Below, piece by piece: positions 1-60,000 of a stretch of 60,000 bases of DNA. This stretch comes from Lytechinus pictus (lineage: Eukaryota). The notes under the pieces were generated by a model, which had not been told where the DNA came from, ran no database searches, and saw only the letters and a list, made by a program, of their open reading frames with translations. Positions within the stretch are counted from its first letter, which is position 1, and every line of letters begins with the position of its first letter. Made by a program: the position numbers and the translations under genes. The stretch is taken from NCBI RefSeq assembly GCF_037042905.1, contig NC_087250.1, positions 11,658,001-11,718,000 on the forward strand. The letters run 5' to 3'.

Positions 1-99
1 TTTCACCCATGCTCAGATAGTAACAGTATGAAAGAAAATAATAGTTTTGAAAGCTGATATCCCGATGTTACTCCAAGTTACTGTTGATTGGAGTGCTAA

Positions 100-525
100 G
101 AAGTTAATTAAAATAATAATGCTAATGAATATGATAATAATGATGATAGTAATAATAAAAACTGATGATGGTAGTGATATATTTAAAATGATTGATATTG
201 ATAATGATGTTAGAATGATGATATTCATTGTGATATTGATGACGAAAATCATGTTCATAGTGCTTATAACTATAATAATAGCGAAAATAATAATGATGAC
301 AATATTAAACGAAATATTCTTACTCATTATGTTAGCCTCATGTTGATTATGAAGATGATGATAATAATAATGATGATGATGACGAGGACGACGATAACTG
401 ATCACGATGGCGATGGTAATAGTGATGATGATGATAATGATGATAACAATGATGATGACGCTGATAATAATCAGTTGATATCGATACGGATGAAGATTCT
501 TTTCGATAATGAAGATATTGATTGA
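100..525. repeat. Degenerate (GAT/AAT)n microsatellite
   Basis: Runs of gatgat/ataata; the overlapping ORFs translate as poly-I/M/D. Confidence 0.85.
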
Positions 526-589
526 CTGATTTCGTTTCAATTTTTCAACAACAAATTCTTAAAGTAAAGCAACTGTATGAGCCCATATT

Positions 590-907
590 GGGGATGCTGC
601 GTGCATTATTCTTGATAGGCAGCCCCCAGGTATTCTGGAAGCTGTATAAAAATGGAAAAATGAAACCAAAATGACCTTCATTTTCTTGCAAAACCTCTTT
701 TTTCAATTTTTTTTTTGCTTTTCAAATTTCTCGGGAGCAATTTGAGCTCCATTTTGTATCGTAAAAAAACTTTTTTTTTGTTTTTGCTTTTCAAATTTCT
801 CTGGAACAATTTGATCTTTATTTTGTAGTGTAAAATTTTTGTGTGTGTGTTTTTGCGCTTCAAATTTACATCAGCACCCCCACTAAAAAATCCTTCTGAG
901 GGCCCTG
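590..907 (-). mobile_element. Dispersed repeat (MITE-like), inverted relative to the copy at 3746-4045
   Basis: caggtattctggaag, tttcaaatttctcggga and tttacatcagcacccccact are reverse complements of blocks in 3746-4045. Confidence 0.7.
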
Positions 908-1036
908 AGAATTTCCGGGGGAGGGGGGGGGGGGGTGTGGTAGTGTCCGCAGGTTGAGAGTGTATGTGGAGATTCCGTGGGCGAAAGCGATTCCCGGCAT
1001 TTGAACCTTGGTGAAGGACTATGCACTACTATACTA

Positions 1037-1338
1037 CACTGTAAGAATAAAAAAATAAAAAGATCATAATTTACAGAAAGAAATAATCAAAGAATTCTGT
1101 AAATTGTTACAACAGGACAGATTTTCTATAATTTTTCTACAATTTTACAGAACATGTCTGTTTTAAAATAGGGGGAAACAGTTTTATTACAATAAATGTG
1201 TAAGGTTACACTCACCAAATACCAATTTTCTGTAATTTTACAAATGTATGTAATATTACACAGTGCAGTAAGATTTAGGGTTTTCTCGAGACTCTGCTGC
1301 AGGAATATATTTTTTAAAGTAGAAATTTTCTAACAGTG
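1037..1338. mobile_element. MITE with CACTG...CAGTG termini and TA flanks
   Basis: ta|cactgtaagaa ... ttctaacagtg|ta. Confidence 0.7.
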
Positions 1339-2283
1339 TATGCACGACTATCATGACTATACATATTAATTAAAAAATCATTTGTATCAACGTGCGCACT
1401 TGCATTTGAAAACGTTTGCGTGGTGGTCTGTGGAAAGAGGGGGGGGGGGGTTCATGGATAGACCTATATTTGAATGCTAAATGGAGGAGGAGAGGGGGGG
1501 GGGGCGATAAGTCAGTAAGCAGTGATTTTAGGCATCCTCCTTTTCTCTCCTTGCCGTTCATCCCTGATTAAATAAACACATTAAGAACCAGAACCAGATA
1601 TAAATCGTGTAGCCGCGGTGCTAAATGGCTCCAATCAGTGGCATTCATGCGTGACACTCCACATCACTCAAGTTCACGTCCGGATACACCAAGGAAACCA
1701 GCCCCTTACCCGATCAAATCCACTGCGTTTATGTCCAATTGCAAAACCATCGGTCGGTTTGGGGCCGGTTTCACTCGTGGAACTGTAGCATTAAAGAGCA
1801 AATCTGATTTTTGCTGATGAAAACAGGCGAAAAAGAATAAAAAGTCTTTGAAATGGAATGCATGAGGAAAAGGAGAAAGGACAATATTTGTTTGTGAGTG
1901 AAGATGTGGGTGTGGGAGTGCGAGAAGTGTATTTTGATTTTATTTTATTTCCACATTCGAATAACAAAGTATCATTTTCATTTTTCAACATTACATAACA
2001 TTAAGCTTTTCTTTTGAGGAAAAACAAGTGAAGATATGTTGATGTCACAATGAAATGGACACACACACACACATGGATAAAATTTCAAATTAAAAATTAT
2101 TTCCGAAGAATCATGCACACCATGATTTTAAACCGAAAAAATAAATAAATAAAAAAAACATACATCCTACTCCTGACCTTTGGCGTAAAGAATGTCTCTC
2201 TAAATCGTTATCAATGTGTATATTTCACTACTATTTTAACGAGTGTTTTGTCACAACTGTTAAAAAGAATCTGAATATATACG

Positions 2284-2535
2284 CACACATAAAATGTTGG
2301 GCAACATACTGTCCACTGTGTTGGGTAATGTATGTTAGTAAATATATATATATATATACATTCTGGGCAATTATTATCCAATTGAGAAAATCTAGTACCC
2401 AATTATTATTTTTTATTACCCAATTTGGACAGATTTTAACAAATAGTTGTGTGGACAGTATGTTGCCCAGGGATGGTTAAAAATTTGACTTTTTTGGCCC
2501 AACCATGGTCCATGGCCCAACCTATTTTAAGAGTG
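2284..2535. mobile_element. CAC...GTG MITE, same family as 4237-4450 in opposite orientation
   Basis: aaatgttgggcaacatactgtccactgtgtt is the reverse complement of the end of 4237-4450; ends ttttaagagtg|ta. Confidence 0.8.
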
Positions 2536-2889
2536 TACGCTGGTGAATGGATAACTAAAAAGTAATTTTTAATGATGTATTTCAAGGAATGCGGCCGAGT
2601 GGCCCGATTCTATCTTTAAGCCGACCTACAACTTATTATCAAAAATAGTGAGGGGGACATGGCGTAATTATTCAGAAGTAGCATTGTGAATGATATTTGA
2701 CCTTGGTCTTGCCCTGGTATTGATTTTTGTTTTTGGTGACAGGCGTAGCGTAAAAAGGGAACATGTTTAACCCCGGGGTTTGTTAGCAAATGAAGCGAAG
2801 GAAGGCTTCTTAATTTAGTCGCTTCGATGGAGTTTGTGTGTCACGATTGATGAAGGGTTATTTTGGCGGAATTTCGGACAGTTTGGTGC

Positions 2890-3695
2890 TGATTATGCAT
2901 AGCTATGGTGGTAGCGGTGGGGGTGTGATGGTGTTGATAGTGGTGGTTGTGGTGACGATAATGGTTGTAATGGTGATGGTGGTGGTGATAGTGATGATGA
3001 TGACGATGATGATAATGGTGGTGGTGGTGGTTGTGGTGGCTATATGACGATGACTGTGGTGATGGAAGTGGTGGTGATTGTGGTGGTGATAATGGTCAAG
3101 GTGGTGGTGTTGTTGATGATGATGATGATGACGGTGGTGATGGTATGATAGTAGTTGTGATGGTGATGATGATGGTGGACATGATAACGACGACGACATT
3201 GCCGTTGACAATGATGATGATCATCATAATGATGGGGATGATTGTGGTGGTGATGATAATTGTGATGGTGATGATCATCATGGTGGTAGTGGTGATGATG
3301 ATCGTGATGATCGTAATGATGGGGGTGATGTTGATGATGGTGATGGTGTTGATGATGGTGGTTTTAGTGTTGATGATGATTGTGGTGGTGGTGGTGGTGA
3401 TGATGATGATGATATTGCTGTTGAGAATGATTACGATGATGATGATCATAATGATGGTGAGGATTGTGGTGATGAATTATAATGATGATGGTGCTTGTGG
3501 TGGTGATGGATAAGGGTGGTGGTAGTGATGATGATGATGGTAGTGGTGATGATAATGGTTCTGATGGTGATGATGATGGTGGTGGCGAAGGTGGTGATTA
3601 TTGTTGTGTTGGTGATTGTAGTAGCGATGATGATAATGATAGTTTTGTTGTCAATGATGATGATACTGATTGTGTTTTTAGTGATTATAATGATT
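2890..3695. repeat. Degenerate (GAT/GGT)n microsatellite
   Basis: Direct reading. Confidence 0.9.
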
Positions 3696-3745
3696 TAAAT
3701 ATCGCACCCAAAGTAGATTTAATCATGGATATTTCCCTGAACATA

Positions 3746-4045
3746 AGTGGGGGTGCTGATGTAAAAAGAAGGAGAATAAAAAAAAGGTTTTCACTACTAA
3801 ATGGACGTCAAATTGGTCCCGAGAAATTTGAAAAGCAATACAAGAAGAAAAATAAAGGTTTCCAATACAAAAAAAGAATTCAAATTTCACACAAAAAAGG
3901 GTTTCACTACAAAATGAAAGTCATTTTAATTACATTTTAACACATCTTCCAGAATACCTAGGGGTGAAACCTCTGGAGAATAATACACGTAGCACCCACA
4001 AGGAAAATTTTGGGCTGCTAATCACACCCGCTTCCCAGAGCCATG
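3746..4045 (+). mobile_element. Dispersed repeat (MITE-like), partner of 590-907
   Basis: agtgggggtgctgatgtaaa, cccgagaaatttgaaaagc, cttccagaatacct. Confidence 0.7.
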
Positions 4046-4066
4046 GAATATATTTTCATAGGCCTA

Positions 4067-4234
4067 CACTGTAAAAAATATTGGTTAAAATTTTAACCAG
4101 CACGAGGATAATTATGAGTCCAACCAATTTGGGGCAGTATGCGGGAAGCATATTGTCCAATAAGGTTAAAAATAAGGGGCAATTACTTTAGAATGGGCAA
4201 AATTCAAATGTTTTAAATATTCTTTTTTAGAGTA
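4067..4234 (+). mobile_element. Internally deleted CACTG-family MITE, related to 50037-50289
   Basis: Shares taattatgagtccaaccaatttggggcagtat and gttactttagaatggg-like blocks with 50037-50289. Confidence 0.75.
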
Positions 4235-4236
4235 TA

Positions 4237-4450
4237 CACTCTTAAAATAGTTGGGCAAAAATTCCCAACTCTTGACCAACCCTGGGCCACATAACCCCAC
4301 ACAACTACTGGTTAAAATTTGGAAATTAAAACTATAACTAGTAACGAATTTGCTCAATTAGATAATAATTGCCCAAAATATATATATATATATTACCAAC
4401 ATAAATCCCCAAACACAGTGGACAGTATGTTGCCCAACATTTCAAGTGTG
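4237..4450. mobile_element. CAC...GTG MITE abutting the previous element
   Basis: ta|cactcttaaaatagttgggc ... gcccaacatttcaagtgtg|ta. Confidence 0.8.
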
Positions 4451-4517
4451 TACTGTTGACGATATGGTTAGAATGTATGCAATATGCACTGATATCGAGG
4501 AACACGGCAGTGACTGT

Positions 4518-4590
4518 CGTTTCAGCCGGGATTCGAACCCGGGTCCCTGGCATGGTGTGCCAATGTCTTCAACCACTGGACCACTGAAAC
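4518..4590 (-). tRNA. tRNA-like cloverleaf, anticodon ACC (probably repeat-borne or pseudo-tRNA)
   Basis: Reverse complement: GTTTCAG TG GTCCAGTGGTTGAAGAC A TTGGC ACACCAT GCCAG GGAC CCGGG TTCGAAT CCCGG CTGAAAC G. Perfect 7-bp acceptor stem, intact T arm and A/B boxes, but A32/C33 are non-canonical. Confidence 0.65.
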
Positions 4591-5560
4591 TTATCAGATC
4601 AAGTAGCCGTGTTCATCAATATCCTTTCAGCAATGGCGCCACGATGGGGGGGGGGGTGATTTATCTACATAACGCAACATTTTAAAACGTCTTTGAAATC
4701 ATGTCATTTTCAGGCTGGGTTTCGCCTTTGATGAAAGATGATAAGGAGAAATTATGTTGGCTTAACTGCTATGAAAAAAACAAATGAAATTTGCAGAATA
4801 AATGCAAAATAATAAAAGATAAAAAATAATAACAAAAGTACACGAAATGTAGCGAATTAGAGGTTTATGTGCGCCGAAACATTTGTGGTAATAATTTAAG
4901 GGAGAGAGGGAGCAAATAGAGAGAGAGAGAGAGAGGGGGGGGGGGGGAGGTTACGGGAAGAATCTTATCTGGAGATATAATTCCCTTCTCTTTTAAATTG
5001 AAAGGAAAATAATTTTCCCGATGAACTACAAAATTGAAATACATCTACGCTCATTTCTTGTTTGATAACGGCAAAGGGATAACAGCTAATTTCTATATAC
5101 TTATCCATTGTGTGTATATTGACAAGCAATGCTTGTCTTTGCCACATGTGTGATGCTTTCGGCTCGTTTCTCACGTTTCAATTTTTTCCATATCCACTTT
5201 TACCCCTCTACATTTTTTTATTCTTCTTTTCGCGAAGAAGTACGTTGTAGTACGTGTCATACAGCGGTGCGCTGCTTGCACTTCGCGCCGGGTGTTTCGG
5301 CTCGATGCTCAATCACGTAGCCGTTCTTATGGCGTGGCGCTGCTCATGATGTACTGAACATCTCCCTTCCTCTCTATCCCCGCTTTTCATCCTCGCGTTT
5401 GTAAACGCGCGCTTTATACATCAATCAGTGTCTCCTTCAAGCTTTATCGAATGATGTATGATAATATGTACTTAAAGTGAAATTAGTCGAAGTGGGCTCT
5501 TGTGGTTTAGAATTAGTCAATTTTTCCTTCTTCGCTACCGCTTTTTTTTTCTTTTTTGGG

Positions 5561-5810
5561 GTTCCCATTTTAATTTCAGGGCTGTCATTTGAAGTGATGT
5601 ATTGGATGTTGGATTTGTAGTAGAGCAAAGAGGATAGCCGTGCTGAAGAGTAGGACTAAGACAATGATGAGTGTGTACACAGAATGAGATAGATAGATAT
5701 ATAGATAGAGTACGGGGGAGAGAGGAGAGTAGGTTATTGATATTATCTGTATAGAAGAATACATACGTAGTAGTAGTAGTAGAAATAGTAGAAATAGAAA
5801 TAATAGTATC

Positions 5811-5854
<44 letters not shown>

Positions 5855-5993
5855 TAGTAGTAGTAGAAGTAGTAGTATAGTAGTAGTAGTAGTATCAGTA
5901 GTAGTAGTAGTAGTATCAGTAGTAGTAATAGTAGTAATAGTAGTAGGAGTAGTAGGAGTAGTAGGAGTAGTTGAAGTAGTAGTAGTAGAAGTT

Positions 5994-6030
<37 letters not shown>

Positions 6031-6364
6031 TAGTAGTAGTAGTAGTAGTTAGTTGTAGTAGTAGTAGTAGGAGTAGTAGTAGTAGTAGTAGTAAAATTAA
6101 TAGTTCCCGTTTTAATTTCAGGGGTGTCAGTTGAAGTAATGTATTGTATTGGATTTGCAGTAGAGCAAAGAGGATAGCCGTGCTGAAGAGTGGGACTAAG
6201 ACAATGATGAGTGTGTACACAGAATGAGATACAGTAGACATGGTAGATAGATATATAGATATAGTACGGGGGAGAAAGGAGGGTAGGTTATTGATATTAT
6301 CTGCATAGAAGAAGACATAAGTAGTAGTAGTAGTAGTAGTAGAAGTAGAAGTAGTAGTAGTACC

Positions 6365-6410
<46 letters not shown>

Positions 6411-6488
6411 TAGTATCAGTAGTAGTAGTAGTATCAGTAGTAGTAGTGGTAGTAGTAGTAGTAGTAGGAGCAGTAGTAGTAATAGTAA

Positions 6489-6542
<54 letters not shown>

Positions 6543-6572
6543 GAGTACTAGAAGTAGAAGTAGTAGTAGTAG

Positions 6573-6626
<54 letters not shown>

Positions 6627-6632
6627 GAGTAG

Positions 6633-6668
<36 letters not shown>

Positions 6669-6690
6669 GAGGAGGAGTAGGAGTATTATA
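5561..6690 (+). repeat. Tandem duplication (~540-bp period) of a ~205-bp unique block plus (AGT)n
   Basis: gttccc..ttttaatttcagg ... agagcaaagaggatagccgtgctgaagagt..gactaagacaatgatgagtgtgtacacagaatgagata starts at 5561 and 6103, each followed by (AGT)n. Confidence 0.9.
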
Positions 6691-6764
6691 CTGAAGATAC
6701 TAGTAGCAGTATAGTGGTAATATTGTTTTTTAAGTAATAAATATAATAGTAATTGTTTCGATTG

Positions 6765-7010
6765 TGATAATTGAAGTAATAATGATAATAATATTAATAA
6801 TGATAATAATAATGATAATAATAATGATAACAATAGTAATAATAATACTAATAACAAAATTTATAATAATACTAATAATGATAATAATAATAATAATAAC
6901 ATTAATAATTACACTAATAACAATAATTAATATAACAATAACAATAATAAAAATAATAATAATAACTATAATGGTATAAGTAGTAATAATGTTGATGAGT
7001 AACAACAACA
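6765..7010. repeat. (AAT)n microsatellite
   Basis: Direct reading. Confidence 0.9.
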
Positions 7011-9252
7011 ATATTTAAATTTTGTACTACTAATAATTAAAATAAAGCAATAATGATGATTATACAAGGCCATTTTATAGTGTACGTATAGCATCGTTTT
7101 AACGTCTATAATTATGCTCTTCTAGATGATTTGATAGTATAATTACGCTTTAATGATATCATTAAAATGAAATAATAACATTAAATTACACAAATGAATC
7201 ATTTTGTTCAGGCTTATTGTAGAGACAATCACTCTCTGTTGACAATGATACTGAATAATAACATTCAGAGAGAATTGTATACAAAATGTAAAGGATCTTA
7301 TTGAACGACCGTCTTTGTGATTGCATTTTAGCTTAGAAAATTGCTAATCTTAATCGAAAAGCGGTAGGACTATACTAACTTTTAAAAGATATCAACAGAA
7401 GTGATGAATCAATAATTTTATGAAAGATTATATAACAAAACAGAATTTTAAAAATAAATTGAAGTAAAATCTCGAATGGAAGAATTATGATCACTATTAT
7501 TATCAAGAAAGAATAGGCCTATACAGCTTCACAACAATTGTGAACATATTTCCCGTGTTGTTATTTCCAATTCATTTGTGCGTTTTCAATGTTATCATGT
7601 AATTTCATTTCAATATCGAAAATTTGAAAAATATGTTATATAAAGTAAGAGTTTTATAGAAAATAATCCAACTAAGAGCGATATCGTCGATATGAATAAA
7701 TCACTAAAGAAAACTGTATAATGTTTATTTCGAGTCAAAGGCATTTTAATACTAATGGCTACAAATGAACATAATGAACAATAAATATACCCATCAAAGC
7801 TATATAATTCTTTAGAGTAAAATGATACAGATGTAATAGATTTGGCATTTTGGTCGGGGAAAATATATCAACGTTTTTAAAAAGACCGTAGATGAAAATG
7901 GATGGAAAAAAGAGACGAGTGTTAATATTGATTTTCAAACAAGAAATAGTAATTCATTATTACCGGAGCAGAAATATATATTGGACGAAAAGCCAACCTC
8001 ATGAAAAAGAGAATAGGCGGTATGAATACTGATTCAAAGTTTTAATTAACCGAATAACAATTTACTTTATTAATTTGCGACATGCGAAACGGCGCTTCCA
8101 AAATAATGCGAGGCGAGACGAAATAACCACACACAAAATCATCAGATACGCACAGCATCATTATTGAAATACACATACAAACCCCAGATTACAAGGTTGC
8201 TGCTCGCTCTCAGAGCGCGATCGTACTTTCCCCCAGCCGGCTGGGTCCGGCCGCGTTGCACTCTAATGCACGGTGGTGGCGATTAGGAACACAATTACTT
8301 CATTACATATTGATGTGTATTGATTTGTCGTCATATTAATCCTTTCTCCCCCGGGCCAGAGAGGTATTAATTCGACCACCTGAAAGAGACTGGAAGAAAC
8401 CAAAACCCCTAAGCCCTTCAGGGGCTTTTCTGCCATCTTTTTCTCCTTCTCTTTTTAGTCTTTCAACCTATATCCGACACTCAACTATTTCGTTACTTTT
8501 TCCTATCTAGTCGAAGCTCCTTGCTTTTATTACCGTATAGTTTCCTCAAGTGTATTACGCCGCCGATCTAAAATTATATATCTACAAAAATAAAATTTCA
8601 TAAACTTATTACTCTATCATCGGGAAATAACTAAACAGCTTACAACACAAATCTTTTTTAATTTTTTCCTCAGTTGATCCGTTATCACTGTATTTTTAAT
8701 TAATTAAATTAAATATACATATGAATTTCTACCAAGTGCTTGCATGTACAAATAATTCCGCGTAAAAAATACAAATGTAATATTTGATTTGATTCAATTC
8801 AATTCAATTTTAACAGCTAGCACATTAAAATATTCAGTCGTTTCAGGTTACATGAGAAAAAAAAATCAGATGAGGGATCCAGATATTTAAAAAAAGATTA
8901 GATAAATTATACTATTTTTTTCTTGGACATTAAATGCAGGAATATGATTGTTAACTACATGTATTTCAACTTTTAGTAGGGCATTAAAAATGCATTTGAC
9001 ATGTGTGAACAAAAATACTAATTATCAACCTGCATGTTATGAGAGTGCAGAAACTGAAAATGATACATCTGAGAAAATGAATGAATAAAAGAAAATTTTG
9101 ATTATTATTCTGCTTGTTAGGAGAGGGCTGATACAGAAAATAATAAAACAAAGAAATTGAAAAATAAAATAAAAACTAGAATTATTCAGCGACTTAATTA
9201 TTAATACAAATTGCAGAGGGTCCTTAGGCAATCCATGATAAGGCCCTATAGT

Positions 9253-10114
9253 CCCTGTTGAAAATAACACAGGGCCACACAGTGTGCCCCCACAGTTCAC
9301 ACTGTAATAATGATAGTAATATTGATAATAAACAATGGTTTATCTATATTTACCCAGGGTAGCCACTTCAGTTCCGAAAACTGTTCTCCCAACGGGCCCT
9401 GCTATTATTATTACCCAACTGAGCTAGGCTACATATTCCGGTGGACATAGCTTTTTGAGGAATTACTTCCTGCCGGTACCCTTTTAACTCACCTGGGTCG
9501 AGTGCAGCACACTGTGGATGAATTCCTTGCTGAAGGAAATTACGCCATGGCTGGATATTAACCCACAACCCTCTGTTTCAAAGTCCGGAGGCTAATCCAC
9601 TGGGCCACGACGTTCCAGTGTGGAACGCAGTGTTAAAACACATTCATACCCCGTGAATTTGAGCATTTTACAAGTGTGAATCACATTTTCAAACATTACG
9701 TGAATACTCAGTGAACAATCAGACTTGAATAGTTTTTATAGTGTGAAACTTTCCCCACATTATCAAAATTGAGCATATTAACAATATATACTGTGAATTT
9801 TAATCTCTACTTAGTGTATTACGTGAACACAACGTGAAAACAATGTGAACCCACATTGAACACACTTTGGACACAGTGTGAACACACTCTGAATATACTG
9901 TGAACATATTGTGAACATACCGTGAACATACTGTTGACACTTTGTGAACACACTGCGCACAGATTGAAAACAGACTGTAAACAGACTGTGAACACACTGT
10001 GGAAACAATGCGAACACAATATAAACACACTGTGAACAAAATGTAAATAGACTGTAAACACACTGTGAAAACGCTGTGAACACACTATGAACACACAGTG
10101 TTTTTTCCAGCAGG
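9253..10114. mobile_element. Non-autonomous element with CCTG...CAGG ends and internal ~11-bp (aacacactgtg)-like repeats; SINE inserted
   Basis: ccctgttgaaaataacaca ... tgttttttccagcagg imperfect TIRs; repeated tgtgaacacac at 9820-10100; related to 15236-16289. Confidence 0.6.
9305..9612 (-). mobile_element. tRNA-derived SINE
   Basis: Reverse complement begins cgtcgtggcccagtggattag (A box) with a degenerate B box, has core gcactcgacccaggtgag...gggtaccggcagg and an (ATT)n tail; head and core homologous to 15930-16221. Confidence 0.85.
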
Positions 10115-10695
10115 TTTATCATACCAAGAATAGGATACTAACTATCAGACTGTCAAGAAAGCCTAAATGAAATAAATTGATTAAAACGAACGCAACCACC
10201 ATGACCACGAATAGTACACAATTGTGAATGATGACTAGTAGAAGGGGGGGGGGGGGCAGGAAACTACAGACAAAAATCAAAACATGTCTATCAAAATATT
10301 GAGAATTATAAAGCTGTACGTAATAATGATGATAATATTGACTGACTTTTCTTTCGGGAAACATCAAATATATTGCCCTTAAAAAAACCATATTGCCCTC
10401 GTCTAAAGACTCGGGCCAATGTGATCCTGTTGCGGATAACATATTTGATGTAATTCCCCTTCAAGACCTTTTGAATATTAACATAAGTAACAAGTAAATT
10501 ATTATGATAACTTCAACCAATCGTGCCGACACACATACACCCCCACACACTCACAAGCGCGCCCACTGGGCCAACCCCCCCCCCAAAAAAAAATATCAAT
10601 TTGAAAAACATACATTAGTATATTATGTGTATTATACACCATGCAGCTATTTATGATGTTGGATACTCATGCATCCCAGACCGTAGCGTATAGAG

Positions 10696-10899
10696 GGTTC
10701 TATGACATTTGCTCCGGCGACAATTGCTCCTCTGTGAATTTCACACAATAATGGAATCGCCAACTTCAACCCTAGGCTTAACACTATACCCTTACCCTAA
10801 ACCCAACCCGAAACCTAACATCAAACCAGATTGCAACCCTAACCCTACATCTGAAATCAAGCTCGGAGCAATTGTCGGAAGAGCGAATGTCGTGTCGCC
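10696..10899 (+). mobile_element. Short element with subterminal inverted repeats and an internal degenerate (CCCTAA)n tract
   Basis: gacatttgctccggcgacaattgctcc ... ggagcaattgtcggaagagcgaatgtc flank ccctaaacccaacc/aaccctaaccct; second copy inverted at 46382-46580. Confidence 0.75.
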
Positions 10900-12165
10900 A
10901 GAGTTTCGATTACAAACGAGCAGTAACTTTCGATTATACTAATATAATGCTGATTTGCATGATTATATCAAGTTATAGCGTTACCATGCTATGGTCATTA
11001 AACAAATTCAACAAATTAATCTTAGCTTTGTTCTATTTTAATGATGAAGGTTATTATAGTTTTAACTCAGTTGAAATATTCTCGCAATATTTTCTGTTAA
11101 AAATACACCCTGTGTATTTGCTCGGAAAATATGACCCTTCCGAATATTGAACCAAGAGACTCATTCTGTAAACATACTAAACATAGCAGGGGTTTTAACT
11201 CTTTGCACGCTGAATTAATTTTGGGGTATAATAATGACAATTGTTTTGATGACATTTTCTTTGAAATTAGAGTTCATATTTGTACCATTTGTACTGATAA
11301 TTATTGTGTAGATATTAATCAAGAACTATATAGCCATTGGTAAGCTTCTCCAGTATAAAGTTAAGGGAGAAAACTAATTATTACGATTACCGAATTTAAT
11401 TGTACGAATGTGCAAAATTGCAACATTAGCGTGGCAAGGGTATAGTTCACTAACAATAATTCACTAACAATAACAAACCTTTGGATACCTTTTTAATTTA
11501 CTAACATACAGGAATGACGGCTCGATAAGTTAGCTTTTATGCAATAAAGAAAATGTACCTAATATTATGTTAAAAGATTCATGATCGTTGGCTTCAATAA
11601 TAATGATTAATGTCATCAACATTTTACTCAACGATTTGGGGGAAAAAAGTACCCAAGGCATGAACATACTTTATACCCGATAAGATGTTTTATTCAACGA
11701 TATGACATGTTCTCTTTTATCAAAATAATATTTGGTAATCTGCCTTTTGTCATGTTTATTACAATGTTCTGCATTAATACTTTTAAAAGGGAAGAAATAA
11801 TTAGACAGTAAATACGATTAATATCATTTTGAATGGCTGTATACTAAACGAAAGGTTAAACAAGTGTTAAATTCTTAAGCAACAAGGTTTTGTATTAAAG
11901 TATAATTATTACGAACATAATCATCAGAAAATGAGTTACTTTTTAACAATGATGATACAATCGAGTCATTCATATGAAGGTTTACGTTGCAAGACTATTA
12001 TTGAGCACATGGGCTTATAGCAAGACATTTGATTGGGCTCCATGCAGGGAACACAGTATCGCTATACTATAATATAGGCCTATAGTTTTCCTAGTTTGCG
12101 TTCTGCATAACCTCGGAAGCAATTCCCTGGAGGCATTATGCATGTGCTTCTGTTCCTTGTCCCAT

Positions 12166-12298
12166 ATTTTTACGTCTAGGGCCAACTTTTAAGGCCACCA
12201 TCCAAACGAAGAGACCGGGACTCGGACCTGGAATCTCTTCATCAATTCAGAACTTCCCCTCTTAGCTTGGATTACATGCGCACGCCACAACGCCAAGT
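12166..12298 (-). mobile_element. SINE with 7SL(Alu-domain)-like head, diverged copy
   Basis: Reverse complement: acttggcgttgtggcgtgcgcatgtaatccaagctaagaggggaagtt...; aligns with 36031-36219. Confidence 0.75.
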
Positions 12299-14820
12299 TG
12301 TGAGAGTCATATCTGCCTGAAAAACAGTATTAGAGTACCTATTTCTGGCGAACGTTCAGGAAGTACCTTATCAGCGGTGTCACCTTGTAATTTGATTCCA
12401 GCCAATCAGATACACGGATTTTAGTAGCTTGTAACAGTTTTGAGTAAAATCCACTTTTTCAATCAGTCCGAGAAACGTTGCCGTGATCCCAACGTACTTA
12501 CAGACCTATATATTTTCTTTCCTTATTTGGTAACTCTTTAAAAGTAATTATCTTCAGTTGGATCGATTGTCCAAATGTCCAAATTATGTACTCCATTGCG
12601 CACATTCATTATTTTCCCGCTGGATTAAAAAAATAATCCAGCTTTGAGCTTTCCCCTTGTGGGTATATGTTTTAAAATGATTGTTATTTCACTACTGTTT
12701 CCAAATTCATTCTTAGGCTTCTTCCAGGGACTTTGTGTGAGCGGCATGACATTTTGCATGTTAAGTATTCCTCAATATTTCCATGGCAACACAGCTGCAA
12801 AATAATTCCTTGAAGTGCCCACTAGTACCCAACTCTTTCCGGACACATGTGAATTTCCAGCACGCGCATACTCACGCAGATCAGCCGTCCGACGCGAAGA
12901 GTCCCGAGGGTGACGTCACATAATCCTTCGCGTAGATACACAAACTCACCAACACTTACTCGTACTTTAACACGCCTAGATGCAACATTTTCCCTTTCTT
13001 TTGAATTTCGTTCCCTTTTCAAGTCTCCTAACCAGCACCGGGATCCGTGCCCTCCTCGTTCGCCACAGAAACATACTGGCAAAAATCGTTTTTCTGCATT
13101 GGTTTTTATACACTTCTCTTATAGATCGCTTCTATCTGATTTAGCTGGCGAGAACACCTTTTGGAAGTAACGATTTTAAAGAAAAATCGAAATGAATCCA
13201 TACTTGTCCCCCTCAGTTTAGATGCGAAAACCCGGCGTGCTTTTATTTTTCTCTCTCATTTTCTTTTTTTTTCTCTTCATTCGTCATCCCCCAAAAATCG
13301 ACTGAAAAAAAGTTCCGTGCACACACAGTGCGGGAGAGTGGCATAGAGAGAAAAAAAAAATCGAAGCGCTGCATTTCTCGTAGAAAGTCGATTTCGTTCT
13401 TCCTCTGTCTCCCATCTCCTCTCTCCTTTTCTCATCCCCTCTCTCCTTTTCTCTTCACCTCTCTCCCCTTTCTTCTTACTAATACATCTTTACATTATTT
13501 TGTCTGTGTACTCGTACTTCATCGTTTATGTTATTCAGGAGAAAGGCTATATCCCACAGTGCCGGTCCTTTGGTCTGATATATATACCACAATCTTTCAG
13601 AGTTTGAAAGACAGCATGGGAATTCGTTTCAAATAATTTCAGTAAATAGATCTTTATCATCATATATGCGAATGGTCCCGATTATGTTTTGCCTTGTTCT
13701 TTGTTACATATATCTTTTAGTTTCATTCATATTATATTCTCGTCTTTGTTGGTTTAATACAGCAATCAATTTTAATCAAGGGACTACTCTTTCTGCAACT
13801 GCTATCAATCACCATGCATAAGAATAGGGAAATGCTGAGTATATTCGTGGGAAACATTTTGGTCTGTACCCTCCTCTTCTTTTCTGTCTTAGTCCTTCAC
13901 CATATTCTATCATTCTTTTTTTTTTGCCCATACACCAGCATTTAATTTTAAACACCATTTCTTCTCCTTCTTCCCCCTTCGTTTTGATGTTCGTATTCTT
14001 TTCCCTATCTTTTTATAACCCATATTTTCCATTATCTTTTTGCTGAAATTCTGACCATCTCTGTCCTATTTCTTTATCAGTTCTAACTTCTTTTCACACT
14101 TTTCCTCTACCACTGATTGTCACCTATACGTTTCTTTCTCACTTCCTTTCTTTCCCTTTCTGTCTCTCTTTCTGTCTCTCTTTCTGTCTCAGTCTTTCCA
14201 AACAAGTTAACCTGAAATATTCCATTAGTCGCAAGGCATCCAATCTTCACCAAATCAAGCCCAAATCACGAACTCCCGACGAGGAAAAGAGAAACCCTTT
14301 CATATCATAAACAGAGAAAAATGATCCGAATTAAGCGAAGCTGAGTAAGACATTTCTCGCTGACTAAAAGCCGTGGTCGCTGGGTAAGAAGACGAAAATT
14401 CAATATTTTCGTGGGAAGAAGATGATTGCTAGCGTTATCGACCTGGTCACAGTCTGTAAGCCCAGGACTCTGGCGGCCTAACGGGGGAGAAAGAGACTTT
14501 ATTTGAAATCTGAGAAGGCTCAAGGAGTGAAGAAAAGAGTAGGAGAGAGAGAGAGAGAGAGGAAAAAAAAATGAATGTGAAAATGAATGAAAACAAAGAT
14601 ACACAAAATTGCCATATTCTTAGTGGGTACATGTTTTCTTTAACCATAATATACTCACATGCTTGAATTTGAATTCACTGGACATAAACATTTTGTTTTA
14701 CAATATATACAATGATAACATAAAAAATATTTATAATAGCAGTATATCATATAAATCAGTAATACATCAATACATTTTCCATGGGTTTCTATTTAATTGG
14801 TATATATATATTTATATATA

Positions 14821-15116
14821 CACTCTAAATTCCAAGGATTTAAAATAAATCCAGATCGGCTGTAAATAGTGACCAGCCGAATATTAGATTCAGTTTTAAA
14901 CCTTGTAGATTTAAATATAAATCTAAAAGATTTGAATTTAAATCTTTTGAAATACATATATATATATATATACAAAGATAAATAACGTATATTAAAATTA
15001 AACATATAGAGAAAATATAGCATAATGCAATATAATGAATATGCATGTATGTAATGTTTGAAACAATGATGTATTTTATTTATGCTCAGCAAATAGACCT
15101 CTTCAAGATTTTAGAA
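14821..15116. mobile_element. Degenerate CACTCTAAA-type MITE
   Basis: ta|cactctaaattcc start, internal inverted gatttaaa/tttaaatc motifs, degenerate ttttagaata end. Confidence 0.4.
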
Positions 15117-15279
15117 TAAATGAAGATTAATTATATAATGCACATTGGTATTTTCTTTGTTACAGTAGATAAAGATTGCATAATTCATTCCATTATTAGC
15201 TCCTAAACATGGCAATGGAGTGATGAATAAGAACGCCTGCAGAAAAAAAAATACGCATGGTGTCTTGTGGCGTGTGCTG

Positions 15280-15423
15280 GGGCCCGTTGCAGAAAGAGTT
15301 GCGATCAAACGCAACTCAAAATATCCTGCGCAACTTGATTTTCAGCCAATGAAGCACCGCATTCAGGACTTGCACTTGATATTTTGACTTGCGTTTAAAC
15401 GCAACTCTTTCTGCAACAGGCCC
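15280..15423. mobile_element. PIF/Harbinger-type MITE
   Basis: TIRs gggcccgttgcagaaagagttgcg / cgcaactctttctgcaacaggccc; ctg/ccg flanks. Confidence 0.8.
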
Positions 15424-15929
15424 CCGGTGTGTTCACAGTGTGGAATACGCTGTCAAATCACACTGTTTTAAATTTCCAAATATCTTGAAAGTCATTTGTT
15501 CACATTGTACGCATCACATCTTGCGAACACACACCGTAGATGTGTCCATATTGTGAATGTTTCTTCACACTGTTGAATGTGAGCACTATTATGACGGTGT
15601 GAATCGCATCTTCACATATGCCACAATATGAACACACTGTGAACACTCAAACTGTCGGGCTGTCCTCGAGTGTGGATTTTTCTCCACACTGTTGAATGCG
15701 AGCATTTTAAGAGTGTGAATCGCATCTTCACATATGCCACAATGTGAACACACTCTGAACACCTGTCGATGTGTCGACAGTGTGAAATTACCTTCACACT
15801 GCTTGATTTCTAACTGTGTGAATCACATTTTACATAGCCCATTATGTGAACACAATCTAAACATTCACCCTGTTCAGGTGTGATATTATCTTCAAACTGT
15901 TAAATATGAACATTTTAACCACGTTGAAC

Positions 15930-16221
15930 TAATAATAATAATAATAATAGCCGGATTTATATAGCGCTTTTTGCCTGAGGATAAAAAGCGCTTGCTATTA
16001 TTACCCCGGCTTTAGCTCGAGCTACCATCACCGGCGCTCAGTGCATGCAAGGAATTACTCCTGCCGGGTACCCATTCACCTCACCTGGGTCGAGTGCAGC
16101 ATAGTGTGGATAAATTTCTTGCTGAAGGAAAACACGCCATGGCTACGATTCGATCCCATGACCCTCTGTTTGAGAGGGTCATGTCAAAACCACTAGAGTC
16201 AAAACCACTAGACCACGACGC
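15930..16221 (-). mobile_element. tRNA-derived SINE with LINE(L2/CR1)-like 3' stem-loop tail
   Basis: Reverse complement: gcgtcgtggtctagtggtt (A box) ... ggatcgaatc (B box) ... gcactcgacccaggtgaggtgaatgggtacc ... aagcgctttt...aaaagcgctatataaat (ATT)n. Confidence 0.85.
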
Positions 16222-17820
16222 GACCACAATTGTAATTTATATCTTTATAAGGTTCACTATGTACACACCCTGTAAACACACTAGCAGGGAATTAGGCGAT
16301 TGGTCGGATAATACACAAACATTGTATTATTGATTATTTGATTTGATTCATTTATTTCCACATTCCAATAACAAAAGTATATACAAGTGTAATCATTTTT
16401 TCTTAGCATAACATAACAATAAGCAAATGACAATAATGAATAACATATGCATATATACATTCTAACAATCTAATTGAAACATATTTATACCTGATAAATT
16501 TCTTTTTTTTTCATTATCAAAACAAATAACAGAAAAAAATATATATACATATATCGACATAACCTTATTTATGTCGATATATGTACATATATATTTATTT
16601 AATTATAATAATATACATAATCTCTATAAACAACCAAATAACACAGTAACCTAAAGTGTATATTTTCATAATATATACATATATTTTTTATTATTGATAA
16701 AGTTTTGTTTTAGTGCATCTGAAATAGTAATTACATTTACCCTTACATCATTTAAATATATCCATAAAATTCATTCATGATCAGAACTGTATAAACTATA
16801 CATTCTGGGCATACTGAGTGCTTCATGATCATAACAGCCCCATATACTAGTGTACAGTGCTGTATATATATTAAGTTTTCTATATTCTTTTTATACACAC
16901 AGCATGCGTCTATTCATCACCTTTTCTTCAGAGCAGATTTCTCCCGGTTTTCACCGAGCTGAACATATAATTTCCACATACGGGCGTATCCGGTAATTAT
17001 CAAAAGTGGGGGCAAACATGTGTAGGCGTACATGCAGCTGAGTTGTAACGAAACGACAGTTACACAGTATATCATCAATCAGTTTTTATTGCATATCTAG
17101 ATTTATATTTGTTAATCAAATTTTGCAATTGTTTACTTTTCCTAACATTTTGGTTGTGGAATTTTCAACTCGGCTGTGTCATAAACAGAACATATTAACT
17201 AAAAAGATATATTCTACTGTAAAAACAAGTGGGAAACTCCGACTGGCACACTGTATACAAAACAACGGGTTTACACAATATTTTGTGGGGGGGGGGGGGG
17301 GGTAAACAACGCAGAATAATGTATGCCATTTACCCAATGTTGTGTAAAGACTACCAACGAAACGTGTTTTGGGGGCCTCAAGCATACATTCCAAATAAAC
17401 CCAATTTTGGGCGACTTTTAATTTAAACTTTAATAAAATTATGTCGAGTCCTTTAGAAATGTTCCTAAAACAAATATACCCACTTCATAATTCTTTACGC
17501 GCCTTGAATTCCCTTGTTAAAAAAAAAACCGAACCATCAACTTTAATCAACTGTGTATCATTTTACAATTTTGGATGAATAAAAAATGGATAGTAGGGGC
17601 TACTGCCCCCATGTAAGGGGCCCTCCTCCTGCTACGCCACGGTGTGCGAACCCATCTACTGTGTGTTGTTTGAACCGGACCGAAACACCTGCTTCGATTA
17701 TTGGTAAGCAGCTACCCCCTCAACCAAACGTAACGAATTTCCTGTCTGATGATTAAAGTCACCAAGCCCTGAAAATCCGTGAAAGAGGTGGGATGAATGA
17801 AGAGGACAGGGGGAGTGGGT

Positions 17821-17856
<36 letters not shown>

Positions 17857-18350
17857 TAGAAAGGAAGATAGAGAAAGAGAGAAGGGGGGTGAAAGGAAGG
17901 AAGAATATGATGTAAATTGTGCGATGGAAATAGCAGAGTTATTATCAGAGATCTATTCACATGAAAATCAGAAGAAACAAATTATCAAATAACGTTGAAA
18001 GTACGTATATACACGGTACATGCAAGATTACAAAATACATGCGTTTCACAATCTTCTCATTGTTTTAAATTTACACCAATATTGACAATCCAATTAAGGT
18101 GTTTTTTTTAAAACTAAACTGTGCATTAATTTTCTAAAGTTCGTTAACTGAGTTTAGCATATCAAGAATCGGCGCACAATTTTCACCCAATTCTGCCCAA
18201 AACAAACGAAAATGAACAACATGGGTCCAAATAGTGAACCTTTGGGAACACAGTAAAAATGTTTAAACAAGTGCACAACTAGTTATCAATAATGCATATA
18301 GCATTTCCATTTATTTGAAAGCAGGATAAAAGAGCATTGCATATTAAATG

Positions 18351-18407
18351 CTACTACTACTTCTTCTACTACGACTACTACGACAACTACTACTACTACC
18401 ACTACTT

Positions 18408-18464
<57 letters not shown>

Positions 18465-18482
18465 TTACTACTATATTACTAC
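18351..18482. repeat. (CTA)n microsatellite
   Basis: Direct reading. Confidence 0.95.
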
Positions 18483-19169
18483 GAAACAGCTACAACGAAT
18501 CTTACTACTTTTTACATCTTCTTCTAATTGTACAAGATCTATTAGGAGCTTAGTTCTTATTTCTTTCCATCATTTTTTTTTTATACTTGTGGTTCATTTA
18601 CTCATTTCACAGTTTCAGGATCGGTTGTGTATGCGGCCTTGTAGTAATGTGTGTGTGTTTGTGTGTGAGCACGAGGTGTGGGTGTGCGCGTGTCTGTGTG
18701 CGTGTGCATGTGCGAGCAGGGTGGAAATGCCAGGATTTCTATGAAGGATGCAATATCGTCTTATGAGCGAGAAGCCACAATATCAACTCGTAATTATTAC
18801 TTTCTCTGGAATATATAAGGTACCAATACGAAACGAGCTAGTGCACAGGCTAGGCCTTGCTTGCCTTCGTCGTGGCAAAAAACATAATATCCATTCCATT
18901 CACCTCATCTTTCCGAGTCTAAAAATCAATACTTTGAGCGCCAAAGTGGCTGGCATGCGACAACAATATTGAAATGCAATGAGAAAATGATACATCTTGC
19001 GCAAGGAAAGAAAATATTGGATGTGTTTTGGAGATGATAGCTTGCATGGCAAGAAAGGGAAAAGGAAAATAAATTCGGTCGAGGGTACAAGGAGATGGGC
19101 TCAAGAATTACGAGAGACTGAAGGAAAGTGTGGAAAGCTTAGTTTTATGAGGAAGATTGAAAAGAAAAT

Positions 19170-19336
19170 GATGAGAAAAAGAAGTAGAAGAAGAAGTAGA
19201 TGTAGAAGAAGAAGTAGAAGTAGAAGAAGAAGTAGAAGAAAAAGTAGTAGAAGAAGGAGAAGAAGAAGAAGAAGTAGAAGAAGAAGAAGTAGTAGAAGAA
19301 GAAGAAGAAGGAGGAGGAGGAGGAGAATAATAACAA

Positions 19337-19383
<47 letters not shown>

Positions 19384-19445
19384 AAATAATAATAATGATA
19401 ATAATAAAAATAATAATAATAATGATAATAATAATAATAATAAGA
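19170..19445. repeat. Compound (GAA)n/(CTA)n/(AAT)n microsatellite
   Basis: Direct reading. Confidence 0.9.
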
Positions 19446-19544
19446 AGAATATGAAGAGTAAGATTAAGAGGACGAAAAATCAATAAAAATGAAGAGAAAG
19501 ATTTCACTATATTGAGCGAAAAAGAAAAAGAAAACACTTGTCAT

Positions 19545-20825
19545 TGTTCTGTTGGGTATGACATACAAGACTGCTTAATATTAGTATTGCATTTTGGGCA
19601 AAAACGGGGAACTGTTATAGCAGTTTTGGACTTGTTGATATGTTGAATGACTCCCATCGTCTTTAAAATGAAGATTTATTTCTCTCATATAGGGGCCAGT
19701 CATCAAAAAGAAATATCTAAATAGATAAGATGAATTGTTATCACCTATCCTCGATTAAGGATGTTTGGTATGAAATATATAAGACTTCATAATCTGGTAT
19801 TGCATTTTGGGTACAAACGAGGAACCTGTTCTATCAAGTTAGAACTCTAGTCATGATGTTTGATTGCCTTTAAGGGGATGGTCCGGGCTGAAAATATCTA
19901 TATCTTAATAAATAGAGTAAAATCCACTGAGCAAAATGCTGAAAATTTCATCAAAATCGGATAACAACTAACGAAGTTATTGAATTTCAAAGTTTATCAA
20001 TATATTTTTTAAACAGTTATTTGTACATCGTCATTAATATTCATTAGGTGGGCTGATGATGTCACAAGAAAAGAACATGGAGGCGGTGGCTAATCATGAA
20101 GAAGAAGTATAGAAATAAAGAAGATGATTGCTGATCGCTTCCATTTTGGTTGAGGGTGTTTGGTATGAAATATGCGAATACATGATCGGTGCATTGCATT
20201 ATGGGTAAAAACGAGGAGCCTGTTTCAGCAGGTTAGAACTCAAGCCGTAATGATTGACAATGCGCTGTGGCCTTGGAAGTGAAACATTACCTTTAAGAAA
20301 AGAGCACACATTGTAGGTTGGGGCTCCATGCGAAGAAGTATAAAATAGAGTTTATATTACTTTGATGGCTCACCTTTGATTTAGGGTGTTTGGCATATAA
20401 GACTATATGATCTGTGTGTTGCATTTTGGGTAAAAATGAGGAATCCGTTTTACCAGGTTAAAACTCGTAATAAAAGTCGAAGTCGTAATGGTTGACAATG
20501 TACTGCGGATGTGGAAGTGGAGCAATGCCTTTAAGAAAAGAACGCACATTGCAGATTGTGGCTTCATACGAAGAAGTATAAAATAGAGAATATAATTTTT
20601 GATAACTCGCCTTCGATTGGGGTGCACGGTATGTAATAACACATGTACTAAGTGTTGCATTTTGGGTAACGAACGAGGTACTGTTCGAGCAGTTTGGGAC
20701 TGCAGTTGGCATGGTAGATGATGAACATTGCCTTTAAGAAAAGAACACACATTGCAGGTGGGTGTTAGGCATGGAGGATTATATAAATAGAGAAGATAAT
20801 TTTTGATCGCTTATCCTCTATCGAC
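19545..20825 (+). repeat. Diverged tandem array, ~215-235-bp unit, about 5 copies
   Basis: ttgcattttggg..aaacgagga-like motif recurs at ~19587, 19800, 20194, 20419 and 20655; cctttaagaaaaga also recurs. Confidence 0.8.
19874..20066 (+). mobile_element. Terminal fragment of a TTAA-specific (Kolobok-like) non-autonomous transposon
   Basis: ttaa|ggggatggtccgggctgaaaatat...ggtgggctgatgatgtca; related inverted copy at 48918-49109. Confidence 0.75.
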
Positions 20826-21119
20826 GGCTATTTTTTTTCTCTGGAGTTTGTTGTTTCATCTTTCTTGGTTAGAAGACGTTTGATGGAGCATCGTTTGGTT
20901 TAGCCATCCCGGATGGCCCTGAGATGTAAGCTGGCAAAACATGTCGGCGGGAGATGGAGGAGAGCGGGATGGGGGAGACGGGAACGAAGATCGGGGGAGA
21001 AATAGGGCAAGGCCAAGAATATTGCGATGGGACGGGGAAAGAGTTGCGAAAATGATAGCATGTTGAGGGCTAAAAGAGGGACTTAATGTTCGTAGTAGAG
21101 ATGGAAATATGGAGGAGTT

Positions 21120-21640
21120 GAAGAAGAGGAGATGGAGGAGGAAGAAGAAGATGAAGTAGAATAAGAAGAAGAAGAAGAAGAAGAAGGAAGAGGAGGAGGG
21201 GGGAGGAGGAGAAGAAGAAGAAGAAAATGAAGACGAAACAGAATGAGATGGAGGGGAGGAGAAGATGACGTCAACGATGATGATGATGATGATGATGATG
21301 GTGGTGACGATCATGATGATGATGCTCATGATGAAGGAGAAGATGATGATGATGACGGCGACGACGGTATTGATGACGATGCTGATGATGATGAAGGAAA
21401 AGATGATGGTGATGATGATGATGGGGATGATGATAGTAGGGATAATGGTATTGATGATGAAAACCAAGACGATCAAGAAGAGGGGAAAGATTGAGGATGA
21501 TGGTGATGGTGATAACAGCGTTCATTATGGTAATCATGATGTTCTTATTATATAACTGATTAAGATAAAGTGGAAGATGGTGGCAGTGATATTGATGGAG
21601 ATGGTGATGGTGATGGCGACGAGGGTGATGTTTTTTGCCG
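21120..21640. repeat. (GAA)n/(GAT)n microsatellites
   Basis: Direct reading. Confidence 0.9.
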
Positions 21641-22799
21641 CTGCTGATTATCATTACTGATCATATCGCTGATGGTGATAATGGGGGGGGGGGGATTGAT
21701 GATCGTGATATTAATGTTATATAATGGTAGTGGTAATATTGTTGTTTTGTACTGCAGCTGCAATCATGAAGTTATTGAGAACACAAATTAGTGATAAAGG
21801 ACATACTCCTTCAAACATCAACAAAAGCAACATTCACCACACCAACGCATATAATCACCAAAGGTCTTCTAGTCAGAGAAATACGACATTTCCCTCCTAA
21901 TGTCTACCCCTCTTTCTGTCAAATTCGATTGCAACTCTGATCTCTCTCGATCAGGAGAGTCCTCGGGCACTATGGATTAGAAATATTCATCCAGTTATTA
22001 ATCAAACAAGGAAAAATCACCCCCTTATCATATTATCAGTCCCACTCATTGAAATTCACGTCCCTTGATTTCGCCAGACCCGTGGCGCCTGAATCAGGGG
22101 CTCCCTTTACACTACAGTCACATCAACGAAACCGACTCCAAACCGACCGATAGTATGTCATTTGTAATAACGTAATAGCTTTGATCGGTCTGGAATCGAA
22201 TTCGCCGATAGACTGTACTAGCCCGTTTTGCCCCCCCCCCCTTCAGAACGCAAGGCATCTGTGTAATATCCATTTGACGCGCATAAATTAGAGCACTTTC
22301 TCCTACTGGTGAAACAAAACTCGAGACTATTGATTTAATTTCTTGCGATCCTGTCAATGCGTATTGTCTAACGTGACACTTACAGCTGCAAGCTTAGCTG
22401 AATCATAAATGTGTATATAACTTTTATTTTGTTTAATTCAGGGGCGGCTTAACGGGGGTTGGGGATGAACACCCCTATGGATTTTCAAGTAGTAAAACAA
22501 GAAGAGATTTAGAGGGAAATGACGAAGAAGCAAAGGAAGCAGGGTATTACAACTGAGGTTTAGGTCATTTATGAATCACATATAACTTTTTTTTAAACTG
22601 TTTAATTCACGGAAGACGCCACTGGGGGTGGGGGGGGGAGGCACCCCTGTAATTTTTTTTGTAGTGAAACGAGAAAAGAAATAAAAAAAAGTGGTAAAAA
22701 CGGAAAAAAAGAAGGGAATTTTTTTAAAGAAATTAATTTTGAATTTTATATGAATCATATTATATGGATAAAACGTTATCTTGGTGATCGATTATGATG

Positions 22800-22978
22800 T
22801 CCTGTGGTAAATGGTGCTCAGTCTGGATTTTGATGTGTAAGTACTGGAATCCCACAGGGATCAATATTAGGGCCCCTTTTGTTTTCTTTTTTTTTAAATA
22901 TAGCCTCCGTGATTTCTCCGTCTGTGAAAACACTAAAAAAATTGCTTATACGCAGACGATGTAGCAATATTTTGACAA
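22800..22978 (+). pseudogene. Decayed non-LTR retrotransposon (CR1/L2-like) reverse transcriptase fragment
   Basis: Manual translation gives VNGAQSGF*CVSTGIPQGSILGPLLF and, downstream, CLYADDVAIF; these are the RT PQG and YADD motifs, with an in-frame stop. Confidence 0.85.
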
Positions 22979-23975
22979 GGCAACGACATTGCCATTGTTG
23001 GGAAAGCACGTAAATGTGATCATAATGGTTAGTCGCGTGCATTTGAGTGTCCGAAAGTCCACACACACAGCTTCAGCACAAGGAACAGTCGATTTCACGA
23101 GCGTAATATTGCAAAAATCCGGGTATATCTTTATAACTATTAATAATGTCACACCAGATTGATAATAGTGTTGAAATTTTATCCAATTCCATTAATTTGA
23201 TGTAAATATTATTACAATTAATTCACTATTAACGTCTCGCTGTTCATTTTCAATTGTCCATGTTCACAACTCTTGCTATGGCAAACGGTCCGAAACCACC
23301 CATGTTTTCGAGACACTGGCATCTTTGTTTTTCCACTGAAATATCCGTAAAGGTAAAAATGGTCGAAATTGATTGTCATCTCAATGCTAAATAGATTACC
23401 TACATGTTGATGTATAGTACTTAATGACTGGTATAATGGTTACATCTCATTTTTCTCCCAAACTTTGAGATCGAGCAGGCAGAACATGGCATACTTCTGT
23501 GTACAACGTCACGCGACTAACGTATGATAGTTTCCGTTCCTAGACCCTTTTCATTTGGAACAATTAATACAATCAAAACAAAATTAACTAACACATCTAA
23601 TGTTGAAAATATAACAGTGGTCTTGTACTATACAGTTTTGTCTACTGATCTTTATAATATAGCTACAGTTTGAGAGGGCAAATATTTAGTAGTATCGAGT
23701 CCGGAATCGATTTTGATTTGCAAGTAGGGTCTGCGTACATATAGTATAAACTAGCAGGCTGCATCGTCTGCTACGTAAACCAAATGAGTGAACATGACCG
23801 AAACTAACGATTATGTAAACAAATCGTTGATCACATTGATAAGGATGTTGTTGAAAATAAAGAAGTGCACAATTTTGTTATTTGGAACTAGAAATCGCAT
23901 AAAAACCCCGTTTGTTTGACCCATATAGTGTAATACAAGTTGTAATGAATAAAGATATCTGGGTGTTATAATTTC

Positions 23976-24018
<43 letters not shown>

Positions 24019-24226
24019 AATAAATAAATATATCTATAGAGTATGACTTTACCTTTTATTTTTGAGAGCTATGCTCCTTTAAAAATTTACGATTTTATTT
24101 CTACGGCATTTACTAAACTATTGTGATTATGTATACATATATATATATATGTGTGCGTATGTGTGTATGTATGAATAAATATATCTGTCTGTTTCTATAT
24201 AGAAAGAGAAAAATAGAAGGAAAGAA

Positions 24227-24263
<37 letters not shown>

Positions 24264-24859
24264 CGCAGTAGAGGGGAGGAGCACCCGTCAATACCCCCTA
24301 TCTATCTGAAGAAAAAAATCTCAATGAAAAAAAAAAGAAACAAACACACAATAGATTCCAAAGTATAAAATACAATAACTACTTTATGTAGTGCTCATAC
24401 TGGCTTCGCTTGTTAACAAAACGGGCAAGGCTATTTCAACTCGGACCCATGCGTTTGTTCCATATCGCGCCTTGTTAAGCCGCGTGGCGACTTGGCAGCG
24501 AACGGCGCACCATTTACACTTCCCCGTCTTTTTTCCATCTTTTCTTTCAATGCGTGAACTCAGCAGCTAATTTACGTCGCGTGCACTCGCGTGGCCGTTT
24601 CGTCTCCCATTGTTTTCTCCCGGCTAAATCTTTAATTCTGAGCGCATGCCCAGCACGCGCTAAACTTAAACAATAATTACGGATGATGTGAAAAAAGAAA
24701 TGATTTTGACTCACCTTAATATCTACCTTATTCTATTTTTTTCTTAATTTTTGCTTTTTATTTGGTTAAAGATTCTTTTGATTTGATAACATGTTGAAAT
24801 TGAGCGGATAAAAATATTGTGACTACATGTATGTCTTTATTATGACGGTAATATGCAAT

Positions 24860-25105
24860 TCTTTTTTTTTTCTTCAATGTTTCTTCCCCCTTCTTCTTCT
24901 TTTTTTCTTCTTCTTCTCCTCCTTCTCCTTCTTTAACTTCTTCTTCTTTTTCTTCATCTGCGTCTTCTTCTTTACCTTCTTCTTTTTCTTCTTCTTCTTC
25001 TCCTCCTCCTTCTTCTTCTTCTTTACCTTTTTCTCCTTCTTCTTTATCTTCTTCCATTCTCTTTCTTCTCTTTATTCTCCCCATCTTCTCTTCTCATTCT
25101 CCTTG
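24860..25105. repeat. (TTC)n microsatellite
   Basis: Direct reading. Confidence 0.9.
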
Positions 25106-26141
25106 ATCTCGGTTTTTTGCTCGTGCTTCATCTTTCTCCTTCTCTGTCTCATTCTCCCTTAAAGACCTACTAAAATAAAATAAAACAAAGACTTAGGCTT
25201 TGGTTCAACAGAATATTATTTCGATTTCGTTCCAATTTAAGTTTGAATACATCAGAATTATCAATCTTAAAAAAGTTAAAAGGATAAAAGAAATGAATGA
25301 ATAAAATCGTCTTCGCTTATCAAGAAGTTACCCCTTGTAGGAAATAACAAGAAGACCAGAACGCCACAAATCGTTTAATTAAAATATGTCCTTATGAAAA
25401 TAATTAATATAAATAAAGCGTTATTCTATATTGCGATGCCCGTTTGCCTTATGAATATTGACCAAGAAATTACTGGTATTTTTTTGCAAAACAGTGGTCT
25501 ATAAAGAAATAAGAACAAATTAGAAAGAACTGCACTTAAAACCTAATATATATATGTCATATAAAGTTTACAAATAGTGCACAATTTGGCTACCGAAATA
25601 TCGTGCATTTTCTTTAGGGGGGGGGGGGTAAATATATGGTATAAATAAAATAATCAAGGTAAACATTCACAAAACATGGGCCTAAATTTGACCGAGAACT
25701 TGGTTAGATTTTACCCAATAAAATAATGTCCTCTCTTTATCCAATTATTGGGTAAAACCTTGAAAATAAAAGAATATATTGGTATACTGCATGAGAAGGT
25801 AGATGATCGTCACTGAACACCATTTGAGTTATATTGGTGAAGCTATATGGCGACTAATAATTCATATCAGATCAATACCAAATAGCCATGCCACGTGGCT
25901 ATTTCTCATGTGTTTTGCCTATTGGGCCTTGTTTACCTCAGACAAAATATACCACGGTTTACCTTGGAAAAGAAAGGTGAGAGTGAGAGAGTGTGTGTGG
26001 GGGGGGGGGTGAGGGAGAAAGAGAGAGGGAGGGGTGTGGGAGAGAAATAGAGAGTATGTGTATGTGAGCATGGTGAGAGAGAAAGGGGATTGAGCAAAAG
26101 AAAGAAAAACAGTCATAATTATGTATGTATGTATGTACATA

Positions 26142-26188
<47 letters not shown>

Positions 26189-26191
<3 letters not shown>

Positions 26192-26475
26192 TGAAAGAAA
26201 TGGATGAAGAGAACAATGGTAGGCGTAGCTTAAATCAAGGTTCCCCAGAGCTATCTACCCTTTTTGGCACCGGCACCGGCGTTCAAAGCTGGGGGCCCGG
26301 GTTCGATTCCCGGCAGAGACATTTTTTCGGCATCACCAATTTTTCCAAAAAGGGTAGATAGCTCTGGGGAACCTTGATTTAAGCTACGCCTACCATTGTT
26401 CTCTTCATCCATTTCTTTCACACAATATTTAAATAAAAGAGTTGCCAAAGCTGTAGTACATGTATAACTTCACAC

Positions 26476-26478
<3 letters not shown>
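26189..26478 (+). mobile_element. Element within (TA)n: perfect 79-bp inverted repeats enclosing a partial tRNA-like module
   Basis: Arms 26189-26267 and 26345-26423 are exact reverse complements; the loop holds ccggc gttcaaa gctgg gggc ccggg ttcgatt cccgg cagagac followed by a T-run. Confidence 0.8.
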
Positions 26479-26545
<67 letters not shown>

Positions 26546-27045
26546 ATGTAGATGAGGGTGAGCAAGAGCGTTCGAGCGCCGGTCGGGTGTGCCGGGTGTG
26601 TGTGTGATAAGGATGGAGAAGAGAGAATGGGGAAACGCATATTTTCAAAATTTCATTTCATTAAATCGTTTCATAATTGATTCAATTAAGAATGATAAAC
26701 ATCATCTTCATCATCATCATCATTGAAGGATTATAGGTAAAAATTAGTCCTTTGTGAAATAGGTCTATAATTTACAAACAAAGTAGCTCAAAGATAAGTA
26801 GAATAAAGAAAAGTATAAAGAACGGCTACGCACACAATAAATCAAAACACACAAATATATAATTTCATACTTTCTCGTAACAAAATAAACGACATCAGCC
26901 ATAACGCACACGCGATTGCTTCTAAAAGAATTTTATGAATTTATATATAAAAAAAAACATTTATTGAAAAACACTTTGCCTTTATTACATTGAAACACCA
27001 AATTATTCCCTTCTCAGTTCGTTGAAAATGAATGTCCTCTCCTGT

Positions 27046-27212
27046 TCAAGTTCAAGTTCAAGTTATTTATTCAAAACCAAAAACATCACATTATAATCAA
27101 AATAGATATACATACAACGTAAATGAGTACAAAAACATACATCAATTAGATTATAGCATAGCCGAATTGGTTTTAGGACCCCTTTAAAAGCAAAGCTTGT
27201 GAGTAGGGCCCT
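27046..27212 (-). mobile_element. Probable LINE 3' end
   Basis: Reverse complement ends aataaataa(cttgaa)3 after a gggcccta...ggggtcc stem-like segment. Confidence 0.45.
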
Positions 27213-30200
27213 GGAATACTTATGATTATTAACATAAAACATAGGATATACTAATCTACAAGATACAAAAGGAGAGAGAGAAAAAAAAAATATAATAAGG
27301 TTAAGATGCTATAAATAGGATGGAAAACCATTACAAACACACATATATATACACACAACCACATCCACCCAGATATATGCACATACATGTACTAAAAATT
27401 AATAATGAGTAGGTCATCTACTTAAATGCAAATACATCAACTTAAAATACATATTGAAGGAAAATAGTCATAATCTGTTTTTTCTCTATAAATAAGAAGA
27501 AATTATATCTTCTAAACAGCATAGCGTTTTGAATTAGTATTCACATGCATCAAAACGAGTAACTATCTCATTTATCATCGTTAATGGTTAATAAGATACA
27601 AGACTCTCGTATTACATTACGGATAATTTACAATTTCACACTTTCCAACTTTCCGTTGAGTCTTCTAATTCCATTAAAACGTATTCGAAAAGCAGTCAAT
27701 GAATGGGCATAAAATGAAATGAAAACGCCAAGTACTCAAATACTTGAGCAAAATATTGATCGAAGCTCTCCCAATCCACAACAATGGAGATAAGTGTGTG
27801 GTAATAATTCGGCTATTTGATACCATCAGCGATGATCCTCTTACCCCGGCGCTCCGGGGGAGAGTAAGATCCACGGTCCGTTAGATTTTCCCCATATCTT
27901 GATTGAAAAAAAAAAAGAGATATGGGCTTGTATGTGCATTATTAACCATTGTATTTGCACGAGGCATATCTCAATACTCGGCATAGGCAATTCGTTAGGT
28001 TGTAAACTGATTTCTGCTTATAGCCCCCCCCTAATATTTTCAGGAATGGCCTGATACCCCCCCCCCCCCTCCAGAAAAAAAGAAAATATGCCCAGAAATG
28101 AATGATTAGAAGGATAGAGGGAAAGTTACAACAACAACAACAATAATAATGATAACAACAACAACAACAATAATAATGATAATAATGATACTACTACTAC
28201 TACTTCTACTAAATACTACTACTACTAATGAAATAATTATAATGATAATATAATAATCATAATAGTAACAAAAAATAATGACTCCACAAATCAAAATTTC
28301 TATATAATAACTTTAAAAAAAGTCTTTGATGGATTTTCCTCAAACCTTCACTATTATTTCCCTTTTTTTGCGATTTTGTCAATAAACCTTTTGCAAGGGT
28401 GAACTTTACGAGATGAAAAGTCAGAGCTCTTTGAGCTCGAGTTGATTAAACGTTCACTTCCTTACCAAGACTACAACAAAACAAAACACAAATAGAAGAT
28501 TATGTTTTGCTTGTTACTTAAACTTCCGTTTTTTCTGAAATTATTATTCATAGCCCTAATCTGTAAGGCCCTATTAAGGAGTCGATCATACGGTCATTGC
28601 ACAGACTCTGCCAAATCAACCACAACATATTGATTCAACTTCTGCTTTCTGCTTCATCAATAAACATAAAATATAACTCCGCAATCGAAGCGCGACGACT
28701 TCTTAATGCCCTTTTAACGTTTATGCATGGACATTGCGTTAAATTGCATTAACTCTCATTAAAAGGATAAGACGTTACCGGGCTTGTCTTTTTTTACGTG
28801 AATGCCTCGTATTAATACACCCGCGTGGATAAAAGTGCAGAGATTCTTTTTGTTATGTTATTAACGCGTTAACCGAGTGTATTAACGTATGGATGCAAAG
28901 GTAAAATGAGTCGTTCAAAATAACAAATATGGAGAAGAAAGAGTTGGGTGTGAGAGAGAAAAGCGCTTGATATTAACGCATTTGCCCCCTGCTAGTAACA
29001 CCGCGGGTACAAATTCTTGCTTTCTCCTCGTGAACATACAGGGAGATGACGGTAAAGGGAAAATGAAGAAAAAAAGGGGAGCGGAATATTTTAACTTCAC
29101 TCGAGGAAAGGGGCCATTTTTACGATCGATGATATTGATTTTCTAATTCCGCACACTCCAACTTGAAAGAGAAAAGGAAGGGGGAAAAGGAAAAGGAGAG
29201 AAGGGGGAGATTAAAAGAAAGAATAAGGAGATCTTTCCTCAGGGATGGTATTTATTTTCTATCATTCTCCCTCTATATCTCCCGAGCGCGTTCTCTGAGA
29301 TTTTTTTCCCCTTATTTTGCTCTTGCGATTTTTTTTTTGCTGGCCACGGTAAGGAGCGAGTAGACGGCGTTCCGGAGTTTGTTGGCAAAGCGCGGCCTTT
29401 TGAGAGCATGGGAACGAGTGTGGCGGTATGTGCTAATGCATGCACCGGCACGGAGGGCGCATTGATCGGCGAGGTTTCCCGTGGAATTCCTCTGCTCCAG
29501 TCCTGCTCCTTATAAAGCAAAGGAACGGGCTTCTAAGCGACTAAGTACTCGTTTTTTCCCCAATCGACCCGCCCCCTCCCCCACTATACACATATAGCCC
29601 TTTCATTATGGTCCGTTCTATATAACGCCCGAATTTAAGGGGGTACATTGGTAAGTGTTAGTAACCCCAACTTGAAAACATATATAATTATACCTATAAA
29701 CTTATAAACAGGAAAATGGGTTCTTAAAGCTAGAGTCTATCTCTATACCAAATCGATGTATAACAGAGAGAGAGAGAGGGATGGGGGGAGATAGCGAGGG
29801 AGAGAGAGGGAAAGAGAGGGGGGGGGGGGGGAGAAGAGCGCACCTAGCGAGCTAAAATTTCGACATTTCTAATAGAAATAACCCAATTTTCTGATAGATT
29901 TTGTCAAAATTTTCAGAAAATAATGTACATCACCCTTCACTCCTCCCTTTTCTCTGTAATTTTCTTGGTCTGGAAAAATGGGGGGGGGGGGGGGGGAAGG
30001 GGGGGGGGGGGAGTTACACCCCTACCCCCTTCCCCATATGTACGCCACTGGAGGGAATCAATATTTCATATAAAACGATAGAAAAGATGACAAAGATGTG
30101 TGTTGCATCATCAGCTCTCCTATCATTTCAATAGTGACTGTGTTGTCCATATCTTAATTACATAAGAATGATTCTCATTATTTTTTTTTATAAAGTCTAT

Positions 30201-32154
30201 ATTTTATGCACTTTTTCTTAATGTTAACAAAATTTGTTGTAGATGAAAGACGTGTAACGATAAATCATATCCATATCAAGAAAATAATACACACGATGCT
30301 AATAAAGATTATGATGGCAAATAATAGAGTAGATACGGTATGAAATATGGCGAAAGTAGATCCGATCAAAGAAAAACATACTTTATTGATTTATGAACTT
30401 TTGATTTGATTTGACTTGACTTTATTTTACTTATTTCACATAATAATGAACATACTACAAACAATATAACATCGGAGGAATTAACATGGTTTATAAATCA
30501 GACATAGCATCATTCATCTAAATCAAATGATACAGAGATTTGAAATCAGAGTTAATTTGAAATGGTGAAATAGGAGTAAATATTACTTACATTAAGGCCT
30601 GTAGCAAATTTTACATATCAAATTCGAATAGGGTCTACCTTGACACTGTATATCATAATTTATGAACACTTCGTAACATCATAACAAGCTTACACGAAAA
30701 ATTATTGTAGGGCCTATTATTAATTGAAACGCATTCAAATGCCTGTATGATGCGCAAGTTATAAATGTATATATTTATGATTCAATTAGAATGACAATTT
30801 ATTTACAACACGAGATCCATTCCTCTGCTTACTATTTCAAAACAGGCAAAGATGTTAAAGGTCACCATTATATAAAAAATGTCCCCTATTTTTTCTATGA
30901 AATCAATTAAACAAGTTAATCGAAGGTTAATGGGGGATCGCACTCTATCCCTGCCCCCCACCCCATCCCCCCGTCTGGTACCCTTAGGCAGTTAGCTGAC
31001 CTGGAGGGAAGCAGCAAAGTATATGACGTCACAATATAAATAAATTTCAAAATAACATATTATACAGCTCCATCATGTCCATTATGTTTTGATAAAGTTT
31101 CGTTAAACTTTCATCAATAGGCGCTTATGCATGCTACTGTGATTCTTAAAAGTTATTTTGAAAAAGCCAAGTTAACGGCAAGATGGGATTCCCCTTTAAC
31201 ACCGAATTATCCCTTAAAATAAAAACAAAAGGTAGAAAGCGGCAAGATTAGCCGACGAAGTTCAGCAACCCCACTTAACGCGCGTTCCTTAACTTTCCCC
31301 AAAAATGATTGGCATTCGTATGTAAATTGCATGTAAATGACAGTATCATGGCGAACAGGTGCAGTCCTTGTCGCGCGTCGCACAGGGACTTGCGTACTTT
31401 CCTTTCATCTCTCTTTAAGGAAATGGAATTTGAACAAAAGTGTCGTGCGCAAAATATGACGGTATTCAAATATAAGGGATGATAAGGGATGAAGACTGAC
31501 TTGTTTTGAAAGAAGGGCCTTTTATTGGAATCTTGGATATAGTTTTAAAAGTAGATTGAATTATGTGCCCCTTATTGTCATATTATCGTTTTATCAACAT
31601 TATTATCGTTCATGGTTTCATACGATTCGCCTCTTGTTTTGAGCACTATCATGACATACTGGTAAACACTTCTATTGCTATTAATATCAATATTATCATG
31701 TTATCATTTTCATCATCATCATCATCATCATCATCGTAATCATCATTATCATAATCATCATCATCGTCGTCATTCGTCATCATCATCATCATCATAAACG
31801 TCATCTTTATCAGTATTTCCATTATTGGTAATGTTCAAAGCATCATTATCATTAATGCTATTTCATTTTGAATTGATAACCGATTAAAGTCATAACTATT
31901 TTTACAATATTACCATTATTGCTATCATTGTAGTTGTCGCTATCATTCTCATAAAGGTCATCCTGTTGATTAATGCCATTATTGTTAATATCCTCATCAT
32001 TATCATAATCATAATCAGCGTCATTTAATCACTACAATTACCTGATATAAATCTGTTAATTTAATTTATTTCAAATTATTTGATATTTTCATCAAACGGG
32101 TCTAATTCAAGAAGCTCTCATTTTCTTCAATTTACTCAGTACAGTTTAAATTAA

Positions 32155-32533
32155 AGTGATTGGTTAACATTGGCTTGACTTTTAAAAAAATCTGAGCTAG
32201 AAGGTCACACTTGTCACCTGTCTCTGTGATATGTTACAAAAATGAAGCCCAGAAAAAATTGCGTTCGAAAATAATTATTTAGTGCTTCAAAAATTGAAAT
32301 ATAAAGTGACCGAAAACACCATCTTAATTTCATCCCATACACTTATGTGTACTATTTAGGCGTCTATAAGACGCCTATTTACAAAATCGGGGTTTGCCTT
32401 GTAGTTTTAGCTTTTCATTCTCAATAATGGTTGTTTTCAGGGTTTATTAGTTCTAATACATGCACTTGTACACATGTTTCATCTTGGTTTGATAATTTTT
32501 TTAATCGGCTGCTCACAAAGTTAAACAATACCT
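32155..32533. mobile_element. TTAA-flanked (Kolobok-like) non-autonomous transposon
   Basis: ttaa|agtgattggttaacattg ... caaagttaaacaatacct|ttaa. Confidence 0.7.
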
Positions 32534-32580
32534 TTAATTGCGGCCAGGGCGGAACAAAGACATCATTTTAAAAGGGCATG

Positions 32581-32800
32581 CACAATATCAAAACAAATCA
32601 GTCAAAATAACTAGTTAATCTAGTCATCTGGGTGCAACTGTTATTCTAGTCATATTTGACCATTTTCTAGTCGTATTCAGTCGTATTCTACTAGAACAGA
32701 GTTATTTCTTACTAGAATATACGTCAGAATGTGACTAGACATATCAGTTGCACTCAGCTGACTACTGATCTAGTCAATTTGACTGATATGTTTTCAGAGT
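32581..32800. mobile_element. Palindromic CAC...GTG MITE rich in CTAG
   Basis: atcagtcaaaataactag...gggtgcaactg...tctagtca pairs with tgactaga...cagttgcactc...ctagtcaatttgactgat. Confidence 0.7.
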
Positions 32801-33675
32801 GGCGGCATGCCATTTTGATGGGAATCGGGGGGGGGGGGGTGGGTGTGGGGGTAGAGCAAGACAACCTTAAGGTAAACTCTGATAAAAAAAAAATCAATAT
32901 AATTTTTTTTTCTTTTTGCCTCCCCCTGTAACTGCTTATAAAGTAGCCACATCACCTCACCAAGAAGCACAAAAAGATTCTTCCTTTCCTTGGAGTTTCC
33001 TTTGAAAATAATAAACGCTCCCCCCCCTCTTCCCAACCCCCCATTACATTGCTACAAACCAGACCCCTAACAACAACACATCATCCCTCCTCCACATACA
33101 ACTGAATAAAAAAAGAAGGGGGAGGGGGGGGGGGCCTCACGTTCATTTTTTTTTGGGGGGGGGGGGCGTCCACTCCCCTGTGCCCCATTGATCTGCGCCA
33201 GTTTGTCTTGATTGCAATACATAGCATAAAAAGAGATGACATTTTTATACTCTCGGTCAAATTACCTCAAGTCAATGTAATACTTTCATAAATCGCTTAT
33301 TGCTTCAAATTCTTTCATTTCTTTTACCAACAAAATGATAAAATCTCTCAAAATTGCCGCAACGACCTCAGTGAAATCGTTAACAATAATCCTTTTGATT
33401 GTCAAATGTTAGGAACGATCATCGCCAATTAGAGACCGCACACAGGTAAAAAAAATGAGGGCGTATGTTTCTATGGCATTTCCGGTACAATATCCTCTTT
33501 ATCCTGATGTCGATTATTGCAATCGTTTATAGTCTAGGAATAAAGACATGTTTATGCTTACGCGAAATATACAGAGGCCTGTTTCTTATCGTCTCAAAAT
33601 CTTCATACGTTTCTTACATCTTTATTTTTCAAAACACATACATCAATCACGCACCCACACCACACACACATGTTA

Positions 33676-33794
33676 TGTGTGTGTGTGTGTGTGTGCTTGA
33701 TTGAGTATTTACTGACATGTATCAATCAGATATTATTGTTTACGTATGGACCAACCATCCGAAAGGCGTGACTAGAATTCGAACCTCGAACCTC
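33676..33794 (-). mobile_element. 5'-truncated copy of the 36031-36219 SINE
   Basis: (TG)n, gtatcaatcagatat, ccatccgaaag.cgtgac and tcgaacctcgaacctc shared with 36031-36219. Confidence 0.8.
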
Positions 33795-34324
33795 CTTATG
33801 CTTTAATTTCTTTCACCTATGTAATTATGTTTATATATTCAATTTATTTCATCTCTGATTGAGAAAATGTACACTATACAAAACATAGGTCACTTTATAA
33901 GCTCTAAAAGTAAATATCTAAATGCAAATTAGAACTGCAATGAAGCCTGAAGGAAATGTAAAAGCGAAGTTCTCACATTATTCATAAATTATGCAACGCA
34001 TGTTAAATAATGTGTTGCTTAAGTAAAATAATTACGTTTTACCAAGGAGATAGAGGTGAAATCTCCTTGGTTTTACAAAAATGCGTAATTTCAGGCAGCC
34101 TTTCTTTGCAAAATGACTAATCGCTATAAATACAAAGGCCTATGTATATATATTTTTTCATCTCAAAGTAGGCCTTGAAATGTTAATGTTATTCAGTCCC
34201 CATTAAGATTTTTGGCCATTCTTAAATGACATAATCGCCTGATCATTCGATAAAAATAACATGCAAATTAGGAAATATTCCATAACAATCTGAATAATCT
34301 CAAGAGAAATCTCAATCATTTTAA

Positions 34325-34917
34325 AGGGGAATCCAACCCAAATAAAAACTTGTTTTTATAAGGAAAAGAAAAATCAGACAAGTTGATAGGTGAAAGTTTG
34401 AATAATATTGGACAAACAATAAGAAATTTATGAATTTTTTAAAGTTGTAAATATTGGTAATCACTATACCCATGGAGACTTCAAATTGGCCGCATATGGG
34501 ATGTCATAGTGATGTAAGGCAAGGACTACTCTTCCATGTACTCCAATACATATTATGGCTAAAATGTCATTTTTCCCAAAAGTTTATTTCAAATCATATT
34601 TTTCTTTCATGAGGACATAAAACAATATACTACCTGGGTTATATTTAGATTACTGCCCCAGGGGAATGGGTACTTAGGAGAAAACCACAAATCCCTGATA
34701 ATAAAGTACATGGCATATGGGAAAGTTGTCCTTGCCCTTGTCATAATTTACTTACCCAGTTGCCAATTTGAAATCTACATAGTATTAGTGATCTCAATTT
34801 TAAAGCAGCTATAACTCTCTTATTGCTTGTCGGATTTCTTTCAAACTTTCACCATTCTGTTTAATTTATTTTTCTCCTTCCCATCACAACATTTTATGGC
34901 CAAGGCTGGATTCCCCT
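34325..34917. mobile_element. TTAA-flanked (Kolobok-like) non-autonomous transposon
   Basis: ttaa|aggggaatccaacc ... ggctggattcccct|ttaa. Confidence 0.85.
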
Positions 34918-36030
34918 TTAAGAAAATAGCCTCTATGAATCAACCTTCTAGCAATATTCCATAAATTAAAGGAATCAAGTCTCGGCAGGGTAGACTACTC
35001 TTTCCCGTGCATAAACTATCGGCAGTTATTAGCAGTTAAATCATGCGCACAAGCCCTTATAATGCGAGCAAGTTCAAACTGCCCCAAAACAATAATATCA
35101 TAGCTATTCAATTCCGAGCAACAATATCTTATGCATCGCAACCCCAATAAGCGCTCCATACCTCCCATCATTTTTCAAAAAGATAATACGCTCGCTCGCG
35201 CATGCTTTAATTGGTATACATTGCAAACACGTGGTCCTATTGTTAAATTCTCTCACAACTTTCTCCGTTTAATTTTGGCCTTCTTGTCACTCCCTTTGTG
35301 CACGCTAGAAAATATCGTTTACGTCTCTTGCAACCTTCGAAAATTTCGGAATTCATTTGACGTCGCTCTCTTTTAATTTATTTATTCGCATTTTATGCTC
35401 ATCCGCGAGGTTCTTTAATGAGTTTTTTTTCTTTTCAAAGAAATACATATAAAAAGTAATTTGAAAAGGTAAAATGAAAATTCATGCATAAGATATACGG
35501 ACTGAGAAGAAAACGAAGAGAGAGAGGGAAAGAGAGAAAGATAAGACGTAGGCAATAAAACATGTTTTTAAAAACTGTTAGGTATAAAAAAGGGAAACTA
35601 TAACTACAAGCATTCTGCTAATAAGTTTTTTTTCACAATTACATTTCTAAATTAGAATTTTCACAAAAGCCGCCAAAAGCGTGCTTGACACCCTTCAAGT
35701 TAACTTTAGAAAAAGTAATCGCTTTTCTCCCGCGCTTTCGAGTTTCTTCGAAAAAAAATATGCGTCTTGCCACCGCCCCGAAAAAAAAAATCTGCGTACG
35801 GCCCTGCCTCCACATTTCCATTGCAGGCATTTCATTCATGTAGCATATTAAATTGAGAATGCTTGATATTTATATACAGAAGTCCAAGAAGAACAAAATA
35901 GATAAATATCGAATATCTAAACATTACTCCAAACATTTTACATCTTTAACTCACGGTTGATAATATTTTGAATAACTCTTTCGATATGATGCAACGCTGT
36001 GTGAGCTCGTCACTCTATATTATTACAAAA

Positions 36031-36219
36031 TGTGTGTGTGCGTGTGTGTATTTGAGTTTTGTCAGACGTGTATCAATCAGATATGATTATTTACGTCTGG
36101 GACCGACCTTAAACGTCACCATCCGAAAGACGTGACCAGGGCTCGAACCTCGAACCTCTGAATCAATTTGTAACTTCCCCACATAGCTTGGATTACAGGC
36201 GCACGCCACAACACCCAGT
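36031..36219 (-). mobile_element. SINE with 7SL Alu-domain-like head, B box, Deu/Nin-like body and (CA)n tail
   Basis: Reverse complement: actgggtgttgtggcgtgcgcctgtaatccaagctatgtggggaagtt ... ggttcgagccc ... tttcggatggtgacgtttaaggtcggtcccagac ... (ca)n. Confidence 0.8.
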
Positions 36220-37376
36220 GAAACAACCCATGTTGTTTAAACTTGTGTTATTAACATTTTGAGCAATTATTGTTTTAAGGACATGCCCTGTATAACAACC
36301 AAACGTTACAAAAGTTTAAACATTATAGTTAAAAATCATATTTCCAAAAAGTCGCGGGCTTAAAGGGCGTTACTTCTGATTTCAAACAACATTTTAGAGT
36401 GTACAAAATATGCCAACATTCCTTTACAGGCGTTTAAACGATTTTCCCCATGCAAGCAAGGTATACATACTAGCAGGCAAGAACGAGATTGACTTAAAAA
36501 TATCGATATCAGATAAAATCTGACACCCTAACATAAAACGATCAATTTGATGAACAGGTGACTGTATGCAAAACACACTATATCAAGATATCGATGATCA
36601 ATTTGATCGAAAACGATATGAAGGGTTGATTTCGATCGGTATTGAGCCGAAAAAAAACTCGATTGCCTGCCGTGATTTTTTCCACGCAATTTCGCTTCGC
36701 CCTGTATGTTGGGACGGGAAAAATTCGATAGGACGTTCAAGATAAGCTTGGTCAGTTGCAACAGTAAAGTTGATAGTATTATTTGAATTTGATGATTAGG
36801 AATTAAACAAATGGAATGAATTCCATGTTTACTAATCTGTTTGGCTTTTCGGAAGGGAGGAGAAATGTAATATGCCTACAAATGAAATAATGTTTAGTTG
36901 CAAGCATGCCATAAATGTTGTTCTTATAGGACCAAAATAAGATAATATGTCTTTATTATTTCAATCAAATTGGCTTAAATTTATGTTTCAAAAATAACAA
37001 TTTAGATTCATTCCCTTTCTTTGAGATTTATAGATAAATAGACGAAAAAAAAAAAACAACAACAACAACCTAAATAAATAAATAAATAAATATTTACTCA
37101 TTCTAATAGGAAACATGCATATTTGGGGGATGAATAGACCCAAATGTGTAACTTTACCCAAACGAATTTAGAATGTTCTTCAAAATTTTACCCATGAACA
37201 TGCATATGTTTACCGAATTAGGCCCTGATTGTGAAAAACATATGACGTACCACAACCGACCCCATGATCACGATAACATTTCTCCGTTTTATTTGTTGGT
37301 TAATTTCACTCAATCTTTTTTTCAGAGTGCAGATTCTTACCATTGCACAGTGGGCATGTTGGGGTTGGATATTATA

Positions 37377-37567
37377 CAGTGCGTCCCACTAAAAACGAAA
37401 TCGAGGTTTACCGATTAATTATCATAACTTAATCACATATACAATAGACAAATGGCCTATCATTTCAAAGCTTAGAGTCTCTTCTTTCATCTGAAATAAC
37501 GTAGACCATTCCTCATTCACGCGTGAGTGAGCAAAAAACAATTTGAAGAAAGGATACCAAAAAGTCA
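37377..37567 (+). mobile_element. Solo terminal fragment of the Tc1/mariner-type MITE at 39758-40578
   Basis: ta|cagtgcgtcccac.aaaaacgaaa ... gagtgagcaaaaa. Confidence 0.85.
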
Positions 37568-39757
37568 CTGTAAAGCACACCAATTAACATGCATTTTATT
37601 ACCACATGGTCATGATGATGGCGATGTGCCCTTTTAAAACGGTAAATTAACACTTAAGTTCGATTCTGCTCGTAACACACAACGCAACCACCGTCTAGCC
37701 TTTTATGTGTCGAATAAATGCAAAAGTTTTCAGCGTAATGTCATGAAGTAGACGGGGGAGTCTCCAGAGCCCCCCTCCCGGTTCCGTTACCCCTCAGCCT
37801 CAGTGTTTTACGATTTTTTTGTGTGGAAATAACGTAACCTGGGTATTCACCAATAGAATGAATACGGAAAGCAAAATGCAAGAGCAGCGGGCGTAGCCAT
37901 GATTGGTAGCAACACTAACAACAACAAAAACAATTTTGCGAAATAGCACTAAGCTCGGAATGTTTAGAGCGTATATCGCAAACATAGGATACGCCACGTT
38001 TATCATGTTTATCAACTTCATGAAATACAATAAGGTATGACATGTTCAGTATTACCTCTATATAGGCCTTCACAACTATCCTATAGTCAGATAGTTCTTA
38101 ACAAAGTTGAATTTCATTTGAGGTTCCCAGTATGAAGCAAGCCAATTATCAGATATATACATTCATTATTTCTCTTTTGCTATCGTTTTAAATGCAGCAT
38201 TTGGACATTATATTTTACAGATAATTTTCCCTCTTCCCCTTTTAATCCCTCTTATTTTCATTCCTCCAGTGAGTCTTCTTTTTTCCATTTTGAAAAACAC
38301 AACGCCCAAGTCAATTGACAAAATCTTGATTTCTGTAGCATGTCTTGAAAGAATACCCTAAAATGAGATTGTTCTATAACACACTGCACTTTTCTTTCCT
38401 AAGTTTGCTCCCAATCAAATTTACATTCTTTCACCAGACCATGACGTTTTCATTATTTTTTTGCGAATTTATTAAAATTGAGATGGAAAGAATAGAACGA
38501 GAGGGGGGGGGGGGGCTTAGCAGATGTTGACCTTTCATTCGCCCTTTACTCTTATTATCATTTTTACATGTCTCTCCTTTTCTCTCTCCGTCTTTCTTAC
38601 TTTTTTTTGTTCCAGAGGTCCCCCTTCTGTGTGACATGTGGTCTTGCGGGACATGTGGTGGCTATCGATCGCTGACAAAACCTATCGATCGGGAATAGCT
38701 GCGTGAAGGCTGGCGATCGATAGCGCTGTTGTGAACACCGTAAAAATACCGCCACATGCTCCCTCTAAAAAACAAAGCGGCACAAAAGGGGGAATTCAAT
38801 TCGAATAGCGCAGTACAGACTTCATGAATATTTGATGTTCAGGATTAAAGGAAAATCGGCTTGTTATCCTCTTAAGGGCTGGAAAATAATTTCTGTGGAA
38901 TTAGGAGAGAGTGCTTGACGAGGGACACTAACTGTAAAAAAAAGTTTTATGAAGATTAGTTGCAGTTAAGCGGATTTGGAACAAGCAGATATGAGGCCAA
39001 AGCAATAAACATTCCGTTACTTGGCTGATGATTACTAAGCTAACAGAAGCTAATGCGCGGCGCAGTCACAACACCGGAACCGTCTCCAGACCGACCAAAC
39101 CTACTACGTTATTACAAATGCCATATCAACGATCCGTTTTGGAGTCGGTTTCATTGGTGTGTCTGTAGCAATACAAAAATAGAATATAAAAGATTCAATC
39201 ATAGAGCCCTGACAGACGCCATCAACTTCTGACAATCTCACTGACAAAAGGAATGTTATAACCACACTCTTAACATAATTATTCAAAATACGTCGAACGA
39301 GAGACAGATGGTCTTAAAGTTATGTATACATTTCAGTAATCTATTTTGGTCAGATATTACCCAGTCGAAAGCAACCAGAAAAGAGTACAATAATGAAATA
39401 AAGATAGGTGCGCCTGAGTGACCATTTTATCCATAGAAATTTCTAGTTACTTTATTTCAGTTGTGTACCGTAAAATGTTTTTGCAAGCATGATTATGCTC
39501 ATTCGTATGATTTTTTTAAAGACAAAGAGAGGGAGGGAGGCCGGGGGGCGAAATTATTTTTTCCACCGAGTTCTGGACCAACATATGAATATTCATGACT
39601 TGCGTCTTCGGATTGAGAGTACGCATGCGCGTGGACCAGTGCCGATCGTAAGCATTCACGTTGCTCAGAATGAATTGGCATCGTCAAATTACCGGTACCC
39701 TTACATAGATGACATAGGCCTTATAGGCTTAGATCTATATATATATATATATATATA

Positions 39758-40578
39758 CAGTGCGTCCCACAAAAAACGAAACCGAGATTTATCGATGATT
39801 AATCATAAATTAATCACAAATACAATAGACAAATGACCTACCATTGTAAAGCTTAGAATCTCCTCTTTCATCATAAATTACTTAGATTCTTTCTCATCCA
39901 CTTATGAGTGAGCAAAAACAATTTGAAGAGGGGATAGCAAAAAGTCATTTGGTGGGCTGTATCTGGGTTTCAAAAAGAAAAACACATTTTTAAAAAGTTC
40001 AATATCTGCTTTTTAATTTGATACCTCAATTACAGAAAATGGTCGAGAAATAACAAAGTTCTGGTTATTTGAAATAAGGCTTGAATTTCAATAATTTCAG
40101 AAAATGAAGAGGTTCTGCAGGCTAGCGTTCAAACTCACTTGACATTCCGCTTTTTTTGACGATCAGCCATGCATTAAGTCTTTTGTTAACCATGGGATAG
40201 CTTCTGTGGGAAACCGGTGAAAACACGTTTATTTAATGAAATTATGGAAATACAATAATTGTTTCGAGAGAACATAACTTGTTTACTTCTTGACCATTTT
40301 TTATGATTAAGGTATCAAATAAAAGAGCAGATATTGAACTTTCTAGGCATGTGGTTTTCTTTTTGAAATTCAGATACCCCCCACCAAATGAGTTTTTTGT
40401 ATCCTTTCTTCAAATTGTTTTTGCTCACTCATGCGTGAATGAGGAATAATCTAAGTAATATCAGATGAAAGAGGAGATTCTAAGCTTTACATTGGTAGGT
40501 CATTTGTCTATTGTATTTGTGATTTAGTTATGATAAATCATCGCTTAATCTCGGTTTCGTTTTTTCTGGGACGCACTG
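39758..40578. mobile_element. Tc1/mariner-type MITE with ~300-bp TIRs, inserted in (TA)n
   Basis: ta|cagtgcgtccca ... tgggacgcactg|ta; absent from the right arm of the duplication. Confidence 0.9.
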
Positions 40579-40712
40579 TATATCCAATCCTTAAACACTT
40601 AATAAACTAGCTGCCATTAATGGCAAGACATGTGCTAGGGTAGGGCTAGCTTAGGCTAGCGCATTAACTTTACCTCAAATCTGGACCTGTCTAATTAATG
40701 CCTAGTACTAAT

Positions 40713-43304
40713 CAGTGTTGTAGTGCCTTGATGCTCGGCCTTGGCCTTAAGGCGCCTTGATGCCTAGCTACTTTTTCAAAGCCTTGGCCTTGAGAGGGCC
40801 TTGGCCTTGAGGATTTTGAGCCTTGAAATTTTAAGGCATTTTCAAGGCATTTTCAAGGCTTTTTCAAGGCATTTTGTATTTTGTACTTTCATTTGTTTTA
40901 AATAAGTAATTATAAATGTTTCAATTGTTTTTTTTATATTTAATAACACTAATGGCCAATACTACCAATTACCAGTAACAGTAGCAGCAGCAGTAGTAAG
41001 TGTACTAGCAGTGTCATCAATTGTAATTGTCACCATTATCAAGAAATTCAAACAAAGAATACATCAGTTTTGAAAAATAGCATTATGTATTAATGTGTTG
41101 TAATCATATGATGATAATGACAGTAAATAATAATGGTCATGATCAAGATAATAGTGCTTTGATGAAAAGAATGATTTTTACATCTGACTGCAATTTTGAC
41201 AACAATTTCATACTTTAAACATATAGCTAACTCTAAAGAACGATAACAAGGTTGATTTCTATTCCATTAGGATTTTCCTTGTATTATTTTCTTTGGCCAA
41301 CAAGAATGTTTTAAGTCTTAATGATATTCTGAAAAGATTTGGTAAACTTGAACACAGTCTCCAATGTTGTCATATCCAAATGGGTTATGTCAATGGCATG
41401 ATGAGCCAGAAACTTTGAAGGGCCAAGCATGGCATATATAGAGCAAAATTTCTGTCAAAAAAATAAGAAAGCGATTGAAGCGAGCGAGTGAACAAAATTT
41501 GTCCCCCTCTTTCTATAAGAAAAGCTAATTTTGCAATAGATTGTTTAAAAAATAATATCACATTTACTCCATCTTTTCCTTCCCCCCCTTGTCTAAGTTT
41601 ATTCTTGGTGGTGGGACTTCTTCTTCTCTCTATCGCTCTTCTAAATTTTATGTTTGTTTTGGTTCAGATTGACAAAACAAAGAGGAGAAAATGTTTACTT
41701 CTTTTTAATCATATATCGTTCAACATTGAATCTCATTTCTCTAAAGTTTCAAGGAAATAAACAACGTATTTGTTTTTGTGTCAATATGGTTTCAAGAAAT
41801 AATAATTAACAAAAAATAATTTAATAATTAATAATCATTAATATTATCAATAAGTATTAATAATTAATGATTAATTAACTGTTTAATAAAAGTGGTTGTA
41901 AGCAGAAAAAAATATGAAAACTGACAAGAGTCCTAAAAATGACTCATTTTCAGTTTAAGCATTTGAAAATTTTAGCTTGCGCTTTGTGCTCTCTTGCCCC
42001 CCCCCCCCCCCAAAAAAAAAAATCCCTGTAGGATTTTTTTTCCCAAATGAAATATGCCCTTTTTAAAAAAGAAATACCTTCTTTAATAATAAAACATAAT
42101 ACATTTTAGGTTCGAAAATCACAGATTTTGAATCGCGCTTGCATCAATTATTGTTTATTACAGTACTGCTAATGGTTACAAAAATGTATAGAATGTTGCT
42201 TTATGGTTGAAATATCACAAATATTTGGCTCGCTTCCTGCACTCGCATCAATTATTGTACTCGTTCTCTTCCCGTTCACAAAAAAATGCTTAGAATGTCC
42301 AGTTTTCAGGTTGGAATATTACAAATTTTTGAGCTCGCGCTTTGCGCTCGCATTATTTTTTATTGGTGAGTTATGTATCTTATTTAAAATGCAGTAATTA
42401 ACTTTGCTTCCTTTACTGGTCAGTATATAAAAAGAATTAGCGAGGGCAAAGTTATTTTTTAGTTAGATACACATCTTTTTCATGATTACAAAACCAGCTC
42501 AGAATAAAATAATTTCCATGTCTTAGTACACGACATGTCAAGAAGTTTGAGCTGGTGATTCGCGCAAGGAAATTTCAACAATGATTAGCCCCATAATTGA
42601 CCATAAATCAAGTTTTACAACATCAGAATTGATTTTTTTTTCAAAACCGCTTGCTCGCTATGCTTTCTCGCTGAGAAGTAAAACCTAAAGCAAAATATCT
42701 ATCTTATAATTAAAAATCATATTAGAAAGCCTTTGCTCAACTTAATTTCTATAAAACACACAATTACTTCACGCAGTTCATAATCTCATTTTGAAAATAC
42801 ATGTATCTGTTTGCACAAAAAAACTCATTTTGATAAATGGGTGCCTTTTTGGCGTTGACCCCCCCCCCCATAATAATCTTCTGCTGCCCCTGTACAAGGG
42901 AGTGGAGAAAAACATACGTTGAGAATGCCAGGATCAGATGACCGTGGTAATAATAATTATTGCAATGTAAATCGCCTATAGAAAAATTATGGATTATGTG
43001 TACACAGGTAACTATATCATTATTTTAATATGTCTCTATCATGAAATTATTTTTGTTTTAATTGTACAAAGGTTAATTTTTTTCTCGCTCAGTCCCCTCG
43101 CTCACATACATTTTACCATGTGTGATGTCTGCCGCCTAAGTATTGTTAGTTCATTGTTCTGTATATCGTAAGTTTGAAATGCCTTGGCCTTGAGGTTTTC
43201 AGGCCTTGGCCTTGGGTTTCCATGCCTTTGCCTTAGGTATTGAAGCCTTGGCCTTGGGTATTAAAGCCTTGGCCTTGGAGGTTTTAGCCTTGACTACAAC
43301 ACTG
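40713..43304. mobile_element. 2.6-kb non-autonomous DNA transposon (hAT-like termini) with subterminal GCCTTG arrays
   Basis: 12-bp perfect TIR cagtgttgtagt / actacaacactg; many gccttg at 40724-40826 and 43181-43292; absent from the right arm; no ORF. Confidence 0.85.
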
Positions 43305-43510
43305 AATAGCCGACTAATGCCATGGTTAACTTCGAACTGGTTAATTCCGAACTTCACGTTTAATTAGGTTTAGACAAATATTAGCTTATTTGCCATGGTT
43401 TAATATGTCTAGTCCGTATACAAAACCAGTCCTAGATCTAAAAAAAAATATCTTAGTTCTAGTCTAGTCTCTATATCTAGACTCTGATCTACGCTGTATC
43501 AGCATGGAAC

Positions 43511-43830
43511 CACTAGTGTACAAAGGGGGGGGGGGAGACTGTCCCTCTGACGAGTCACAACTGATTCAGGGGACGTACCCCCTTTGAGAAGCCAAATTAA
43601 TAATTTGTAATGTAAAAATGCAATGAAAAAGACGTATGTCCCCTTTTTTTAACGTGAAGATCTTTTTTTTTTTTTTGCTTGTCAATTTCTTTTTCAGCTA
43701 AGAAATCCATAATTTGGGGTGAAGACCCTTTTTTTTGGGGGGGGGGGGGGGGGCTTGTCACATTTTTTCGCGGACGAAATATCCTCTAAAAAATTTGCCC
43801 CCCTTTTGGAATATCCTAGGTACACCAGTG
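43511..43830. mobile_element. Poly-G-containing MITE
   Basis: cactagtgtac ... gtacaccagtg; gcatggaac occurs on both sides. Confidence 0.65.
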
Positions 43831-44432
43831 CGTGCATGGAACGTATTCTAACGTCAGGCACAAATTAACGTCAGTGATCTTGATCCCCGTCTTCACCCAA
43901 AATTAAGGATTTCGTAGCTGAAAAAAATTTGACAAGAAAAAAAAAAATCTTCACGTTCAAAAGAGGGGACATACGTCTTTTTTCGTTGCATTTTGACATT
44001 ACAAATTTGGCTTCTCAAGGGGGGGGGGCACGTCCCCTGGATCAGTTGTGACTCGTCAGGGGGGCAGTCTGCCCCCCCCCCTTTGGTACACTAGTGGTTC
44101 CATGCTGATAGCGCGTAGATCAGAGTCTAGATCTAGAGACTAGACTAGAACTAAGATATTTATTTTAGATCTAGGACTGGTTCTGTATACGGACTAGACA
44201 TATTAAACCATGGTAAATAAGCTAATATTGGTCCAAACCTAATCAAACGTAAAGTTCGGAATTAACAAGTTCGAAGTTAGCATGGCATTAGTCGGCTATT
44301 CCTATTAGTATTAGGCATTAGACAGGTCCAGATTTGAGGTAAAGTTAATGCGCTAGCCTAAGCTAGCCCTACCCTAGGCCTAGCACATGTCTTGCCATTA
44401 ATGGCAGCTAGTTTATTAAGTGTTTAAGGATT

Positions 44433-44465
<33 letters not shown>

Positions 44466-46381
44466 TCTAAGCCTATAAGGCCTATGTCACTATGTAAGGG
44501 TACCGGTAATTTGACGATGCCAATTCATTCTGAGCAACGTGAATGCTTACGATCGGCACTGGTCGAGGCCAAGTCCACGCGCATGCGTACTCTCAATCCG
44601 AAGACGCAAGTCATGAATATTCATATGTTGGTCCAGAACTCGGTGGGAAAAATAATTTCGCGGCCGGGGGGGGGGGGTGCAAAAAGCATCGCATAACAAA
44701 ACACATACACACACAACGGTCGGTGAGCTAACACAGTGCCCATGCTGATTTTAAGGATGTAAACCTCACCATCTAAATTATATAATGTGGCTGACACTTT
44801 GATGGAATGTTGTGAAAATTCAGGTAAAAAACATCTGGGTGGGAAAGAAAAGGGGGGGGGGGGGTAAGAATCATCTTGAAGCATGAAACCTTAATATAAT
44901 TTAATCTTTAAAAATGAAAAAAAAAATATATATAAGATTAAGCTTGTGAAGACATATGCCTACAGACATGATAGATGATCTCACTGATTTGACTATTAAT
45001 TGGCCTATTGCGATAACACATGCTAGAACCTCCAGTAATGTATCATCATATACAGTTATATATCGCCATTGACTAGTTTAGAGGGCTTGATTTCAATTAT
45101 TCAAAATTTTCTTAATTACTTCATTTTTTCCAAAATTATACCATGAAATATTTGAAAAAAAATCTCAAATTGTCGTACTCTATACATTAATGATTAATTG
45201 GCCGCGCAGCTTGTACTAACATTGTGAGCACACATTATTATATTGGAACATAACTGTAAAAACCATATGGGCTTTCCCGGAAAGATATACAAATCGTTTA
45301 ACAGGTTATGTACACATTAAACAATGATTTTTGTAAAACATTACTCATTGTTTTACCGTAAAAGAAACATACGCGATTTTTTCTGCGTACAAAAATTATT
45401 GCTTCATTTCGACAAGAGCGCATGATTTAATGGAAAAATTCTACACAACAATTGAAAAATCCTAAACAGTATTTCGTGTATATTATCTAACAAATCCACA
45501 TTTTCCTTTTTGCCAACCAGGGGTTAGATCTACATGGGTTGACCTTTCACAACTGTTATTGAACATTTTTTGGGCTTAACATAAATGTATGGAATTTATG
45601 AATGTGTTAATGATGTTGCATTGAATAGATATGGTCACAGAAAAAATAGGAACATTTGCCATATCTATTATTTTTCAAATTAAAGCAACAACAACAATAA
45701 TAATGATAATAATAATATTGATAATACTAATAATGATAATATTTACAATAATAATATTAATAATAATAATAATAATAACAACACCAACAACAATAATAAT
45801 AATATTCAACAACAATAACGTTTAACACAATCTTTGTATGGGCGTTCCATACTATCACCAATGAAATCAGTTAATTGGCTAAGATTAACATAAATTAACT
45901 AAAAATCGAATGGATTTGAAAGAAAACGAGTAGAAAGTCAAAGAAGGGACCAGAAAAAAAAATCTCTTTTAAGAAACTAAACAAGTAAAAGGAGACAGAA
46001 AGACACGAAAATGAGCAAAATGAATCATCATTAGATCGAAAACAACAAGCAAATTAATAAAATAATAAAATAATAACATCTAAACACTAAACAGACCCCC
46101 GAAAGTTTTAATAAATGATGCTACTCAAATATCACCGAATAATCTCCCTTCCCAGGTAATCTACGTTCCACAATTACTATAGGTGGCGATATTGCGTAGA
46201 AAAACAAACCTGCTATCATAGTGTAGTAAAAAAAAAAAAAATAAATCTGGAACGCAAGTGAGTATTGAACTTCCCCACTAGGTGGCGCTGTTCCATTTCT
46301 TACCACTGCTACGATAGAGTTGTGCGAAAACTCGATTGTACATGTGGAATAATCTTGCCTTAAATCTTCTTCCATTTTTGT

Positions 46382-46580
46382 GGTGACACGACATTTGCTC
46401 CTGCGACATTTTCTCCGTTCTTAATATCTCAGAGGGCATAGGGTTAGAGTTGGGATTGTAATACCGTTTTGGGTTGAGAATTATGTAAAGATAAGGATTA
46501 GTGTTCATTATTTTAGTTTCGGCGATCCGATTTTATGTTTGTTAACGTGCAGATTTTCCATTGGAGCCAAAGTCATGGAC
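46382..46580 (-). mobile_element. Second copy of the (CCCTAA)-containing element
   Basis: ggtgacacgacatttgctcctgcgacatt ... tagggttagagttggg ... ggagccaaagtcatggac. Confidence 0.7.
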
Positions 46581-47082
46581 TCTATACTGTCATATCAAAG
46601 ACATCAACGACAACGAAACAACATGCATTATTAAATACATCTCTTTGTTAATTGATTGATGTGGTATTGTTTATTATGACTAATCCCTGCTGAAAGGGAA
46701 AGGTATCCTATGACGCCAGGCTGGTTTCAATTAATGAAAAATATAATCTTCAAATAATAATAATTATAACAATAGTACTCAATATTTATAGCGTGCTTTT
46801 TCAACATGGTCCAAAGCGCTCACAATATCAGTTCAACTAATTTCTACAAAAACAAATCAGAATGATATATCAAATAAATCAAAAAAAACAAACATTGCAC
46901 CTATATGCTCATCGTGCCCCCCCCCCCTCCTCCATCACCACTGGGTCGAGGCCAAAGGGGAAGGGGCTAACCATCCCATATGCTTCTTAAGTACAAGAAA
47001 ACAAGAAGACAGAACGAGGGGGGGGGGGGAGATAGGGAACAGGAAAGAAAGAAGGGAGAAGAGTATAAAAATGAGAGGTCTG

Positions 47083-47220
47083 GGGTCCGTTTCATAAAAC
47101 TCGAATTTACAATAAGTTGTAAGCTACCGAAATCCTTTAATATGATTGGCTGATAGTAAACTTGTTATAGAAATTGTGCATTTATTATTATGAGCAAGCC
47201 TTTTTTTATGAAATGGGACC
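47083..47220. mobile_element. PIF/Harbinger-type MITE
   Basis: ctg|gggtccgtttcataaaa ... ttttatgaaatgggacc|cag. Confidence 0.65.
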
Positions 47221-47955
47221 CAGGTGTTGTAACTATAATATAATACGTCATAATACAATTGAGAAGATATGATTATTATGACGTCACTTTTATTCTATTT
47301 TATTTTTTACACGTGCACACATTGGTATCAATCAATATTGCATCAAACAGTTTTATTTTATTTGATGCAAGGTATAAGAGCAATGTAGATAAAAATACCT
47401 TGGTCAATTAAGGGCTGTGTCGGAAATTGAACCCCGGACTTTGCTGGTGTAGTTGGCGCCTTAGCCCACCCGACCACTGTACCTCGCCTCAATTTAGATT
47501 GTCTTGCCCCGCTATCGAGAACCCCAGGCGCCGCTCCGCTCGGGCCTGATGCGGAAATAAAGACCAAACCTAACTATCACGTCTGGTATACAAGACTACC
47601 GCTCTGACCTCTTTGATGTTGCTCACCCGTTATCCGCCTTAAACCCATTTTATTTCCGGGTTTATAAAGACCAAATACCAAACTTAACTATCACTGGTTC
47701 ATAATGGCTAGATAACGAATTGTTGTTTATATTAAGTACTAAATTCGCAAGGTATTAAACAAAAACAAAAACAGAAAAAAAAACCAAAAAAAAAAACCCA
47801 CTGCGGAGATTTTTCCTTGTCGAAATTCTTGACATTAAGATTGTTAGGTAGTGTCAAGTCAGGAAAATGCAATTCTTATTGCACGATACTGGCTAATCTC
47901 AAGTTCAGTGTTGAAATTTTGGTGTTGATGTAAGGTCAATTTTTTCACACGATTA

Positions 47956-48196
47956 CACTGCAAAAACCCCGGGTTGATTTAACACCAGCCCGGAATCTAT
48001 ATATGTCCACACCAGAGAAGTATTGAAACAACACCAGTTTGGAATCAAATCGATGCTGTTTTAATACTAATTGGTGTTATATAAACACCTATCCGGTTTT
48101 AGACCAAAACGAAACTGGTGTTGTTTAACACTTCTCTGGTGTGGACATATATGGATTCCGGGCTGGTGTTAAATCAACACCAGAGTTTTTGCAGTG
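47956..48196. mobile_element. Near-palindromic CACTG MITE
   Basis: ta|cactgcaaaaac...gttgatttaacaccagcccggaatc...atgtccacaccagagaagt pairs with acttctctggtgtggacat...gattccgggctggtgttaaatcaac...gtttttgcagtg|ta. Confidence 0.9.
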
Positions 48197-48917
48197 TATA
48201 ACACGAAACATAAAATGAAGATGGTCCCGAAAAGTCACTCACTGGTTGTTGAGATGTCAATGTGATCTAGATCAGTTTTACAAAGTCTGAATAAGTTTTG
48301 GAGCTAGGGGAAGCAATCCAAATTTCAACACCAACACCAACACCAAGGCCAACACCAGACTTGAAATCACCCATTGAGGGGCCAGGATATAACGATGGGG
48401 GGGGGGGGGCGTATATGTGACGCCATGCTTTTTATCGATAGAATTATAGAGACAACACATAATTAGACGGCCCACTCTTTCTTTTTTTCCCAGTTTTCCC
48501 ATTTCCCTTTTCTTTTATCCCTCTTCAGAAATATAAAATCAAGTTGGTGAGGGGGGGGGGGGGCTCTTTGTCCCAATTTTGCACCGACCCTGTTCGTGAT
48601 TATAAAACTCAAATGTTAATTCGTTTACTGATTACTTAAATTGTAGTTCATCTCCCTTTAGAAAATTCCTTATTTATCACATTCTTGCCTAATACTCATG
48701 TAAAGGAGATTATACATTCTTTTTAAAAAAACTCTTTTATGGAAATGGAAATAAAGATTAAAATCAAATAATTCAAGGGTTATATTTAGAAACAATATCG
48801 ATATCAGATATTGCCAGACGAGCATCTAAATAAGGTAACAATTAGTTTAGTTCTTGGTAGAAATTTTTTGAATAAACCTAAATTCATATAATAATATACA
48901 AAAGAACAAGTAGGGAT

Positions 48918-49109
48918 ATGACATCATCAGCCCACCTTATGAATATTCATAAAGACATGCCTAAAACTGTTTCACCGGAATAATGCAAATCTTTAAAATT
49001 CAATAACTTTGTTATCTGTTATCCGAATTTGATGATTTTTTTTGCATTTTGCTTTGTGATTTTTACTCTATTTATTGAGATAGAAATATCTCCAGCCTTG
49101 ACCATCCCT
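48918..49109 (-). mobile_element. Kolobok-like terminal fragment
   Basis: tgacatcatcagcccacct ... gaccatccct|ttaa, reverse-complement homolog of 19874-20066. Confidence 0.75.
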
Positions 49110-49440
49110 TTAATAATGGCACAATGTCAGGAATCCCGGTGGCTCGGCTTATGGATGACAAAGCAGCCTCATGAATGGAAAATCATGGGTTCGAACCCCT
49201 GTCAGGCCATACACAAATGACTTTGGGATTAGGAAATCGTAATAAACATACTCTGCAGGTATATACACTGGGTATATGCCTACCTCAAGGGCCGCGGAAC
49301 AATTTTGAAAGCGTTTAAGTTGGGGGTAGGTTGGGACTGAAAATGCATGAAGTTACATTTTGATGATCATTTTCACATTTTTGGAATACTTGTTTTCTGA
49401 AGAAAGAAGCGGTGAAAAGCTACAGCCCCAATTCCTGTAC

Positions 49441-49471
<31 letters not shown>

Positions 49472-50036
49472 TATATACTGCGCTTTTTTTTCTTTGAGGG
49501 AATGTTTGAGGGAGATTCTGGTTAAGTTTCGCATTGGTGAACCATAATGATAAAAATCATCTAAAAGCACAACAAAACAAAAACAAAAATCTTTCATCCT
49601 TTAGGTAATTCAAGGGCATTTTATACAGGCCGAAAAGTACCCCAGCATGATAACGGAAACATTTCTTCATTTGATTTCTGTTTGTCTTATGAAGTGAAAG
49701 AAAAAAAAAACCCAATAATATAGCATTATTGTATCAATCGAAAGCATCATGGTCGAAAAGATCCAGAAGAAAGAGAGAGAGGGAGAAGAGAAGACGGACA
49801 ATAAAGAAACGAAAAAGAAAGAAAGAAACAGAAATAGGGCGAGAGAGAGAGAGATAATTCGAAGGGGGGGGGGGGGTGAGGGAGAGAGAGGGGGGGGGGG
49901 GCGAAGGGAAGGGAAGAGAAGGGGCACCCGTTTATACAACTTTATTCCACGCCTCACTTCAACAACTCTACAATAAAGGGTATGGGATATGGAGCATTTT
50001 TTTCTTTCTAACTTTGCGAAACTGGATGCGCATGTA

Positions 50037-50289
50037 CACTGTAACAAATATTTGGCGAAATTTTTACCACCACGAGGGTAATTATGAGTCCAACCAATTT
50101 GGGGCAGTATTTTACCCAATCCTGAAGCATATTGTCCAGGAAGGATAACAAAATAAGCAGCAGTTACTTTAGAATGGGAAAAATGTTCATCACACTGGAT
50201 AGATAAAAATGCCCAAAAGAAATGCCCAATGTTGGTTGGACACATAATTACCCTCATGGAGCACCTGTACCCAACATTTGTGTAGAGTG
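50037..50289. mobile_element. CACTG-family MITE
   Basis: ta|cactgtaacaaat ... tgtagagtg|ta; internal inverted gagggtaattatg.gtccaaccaa. Confidence 0.8.
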
Positions 50290-50769
50290 TATTCTATAAA
50301 CATGAAAGAACTTTCATGTCATCCTTTAAATCTATTCCCTTTTTTTTTTCCTTTTTAAGCCTTGCCGCACTCCAAGAAACACTACTCTTGTATTTTATTT
50401 CCTTGATCATGCAGGCTTCCCCTCGTTTCTGAAATTATTTTGATAAAAACGCGACCCTTTCCTTCCTGCTCTCTGCCCTATCCGCATGACAGGAAAGAGA
50501 CCTGGTATGATAAGATGATTAATAAACGATAATCAAGAAGTTTACACCGTCAATCCGGATCCGTATAGAACGCAATAGACCCAATAGATGCAATGGGACG
50601 GTCACACACAGGAACCAACCCCGTACCGATCAAAACTGTCATGTTATTACCATACATGTCCATGTTATTACCAATGATATATCATCGGCTTTCATCGCTC
50701 GGTTTGGATTCGGTTACGCACAAGTGACTGTGACGTTACAATGCGATTCACTAGTCGGTCATTGCTTGT

Positions 50770-51014
50770 AATAGCTGCTGTCGAAAGTGTCATTCATCAC
50801 GGTCTACTAGTGTGTATAGTTTCGACGGCTATTGTTTCTATTGACGAAATGAAGTTATATACACAGATACGACAGAAGAGATTCTACGGATTTTGACACC
50901 GAATGGAAGAAATATCATTAATAAAGAAGTGAGGCTCTCCGATTCTCCTGACAGAGAAAGGAGGAAATTATTAGTTCAGCGACGGACCAAAATAAAAAAA
51001 GATCGGGAAGCTAT
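50770..51014 (+). other. Candidate non-coding first exon (5' UTR) of the ARM-TIR gene
   Basis: Unique, compositionally balanced stretch ending at a consensus donor ctat|gtgagt (51015); the start position is a guess. Confidence 0.35.
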
Positions 51015-53279
51015 GTGAGTATACCAATATTAAACTTTTAACATTATGTCATTTTATTTTATTTCCATATCTAAGAAACAAACATAATTCCAGTGACAAA
51101 GCGTATGTTGTAATACTTGTAATAGCGGTTATACAAATGTATACAGTTTTTTTTTTTTTTTTTTTTTTTTTTGGGGGGGGGGGGGTATTTTGGATAAATC
51201 GCACTAGAAAAGTATTATGCCTATTCTTTATTATGATTATTATTTATAGTTTATTACTAAAAGGTGTTACCTCTTAATTTTTCATTTGTATGTCTATTTT
51301 TGGTGGTATAAGGACATCTTGAAGCCCATCCCTTTCCGATGCTCTTTCTGTTTTTTTTTTCGTGTATCCGCCTCTCTCTAGATGTTGACTCGGATGAGTA
51401 AGATTTTTTTTTCAAAGCCCTTCATAACATATTGTACTAATATAGTAACCCGGTTAATAAAATGTATACACGTATAGGGCCTATTCTAAAGTAGCCTTGC
51501 ACTTTCTAAAATCTTGATTTTAGAATTAGGACGAAAGCTTGCTATGTGAGTATAAAAAGTAAACTAACCTTTATATAATATTTTAGAATGACATTTGGAA
51601 AAAACGAAGCAAATTGTAAACTAGAATTAAAATGATGGAAATATCATGAATATGGTCTTTATCTGAGTATATACGGGTAATCATATGGGCATATCATATT
51701 TTTCTTCCTAACCAGCTTACCTTTATCATCATCATCATTTCAAAATTTTGGTTAAAATAGAAAGCAGTGACAATATAAATAGAAATAAAAATGCAAACGC
51801 CATGAACAAGAACAACAAAAATATTAATATAACAACTTTAGCCTGAGGCTTCCTGACAATCTATAATTTTATTAGGTATAGTTTTATAAAAATATTTGAC
51901 CAAAATATTGCATTTTGGGCAACGGAATCAGAAAGCACTTTAACCAATTTAAGACTATGAGTGATGCTATGCAATATGGCTAAAGCATGCTGTGTTAAAT
52001 ATATTTTAATGGCATTATTATTTGTTCGATTTTACATAGCCCCCTTATACCGTGTTCTCAATTAACAGATGTCATCACTTTCGTTTGGTTTGATTGATTG
52101 GTCTTTAGACTGGCTGTAAAAGGCCACTCATTTTAGCGACAGTCTAGGATCGAGCCGCGGGACAATTTTGAAGGGGGGGGGGGGGGGTGGTGGGGGAATT
52201 GCCGGCTAGCCATGTAGAAATCACATCAGATGGCATTTTTAAATGTTTTGTACACGTTTTTTGAAAACAAGTGAGGCCCCGCCCCCGCTTTCGAGTCACC
52301 TGTAGATAGGGTGCATTTTTTCGGGAATATCTAGGAATGAGCGAAGAGGGCGCCAACCGGCAATCGGATGTTCAATTCGATTTCGGGCAAAGGAGCTTCC
52401 ATTATAACTATGATGTTGAAAAAAAAAAATGCAATGATTTTTAAAATCTAAAATAACACATGTGTATTTTCATTTCGGAGGGGGAGGGGGGTGTAGGAAG
52501 CCAAAACTCTCAAGGGAGCGCAATTTGGCACTGGTTACAAATTTATCAAAATTCGCAAACGAGAAAACTTCAAGCCCTTTTTAAAACCTGACAATATGAA
52601 TTCTATGATAGATTTAGAAATGATGTTCAACTGATAACTATAACATTTCAACCCTTTTCCCTTTGTCATGGACCTTTTTTTTTGGGGGGGGGGGGGGGGG
52701 CTGAGAGCCCCAAGCCCCCATCATTCCGCTGGTAACGAAGACTGCAGTTTCAATTTCGAAAGGGAAGTTAAGCTCGTGTTAAGTCTTATATTACTTCCTG
52801 AAGGAGAGAAATTAATGATGGTCATTTACATAGGCTTTTACATGTTGTTTGATTTTCGGGGTTAGAATGGTGAGCTAAGCGGGTGCATATACATTCAACA
52901 ACCCCTCAAACATTTGTTTGAAATTAAAGTTACATGTATGAGTCCTCCTTTCGTCAATGCAATTATTTTTTTCAATTCAAATTAACACTTACTTTCTTTT
53001 GTTTCACAAATTTCTACATTTTTGTAAACATAGATTCGTGCAAGTATCTGTTTGCAGGAAGAATAAAAATATGTACTGTACATAGAATATATACACGTTA
53101 TATTCTTCCCTTCTGAACGGTTTACCACTCTCTTCTTTTACTTAAGATCTCTTACTTACGTTAAACACTTTTATTGTGCATTCCCTTTTTTAAAATTTTT
53201 GTTATTTGTTGGACCTAATTGTGTATTTTCCTTTTGTTCGATCCTACCATTGTACTTACTTCCTTGTTTCCGTTTTATC

Positions 53280-53299
53280 ATTTTTTTTTTTTTTTTCTT

Positions 53300-53330
<31 letters not shown>

Positions 53331-53485
53331 CTTTCTTTCTCTTTCTTTCTTTCTTTCTTTCTCTCTCTCTTTCCCTCATTTTCTTTCTTTCTTTCTTTCT
53401 TTCTCTCTTTCTTTCTTTCTTTCTTTTTTATTTCTTTTGTTTCTTTTTTGTTTGTTTGTTTGTTTCTTTCTTTCATTCTCTCTTC
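53280..53485. repeat. Poly-T/(TTTC)n tract
   Basis: Direct reading. Confidence 0.9.
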
Positions 53486-53769
53486 CTTTCTTATTAACTT
53501 TTATCCTTTTATTTTTTAAATCGTTTGCTGATTCCCTTTCTTGCTATTGTTTTGTTTCACCTCCTTATCATCTACTAGATATCAATAATTTTCCCGTAAT
53601 ACCTTAATACAAATTTCCATTGATTATCATTATTGTTATATCAATTATAATTTTTATTCTTTTCAATATTTTTATCTCTTAATATTATTTATTTCATTTT
53701 TTTATTTATCTTGATATGAAATAACAATCTATTTATATATGCGAAAGATATTGCATGTTTGAATTTGCC

Positions 53770-53948
53770 AGCGCCACAATGAGGCTGCGATGAATGCAAG
53801 GAATGCTCCCCAGGGAGTGGAAATTGTGCACTTTTCGTGCGGGATTTAAATGAATCCAATGACCGGGTTAATAATATGCTGTAACGCGCTTTGAGCCATT
53901 CTGGGAAAAGCGCTTTATAAACAATTGGCTATTATTATTATTATTATA
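53770..53948 (+). mobile_element. 3' part of a SINE with L2/CR1-like tail
   Basis: ccgggttaataata...gcgctttgagcc...aaagcgctttataaa...ggct(att)n resembles the tail of the 15930-16221 SINE. Confidence 0.65.
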
Positions 53949-55353
53949 TTTATGGTTATTAGTATTATCACTTTTTTTGAGGGGGGGGGGGGGGGAGCCG
54001 GTGGCATATAATTAAATTTATCGTAGTCTAACCCCGTCAGGAAAATAAATCGTGGTTGAACCCTGGAAAGACCTTTTAAAACCCTCTTCATGCTCTTGGA
54101 ATAGAAACACATTTCCTTTTTAAAGCAAAATCATTTGAGTACAATCAAGCAAGCATAAATATGTACATTATATCAAGATCCAACTTAAAAAATAATAACG
54201 TTACAACAATTAAAAAATTAGTTTAGAGTCACAAAAGTGACGATAAAGTTGCTATGCACAAATCAAGACGGTTTGCAATTACCTCACCGTGATTCAATCT
54301 GCATCATATTTATCATGTCAGAGCAACAATAAGATTTTTCTTATATACATGTAAATAAAATGCAACATAAATAGTGCTTTCGTTTGACATTCATAGCTTT
54401 TCACTGGATTCACATATTTTGAGAAATCAATCAAAATGTTGAAATTTCATAACCTCTTTGTATCGCTGGTAAATTTTATGATTTTTTCAGTGTTTTTTTG
54501 TCTTTCAATGTGCACTCCATCACCTCTCCTTCTTGTATGATTTCTAGTTATGTCATCTGTTTATACAAATGAGCTCTTGCACGACCTTGCCTTTGTTTGT
54601 TGGACGAAATCGAAATAGATTAAACAATAGTTAGATAAACCGGGAGAAAATAACATAAAGAGTCAATTAGGCTATAAATGATAAAAAGTCATGAGTTCTT
54701 ATTCTATGAAGTCTCCATTCATCTTTAGGTTAGTTTTGTTGATATATTGTATTTTGACTATCATGACTTCCAATTGATCATCATTTATTCCTTGCTGATT
54801 TGACCTAATACATGTCTCTTAAAAATGAAATAATTGTTAAAAACAAAATCATTTGGGGGCTTTCTTGCAAACTTTCCTCAATCGGAGTAATTGATATTAG
54901 ATTATCTTGTTGGAAACTATAAGGATTTTATGGACATTTTGGAGAACACGTTGACATAGGCGCTACCTTCAAATTAAAGCATTAAACAAATGAAACCCAA
55001 CCCACTTGTTTTACTTGTCTTGAATAAGTTGGGGAAGCTATACCAGAAGTTCACGGTCACATTAACAGGAAGTGAAAGTGTATATATGACTAAGCTAAAG
55101 AAACGATTTCGAAATTATTGGTATGTTGCAATACGTTTCCAAAATAATTTCGCCATCTATGATTTATTTATTTCACAGAATCCTTGAGGTTATATTATAT
55201 ATTGCGGACGAACTCTCTCCATGTCATTGTGTTCAATGCTGGGAAGTTACGTACCATCCAGCAACGCCAACCAACCGCAGATAAAGACGTTTCGTCTGTT
55301 ACTGGGACAGGACGAGAGTATGACTTTATACTGCCGCTAGAGCATGATTGTAG

Positions 55354-56461
55354 ATGGGAAACTTGGTAATCATTGGCTTTAGTGCTCTACGAAACACAAT
55401 CAGGATGCCGTTTGGGTGGATACAGAGGTTGCGGGATAGGATTAATCCCCGATCTGGAGAATCGACACCTTCAACGACGCAGGACATCATGGAAGGGGTT
55501 CCTGATAATCTCCAGGAACACTTCAACGTGATCGTCAATGCTGTCAACCACGTTGAGAGCTCTTCGGACATCCTCAGTAGTACCTGTCTGAGTGGCATGG
55601 TCTTGGTCAAAGAGACGTCTGGCAACTCTGCTCTTGATCAGGGCAGGCTCGGTGACCTGATGGCGGACCGAACGAACTTCTCCCGTATGTTTGTATCGTG
55701 CTGGAAAAAGAAGAATCTGTTGCAGATGTTCATCAATGCTTCAGACACTGACACATTGGTCAAGGAGGCGCAGCGGTCATTTGACTTCTACCGGGCTCTG
55801 GCAGGAATCTCCTGGAACTACACCGACGAGTCGGATGCAATTTGCCTGAAGCTCGAGGAAGAAGGTGGACTGGCAGTACTGGTTGACTGGATGCTGTCCT
55901 TTCAGAGCACCGCCTTGAACAAATGGGCCACAGAGATAGTCTTCAACGTGCTAAACATCCTGCACAACTGCTGTAGGAGGATCGACGACATTCGAAGGAG
56001 CTACCGACGGATCGTCCCAGCGTTGGAGAGGCTGTCCACTTCAGAAGACCTGATCGTCCAAGCGTGTGCTTTCATGACTCTCTCCTACATGGTGGACAAA
56101 GAGGAAGCCGATAAGCTCACCACCAATGCTGCCTGCGTGGACAACCTGCTGACCCTTCTCAAGAAGTCTCTGGAGAACGTCGAGCACAAGATCCGGATCA
56201 CCCGGGAAACTGGTACAGACGCCTTCAGAAGAGGCTTTTCTCTGTCTTCCATCGAGCTCGTTCAGGGTATCGAACAACTTGCCATCAATGACGAGAACAA
56301 ACGCCTTATCGCCGAGACGGATGGCATCGCAATCCTATCTAGGATGCTGGAAATGGATTGTACATCTCAAGAGAAAAGACATGCAGCAGAAGGTATCTGG
56401 CAGCTTGCATTTAGGCAGGAGAACAAGGATAAACTACGAGAAGAGCACGACGTACTCAAAG
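55354..56461 (+). CDS. ARM-repeat/TIR-domain protein, first coding exon (Armadillo-like repeats)
   Basis: 369-codon complex ORF with raised GC. ARM-like motifs: EEGGLAVLVDW, VLNILHNC, GIEQLAINDENKRLIAETDGIAILSRML, AAEGIWQLAF. Donor G|gtaagg at 56461/2; probable acceptor ttcacag| at 55178; in-frame TAG just before the ATG. Confidence 0.9.
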
Positions 56462-57279
56462 GTAAGGTTGAACATACAGAATCAATACAAACCTGGTTTT
56501 GGGTCTGACGAATTAATCTCACGAGAAAATACACCAATGAATTCTGCAAAGCCTCAATAATATTTTATTTTAATAAGCACTTATCGACGTGTAGAGAAAA
56601 AAGAAGACGTCAAAGACCAAGGAGAGAAGAAAAAATTGATGATGAAGAATCCGAAGAATGATGCTTTATGCATGAATGTATCATGGTTGCTATCTAGTTA
56701 ACGAATTATTTTGGGGTTAGATGAAGATTCTGATGGTATTTAAGACTTTATTAAACTATAGCCTTAGGTATCGCCATCTGCAAACTAAAATTGATAGTCA
56801 ATCATTGTTATTACCATGCCTTCTTATGATTACGGTTAAAGAAGAATGGAGTATCTTAAAATCGCAATCAGATATGCATCTTTGAGAAAGAACGGCATGC
56901 AATTGTATTTTCTCATCATAAACTGTTCAACTTGAGCAAACCATAAGCCTGAAAAGATTTCTTTTCCTGGATCACTTTTCACGTGAAACTATGAGACGTA
57001 TTTTGTTACAGTATGAAAGTTGGTTTAATTAGATTGATGATAAAACTCGGAAATTTAATACTGGAGATTACATAGAGTAGACGACCTGCGTCATCAGTTG
57101 ATTCATTTGTAAACACCTGCGATGCCTTGAAAATAAACAACAAAAAACCCAAACACACACTCACATAAATACCCCACTTCTGTTCGGCATATGACATTGA
57201 TTCCCTGATTATTGGCATAAGCGGAATTATAAGGTCAGACGGGAGTATACTGTTTTTTACGTTTATTCTATCATTTTAG

Positions 57280-57552
57280 AACTAATAGCCCTGTCATGTG
57301 GACCCGACCCTGCCCTCAATCGAGCTTGCAAGGGAGCGCTATTCGAAATCTACAGCTCCAAACTTCCCGAAGAGGTGACCACACCAAAGACAAGTACAGC
57401 CTCACAGACGCCCTCTACGACGACTGAAAAACCATCGCAGCATATCATGATAAGCTACAGATGGGAACAGCCTTCAAAGTCTGTCATGAGCGAGATCAAG
57501 AACCAGCTGAAAAGCAAGGGTTATAATGTATGGATGGATGAAGATAAAATGA
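57280..57552 (+). CDS. ARM-TIR protein exon: last ARM helix, S/T-rich linker, start of TIR
   Basis: ttttag|..|gtaagt, phase 1/1, in frame: ELIALSCGPDPALNRACKGALFEI...HIMISYRWEQPSKSVMSEIKNQLKSKGYNVWMDEDKM. Confidence 0.9.
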
Positions 57553-58441
57553 GTAAGTATACCCCCACCCCTAGAATCTTGAACCTTAAACAAGTATTCT
57601 TTCCAAAAGTGTAGCCGCTGTCCTGGACCCCATAACACAAAAGTTAGCGAGGAACGCTTAATAAAATGGCCTATCAAGATCATCCTTGGTTGCGCATTTT
57701 GCTCAGTAGACTGATTAGTAACCAATCAGAATGGATAATTCAAATTATCGATTAATAGCTTATCTTGTGTTAAGTAGACCAAGAGAAGACTTAACTATTT
57801 CGCGTGCAGCCGGGGCTTCATGTAATATGGGGATCATGTGGTCGTATTCTTCTGTGCACTGTATACATTGTGCTTAGTGCTAAGCTTGACAGATGAAAAA
57901 CAAAACCAACAGAGATCAAATCCACTTATGCAAAATAATGATATAATTGCAAACCAGAGTGCATAACTTGACTATAATTATGTCTATGTATTAGGAATTA
58001 TGTATATACCACGTTTATTTACTGTTTGTCTGAAAAATTGTAAATGTTTATACAGTGTAATTATGCTGTTTGAAAAAAAGAACCATGTGGAAGGGTGAAA
58101 AATGAAAAAAAGGAGTGCATAATGGTGGAATTAATATTTCAAACCATGATGGACAGAATTCTGTGACAGAAACTTAACATTTGCCTTTAATAAATTCTCA
58201 TATTATTTTGAAATTCCAGGTGTACCAATTGAAAAACAAATGATGATGGTTATTCATCCAATGCGAAGGCTGAACATGTCACGTGATGACATTATTCAAT
58301 ATATTTAATGCCTGCCGTAAAGGGTAGATCGATTATATAATCCCAACAAACCACAAAGACACAATCACGCTAGAGAACATCAATACTAATAAAAAGGCGT
58401 AAAAATTAGATATCTTTGATATCGGCAATTTCTACTCCTTA

Positions 58442-58603
58442 TACCTTGGTCACATTTGATCTACGGCGGCCGTACGGCGAGTAGATAACAGCCGTTTTAT
58501 TCATTTTTATTCAAACCACCTATATGTAGCTGGTACAAAAAATGTTAAAACGGCTGTTTTCGACTCGCCGTACGGCCGCCGTAGAGCAAATGTGACCAAG
58601 CTA
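58442..58603. mobile_element. Intronic PIF/Harbinger-type MITE
   Basis: tta|taccttggtcacatttgatctacggcggccgtacggcgagt ... actcgccgtacggccgccgtagagcaaatgtgaccaagcta|tta. Confidence 0.9.
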
Positions 58604-58726
58604 TTACCGACCATGGCCATTCATATTGCAATGGATTTTTCAAAGTATTCTTACTGTTTGAGATTTTGTCTGATTTTAATATAAGATAATTAAAAGTGTG
58701 TATATATATTTCTTACAATACTTCAG

Positions 58727-58828
58727 GTGGAGATATAATTGAGAAGATGGCAAATGCCGTTGAGAACTCCTACCTAATCCTTGCTTGCATCACCGAGGGC
58801 TACCAAGAAAGCAAAAACTGCAGAACAG
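58727..58828 (+). CDS. ARM-TIR protein exon: central TIR domain (gene continues beyond the window)
   Basis: cttcag|..|gttcgt, phase 1/1: SGDIIEKMANAVENSYLILACITEGYQESKNCRT(G..); missed by the ORF track. Confidence 0.9.
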
Positions 58829-59657
58829 GTTCGTATCGACGGTCATTTTCATGCTGCTGATTGCAAATCTTTGAGAACCCAGCGACGGATCCAGGATTTT
58901 CCGAAGAGGGGGGGAGGGGGGGGGGGGTACATTTTCCCTAGGAAAAATTTGACAAGCAAAAAAAAGAGTTTTCACTTTCAAAAGAGAAGGGGGGGGGGCA
59001 CACTTCTGTTTAACGTTTTTACATTTTTTAACATTTTTACATTAAGAATAATTAATTGTGCCTCTCATGGGGGGGGGGGGGGGGGGGCACTGGCTGGCTG
59101 CCCCCCCCCCCCTGGTCTGCCAGTGTTTGAACCTACTTTCAATGAAACATATGAAATAATTTTTATCCCTGAATTATTAGGGCTATAAGGAGTAAAATAA
59201 TAATTTTCTCATTAGAGTTCAGACTTAAAGCAGATACGAACCAATAGCGCCATCTTGAGTCCTCAACTACTCATAACTGGTCAGTTTCCTGACCCATAAT
59301 GCTTGTGTAGTCTTGTAATGTAGACCCACGTGAAGGATAACAAGCTAATTAGATAATCAATTCATTTATACCGCAATAATTATGTCACCAAGTAGTAAAA
59401 ATATTACTTTTCCTCTCAAAACATTTTAGTTTCTCTATACAAATACAATTATACATGAAGGTAAATTCATCCTCTGTAGTATTAGTAGATATTTTTTAAG
59501 ACTATAATATACAGTCAATGTGAGACCACACAAAGTTCACTCTCCCTTTAAAAGAAGTAGAATAAAAATCGTTTAGGAATTGACAACTTCGTGAATAAAA
59601 GTGCCTTTGTGCAATCTTTTGAAGGCATTGAGCGGCATTCTGAAAGAATGAGATCTG

Positions 59658-59928
59658 GGCCCCGTCTTACAAAGAGTTGTGATTGATCCGATCAATCAGA
59701 ACTATGGACGGCCAGCAACGTCAACATCTATTATGCATGTTTGCTCAAAATATTTCCTAACTATGATGTATATTCATGCATTCGTTGTTTTCATGAAAAT
59801 TCACTGCGCTTCTCTTTGTTTACAAAGGACATTGTGCAAATTTCCTGTAGAAATTTTTTTTGACACTGATGGATTTCCATAGAGTTACGATTGATTTGAT
59901 CAATCGTAACTCTTTGTAAGACGGGGCC
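59658..59928. mobile_element. Intronic PIF/Harbinger-type MITE
   Basis: ctg|ggccccgtcttacaaagagtt ... aactctttgtaagacggggcc|ctg (CTG target duplication). Confidence 0.9.
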
Positions 59929-60000
59929 CTGATGTTTACTGTGCTAAGACCGAATTTTATTCCAGGTTAGGAATATGAAGAACGTACATACTTTGGGGCA

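Follow-up and report, generated by a model that had tools for sequence, protein, structure and literature searches.

A hairpin insertion in a (TA)n run, probably a Penelope-mobilised copy of a high-copy repeat with a tRNA-like module

The insertion at 26189-26478 of the window (the whole stretch of DNA that was analysed, 60,000 nucleotides) is a member of a high-copy repeat family. It probably comprises two 5'-truncated cDNAs of a non-autonomous repeat mobilised by a Penelope-like element (PLE) and joined head-to-head. The hairpin is the insertion product of a longer unit, which continues upstream of the tRNA, and not the fixed design of an element.

Structure of the insertion

The features of the insertion are collected in Table 1. 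Its two arms (26189-26267 and 26345-26423) pair as reverse complements at 79 of 79 positions, enclose a loop of 77 nt (26268-26344) and form the longest exact inverted repeat in the non-simple sequence of the window. The folding z score is -20.6 and none of 200 shuffles equalled the fold of the hairpin. A further 55 bp (26424-26478) lie beyond the right arm, so that the arms are not terminal. The insertion is flanked on both sides by (TA)n, in runs of 43 and 34 nt, within which a target-site duplication is unreadable. In contigs aligned from public runs the match to the family starts at 26272.

The loop contains the 3' part of a tRNA. It is formed by an anticodon arm, CCGGC-GTTCAAA-GCTGG (26276-26292, with one G-U pair), which has TCA as anticodon (26283-26285) and G at position 32; a variable loop of 4 nt; a perfect T arm with the B box (26297-26313); and the acceptor 3' strand CAGAGAC (26314-26320), followed by A and then T6. 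The anticodon arm with TCA, the variable loop, the perfect T arm, CAGAGAC and the T6 run had been described in the earlier note, together with the missing 5' half of the tRNA, the stretch of about 55 bp between the right arm and (TA)n and the identity of the arms, and all were recovered, the last by exact reverse-complement comparison. The statement that the structure is very young or actively homogenised was overstated: 0 differences in 79 positions bound the divergence of the arms only at <3.7% (95%), and homogenisation is unneeded because the copying of both arms at insertion accounts for their identity.

Table 1. Features of the hairpin insertion and of its flanks (positions in the window).
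Feature	Position	Strand	Remarks
Left (TA)n target run	26146..26188		43 nt; (TATG)n before it
Inverted 5'-truncated body copy	26189..26267	-	Equals body 26345-26423; without tail; begins on reverse complement of TTCACAC
Head-to-head junction	26266..26277	+	GG common to arm end, plus 4 extra nt; 6-bp tandem duplication GGCACC
tRNA-like 3' part	26272..26321	+	D-arm end, anticodon arm, variable loop, T arm, acceptor 3' strand, discriminator A
T6 run, Pol III terminator-like	26322..26327	+	Second T5 at 26340-26344
Repeat body	26328..26423	+	Right arm is 26345-26423; A>G clusters on 26351-26386
Inner end motif TTCACACA	26417..26424	+	Outer end of inverted copy; putative first RT start site
One-sided tail, 52-55 bp	26424..26478	+	AATAAA at 26432; terminates on second TTCACACA
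Second TTCACACA	26469-26476	+	Putative second RT start site
Right (TA)n target run	26479..26514		Then (GA)n

Copies of the repeat and the probable mode of insertion

Sequence of the stretch was found in public sequencing runs, of which 24 were listed, 20 containing the whole or part of it and 17 half or more. These runs belong to 11 studies and carry four organism labels, plus two marine metagenomes. Contigs were compared from 4 of the 24, namely X3 (DNA), X10, X11 and X18. In X3 alone 4,995 contigs align on the 290 bp, and their depths add up to about 950,000 over the tRNA, while single long pieces and joints have 16-133. Such depths do not translate directly into copies, and the copy number may be placed loosely at about 600 to 38,000. 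The family was found at no locus in viral contigs and at none in two metagenome scans, and a lone match in a prokaryote genome was rejected as an 18-nt chance match. Within the window no further copy was found except for a T-arm match at 4519-4547.

The inner joints vary among copies. Of the 15 joints listed (29 in all), 11 link an inverted arm to a sense piece, and 3 further ones come from another table, giving at least 14 distinct joints of this kind, all in X3 and at a depth of 26-133. The inverted pieces end at many positions and the sense pieces begin anywhere from 26306 to 26431. Several joints bear short inserts templated by neighbouring sequence, comparable to the GGCACC duplication at 26266-26277; six of the 14 lie no more than 4 nt from a perfect palindrome centre, and four of these six fall on an A run in which a 2-bp deletion is common.

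The outer ends are narrow while the inner ones vary. Loose ends (here and below, those among the rows listed, 21 of 340) continue after 26476-26477 as (CA)n or (TA)n in 44 contigs of X3 and 4 of X10, and after 26435 as (TA)n in 2 contigs of X10 and 8 of X11, the ends at 26435 being off the TTCACAC(A) motif. The 5' truncation is thus variable and the 3' end defined, since sense pieces start variously and loose ends cluster after 26476-26477. X18 gives no cover beyond about 26428.

A foldback DNA element or ordinary MITE that had captured a tRNA fragment, and whose terminal inverted repeats (TIRs) are fixed, would share the hairpin shape, the TA flanks and the 7-bp inverted motif present at both outer ends, and true MITEs are common in the window. 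Such an origin is quite improbable, however: the 55-bp tail leaves the arms non-terminal, the outer ends have only 7 bp in common, other copies have longer arms, and many copies run past the junction into a full tRNA (55 contigs in X3). Since the joints vary among copies, the arms are not fixed TIRs. The expectation of the earlier note that arm length and joint would differ from copy to copy was borne out by the 14 or more distinct joints; these joints and the asymmetric tail contradict a family with fixed TIRs like an ordinary MITE, the outcome that it had set against its own proposal.

No contig over the junction of the 26189-26478 copy itself was present among the 27 of 5,784 pieces listed, so that the locus is supported at the level of the family only. 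This, and the fact that the best runs contain 0.81 of 21 sampled words, would be compatible with a fold-back chimera made in assembly. The head-to-head joints of the family are nevertheless present in short-read contigs at a depth of 26-133, the arm ends exactly at the family motif and has a flank of its own, and the junction bears a templated insert, making an assembly artefact extremely improbable.

Both outer ends of the copy lie on TTCACAC(A), at 26417-26424 and 26469-26476, 52 bp apart. A 7-mer is repeated at that spacing at 153 of 51,441 window positions, in a test devised after the motif had been seen. Paired ends of this kind are expected of two start sites of reverse transcription (RT) bounding a Penelope tail. 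PLE insertions are described as lying in (TA)n targets, truncated at the 5' end, next to an inverted and likewise truncated copy, and with a tail of 30-40 bp on one side only (PMC8557442). In vitro, AT-rich DNA is cut by a PLE on both of its strands, and reverse transcription begins at two places in an AC-rich RNA, which delimit a tail (PMC11167929), while head-to-head PLE joints show palindromes and microhomology (PMC3846280). The Penelope-like layout suggested in the earlier note fits these three sources, and non-autonomous PLE passengers are already known (bioRxiv 10.64898/2026.07.22.740005). The class of non-autonomous, TA-targeting elements proposed in the same place holds as regards the (TA)n or (CA)n ends and this layout, and fails as regards the hairpin as a fixed design.

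The following course is proposed. A young, high-copy, non-coding repeat would borrow the reverse transcriptase and the GIY-YIG endonuclease of a PLE that targets (TA)n. A long read-through RNA of the repeat, in tRNA sense and probably made by Pol II, would be bound by the PLE protein, which would nick the (TA)n run on both strands. Two AC-rich sites within this RNA, each reading TTCACAC(A) and separated by 52 nt, would serve as starts of cDNA synthesis. The first cDNA would start at the outer site, include the tail and end after about 207 nt within the D arm of the tRNA; the second, primed on the other target strand, would run from the inner site for 79 nt. The two cut-off ends would be joined via the GG microhomology, with a slip duplication of 6 bp. 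Simultaneous copying from like templates is the proposed source of the identity of the arms.

The length of the tail counts against the PLE reading: at 52-55 bp here, and about 43 bp where copies end at 26435, it exceeds the published range of 30-40 bp. Nor did the searches reveal an autonomous PLE with a shared end: none of the 184 window frames (>=62 aa, low-complexity excluded) matches an RT or GIY-YIG family. The end motifs were also sought in the supplement of PMC8557442, a set with no sea-urchin entry, where six motifs gave 1 match and two 8-mers gave 6 and 9, none at the end of a record.

A rolling-circle repeat of the Helentron/DINE type, or a satellite-like one, with the hairpin added later by fold-back synthesis at a break in (TA)n, would fit the near-palindromic joints. 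Helentron/DINE-type elements favour microsatellites and form tandem cores. Repair of a break would not begin the inverted arm on the end motif of the element itself, nor within a narrow band (26423-26435) in several copies, and the tail has no terminal GC-rich hairpin (fold -2.2 kcal/mol); this origin therefore has a low probability.

The tRNA-like module

The half tRNA at 26272-26321 was not called by ARAGORN or Rfam, and over the element nothing in Rfam reaches gathering level; miRNA-like Rfam matches are a reflection of the hairpin shape. A match to mascRNA at 26266-26320 was rejected at 19.2 bits versus 42.5. Loose ends before 26272 supply a D arm together with GTCTCTG, the 5' strand of the acceptor stem, in X3 (55 contigs), X11 (3) and X18 (1), and combined with the window sequence they make a 7/4/5/5 cloverleaf in the longer copies, as drawn by eye. 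A GTCTCTG 5' stem had been predicted for full-length copies, and it is present in the loose ends of three of the four runs. The repeat sequence also extends upstream of the tRNA, by 82 and 255 loose letters in X18.

This arrangement bears on another reading, in which a LINE would have copied a SINE with a tRNA head and twin priming or later repair would have produced the inversion; it is unlikely, though it has several points in its favour. The module is tRNA-derived and has A and B box arms, it is followed by a body and a simple-repeat end, there are at least hundreds of copies, and the whole fits the head-body-tail scheme of PMC3531059. By the definition in the same source, however, the Pol III transcript of a SINE includes the body, and the T6 between tRNA and body argues against a SINE: it stands right after the discriminator, has no variant >=2% listed in any of the four runs and would stop Pol III short of the body. 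The repeat sequence upstream of the tRNA is a further point against it. In twin priming by LINEs the pieces are inverted but non-overlapping, whereas the arm here duplicates the body. The T6 run also speaks against the Pol III unit carrying its body that had been suggested in the earlier note, since Pol III transcription stops there and could not carry the body.

Neither TCA nor T6 has a variant >=2% listed in the four runs, and TCA is the majority form. In X3 there is no such variant over the 50 nt of the module (26272-26321), against 13 variant sites in 103 nt of the body (26334-26436), a contrast with p about 0.01 under an even spread. Selective constraint on the module is only hinted at by these figures, since the variants are not independent and some are in homopolymers.

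The T and D arms have matches among genes for tRNA-Glu and tRNA-Gly. A pattern of D arm plus T arm had one match, a viral tRNA Glu(TTC), and a pattern of loop plus T arm had 105 loci. From 106 fetched loci there were 83 tRNA calls (27 loci without call), 41 of the 83 being Gly(TCC), which is one change from TCA; this excess is biased, given that the pattern favours such loops and that the tRNAs compared are viral. The module may derive from a Gly(TCC)- or a Glu-type tRNA. A tRNA-Sec was rejected, with a 4-nt variable loop, anticodon and T stems of 5 bp and no tRNA-Sec match in Rfam; in tRNA-Sec the variable arm is long and both the acceptor and the D stem are extended.

The module could also be a working UGA-suppressor tRNA gene, multiplied and spread by the repeat, the 26189-26478 copy being a dead fragment of it. 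Such a reading concerns the module and can coexist with the Penelope insertion. It agrees with the cloverleaf and terminator of the longer copies, with TCA as the majority in all four runs and with the scarcity of variants in the module, but G at position 32 of the anticodon loop was found in only 1 of the 83 fetched tRNAs, a rarity that counts against good decoding, and hundreds of active suppressor genes would be expected to be harmful. A functional UGA suppressor appears unlikely on these grounds, and a suppressor gene spread in this way very much so. The module probably either serves the repeat, perhaps through chromatin, as a promoter or in the processing of RNA, or is carried along with it.

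One contig of X18, aligned on 26322-26416, is without the tRNA except for its first 5 nt and is the one bearing the seven A>G changes described below. Clean excision by RNase P/Z was rejected for it, since the retained 5 nt point to a deletion or an RT skip.

Transcripts, related systems and setting

Read-through transcripts of head-to-head copies would form double-stranded RNA (dsRNA), which would be edited by ADAR. Among the changes listed, A>G accounts for 7 of 7 in X18, 8 of 23 in X10 and 1 of 3 in X11, and for 0 of 9 in the DNA run X3; the seven of X18 are on one contig and all inside the arm. The frequency of A>G at these positions is 0.02-0.39% in X3, 2-43% in X10 and 16% in X18, with 5% at one site in X11. 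Over 26351-26386 every A that follows T or A (seven) is changed, whereas the three that follow G are all unchanged; on wider spans, picked post hoc, Fisher p is 0.010-0.013. Sites edited by ADAR are, as a rule in animals, depleted of G on the 5' side (PMC5625713). X10 and X18 are runs of guessed RNA status and other organism labels, compared without matched DNA, so that the A>G changes may instead mark a subfamily. Clusters of A>G in ADAR context within the arm fit dsRNA and suggest, with weak to moderate force, that tRNA-sense transcripts containing the body are double-stranded. The dsRNA foreseen in the earlier note is probable at the level of the family.

The closest known systems are PLE insertions (Naiad, Neptune, Hydra) and non-autonomous Chlamys families such as MRC1. 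They have the same 5' truncation and adjacent inverted truncated copy, the same one-sided tail, (TA)n target and high copy number, and Naiad and Chlamys, like the present repeat, have no hammerhead (PMC8557442). They differ from the repeat described here, which has no ORF and carries a tRNA module with a terminator and a tail of 52-55 bp. In its accessible text that paper uses 'tRNA' once, on selenocysteine, and describes no tRNA module. Animal non-LTR retrozymes are likewise short non-coding repeats of proposed PLE dependence (PMC7229834; bioRxiv 10.64898/2026.07.22.740005), but the present repeat has a tRNA cloverleaf and no hammerhead core: CTGANGA is absent from both strands of the 290 bp, and no Rfam ribozyme family was found there. 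The word 'tRNA' occurs 0 times in the accessible text of the bioRxiv paper.

Helenus/TRIMp3 is another non-autonomous retroelement with an internal tRNA-like sequence, having two direct LTRs, PBS, PPT, TSDs of 4-5 bp and LTR enzymes (PMC10886601); the repeat here consists of inverted truncated copies with a tail and has T6 after the tRNA, and no direct repeat of the body was found in the element or the window. Finally, tRNA-derived SINEs have in common with it the tRNA-derived module, the body, the simple-repeat end and the many copies (PMC3531059), and differ in that here a terminator stands between tRNA and body, sequence is present upstream of the tRNA and an inverted arm is duplicated. No description of a tRNA-bearing PLE passenger was found in the literature searched, which was without Repbase and most subscription papers.

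A broader interpretation is tentative and on the whole doubtful. The family might be a ribozyme-free counterpart of retrozymes, a parasite of Penelope in which an intact, selected tRNA fold replaces the hammerhead, through cutting of the read-through RNA by RNase P or Z of the host or through TFIIIC binding that keeps source loci open. The twin end motif would then correspond to two RT starts, the head-to-head copies would supply edited dsRNA genome-wide, and hundreds of intact tRNA genes with a UCA anticodon would be included. If so, the known PLE passengers would widen from hammerhead-bearing retrozymes to tRNA-bearing repeats, the family would offer a short and abundant natural substrate for the study of how Penelope elements form inverted ends and tails, and the two TTCACAC(A) sites would predict exact RT start positions. 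Scans of the host genome for tRNAs would count many false suppressor tRNAs; the tRNA-like parts of Helenus inflate counts of genomic and suppressor tRNAs (PMC10886601). By itself the 26189-26478 copy is an ordinary truncated insertion. New here are the paired TTCACAC(A) ends, the tally of inner joints that differ between copies, the ADAR-like pattern of A>G changes and a hint that the module is under constraint.

The element at 4491-4623 had been regarded as having the same layout and a near-identical T arm. The likeness of the T-arm region stood (25 of 29 nt) and is the only part that matches; the layout is only loosely the same, and the two do not form one class on present evidence. The element contains a complete tRNA on the - strand (cloverleaf at 4518-4590, Rfam tRNA 50.5 bits, with an odd anticodon loop) enclosed by an imperfect inverted repeat of 18 bp (16 of 18 matches), lacks a T run and is not flanked by (TA)n; it therefore belongs to another family.

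The window is microsatellite-rich animal DNA. The exons of a host gene with armadillo repeats (ARM) and a TIR domain are located at 55354-57611 (TIR_2 E 3.7e-05, short of the curated cut-off). A repeat with internal (TA)n occurs twice, at 39548-40712 and 44304-44661, and its copies form a filled/empty pair: the former contains within its (TA)n a MITE of about 820 bp with CAGTG ends and TA flanks, which we take to be Tc1/mariner-like, and the latter is without it. The copy at 44304-44661 is adjoined by a foldback element (43304-44301) with arms of about 430 bp, 89% alike. A palindromic repeat at 58441-58604 has arms of 82 bp, 83% complementary and with no spacer. Another repeat family with internal (TA)n is represented by an inverted pair, 76% alike, at 2284-2506 and 4247-4450, and a further repeat pair, 80% alike, is found at 36090-36219 and 12169-12298, with a weak match to SRP (7SL) at 36161-36219. 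At 5561-6660 a (TAG)n-rich unit of about 540 bp is duplicated in tandem, its two copies being 87% alike.

Follow-up and report, generated by a model that had tools for sequence, protein, structure and literature searches.

What kind of protein is encoded by the armadillo-like and TIR-coding exons near the end of the analyzed window, a stretch of 60,000 nucleotides from the sea urchin Lytechinus pictus, and how is it related to SARM1, an enzyme of nerve degeneration? A preliminary description of this DNA, made from the sequence alone, took these exons to encode an ARM-TIR protein with a SARM1-like layout that lacks intervening SAM domains, possibly an NADase. The gene proves to run past the window: it consists of 5 coding exons, with 3 inside the window and exons 4 and 5 beyond its end, and its product, 648 amino acids long and predicted to be cytoplasmic, carries a third domain, in the order ARM-TIR-SAM. 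The parts of the gene are as follows.

55179..55353, + strand: 5' UTR within the first coding exon; the alignment of transcript contigs X1 and X15 begins at L015:179 (window 55179)
55354..56461, + strand: coding exon 1, 1108 nt, a 369-aa open frame ending in phase 1, with donor AG/GTAAGG; encodes a disordered N-terminus (residues 1-44) and then the bulk of the armadillo-repeat domain (45-369)
56462..57279, + strand: intron 1, 818 nt, GT..AG, phase 1
57280..57552, + strand: coding exon 2, 273 nt; end of ARM, linker and start of TIR
up to about 57356, + strand: last ARM helices, in exon 2
57357-57437, + strand: S/T/P-rich linker, in exon 2, sequence YSSKLPEEVTTPKTSTASQTPSTTTEKPSQH
57438-57552, + strand: beginning of the TIR domain, in exon 2, with HIMISY..W and GYNVWMD
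57553..58726, + strand: intron 2, 1174 nt, GT..AG, phase 1
58441-58604: palindromic repeat element within intron 2
58727..58828, + strand: coding exon 3, 102 nt; middle of the TIR domain (MANAVENS ... YQESKNCRT), the final G being base 1 of the Glu495 codon
58829..60000, + strand: opening 1172 nt of intron 3 (total length 1450 nt, GT..AG), whose end lies past the window
L009:2279-2485 (window-equivalent 60279-60485), + strand: coding exon 4, starting with AA; remainder of the TIR domain
L009:3267-3520, stop 3521-3523 (window-equivalent 61267-61523), + strand: coding exon 5; SAM domain

Much of the preliminary description of the exons stands. Recomputed lengths (1108+273+102 = 1483 nt) give the 494 in-frame codons plus one G that it had counted over exons 1 to 3, and all the TIR motifs that it quoted, which are those given above, occur in the translations of exons 2 and 3, as does the linker that it had placed between the ARM-type region and the TIR domain. 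The expectation that the terminal G of exon 3 would complete a glutamate codon, a test named beforehand, is borne out by the AA with which exon 4 opens, yielding GAA. An in-frame TAG at 55351-55353 lies immediately 5' of the ATG of exon 1, and the five-exon splice product matches the RefSeq protein XP_063956971.1 (P0197), the "uncharacterized protein" LOC129262952 of Lytechinus pictus, at 648 of 648 residues. In the 55 kb of the window upstream of the gene, no coding-looking ORF of at least 110 codons was found, all ORFs of that length being of low complexity.

Splicing is also seen in transcripts; a lack of spliced transcripts would have refuted the preliminary description by its own terms. 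The joints between exons 1, 2 and 3 are present, exact and with GT..AG introns, in contigs X1 (1834 nt) and X15 (1829 nt), which derive from two runs of two studies, these runs being guessed to be RNA or of unknown kind rather than recorded as RNA; such runs hold 0.42-0.44 of the query words, and 0.42 is the exon share of the query (1483/3475 nt). The initial 175 nt of X1 and 170 nt of X15 map elsewhere, pointing to an upstream non-coding exon before window position 55001. The joint of exon 3 to exon 4 likewise follows GT..AG. In the raw RNA-Seq runs X19 and X20, about 6% of each of which was sampled, junction reads connect exon 2 to 3 (one read in X19 and two in X20), exon 3 to 4 (one in X19) and exon 4 to 5 (two in X20); within the same samples, there are none for exon 1 to 2. 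Expression is very low in both raw RNA runs, with an exon depth of at most about 1.

The domain that changes the picture is encoded by exon 5, which scores 25.2 bits with the Pfam model SAM_3 (cut-off 22.6) and, in the AlphaFold model of the protein (pLDDT 84.1, pTM 0.69; pLDDT <50 at residues 407-418), adopts a five-helix SAM fold with helices at 582-647. The absence of SAM domains thus holds for the interval between ARM and TIR and fails at the C-terminus, where the preliminary description had itself advised looking for further domains: the layout is ARM-TIR-SAM and not ARM-TIR, that is, the domain types of SARM1 in another order and with one SAM domain against two. A variable N-terminus is followed by ARM at about residues 45-395, TIR at about 423-560 and SAM at about 578-648. 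By sequence, the nearest SAM domain is that of sphingomyelin synthase 1 (SMS1; E 6e-4), which leaves the fold as the sole ground for assuming oligomerization. Across the family to which the protein belongs, no more than 11 of 40 members match a Pfam SAM family at E<=0.001, so that this domain is easily missed; divergent and mostly overlooked by Pfam as it is, the C-terminal SAM is a third domain that published counts of 'ARM-TIR' proteins therefore hide.

The ARM-type helical region of the preliminary description is confirmed and can be specified as a canonical armadillo solenoid similar to those of Vac8 and beta-catenin. The family profile matches Vac8 (E 1e-28), beta-catenin (E 1.5e-19) and designed ARM proteins, and fold comparison with VIA-align matches model residues 48-397 to designed ARM proteins, beta-catenin and APC at Z 20-22 over 275-320 residues. 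A repeat consensus of the LAxNDxNK type is conserved in the family, where Pfam Arm is found in 18 and ARM_ARMC5 in 20 of the 40 members scanned; the window protein's own Pfam matches in this region, V-ATPase_H_N and HEAT_2, are sub-threshold. The strong likeness in profile or fold extends to Vac8, beta-catenin, APC, p120, importin-alpha and ODAD2 (about 280-320 residues), which, unlike the Lytechinus pictus protein, carry neither TIR nor SAM. The analogy with SARM1 is weaker than originally implied, given this canonical solenoid and the absence of any SARM1 chain from its 50 best rigid-body fold matches.

Five paralogues lie here in tandem, this gene leading the array, and at least 10 loci of the family are present in the genome. 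Identity to the neighbouring paralogue amounts to 61% in the TIR domain and 62% in the SAM domain vs 38% in the ARM domain, a pattern of constraint that fits a constant effector and oligomerizer combined with a diversifying sensor. At E<=1e-30, the family comprises 220 clusters, from corals to amphioxus; molluscs are represented among the homologues, and the nearest clusters in the ESM Atlas are mollusc TIR_2+Arm proteins. The family is old, spanning cnidarians to chordates, and uncharacterized, and the assignment of this protein to a poorly characterized invertebrate ARM-TIR family proves correct. Contig C16, which has a weak SAM match, was considered as the SARM1 of this genome and rejected, its ORFs being those of another ARM-TIR-SAM family member.

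The ecTIR-DC classes, under which the literature treats such proteins, reportedly originate with Gerdol et al. 2017. By the definition in Table 5 of PMC9334734, the combination of ARM/armadillo-fold and TIR signatures in one cytoplasmic protein makes the Lytechinus pictus protein an 'ARM-TIR' protein; the class likewise has ARM repeats and TIR, is cytoplasmic and is devoid of a transmembrane segment. The gene thus adds a member to an already known, uncharacterized class of the oyster, Aplysia and bivalve immunome surveys, described in the available parts of PMC4346834, PMC9334734 and PMC6321704 as widespread in invertebrates, missing from vertebrates and without a known function. The same parts of these three papers do not mention a C-terminal SAM domain for the class, an ARM-TIR-SAM architecture was not found in the accessible portions of the ecTIR-DC literature searched, and those of PMC2575513 and PMC2858798, on domain shuffling in amphioxus and sea urchins, contain nothing specific on this architecture. 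The string 'ARM-TIR-SAM' had no match in the full-text literature searched, although Gerdol et al. 2017, outside that collection, may describe this order.

The TIR domain is of the TIR_2 type. On lone exons, TIR_2 (PF13676) scores 23.8 bits in exon 2 (profile positions 1-32, E 6.8e-5) and 19.4 bits in exon 3 (positions 39-69, E 1.6e-3), neither reaching the 28-bit cut-off, since the domain is interrupted by introns; the intact orthologue P0006, which is 95% identical and whose TIR domain is the same as that of the window protein at 138 of 138 positions between the two Lytechinus species, reaches 67.9 bits, and the proposed TIR HMM check is thereby passed. TIR_2 is found in all 40 family members scanned, compared to 16 of 40 for the TLR-type TIR model of Pfam. 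Glu495, the codon of which is split by intron 3 as G/AA, aligns with the E of 'CVRE' in RPS4 and is present in 39 of 40 aligned family members. Of the best 151 homologues, 149 have a TIR match, and 150 of their 159 TIR domains retain this residue. In the same 159 domains, Cys at -3 occurs 148 times and Arg at -2 144 times, and position -4 is occupied by Asn (95), Ser (31) and, at most once, Trp, for a family pocket motif S-x-[N/S]-C-R-x-E that reads SKNCRTE in the Lytechinus pictus protein. The general motif of NAD+-processing TIRs is W-x-x-x-E, with the Trp at -4 visible in the RPS4 alignment and shared by SARM1 and AbTir; the window protein has Asn in place of this Trp.

By sequence, the TIR domain resembles those of Cat1, RPS4 and SARM1 only weakly. 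A TIR-only profile places Cat1 (1.5e-6) and RPS4 (2.8e-5) first, followed by the ADP-ribosyl cyclase 7xoz (8e-4), SARM1 (2.5e-3) and TIR-1 (4.4e-3), with the scaffold TIRs of TLR1 (0.12) and MyD88 (0.2) lower. The best sequence matches are RPS4, RPP1, ROQ1, the BdTIR-like 7xoz and the CRISPR-associated Cat1, with the Glu of RPS4 aligned; these plant and prokaryotic TIRs differ from the family in their partner domains (NB-LRR, CARF and others) and in the Trp, which the family replaces, and identity is only about 20%. The fold search for TIR and SAM relied on a model of the homologue P0111, a fragment of 310 aa that shares 33% identity with P0006, because the TIR domain of the window protein is split over three exons. 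It matches Hydra TRR-2 (Z 17.4), SARM1 (16.3), IL-1RAcPb (16.1) and MyD88 (16.1), so on such models fold comparison, by Foldseek or rigid-body alignment, does not separate enzymatic from scaffold TIRs, the best rows being tied.

Taken together, processing of NAD+ by this TIR domain appears plausible, and we would give it about an even chance. The explanation that best accounts for the observations as a whole, and which seems to us equally poised between right and wrong, is that of an expressed ARM-TIR-SAM gene whose TIR domains, clustered by SAM, would process NAD+ under ARM control. In the mechanism that we infer, the SAM domain would oligomerize the protein, binding of a protein or peptide ligand by the ARM solenoid would control or localize the assembly, and the clustered TIRs would process NAD+ through the near-invariant alpha-C Glu495, to yield cADPR or ADPR-type signals, or NAD+ depletion, in what might be an innate-immune or stress pathway. 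Self-association is reported to be required for TIR NADase activity (PMC8635717), and a 2026 preprint (10.64898/2026.04.20.719644) reports Glu-dependent cADPR from non-TLR TIRs of mollusc, rotifer, fish, echinoderm and lancelet and names ARM among the TIR partner domains in the legend to its Figure 3. The Discussion of that preprint also points out that Glu alone is insufficient, TLR2, IL-1R9 and IL-1R10 being inactive despite having it. No assay of any family member was found in the accessible literature, the search covering the preprint outside its supplementary tables. A complex prediction with ARM (45-400) and TIR (418-566) as separate chains, run without alignment or controls, scored 0.01 against a mark of 0.34 and speaks neither way on an ARM-TIR contact.

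The alternative that fares best, a tentative one that we think less than likely, is a non-catalytic adaptor, whose TIR domain would pair with those of sea-urchin TLRs, a very large repertoire, or of other adaptors, while ARM recruits downstream proteins and SAM multimerizes the scaffold; in that case, the conserved Glu and its neighbours would be there for structural reasons or for contacts between TIRs. This is where the surveys place 'ARM-TIR' proteins, among the TIR adaptors, in an oyster figure legend (PMC4346834) and in the Aplysia Table 5 (PMC9334734), and the lack of the Trp at -4, the fold matches of the P0111 model, which are no poorer to MyD88, IL-1RAcPb and Hydra TRR-2 than to SARM1, and the inactive Glu-bearing TIRs of the preprint are all compatible with such a role. 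However, in the profile comparison, NAD+-processing TIRs lie closer to this domain than do TLR1 or MyD88, TIR_2 prevails over the TLR-type model throughout the family, and the conservation of Glu, Cys and Arg from cnidarians to chordates exceeds what a surface contact usually needs.

A strict paralogue of SARM1, produced by domain rearrangement, with an ARM domain sensing NMN/NAD+, an autoinhibited TIR and depletion of NAD+ leading to cell or neurite death, is improbable, although the resemblances are several. SARM1, dSarm and Caenorhabditis elegans TIR-1 likewise combine ARM, SAM and TIR, with N-terminal helical repeats and a TIR_2-type domain bearing the alpha-C Glu; human full-length SARM1 (7anw, E 3e-8) is the first whole-model Foldseek match; the TIR domain of the P0111 model superimposes on that of SARM1 with an rmsd of 2.3 over 126 residues at 21% identity, and its SAM domain on SARM1 SAM1 (6o0s; Z 10.1, rmsd 2.3 over 69 residues, 26% identity), the sole SAM match among the best 50 listed; SARM1 clusters appear in the ESM Atlas at a feature score of 0.94; and UniRef automatically names one amphioxus member 'NAD(+) hydrolase SARM1'. 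Against this, the order in SARM1 and its orthologues, ARM-SAM-SAM-TIR with tandem SAMs ahead of a C-terminal TIR, is not that of the Lytechinus pictus protein with its single C-terminal SAM; the structural comparison with SARM1 that had been suggested returns the top match but a TM-score of 0.18; the ARM domain is canonical rather than specifically SARM1-like; the SAM domain is closer in sequence to that of SMS1; and the TIR domain, devoid of the Trp, reaches SARM1 at no better than E 2.5e-3 with the TIR-only profile, a single-sequence PDB search at E<=1 not finding it. Many family members begin with an N-myristoylation-like MGxxxS/T motif, whereas SARM1 carries a mitochondrial presequence. 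The family is multi-copy and tandemly arrayed, whereas SARM1 is described as typically single-copy (PMC7075850). The protein, then, is not SARM1, as the preliminary description had judged.

The last alternative, a TIR enzyme with other chemistry (for example, base exchange, formation of 2',3'-cNMP out of nucleic acids or a still undescribed ADPR-derived product), for which the unusual pocket, with the Trp replaced and a near-invariant Arg added two residues before Glu, would account, and which the many TIR products unmeasured in the preprint's screen (10.64898/2026.04.20.719644) leave room for, is a sub-case of the NAD+-processing explanation with a different product and is, in its own right, quite unlikely.

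A broader reading of the SAM-clustered, NAD+-processing explanation, which we put forward tentatively and with more doubt than belief, is that the surveyed 'ARM-TIR' proteins are ancient ARM-TIR-SAM enzymes that would represent a second SAM-oligomerized, ARM-controlled lineage of animal TIR cyclases or hydrolases, independent of SARM1. Such a lineage, with members in phyla from cnidarians to chordates but none seen among vertebrates, would have a pocket motif, and possibly a product, of its own; about a third of its members might be N-myristoylated and tethered to membranes; and in sea urchins, diversified ARM sensors joined to constant TIR-SAM effectors could resemble a small cluster of immune receptors.

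SARM1 has been described as the sole enzymatically active animal TIR protein (PMC13455253), whereas catalytic TIRs are argued, in the 2026 preprint (10.64898/2026.04.20.719644), to be widespread in animals. Conserved from corals to amphioxus and expanded in tandem in the sea urchin, the ARM-TIR-SAM family offers a natural comparison with SARM1, with identical modules in a different wiring. Lytechinus pictus is a sea urchin tractable for laboratory work, and transcript data exist for it. Should the TIR domain be inactive, a near-invariant 'catalytic' Glu would turn out to be a poor predictor of activity. Should it be active, the gating of a TIR enzyme by domain order, SAM oligomerization and a canonical peptide-binding ARM domain would become testable, as would the role of NAD+-derived signals in invertebrate immunity.

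The gene that begins at position 55354 of the window, on contig NC_087250.1 (C6) of the 812-Mb Lytechinus pictus assembly, has five coding exons; the window end falls within intron 3, and the last two exons come from the flanking DNA (region L009).

Coding exons of the window gene
55354-56461, plus strand: exon 1, 369 codons, with the ATG right after an in-frame TAG; donor AG/GTAAGG
57280-57552, plus strand: exon 2, AG acceptor
58727-58828, plus strand: exon 3, AG acceptor
L009:2279-2485 (window-equivalent 60279-60485), plus strand: exon 4, starting with AA; donor CAG/GTGAGG
L009:3267-3520, plus strand, stop at 3521-3523: exon 5, adding 85 residues

Exons 1 to 3 sum to 1483 nt, that is, exactly the 494 in-frame codons and final G given in the preliminary description, and every motif quoted there is present. 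Exon 4 begins with AA, so that the split codon is GAA and supplies the expected Glu; the protein reads ...NCRT-E-ATYAYDCNKRIVPVKV..., as is usual along the alpha-C helix and beta-D strand of a TIR. All four introns are of the GT..AG type and in phase 1 (window 56462-60000 and L009:2486-3266), and the TIR module (three exons) and the SAM module (one exon) are thus flanked by same-phase introns, an arrangement that would ease exon shuffling. The five-exon product, 648 residues, is fully identical to RefSeq XP_063956971.1 (P0197), 'uncharacterized protein LOC129262952 [Lytechinus pictus]'; it shares 97% identity with P0006, its orthologue in L. variegatus (20/648 differences), and 83% with P0007, the one in S. 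purpuratus.

Four sequencing runs were aligned to the 9-kb locus (L015) that spans the whole gene. Exons 1, 2 and 3 are joined without introns in one contig each of the runs X1 (1834 nt) and X15 (1829 nt), which belong to different studies, the joints between exons 3 and 4 and between 4 and 5 are on further contigs, and all four joints are GT..AG at the predicted bases. In the raw RNA-Seq runs X19 and X20, of each of which about 6% was read, junction reads cover exons 2-3 (one and two), 3-4 (one) and 4-5 (two), with none for exons 1-2; exon depth there is at most about 1, so that expression in these samples is low. The contigs start aligning at window position 55179 and their preceding 170-175 nt map elsewhere, which implies an upstream non-coding exon. 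In the 3' UTR (L015:6320-7345, window-equivalent 61320-62345), X1 contigs mismatch the genome at dozens of positions and several X15 contigs match it, probably because of allelic polymorphism between individuals.

Intron 2 carries a palindrome with a perfect center (58441-58604; two 82-nt arms, 83% complementary, no spacer), where contig depth in the thousands indicates a high-copy, MITE-like repeat. Intron 3 carries a second element (59653-59933; terminal inverted repeats of 51 nt with 86% complementarity, separated by 179 nt), likewise covered very deeply by all four runs. The same intron has long G and C homopolymer runs (58900-59125), where RNA reads show hundreds of strand-switch and 'goes back' joints together with loose ends of poly-G; these most likely arise as artefacts of the library or of alignment at homopolymers rather than from a transcript feature. 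Within window positions 1-55300, no convincing coding ORF of at least 110 codons was found, the long frames being of low complexity (poly-T/I/L/S-type, simple repeats), and, the 5' non-coding exon aside, the 55 kb that precede the gene look gene-poor.

The TIR domain is recognized in the intact orthologue P0006 by Pfam TIR_2 (67.9 bits, cut-off 28) and TIR (28.6 bits), whereas single window exons score under the TIR_2 cut-off for the sole reason that introns split the domain. A Glu codon, a TIR HMM match and spliced transcripts, the lack of any of which would have refuted the preliminary description, are all present. On its own, exon 5 scores 25.2 bits with SAM_3, above the cut-off of 22.6; by sequence, its best solved relative is the sphingomyelin synthase 1 SAM (E 6e-4). 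Pfam matches to the N-terminal 350 residues of this protein are all sub-threshold; a profile of 40 family members matches Vac8 (E 1e-28), ODAD2/ARMC4 (8e-24) and beta-catenin (1.5e-19). The AlphaFold model of P0006 (pLDDT 84.1, pTM 0.69) comprises four parts.

Regions of the P0006 model
51-393: helical solenoid
407-418: disordered S/T/P linker, pLDDT below 50
424-557: five-stranded alpha/beta TIR
582-647: five-helix C-terminal bundle

In VIA-align comparisons, Z reaches 20-22 over 275-320 residues against designed armadillo proteins, p120, beta-catenin, APC and Vac8. From these Pfam, profile, model and fold matches together, the layout is ARM-TIR-SAM. The ARM-type region and S/T/P linker first proposed are borne out; the phrase 'without intervening SAM domains' is correct to the letter, yet it overlooks a SAM located after the TIR.

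The protein has the same domain list as SARM1, with which it may share descent, but is not its orthologue; the preliminary description, too, held that it is not SARM1. For the whole model, the top Foldseek match is full-length human SARM1 (E 3e-8), but at a TM of 0.18, so that this is the sum of domain matches only; in the model of a natural fragment homologue, P0111 (pLDDT 87.4), the TIR matches SARM1 TIR with Z 16.3 and 21% identity, and the SAM matches SARM1 SAM1 with Z 10.1 and 26% identity. Against orthology, the domain order differs, SARM1 has two SAMs rather than one, and the ARM of the family is a canonical armadillo solenoid, with no SARM1 chain among the 50 best VIA-align matches for ARM. 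SARM1 is also absent at E<=1 from a single-sequence PDB search, and a TIR-only profile reaches it at just E 2.5e-3, with better values for Cat1 (1.5e-6), for a SEFIR protein of bacterial origin (6e-6), for RPS4 (2.8e-5) and for the TIR of an ADP-ribosyl cyclase (8e-4). Taken together, the original observation is confirmed, and its interpretation is partly supported.

A phmmer search with P0006 against 1.84 billion cluster representatives recovered 4340 proteins at E<=1e-3, of which 220 reach E<=1e-30; many show one continuous match spanning residues of about 150-648, ARM through SAM. A small sample rather than a census, 30 of the 150 listed clusters, includes echinoderms (6), hemichordates (5), amphioxus, tunicates and molluscs (3 each), annelids, brachiopods and nemerteans (2 each), and a coral, an acoel, a chytrid fungus (TIR part only) and an unnamed source (1 each), with no vertebrate, arthropod or nematode member among these 30. 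All but 3 of the 30 are labelled 'uncharacterized', 'hypothetical', 'unnamed protein product', 'TIR domain-containing' or by a bare locus tag. One of the exceptions is nameless; the other two names, the automatic UniRef 'NAD(+) hydrolase SARM1' of an amphioxus cluster member (P0166) and the RefSeq 'myosin-7' of the coral Pocillopora (P0037), look wrong for this family.

Among 40 aligned members, Pfam finds TIR_2 in 40, ARM families in 18-20 and SAM families (E<=0.001) in at most 11, and the C-terminal block aligns throughout, with W580, W588, G606 and P620 near-invariant. Such proteins are termed 'ARM-TIR' in surveys (the legend in PMC4346834; Table 5 of PMC9334734), probably because Pfam misses the SAM in most members; the class is thus already named, and the gene already annotated, as uncharacterised. 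The nearest ESM Atlas clusters, leads only, are TIR_2+Arm proteins from molluscs (score 0.98), with clusters of SARM1 at 0.94. In two further Atlas clusters (rows 7 and 9; Arm + SAM_2 + TIR_2, about 730 aa), Chlorophyta is the phylum most often recorded, a phylum being known for just 11-13 of their 57-59 members, which hints that the combination might also occur in organisms other than animals. Two or more TIR domains are present in 7 of the 149 matches with a TIR match (from the best 151); an amphioxus hybrid, P0158 (352 aa), has two tandem family-type TIRs without ARM or SAM.

In L. pictus, the window gene heads an array of five paralogues that lie on one strand within 58 kb (C6:11713354-11770909) and share a five-block exon pattern.

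Downstream paralogues, starts of their exon blocks as region positions in L009-L014 (C6:11716001-11776000), intervals of about 10-18 kb
12417, same strand: second array gene, starting MGSSAS..., myristoylation-type
23054, same strand: third array gene
35388, same strand: fourth array gene
53454, same strand: fifth array gene

Identity of these four to the search query is 39-42% over the ARM block, 47-51% over the first of the TIR blocks and 58-64% over the SAM block; for the neighbouring paralogue, identity is 38% in ARM, 61% in TIR and 62% in SAM. Array members differ mainly in the ARM part. Set against this divergence, the TIR is identical at 138/138 positions between the two Lytechinus species, which places the origin of the array before the Lytechinus-Strongylocentrotus split. 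Further loci on C7, C15 (two), C19 and C16 bring the genome total to at least 10. The C16 copy (L017, C16:16682001-16692000, minus strand) encodes a consensus-like protein with an MGSGTSKS... start, HVMLSYQWD..., NSPACRT/E and a C-terminal SAM; its ARM part, in contrast to that of the window gene, is spread over several exons, and the intron positions DQM/G and CRT/E are common to both. The N-myristoylation-type pattern, MG-x-x-x-[STAGCN], opens 49 of the 151 best matches (54 start with MG), suggesting that about one third of them may be membrane-tethered; the window protein, which starts MGNLVII..., and its orthologues do not fit, their N-terminus being hydrophobic and Arg-rich (6 K+R vs 3 D+E over residues 1-45).

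That the family TIR processes NAD+ is a prediction in which we place about as much confidence as doubt. In its favor, 39 of the 40 aligned members have the Glu, as do 150 of the 159 TIR domains carried by the 149 TIR-matching proteins of the best 151, Cys(-3) and Arg(-2) hardly vary (148 and 144 of the 159), the Glu aligns with that of RPS4 'CVRE', and the TIR profile ranks NAD+-processing TIRs above TLR1 and MyD88. Against it, residue -4 is Asn or Ser in 126 of the 159 domains and Trp in at most one, whereas Trp occupies this position in RPS4 by alignment and also in SARM1 and AbTir. Fold searches leave SARM1 tied with MyD88, IL-1RAcPb and Hydra TRR-2, and a pure adaptor role is a lesser but real possibility. 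A 2026 preprint (10.64898/2026.04.20.719644) describes Glu-dependent cADPR synthesis by isolated non-TLR TIRs of mollusc, rotifer, fish, echinoderm and lancelet, some from proteins with ARM partners, but also stresses that Glu is not sufficient for activity (TLR2, IL-1R9, IL-1R10). A strict SARM1-like logic, with the shared domain list on its side and the domain order and ARM type against it, is improbable, as is another chemistry of the TIR. In the most likely mode of action, SAM-driven oligomerization would gather TIR domains, which TIR enzymes require according to PMC8635717, the ARM groove would bind a protein or peptide controlling assembly or location, and Glu495 would then act on NAD+.

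What is added here to the ARM-TIR class is the SAM at the C-terminus, which makes the order ARM-TIR-SAM, the pocket motif S-x-[N/S]-C-R-x-E, and a tandem array in which the ARM is variable and TIR-SAM constant, findings that would gain in interest should the TIR prove active.
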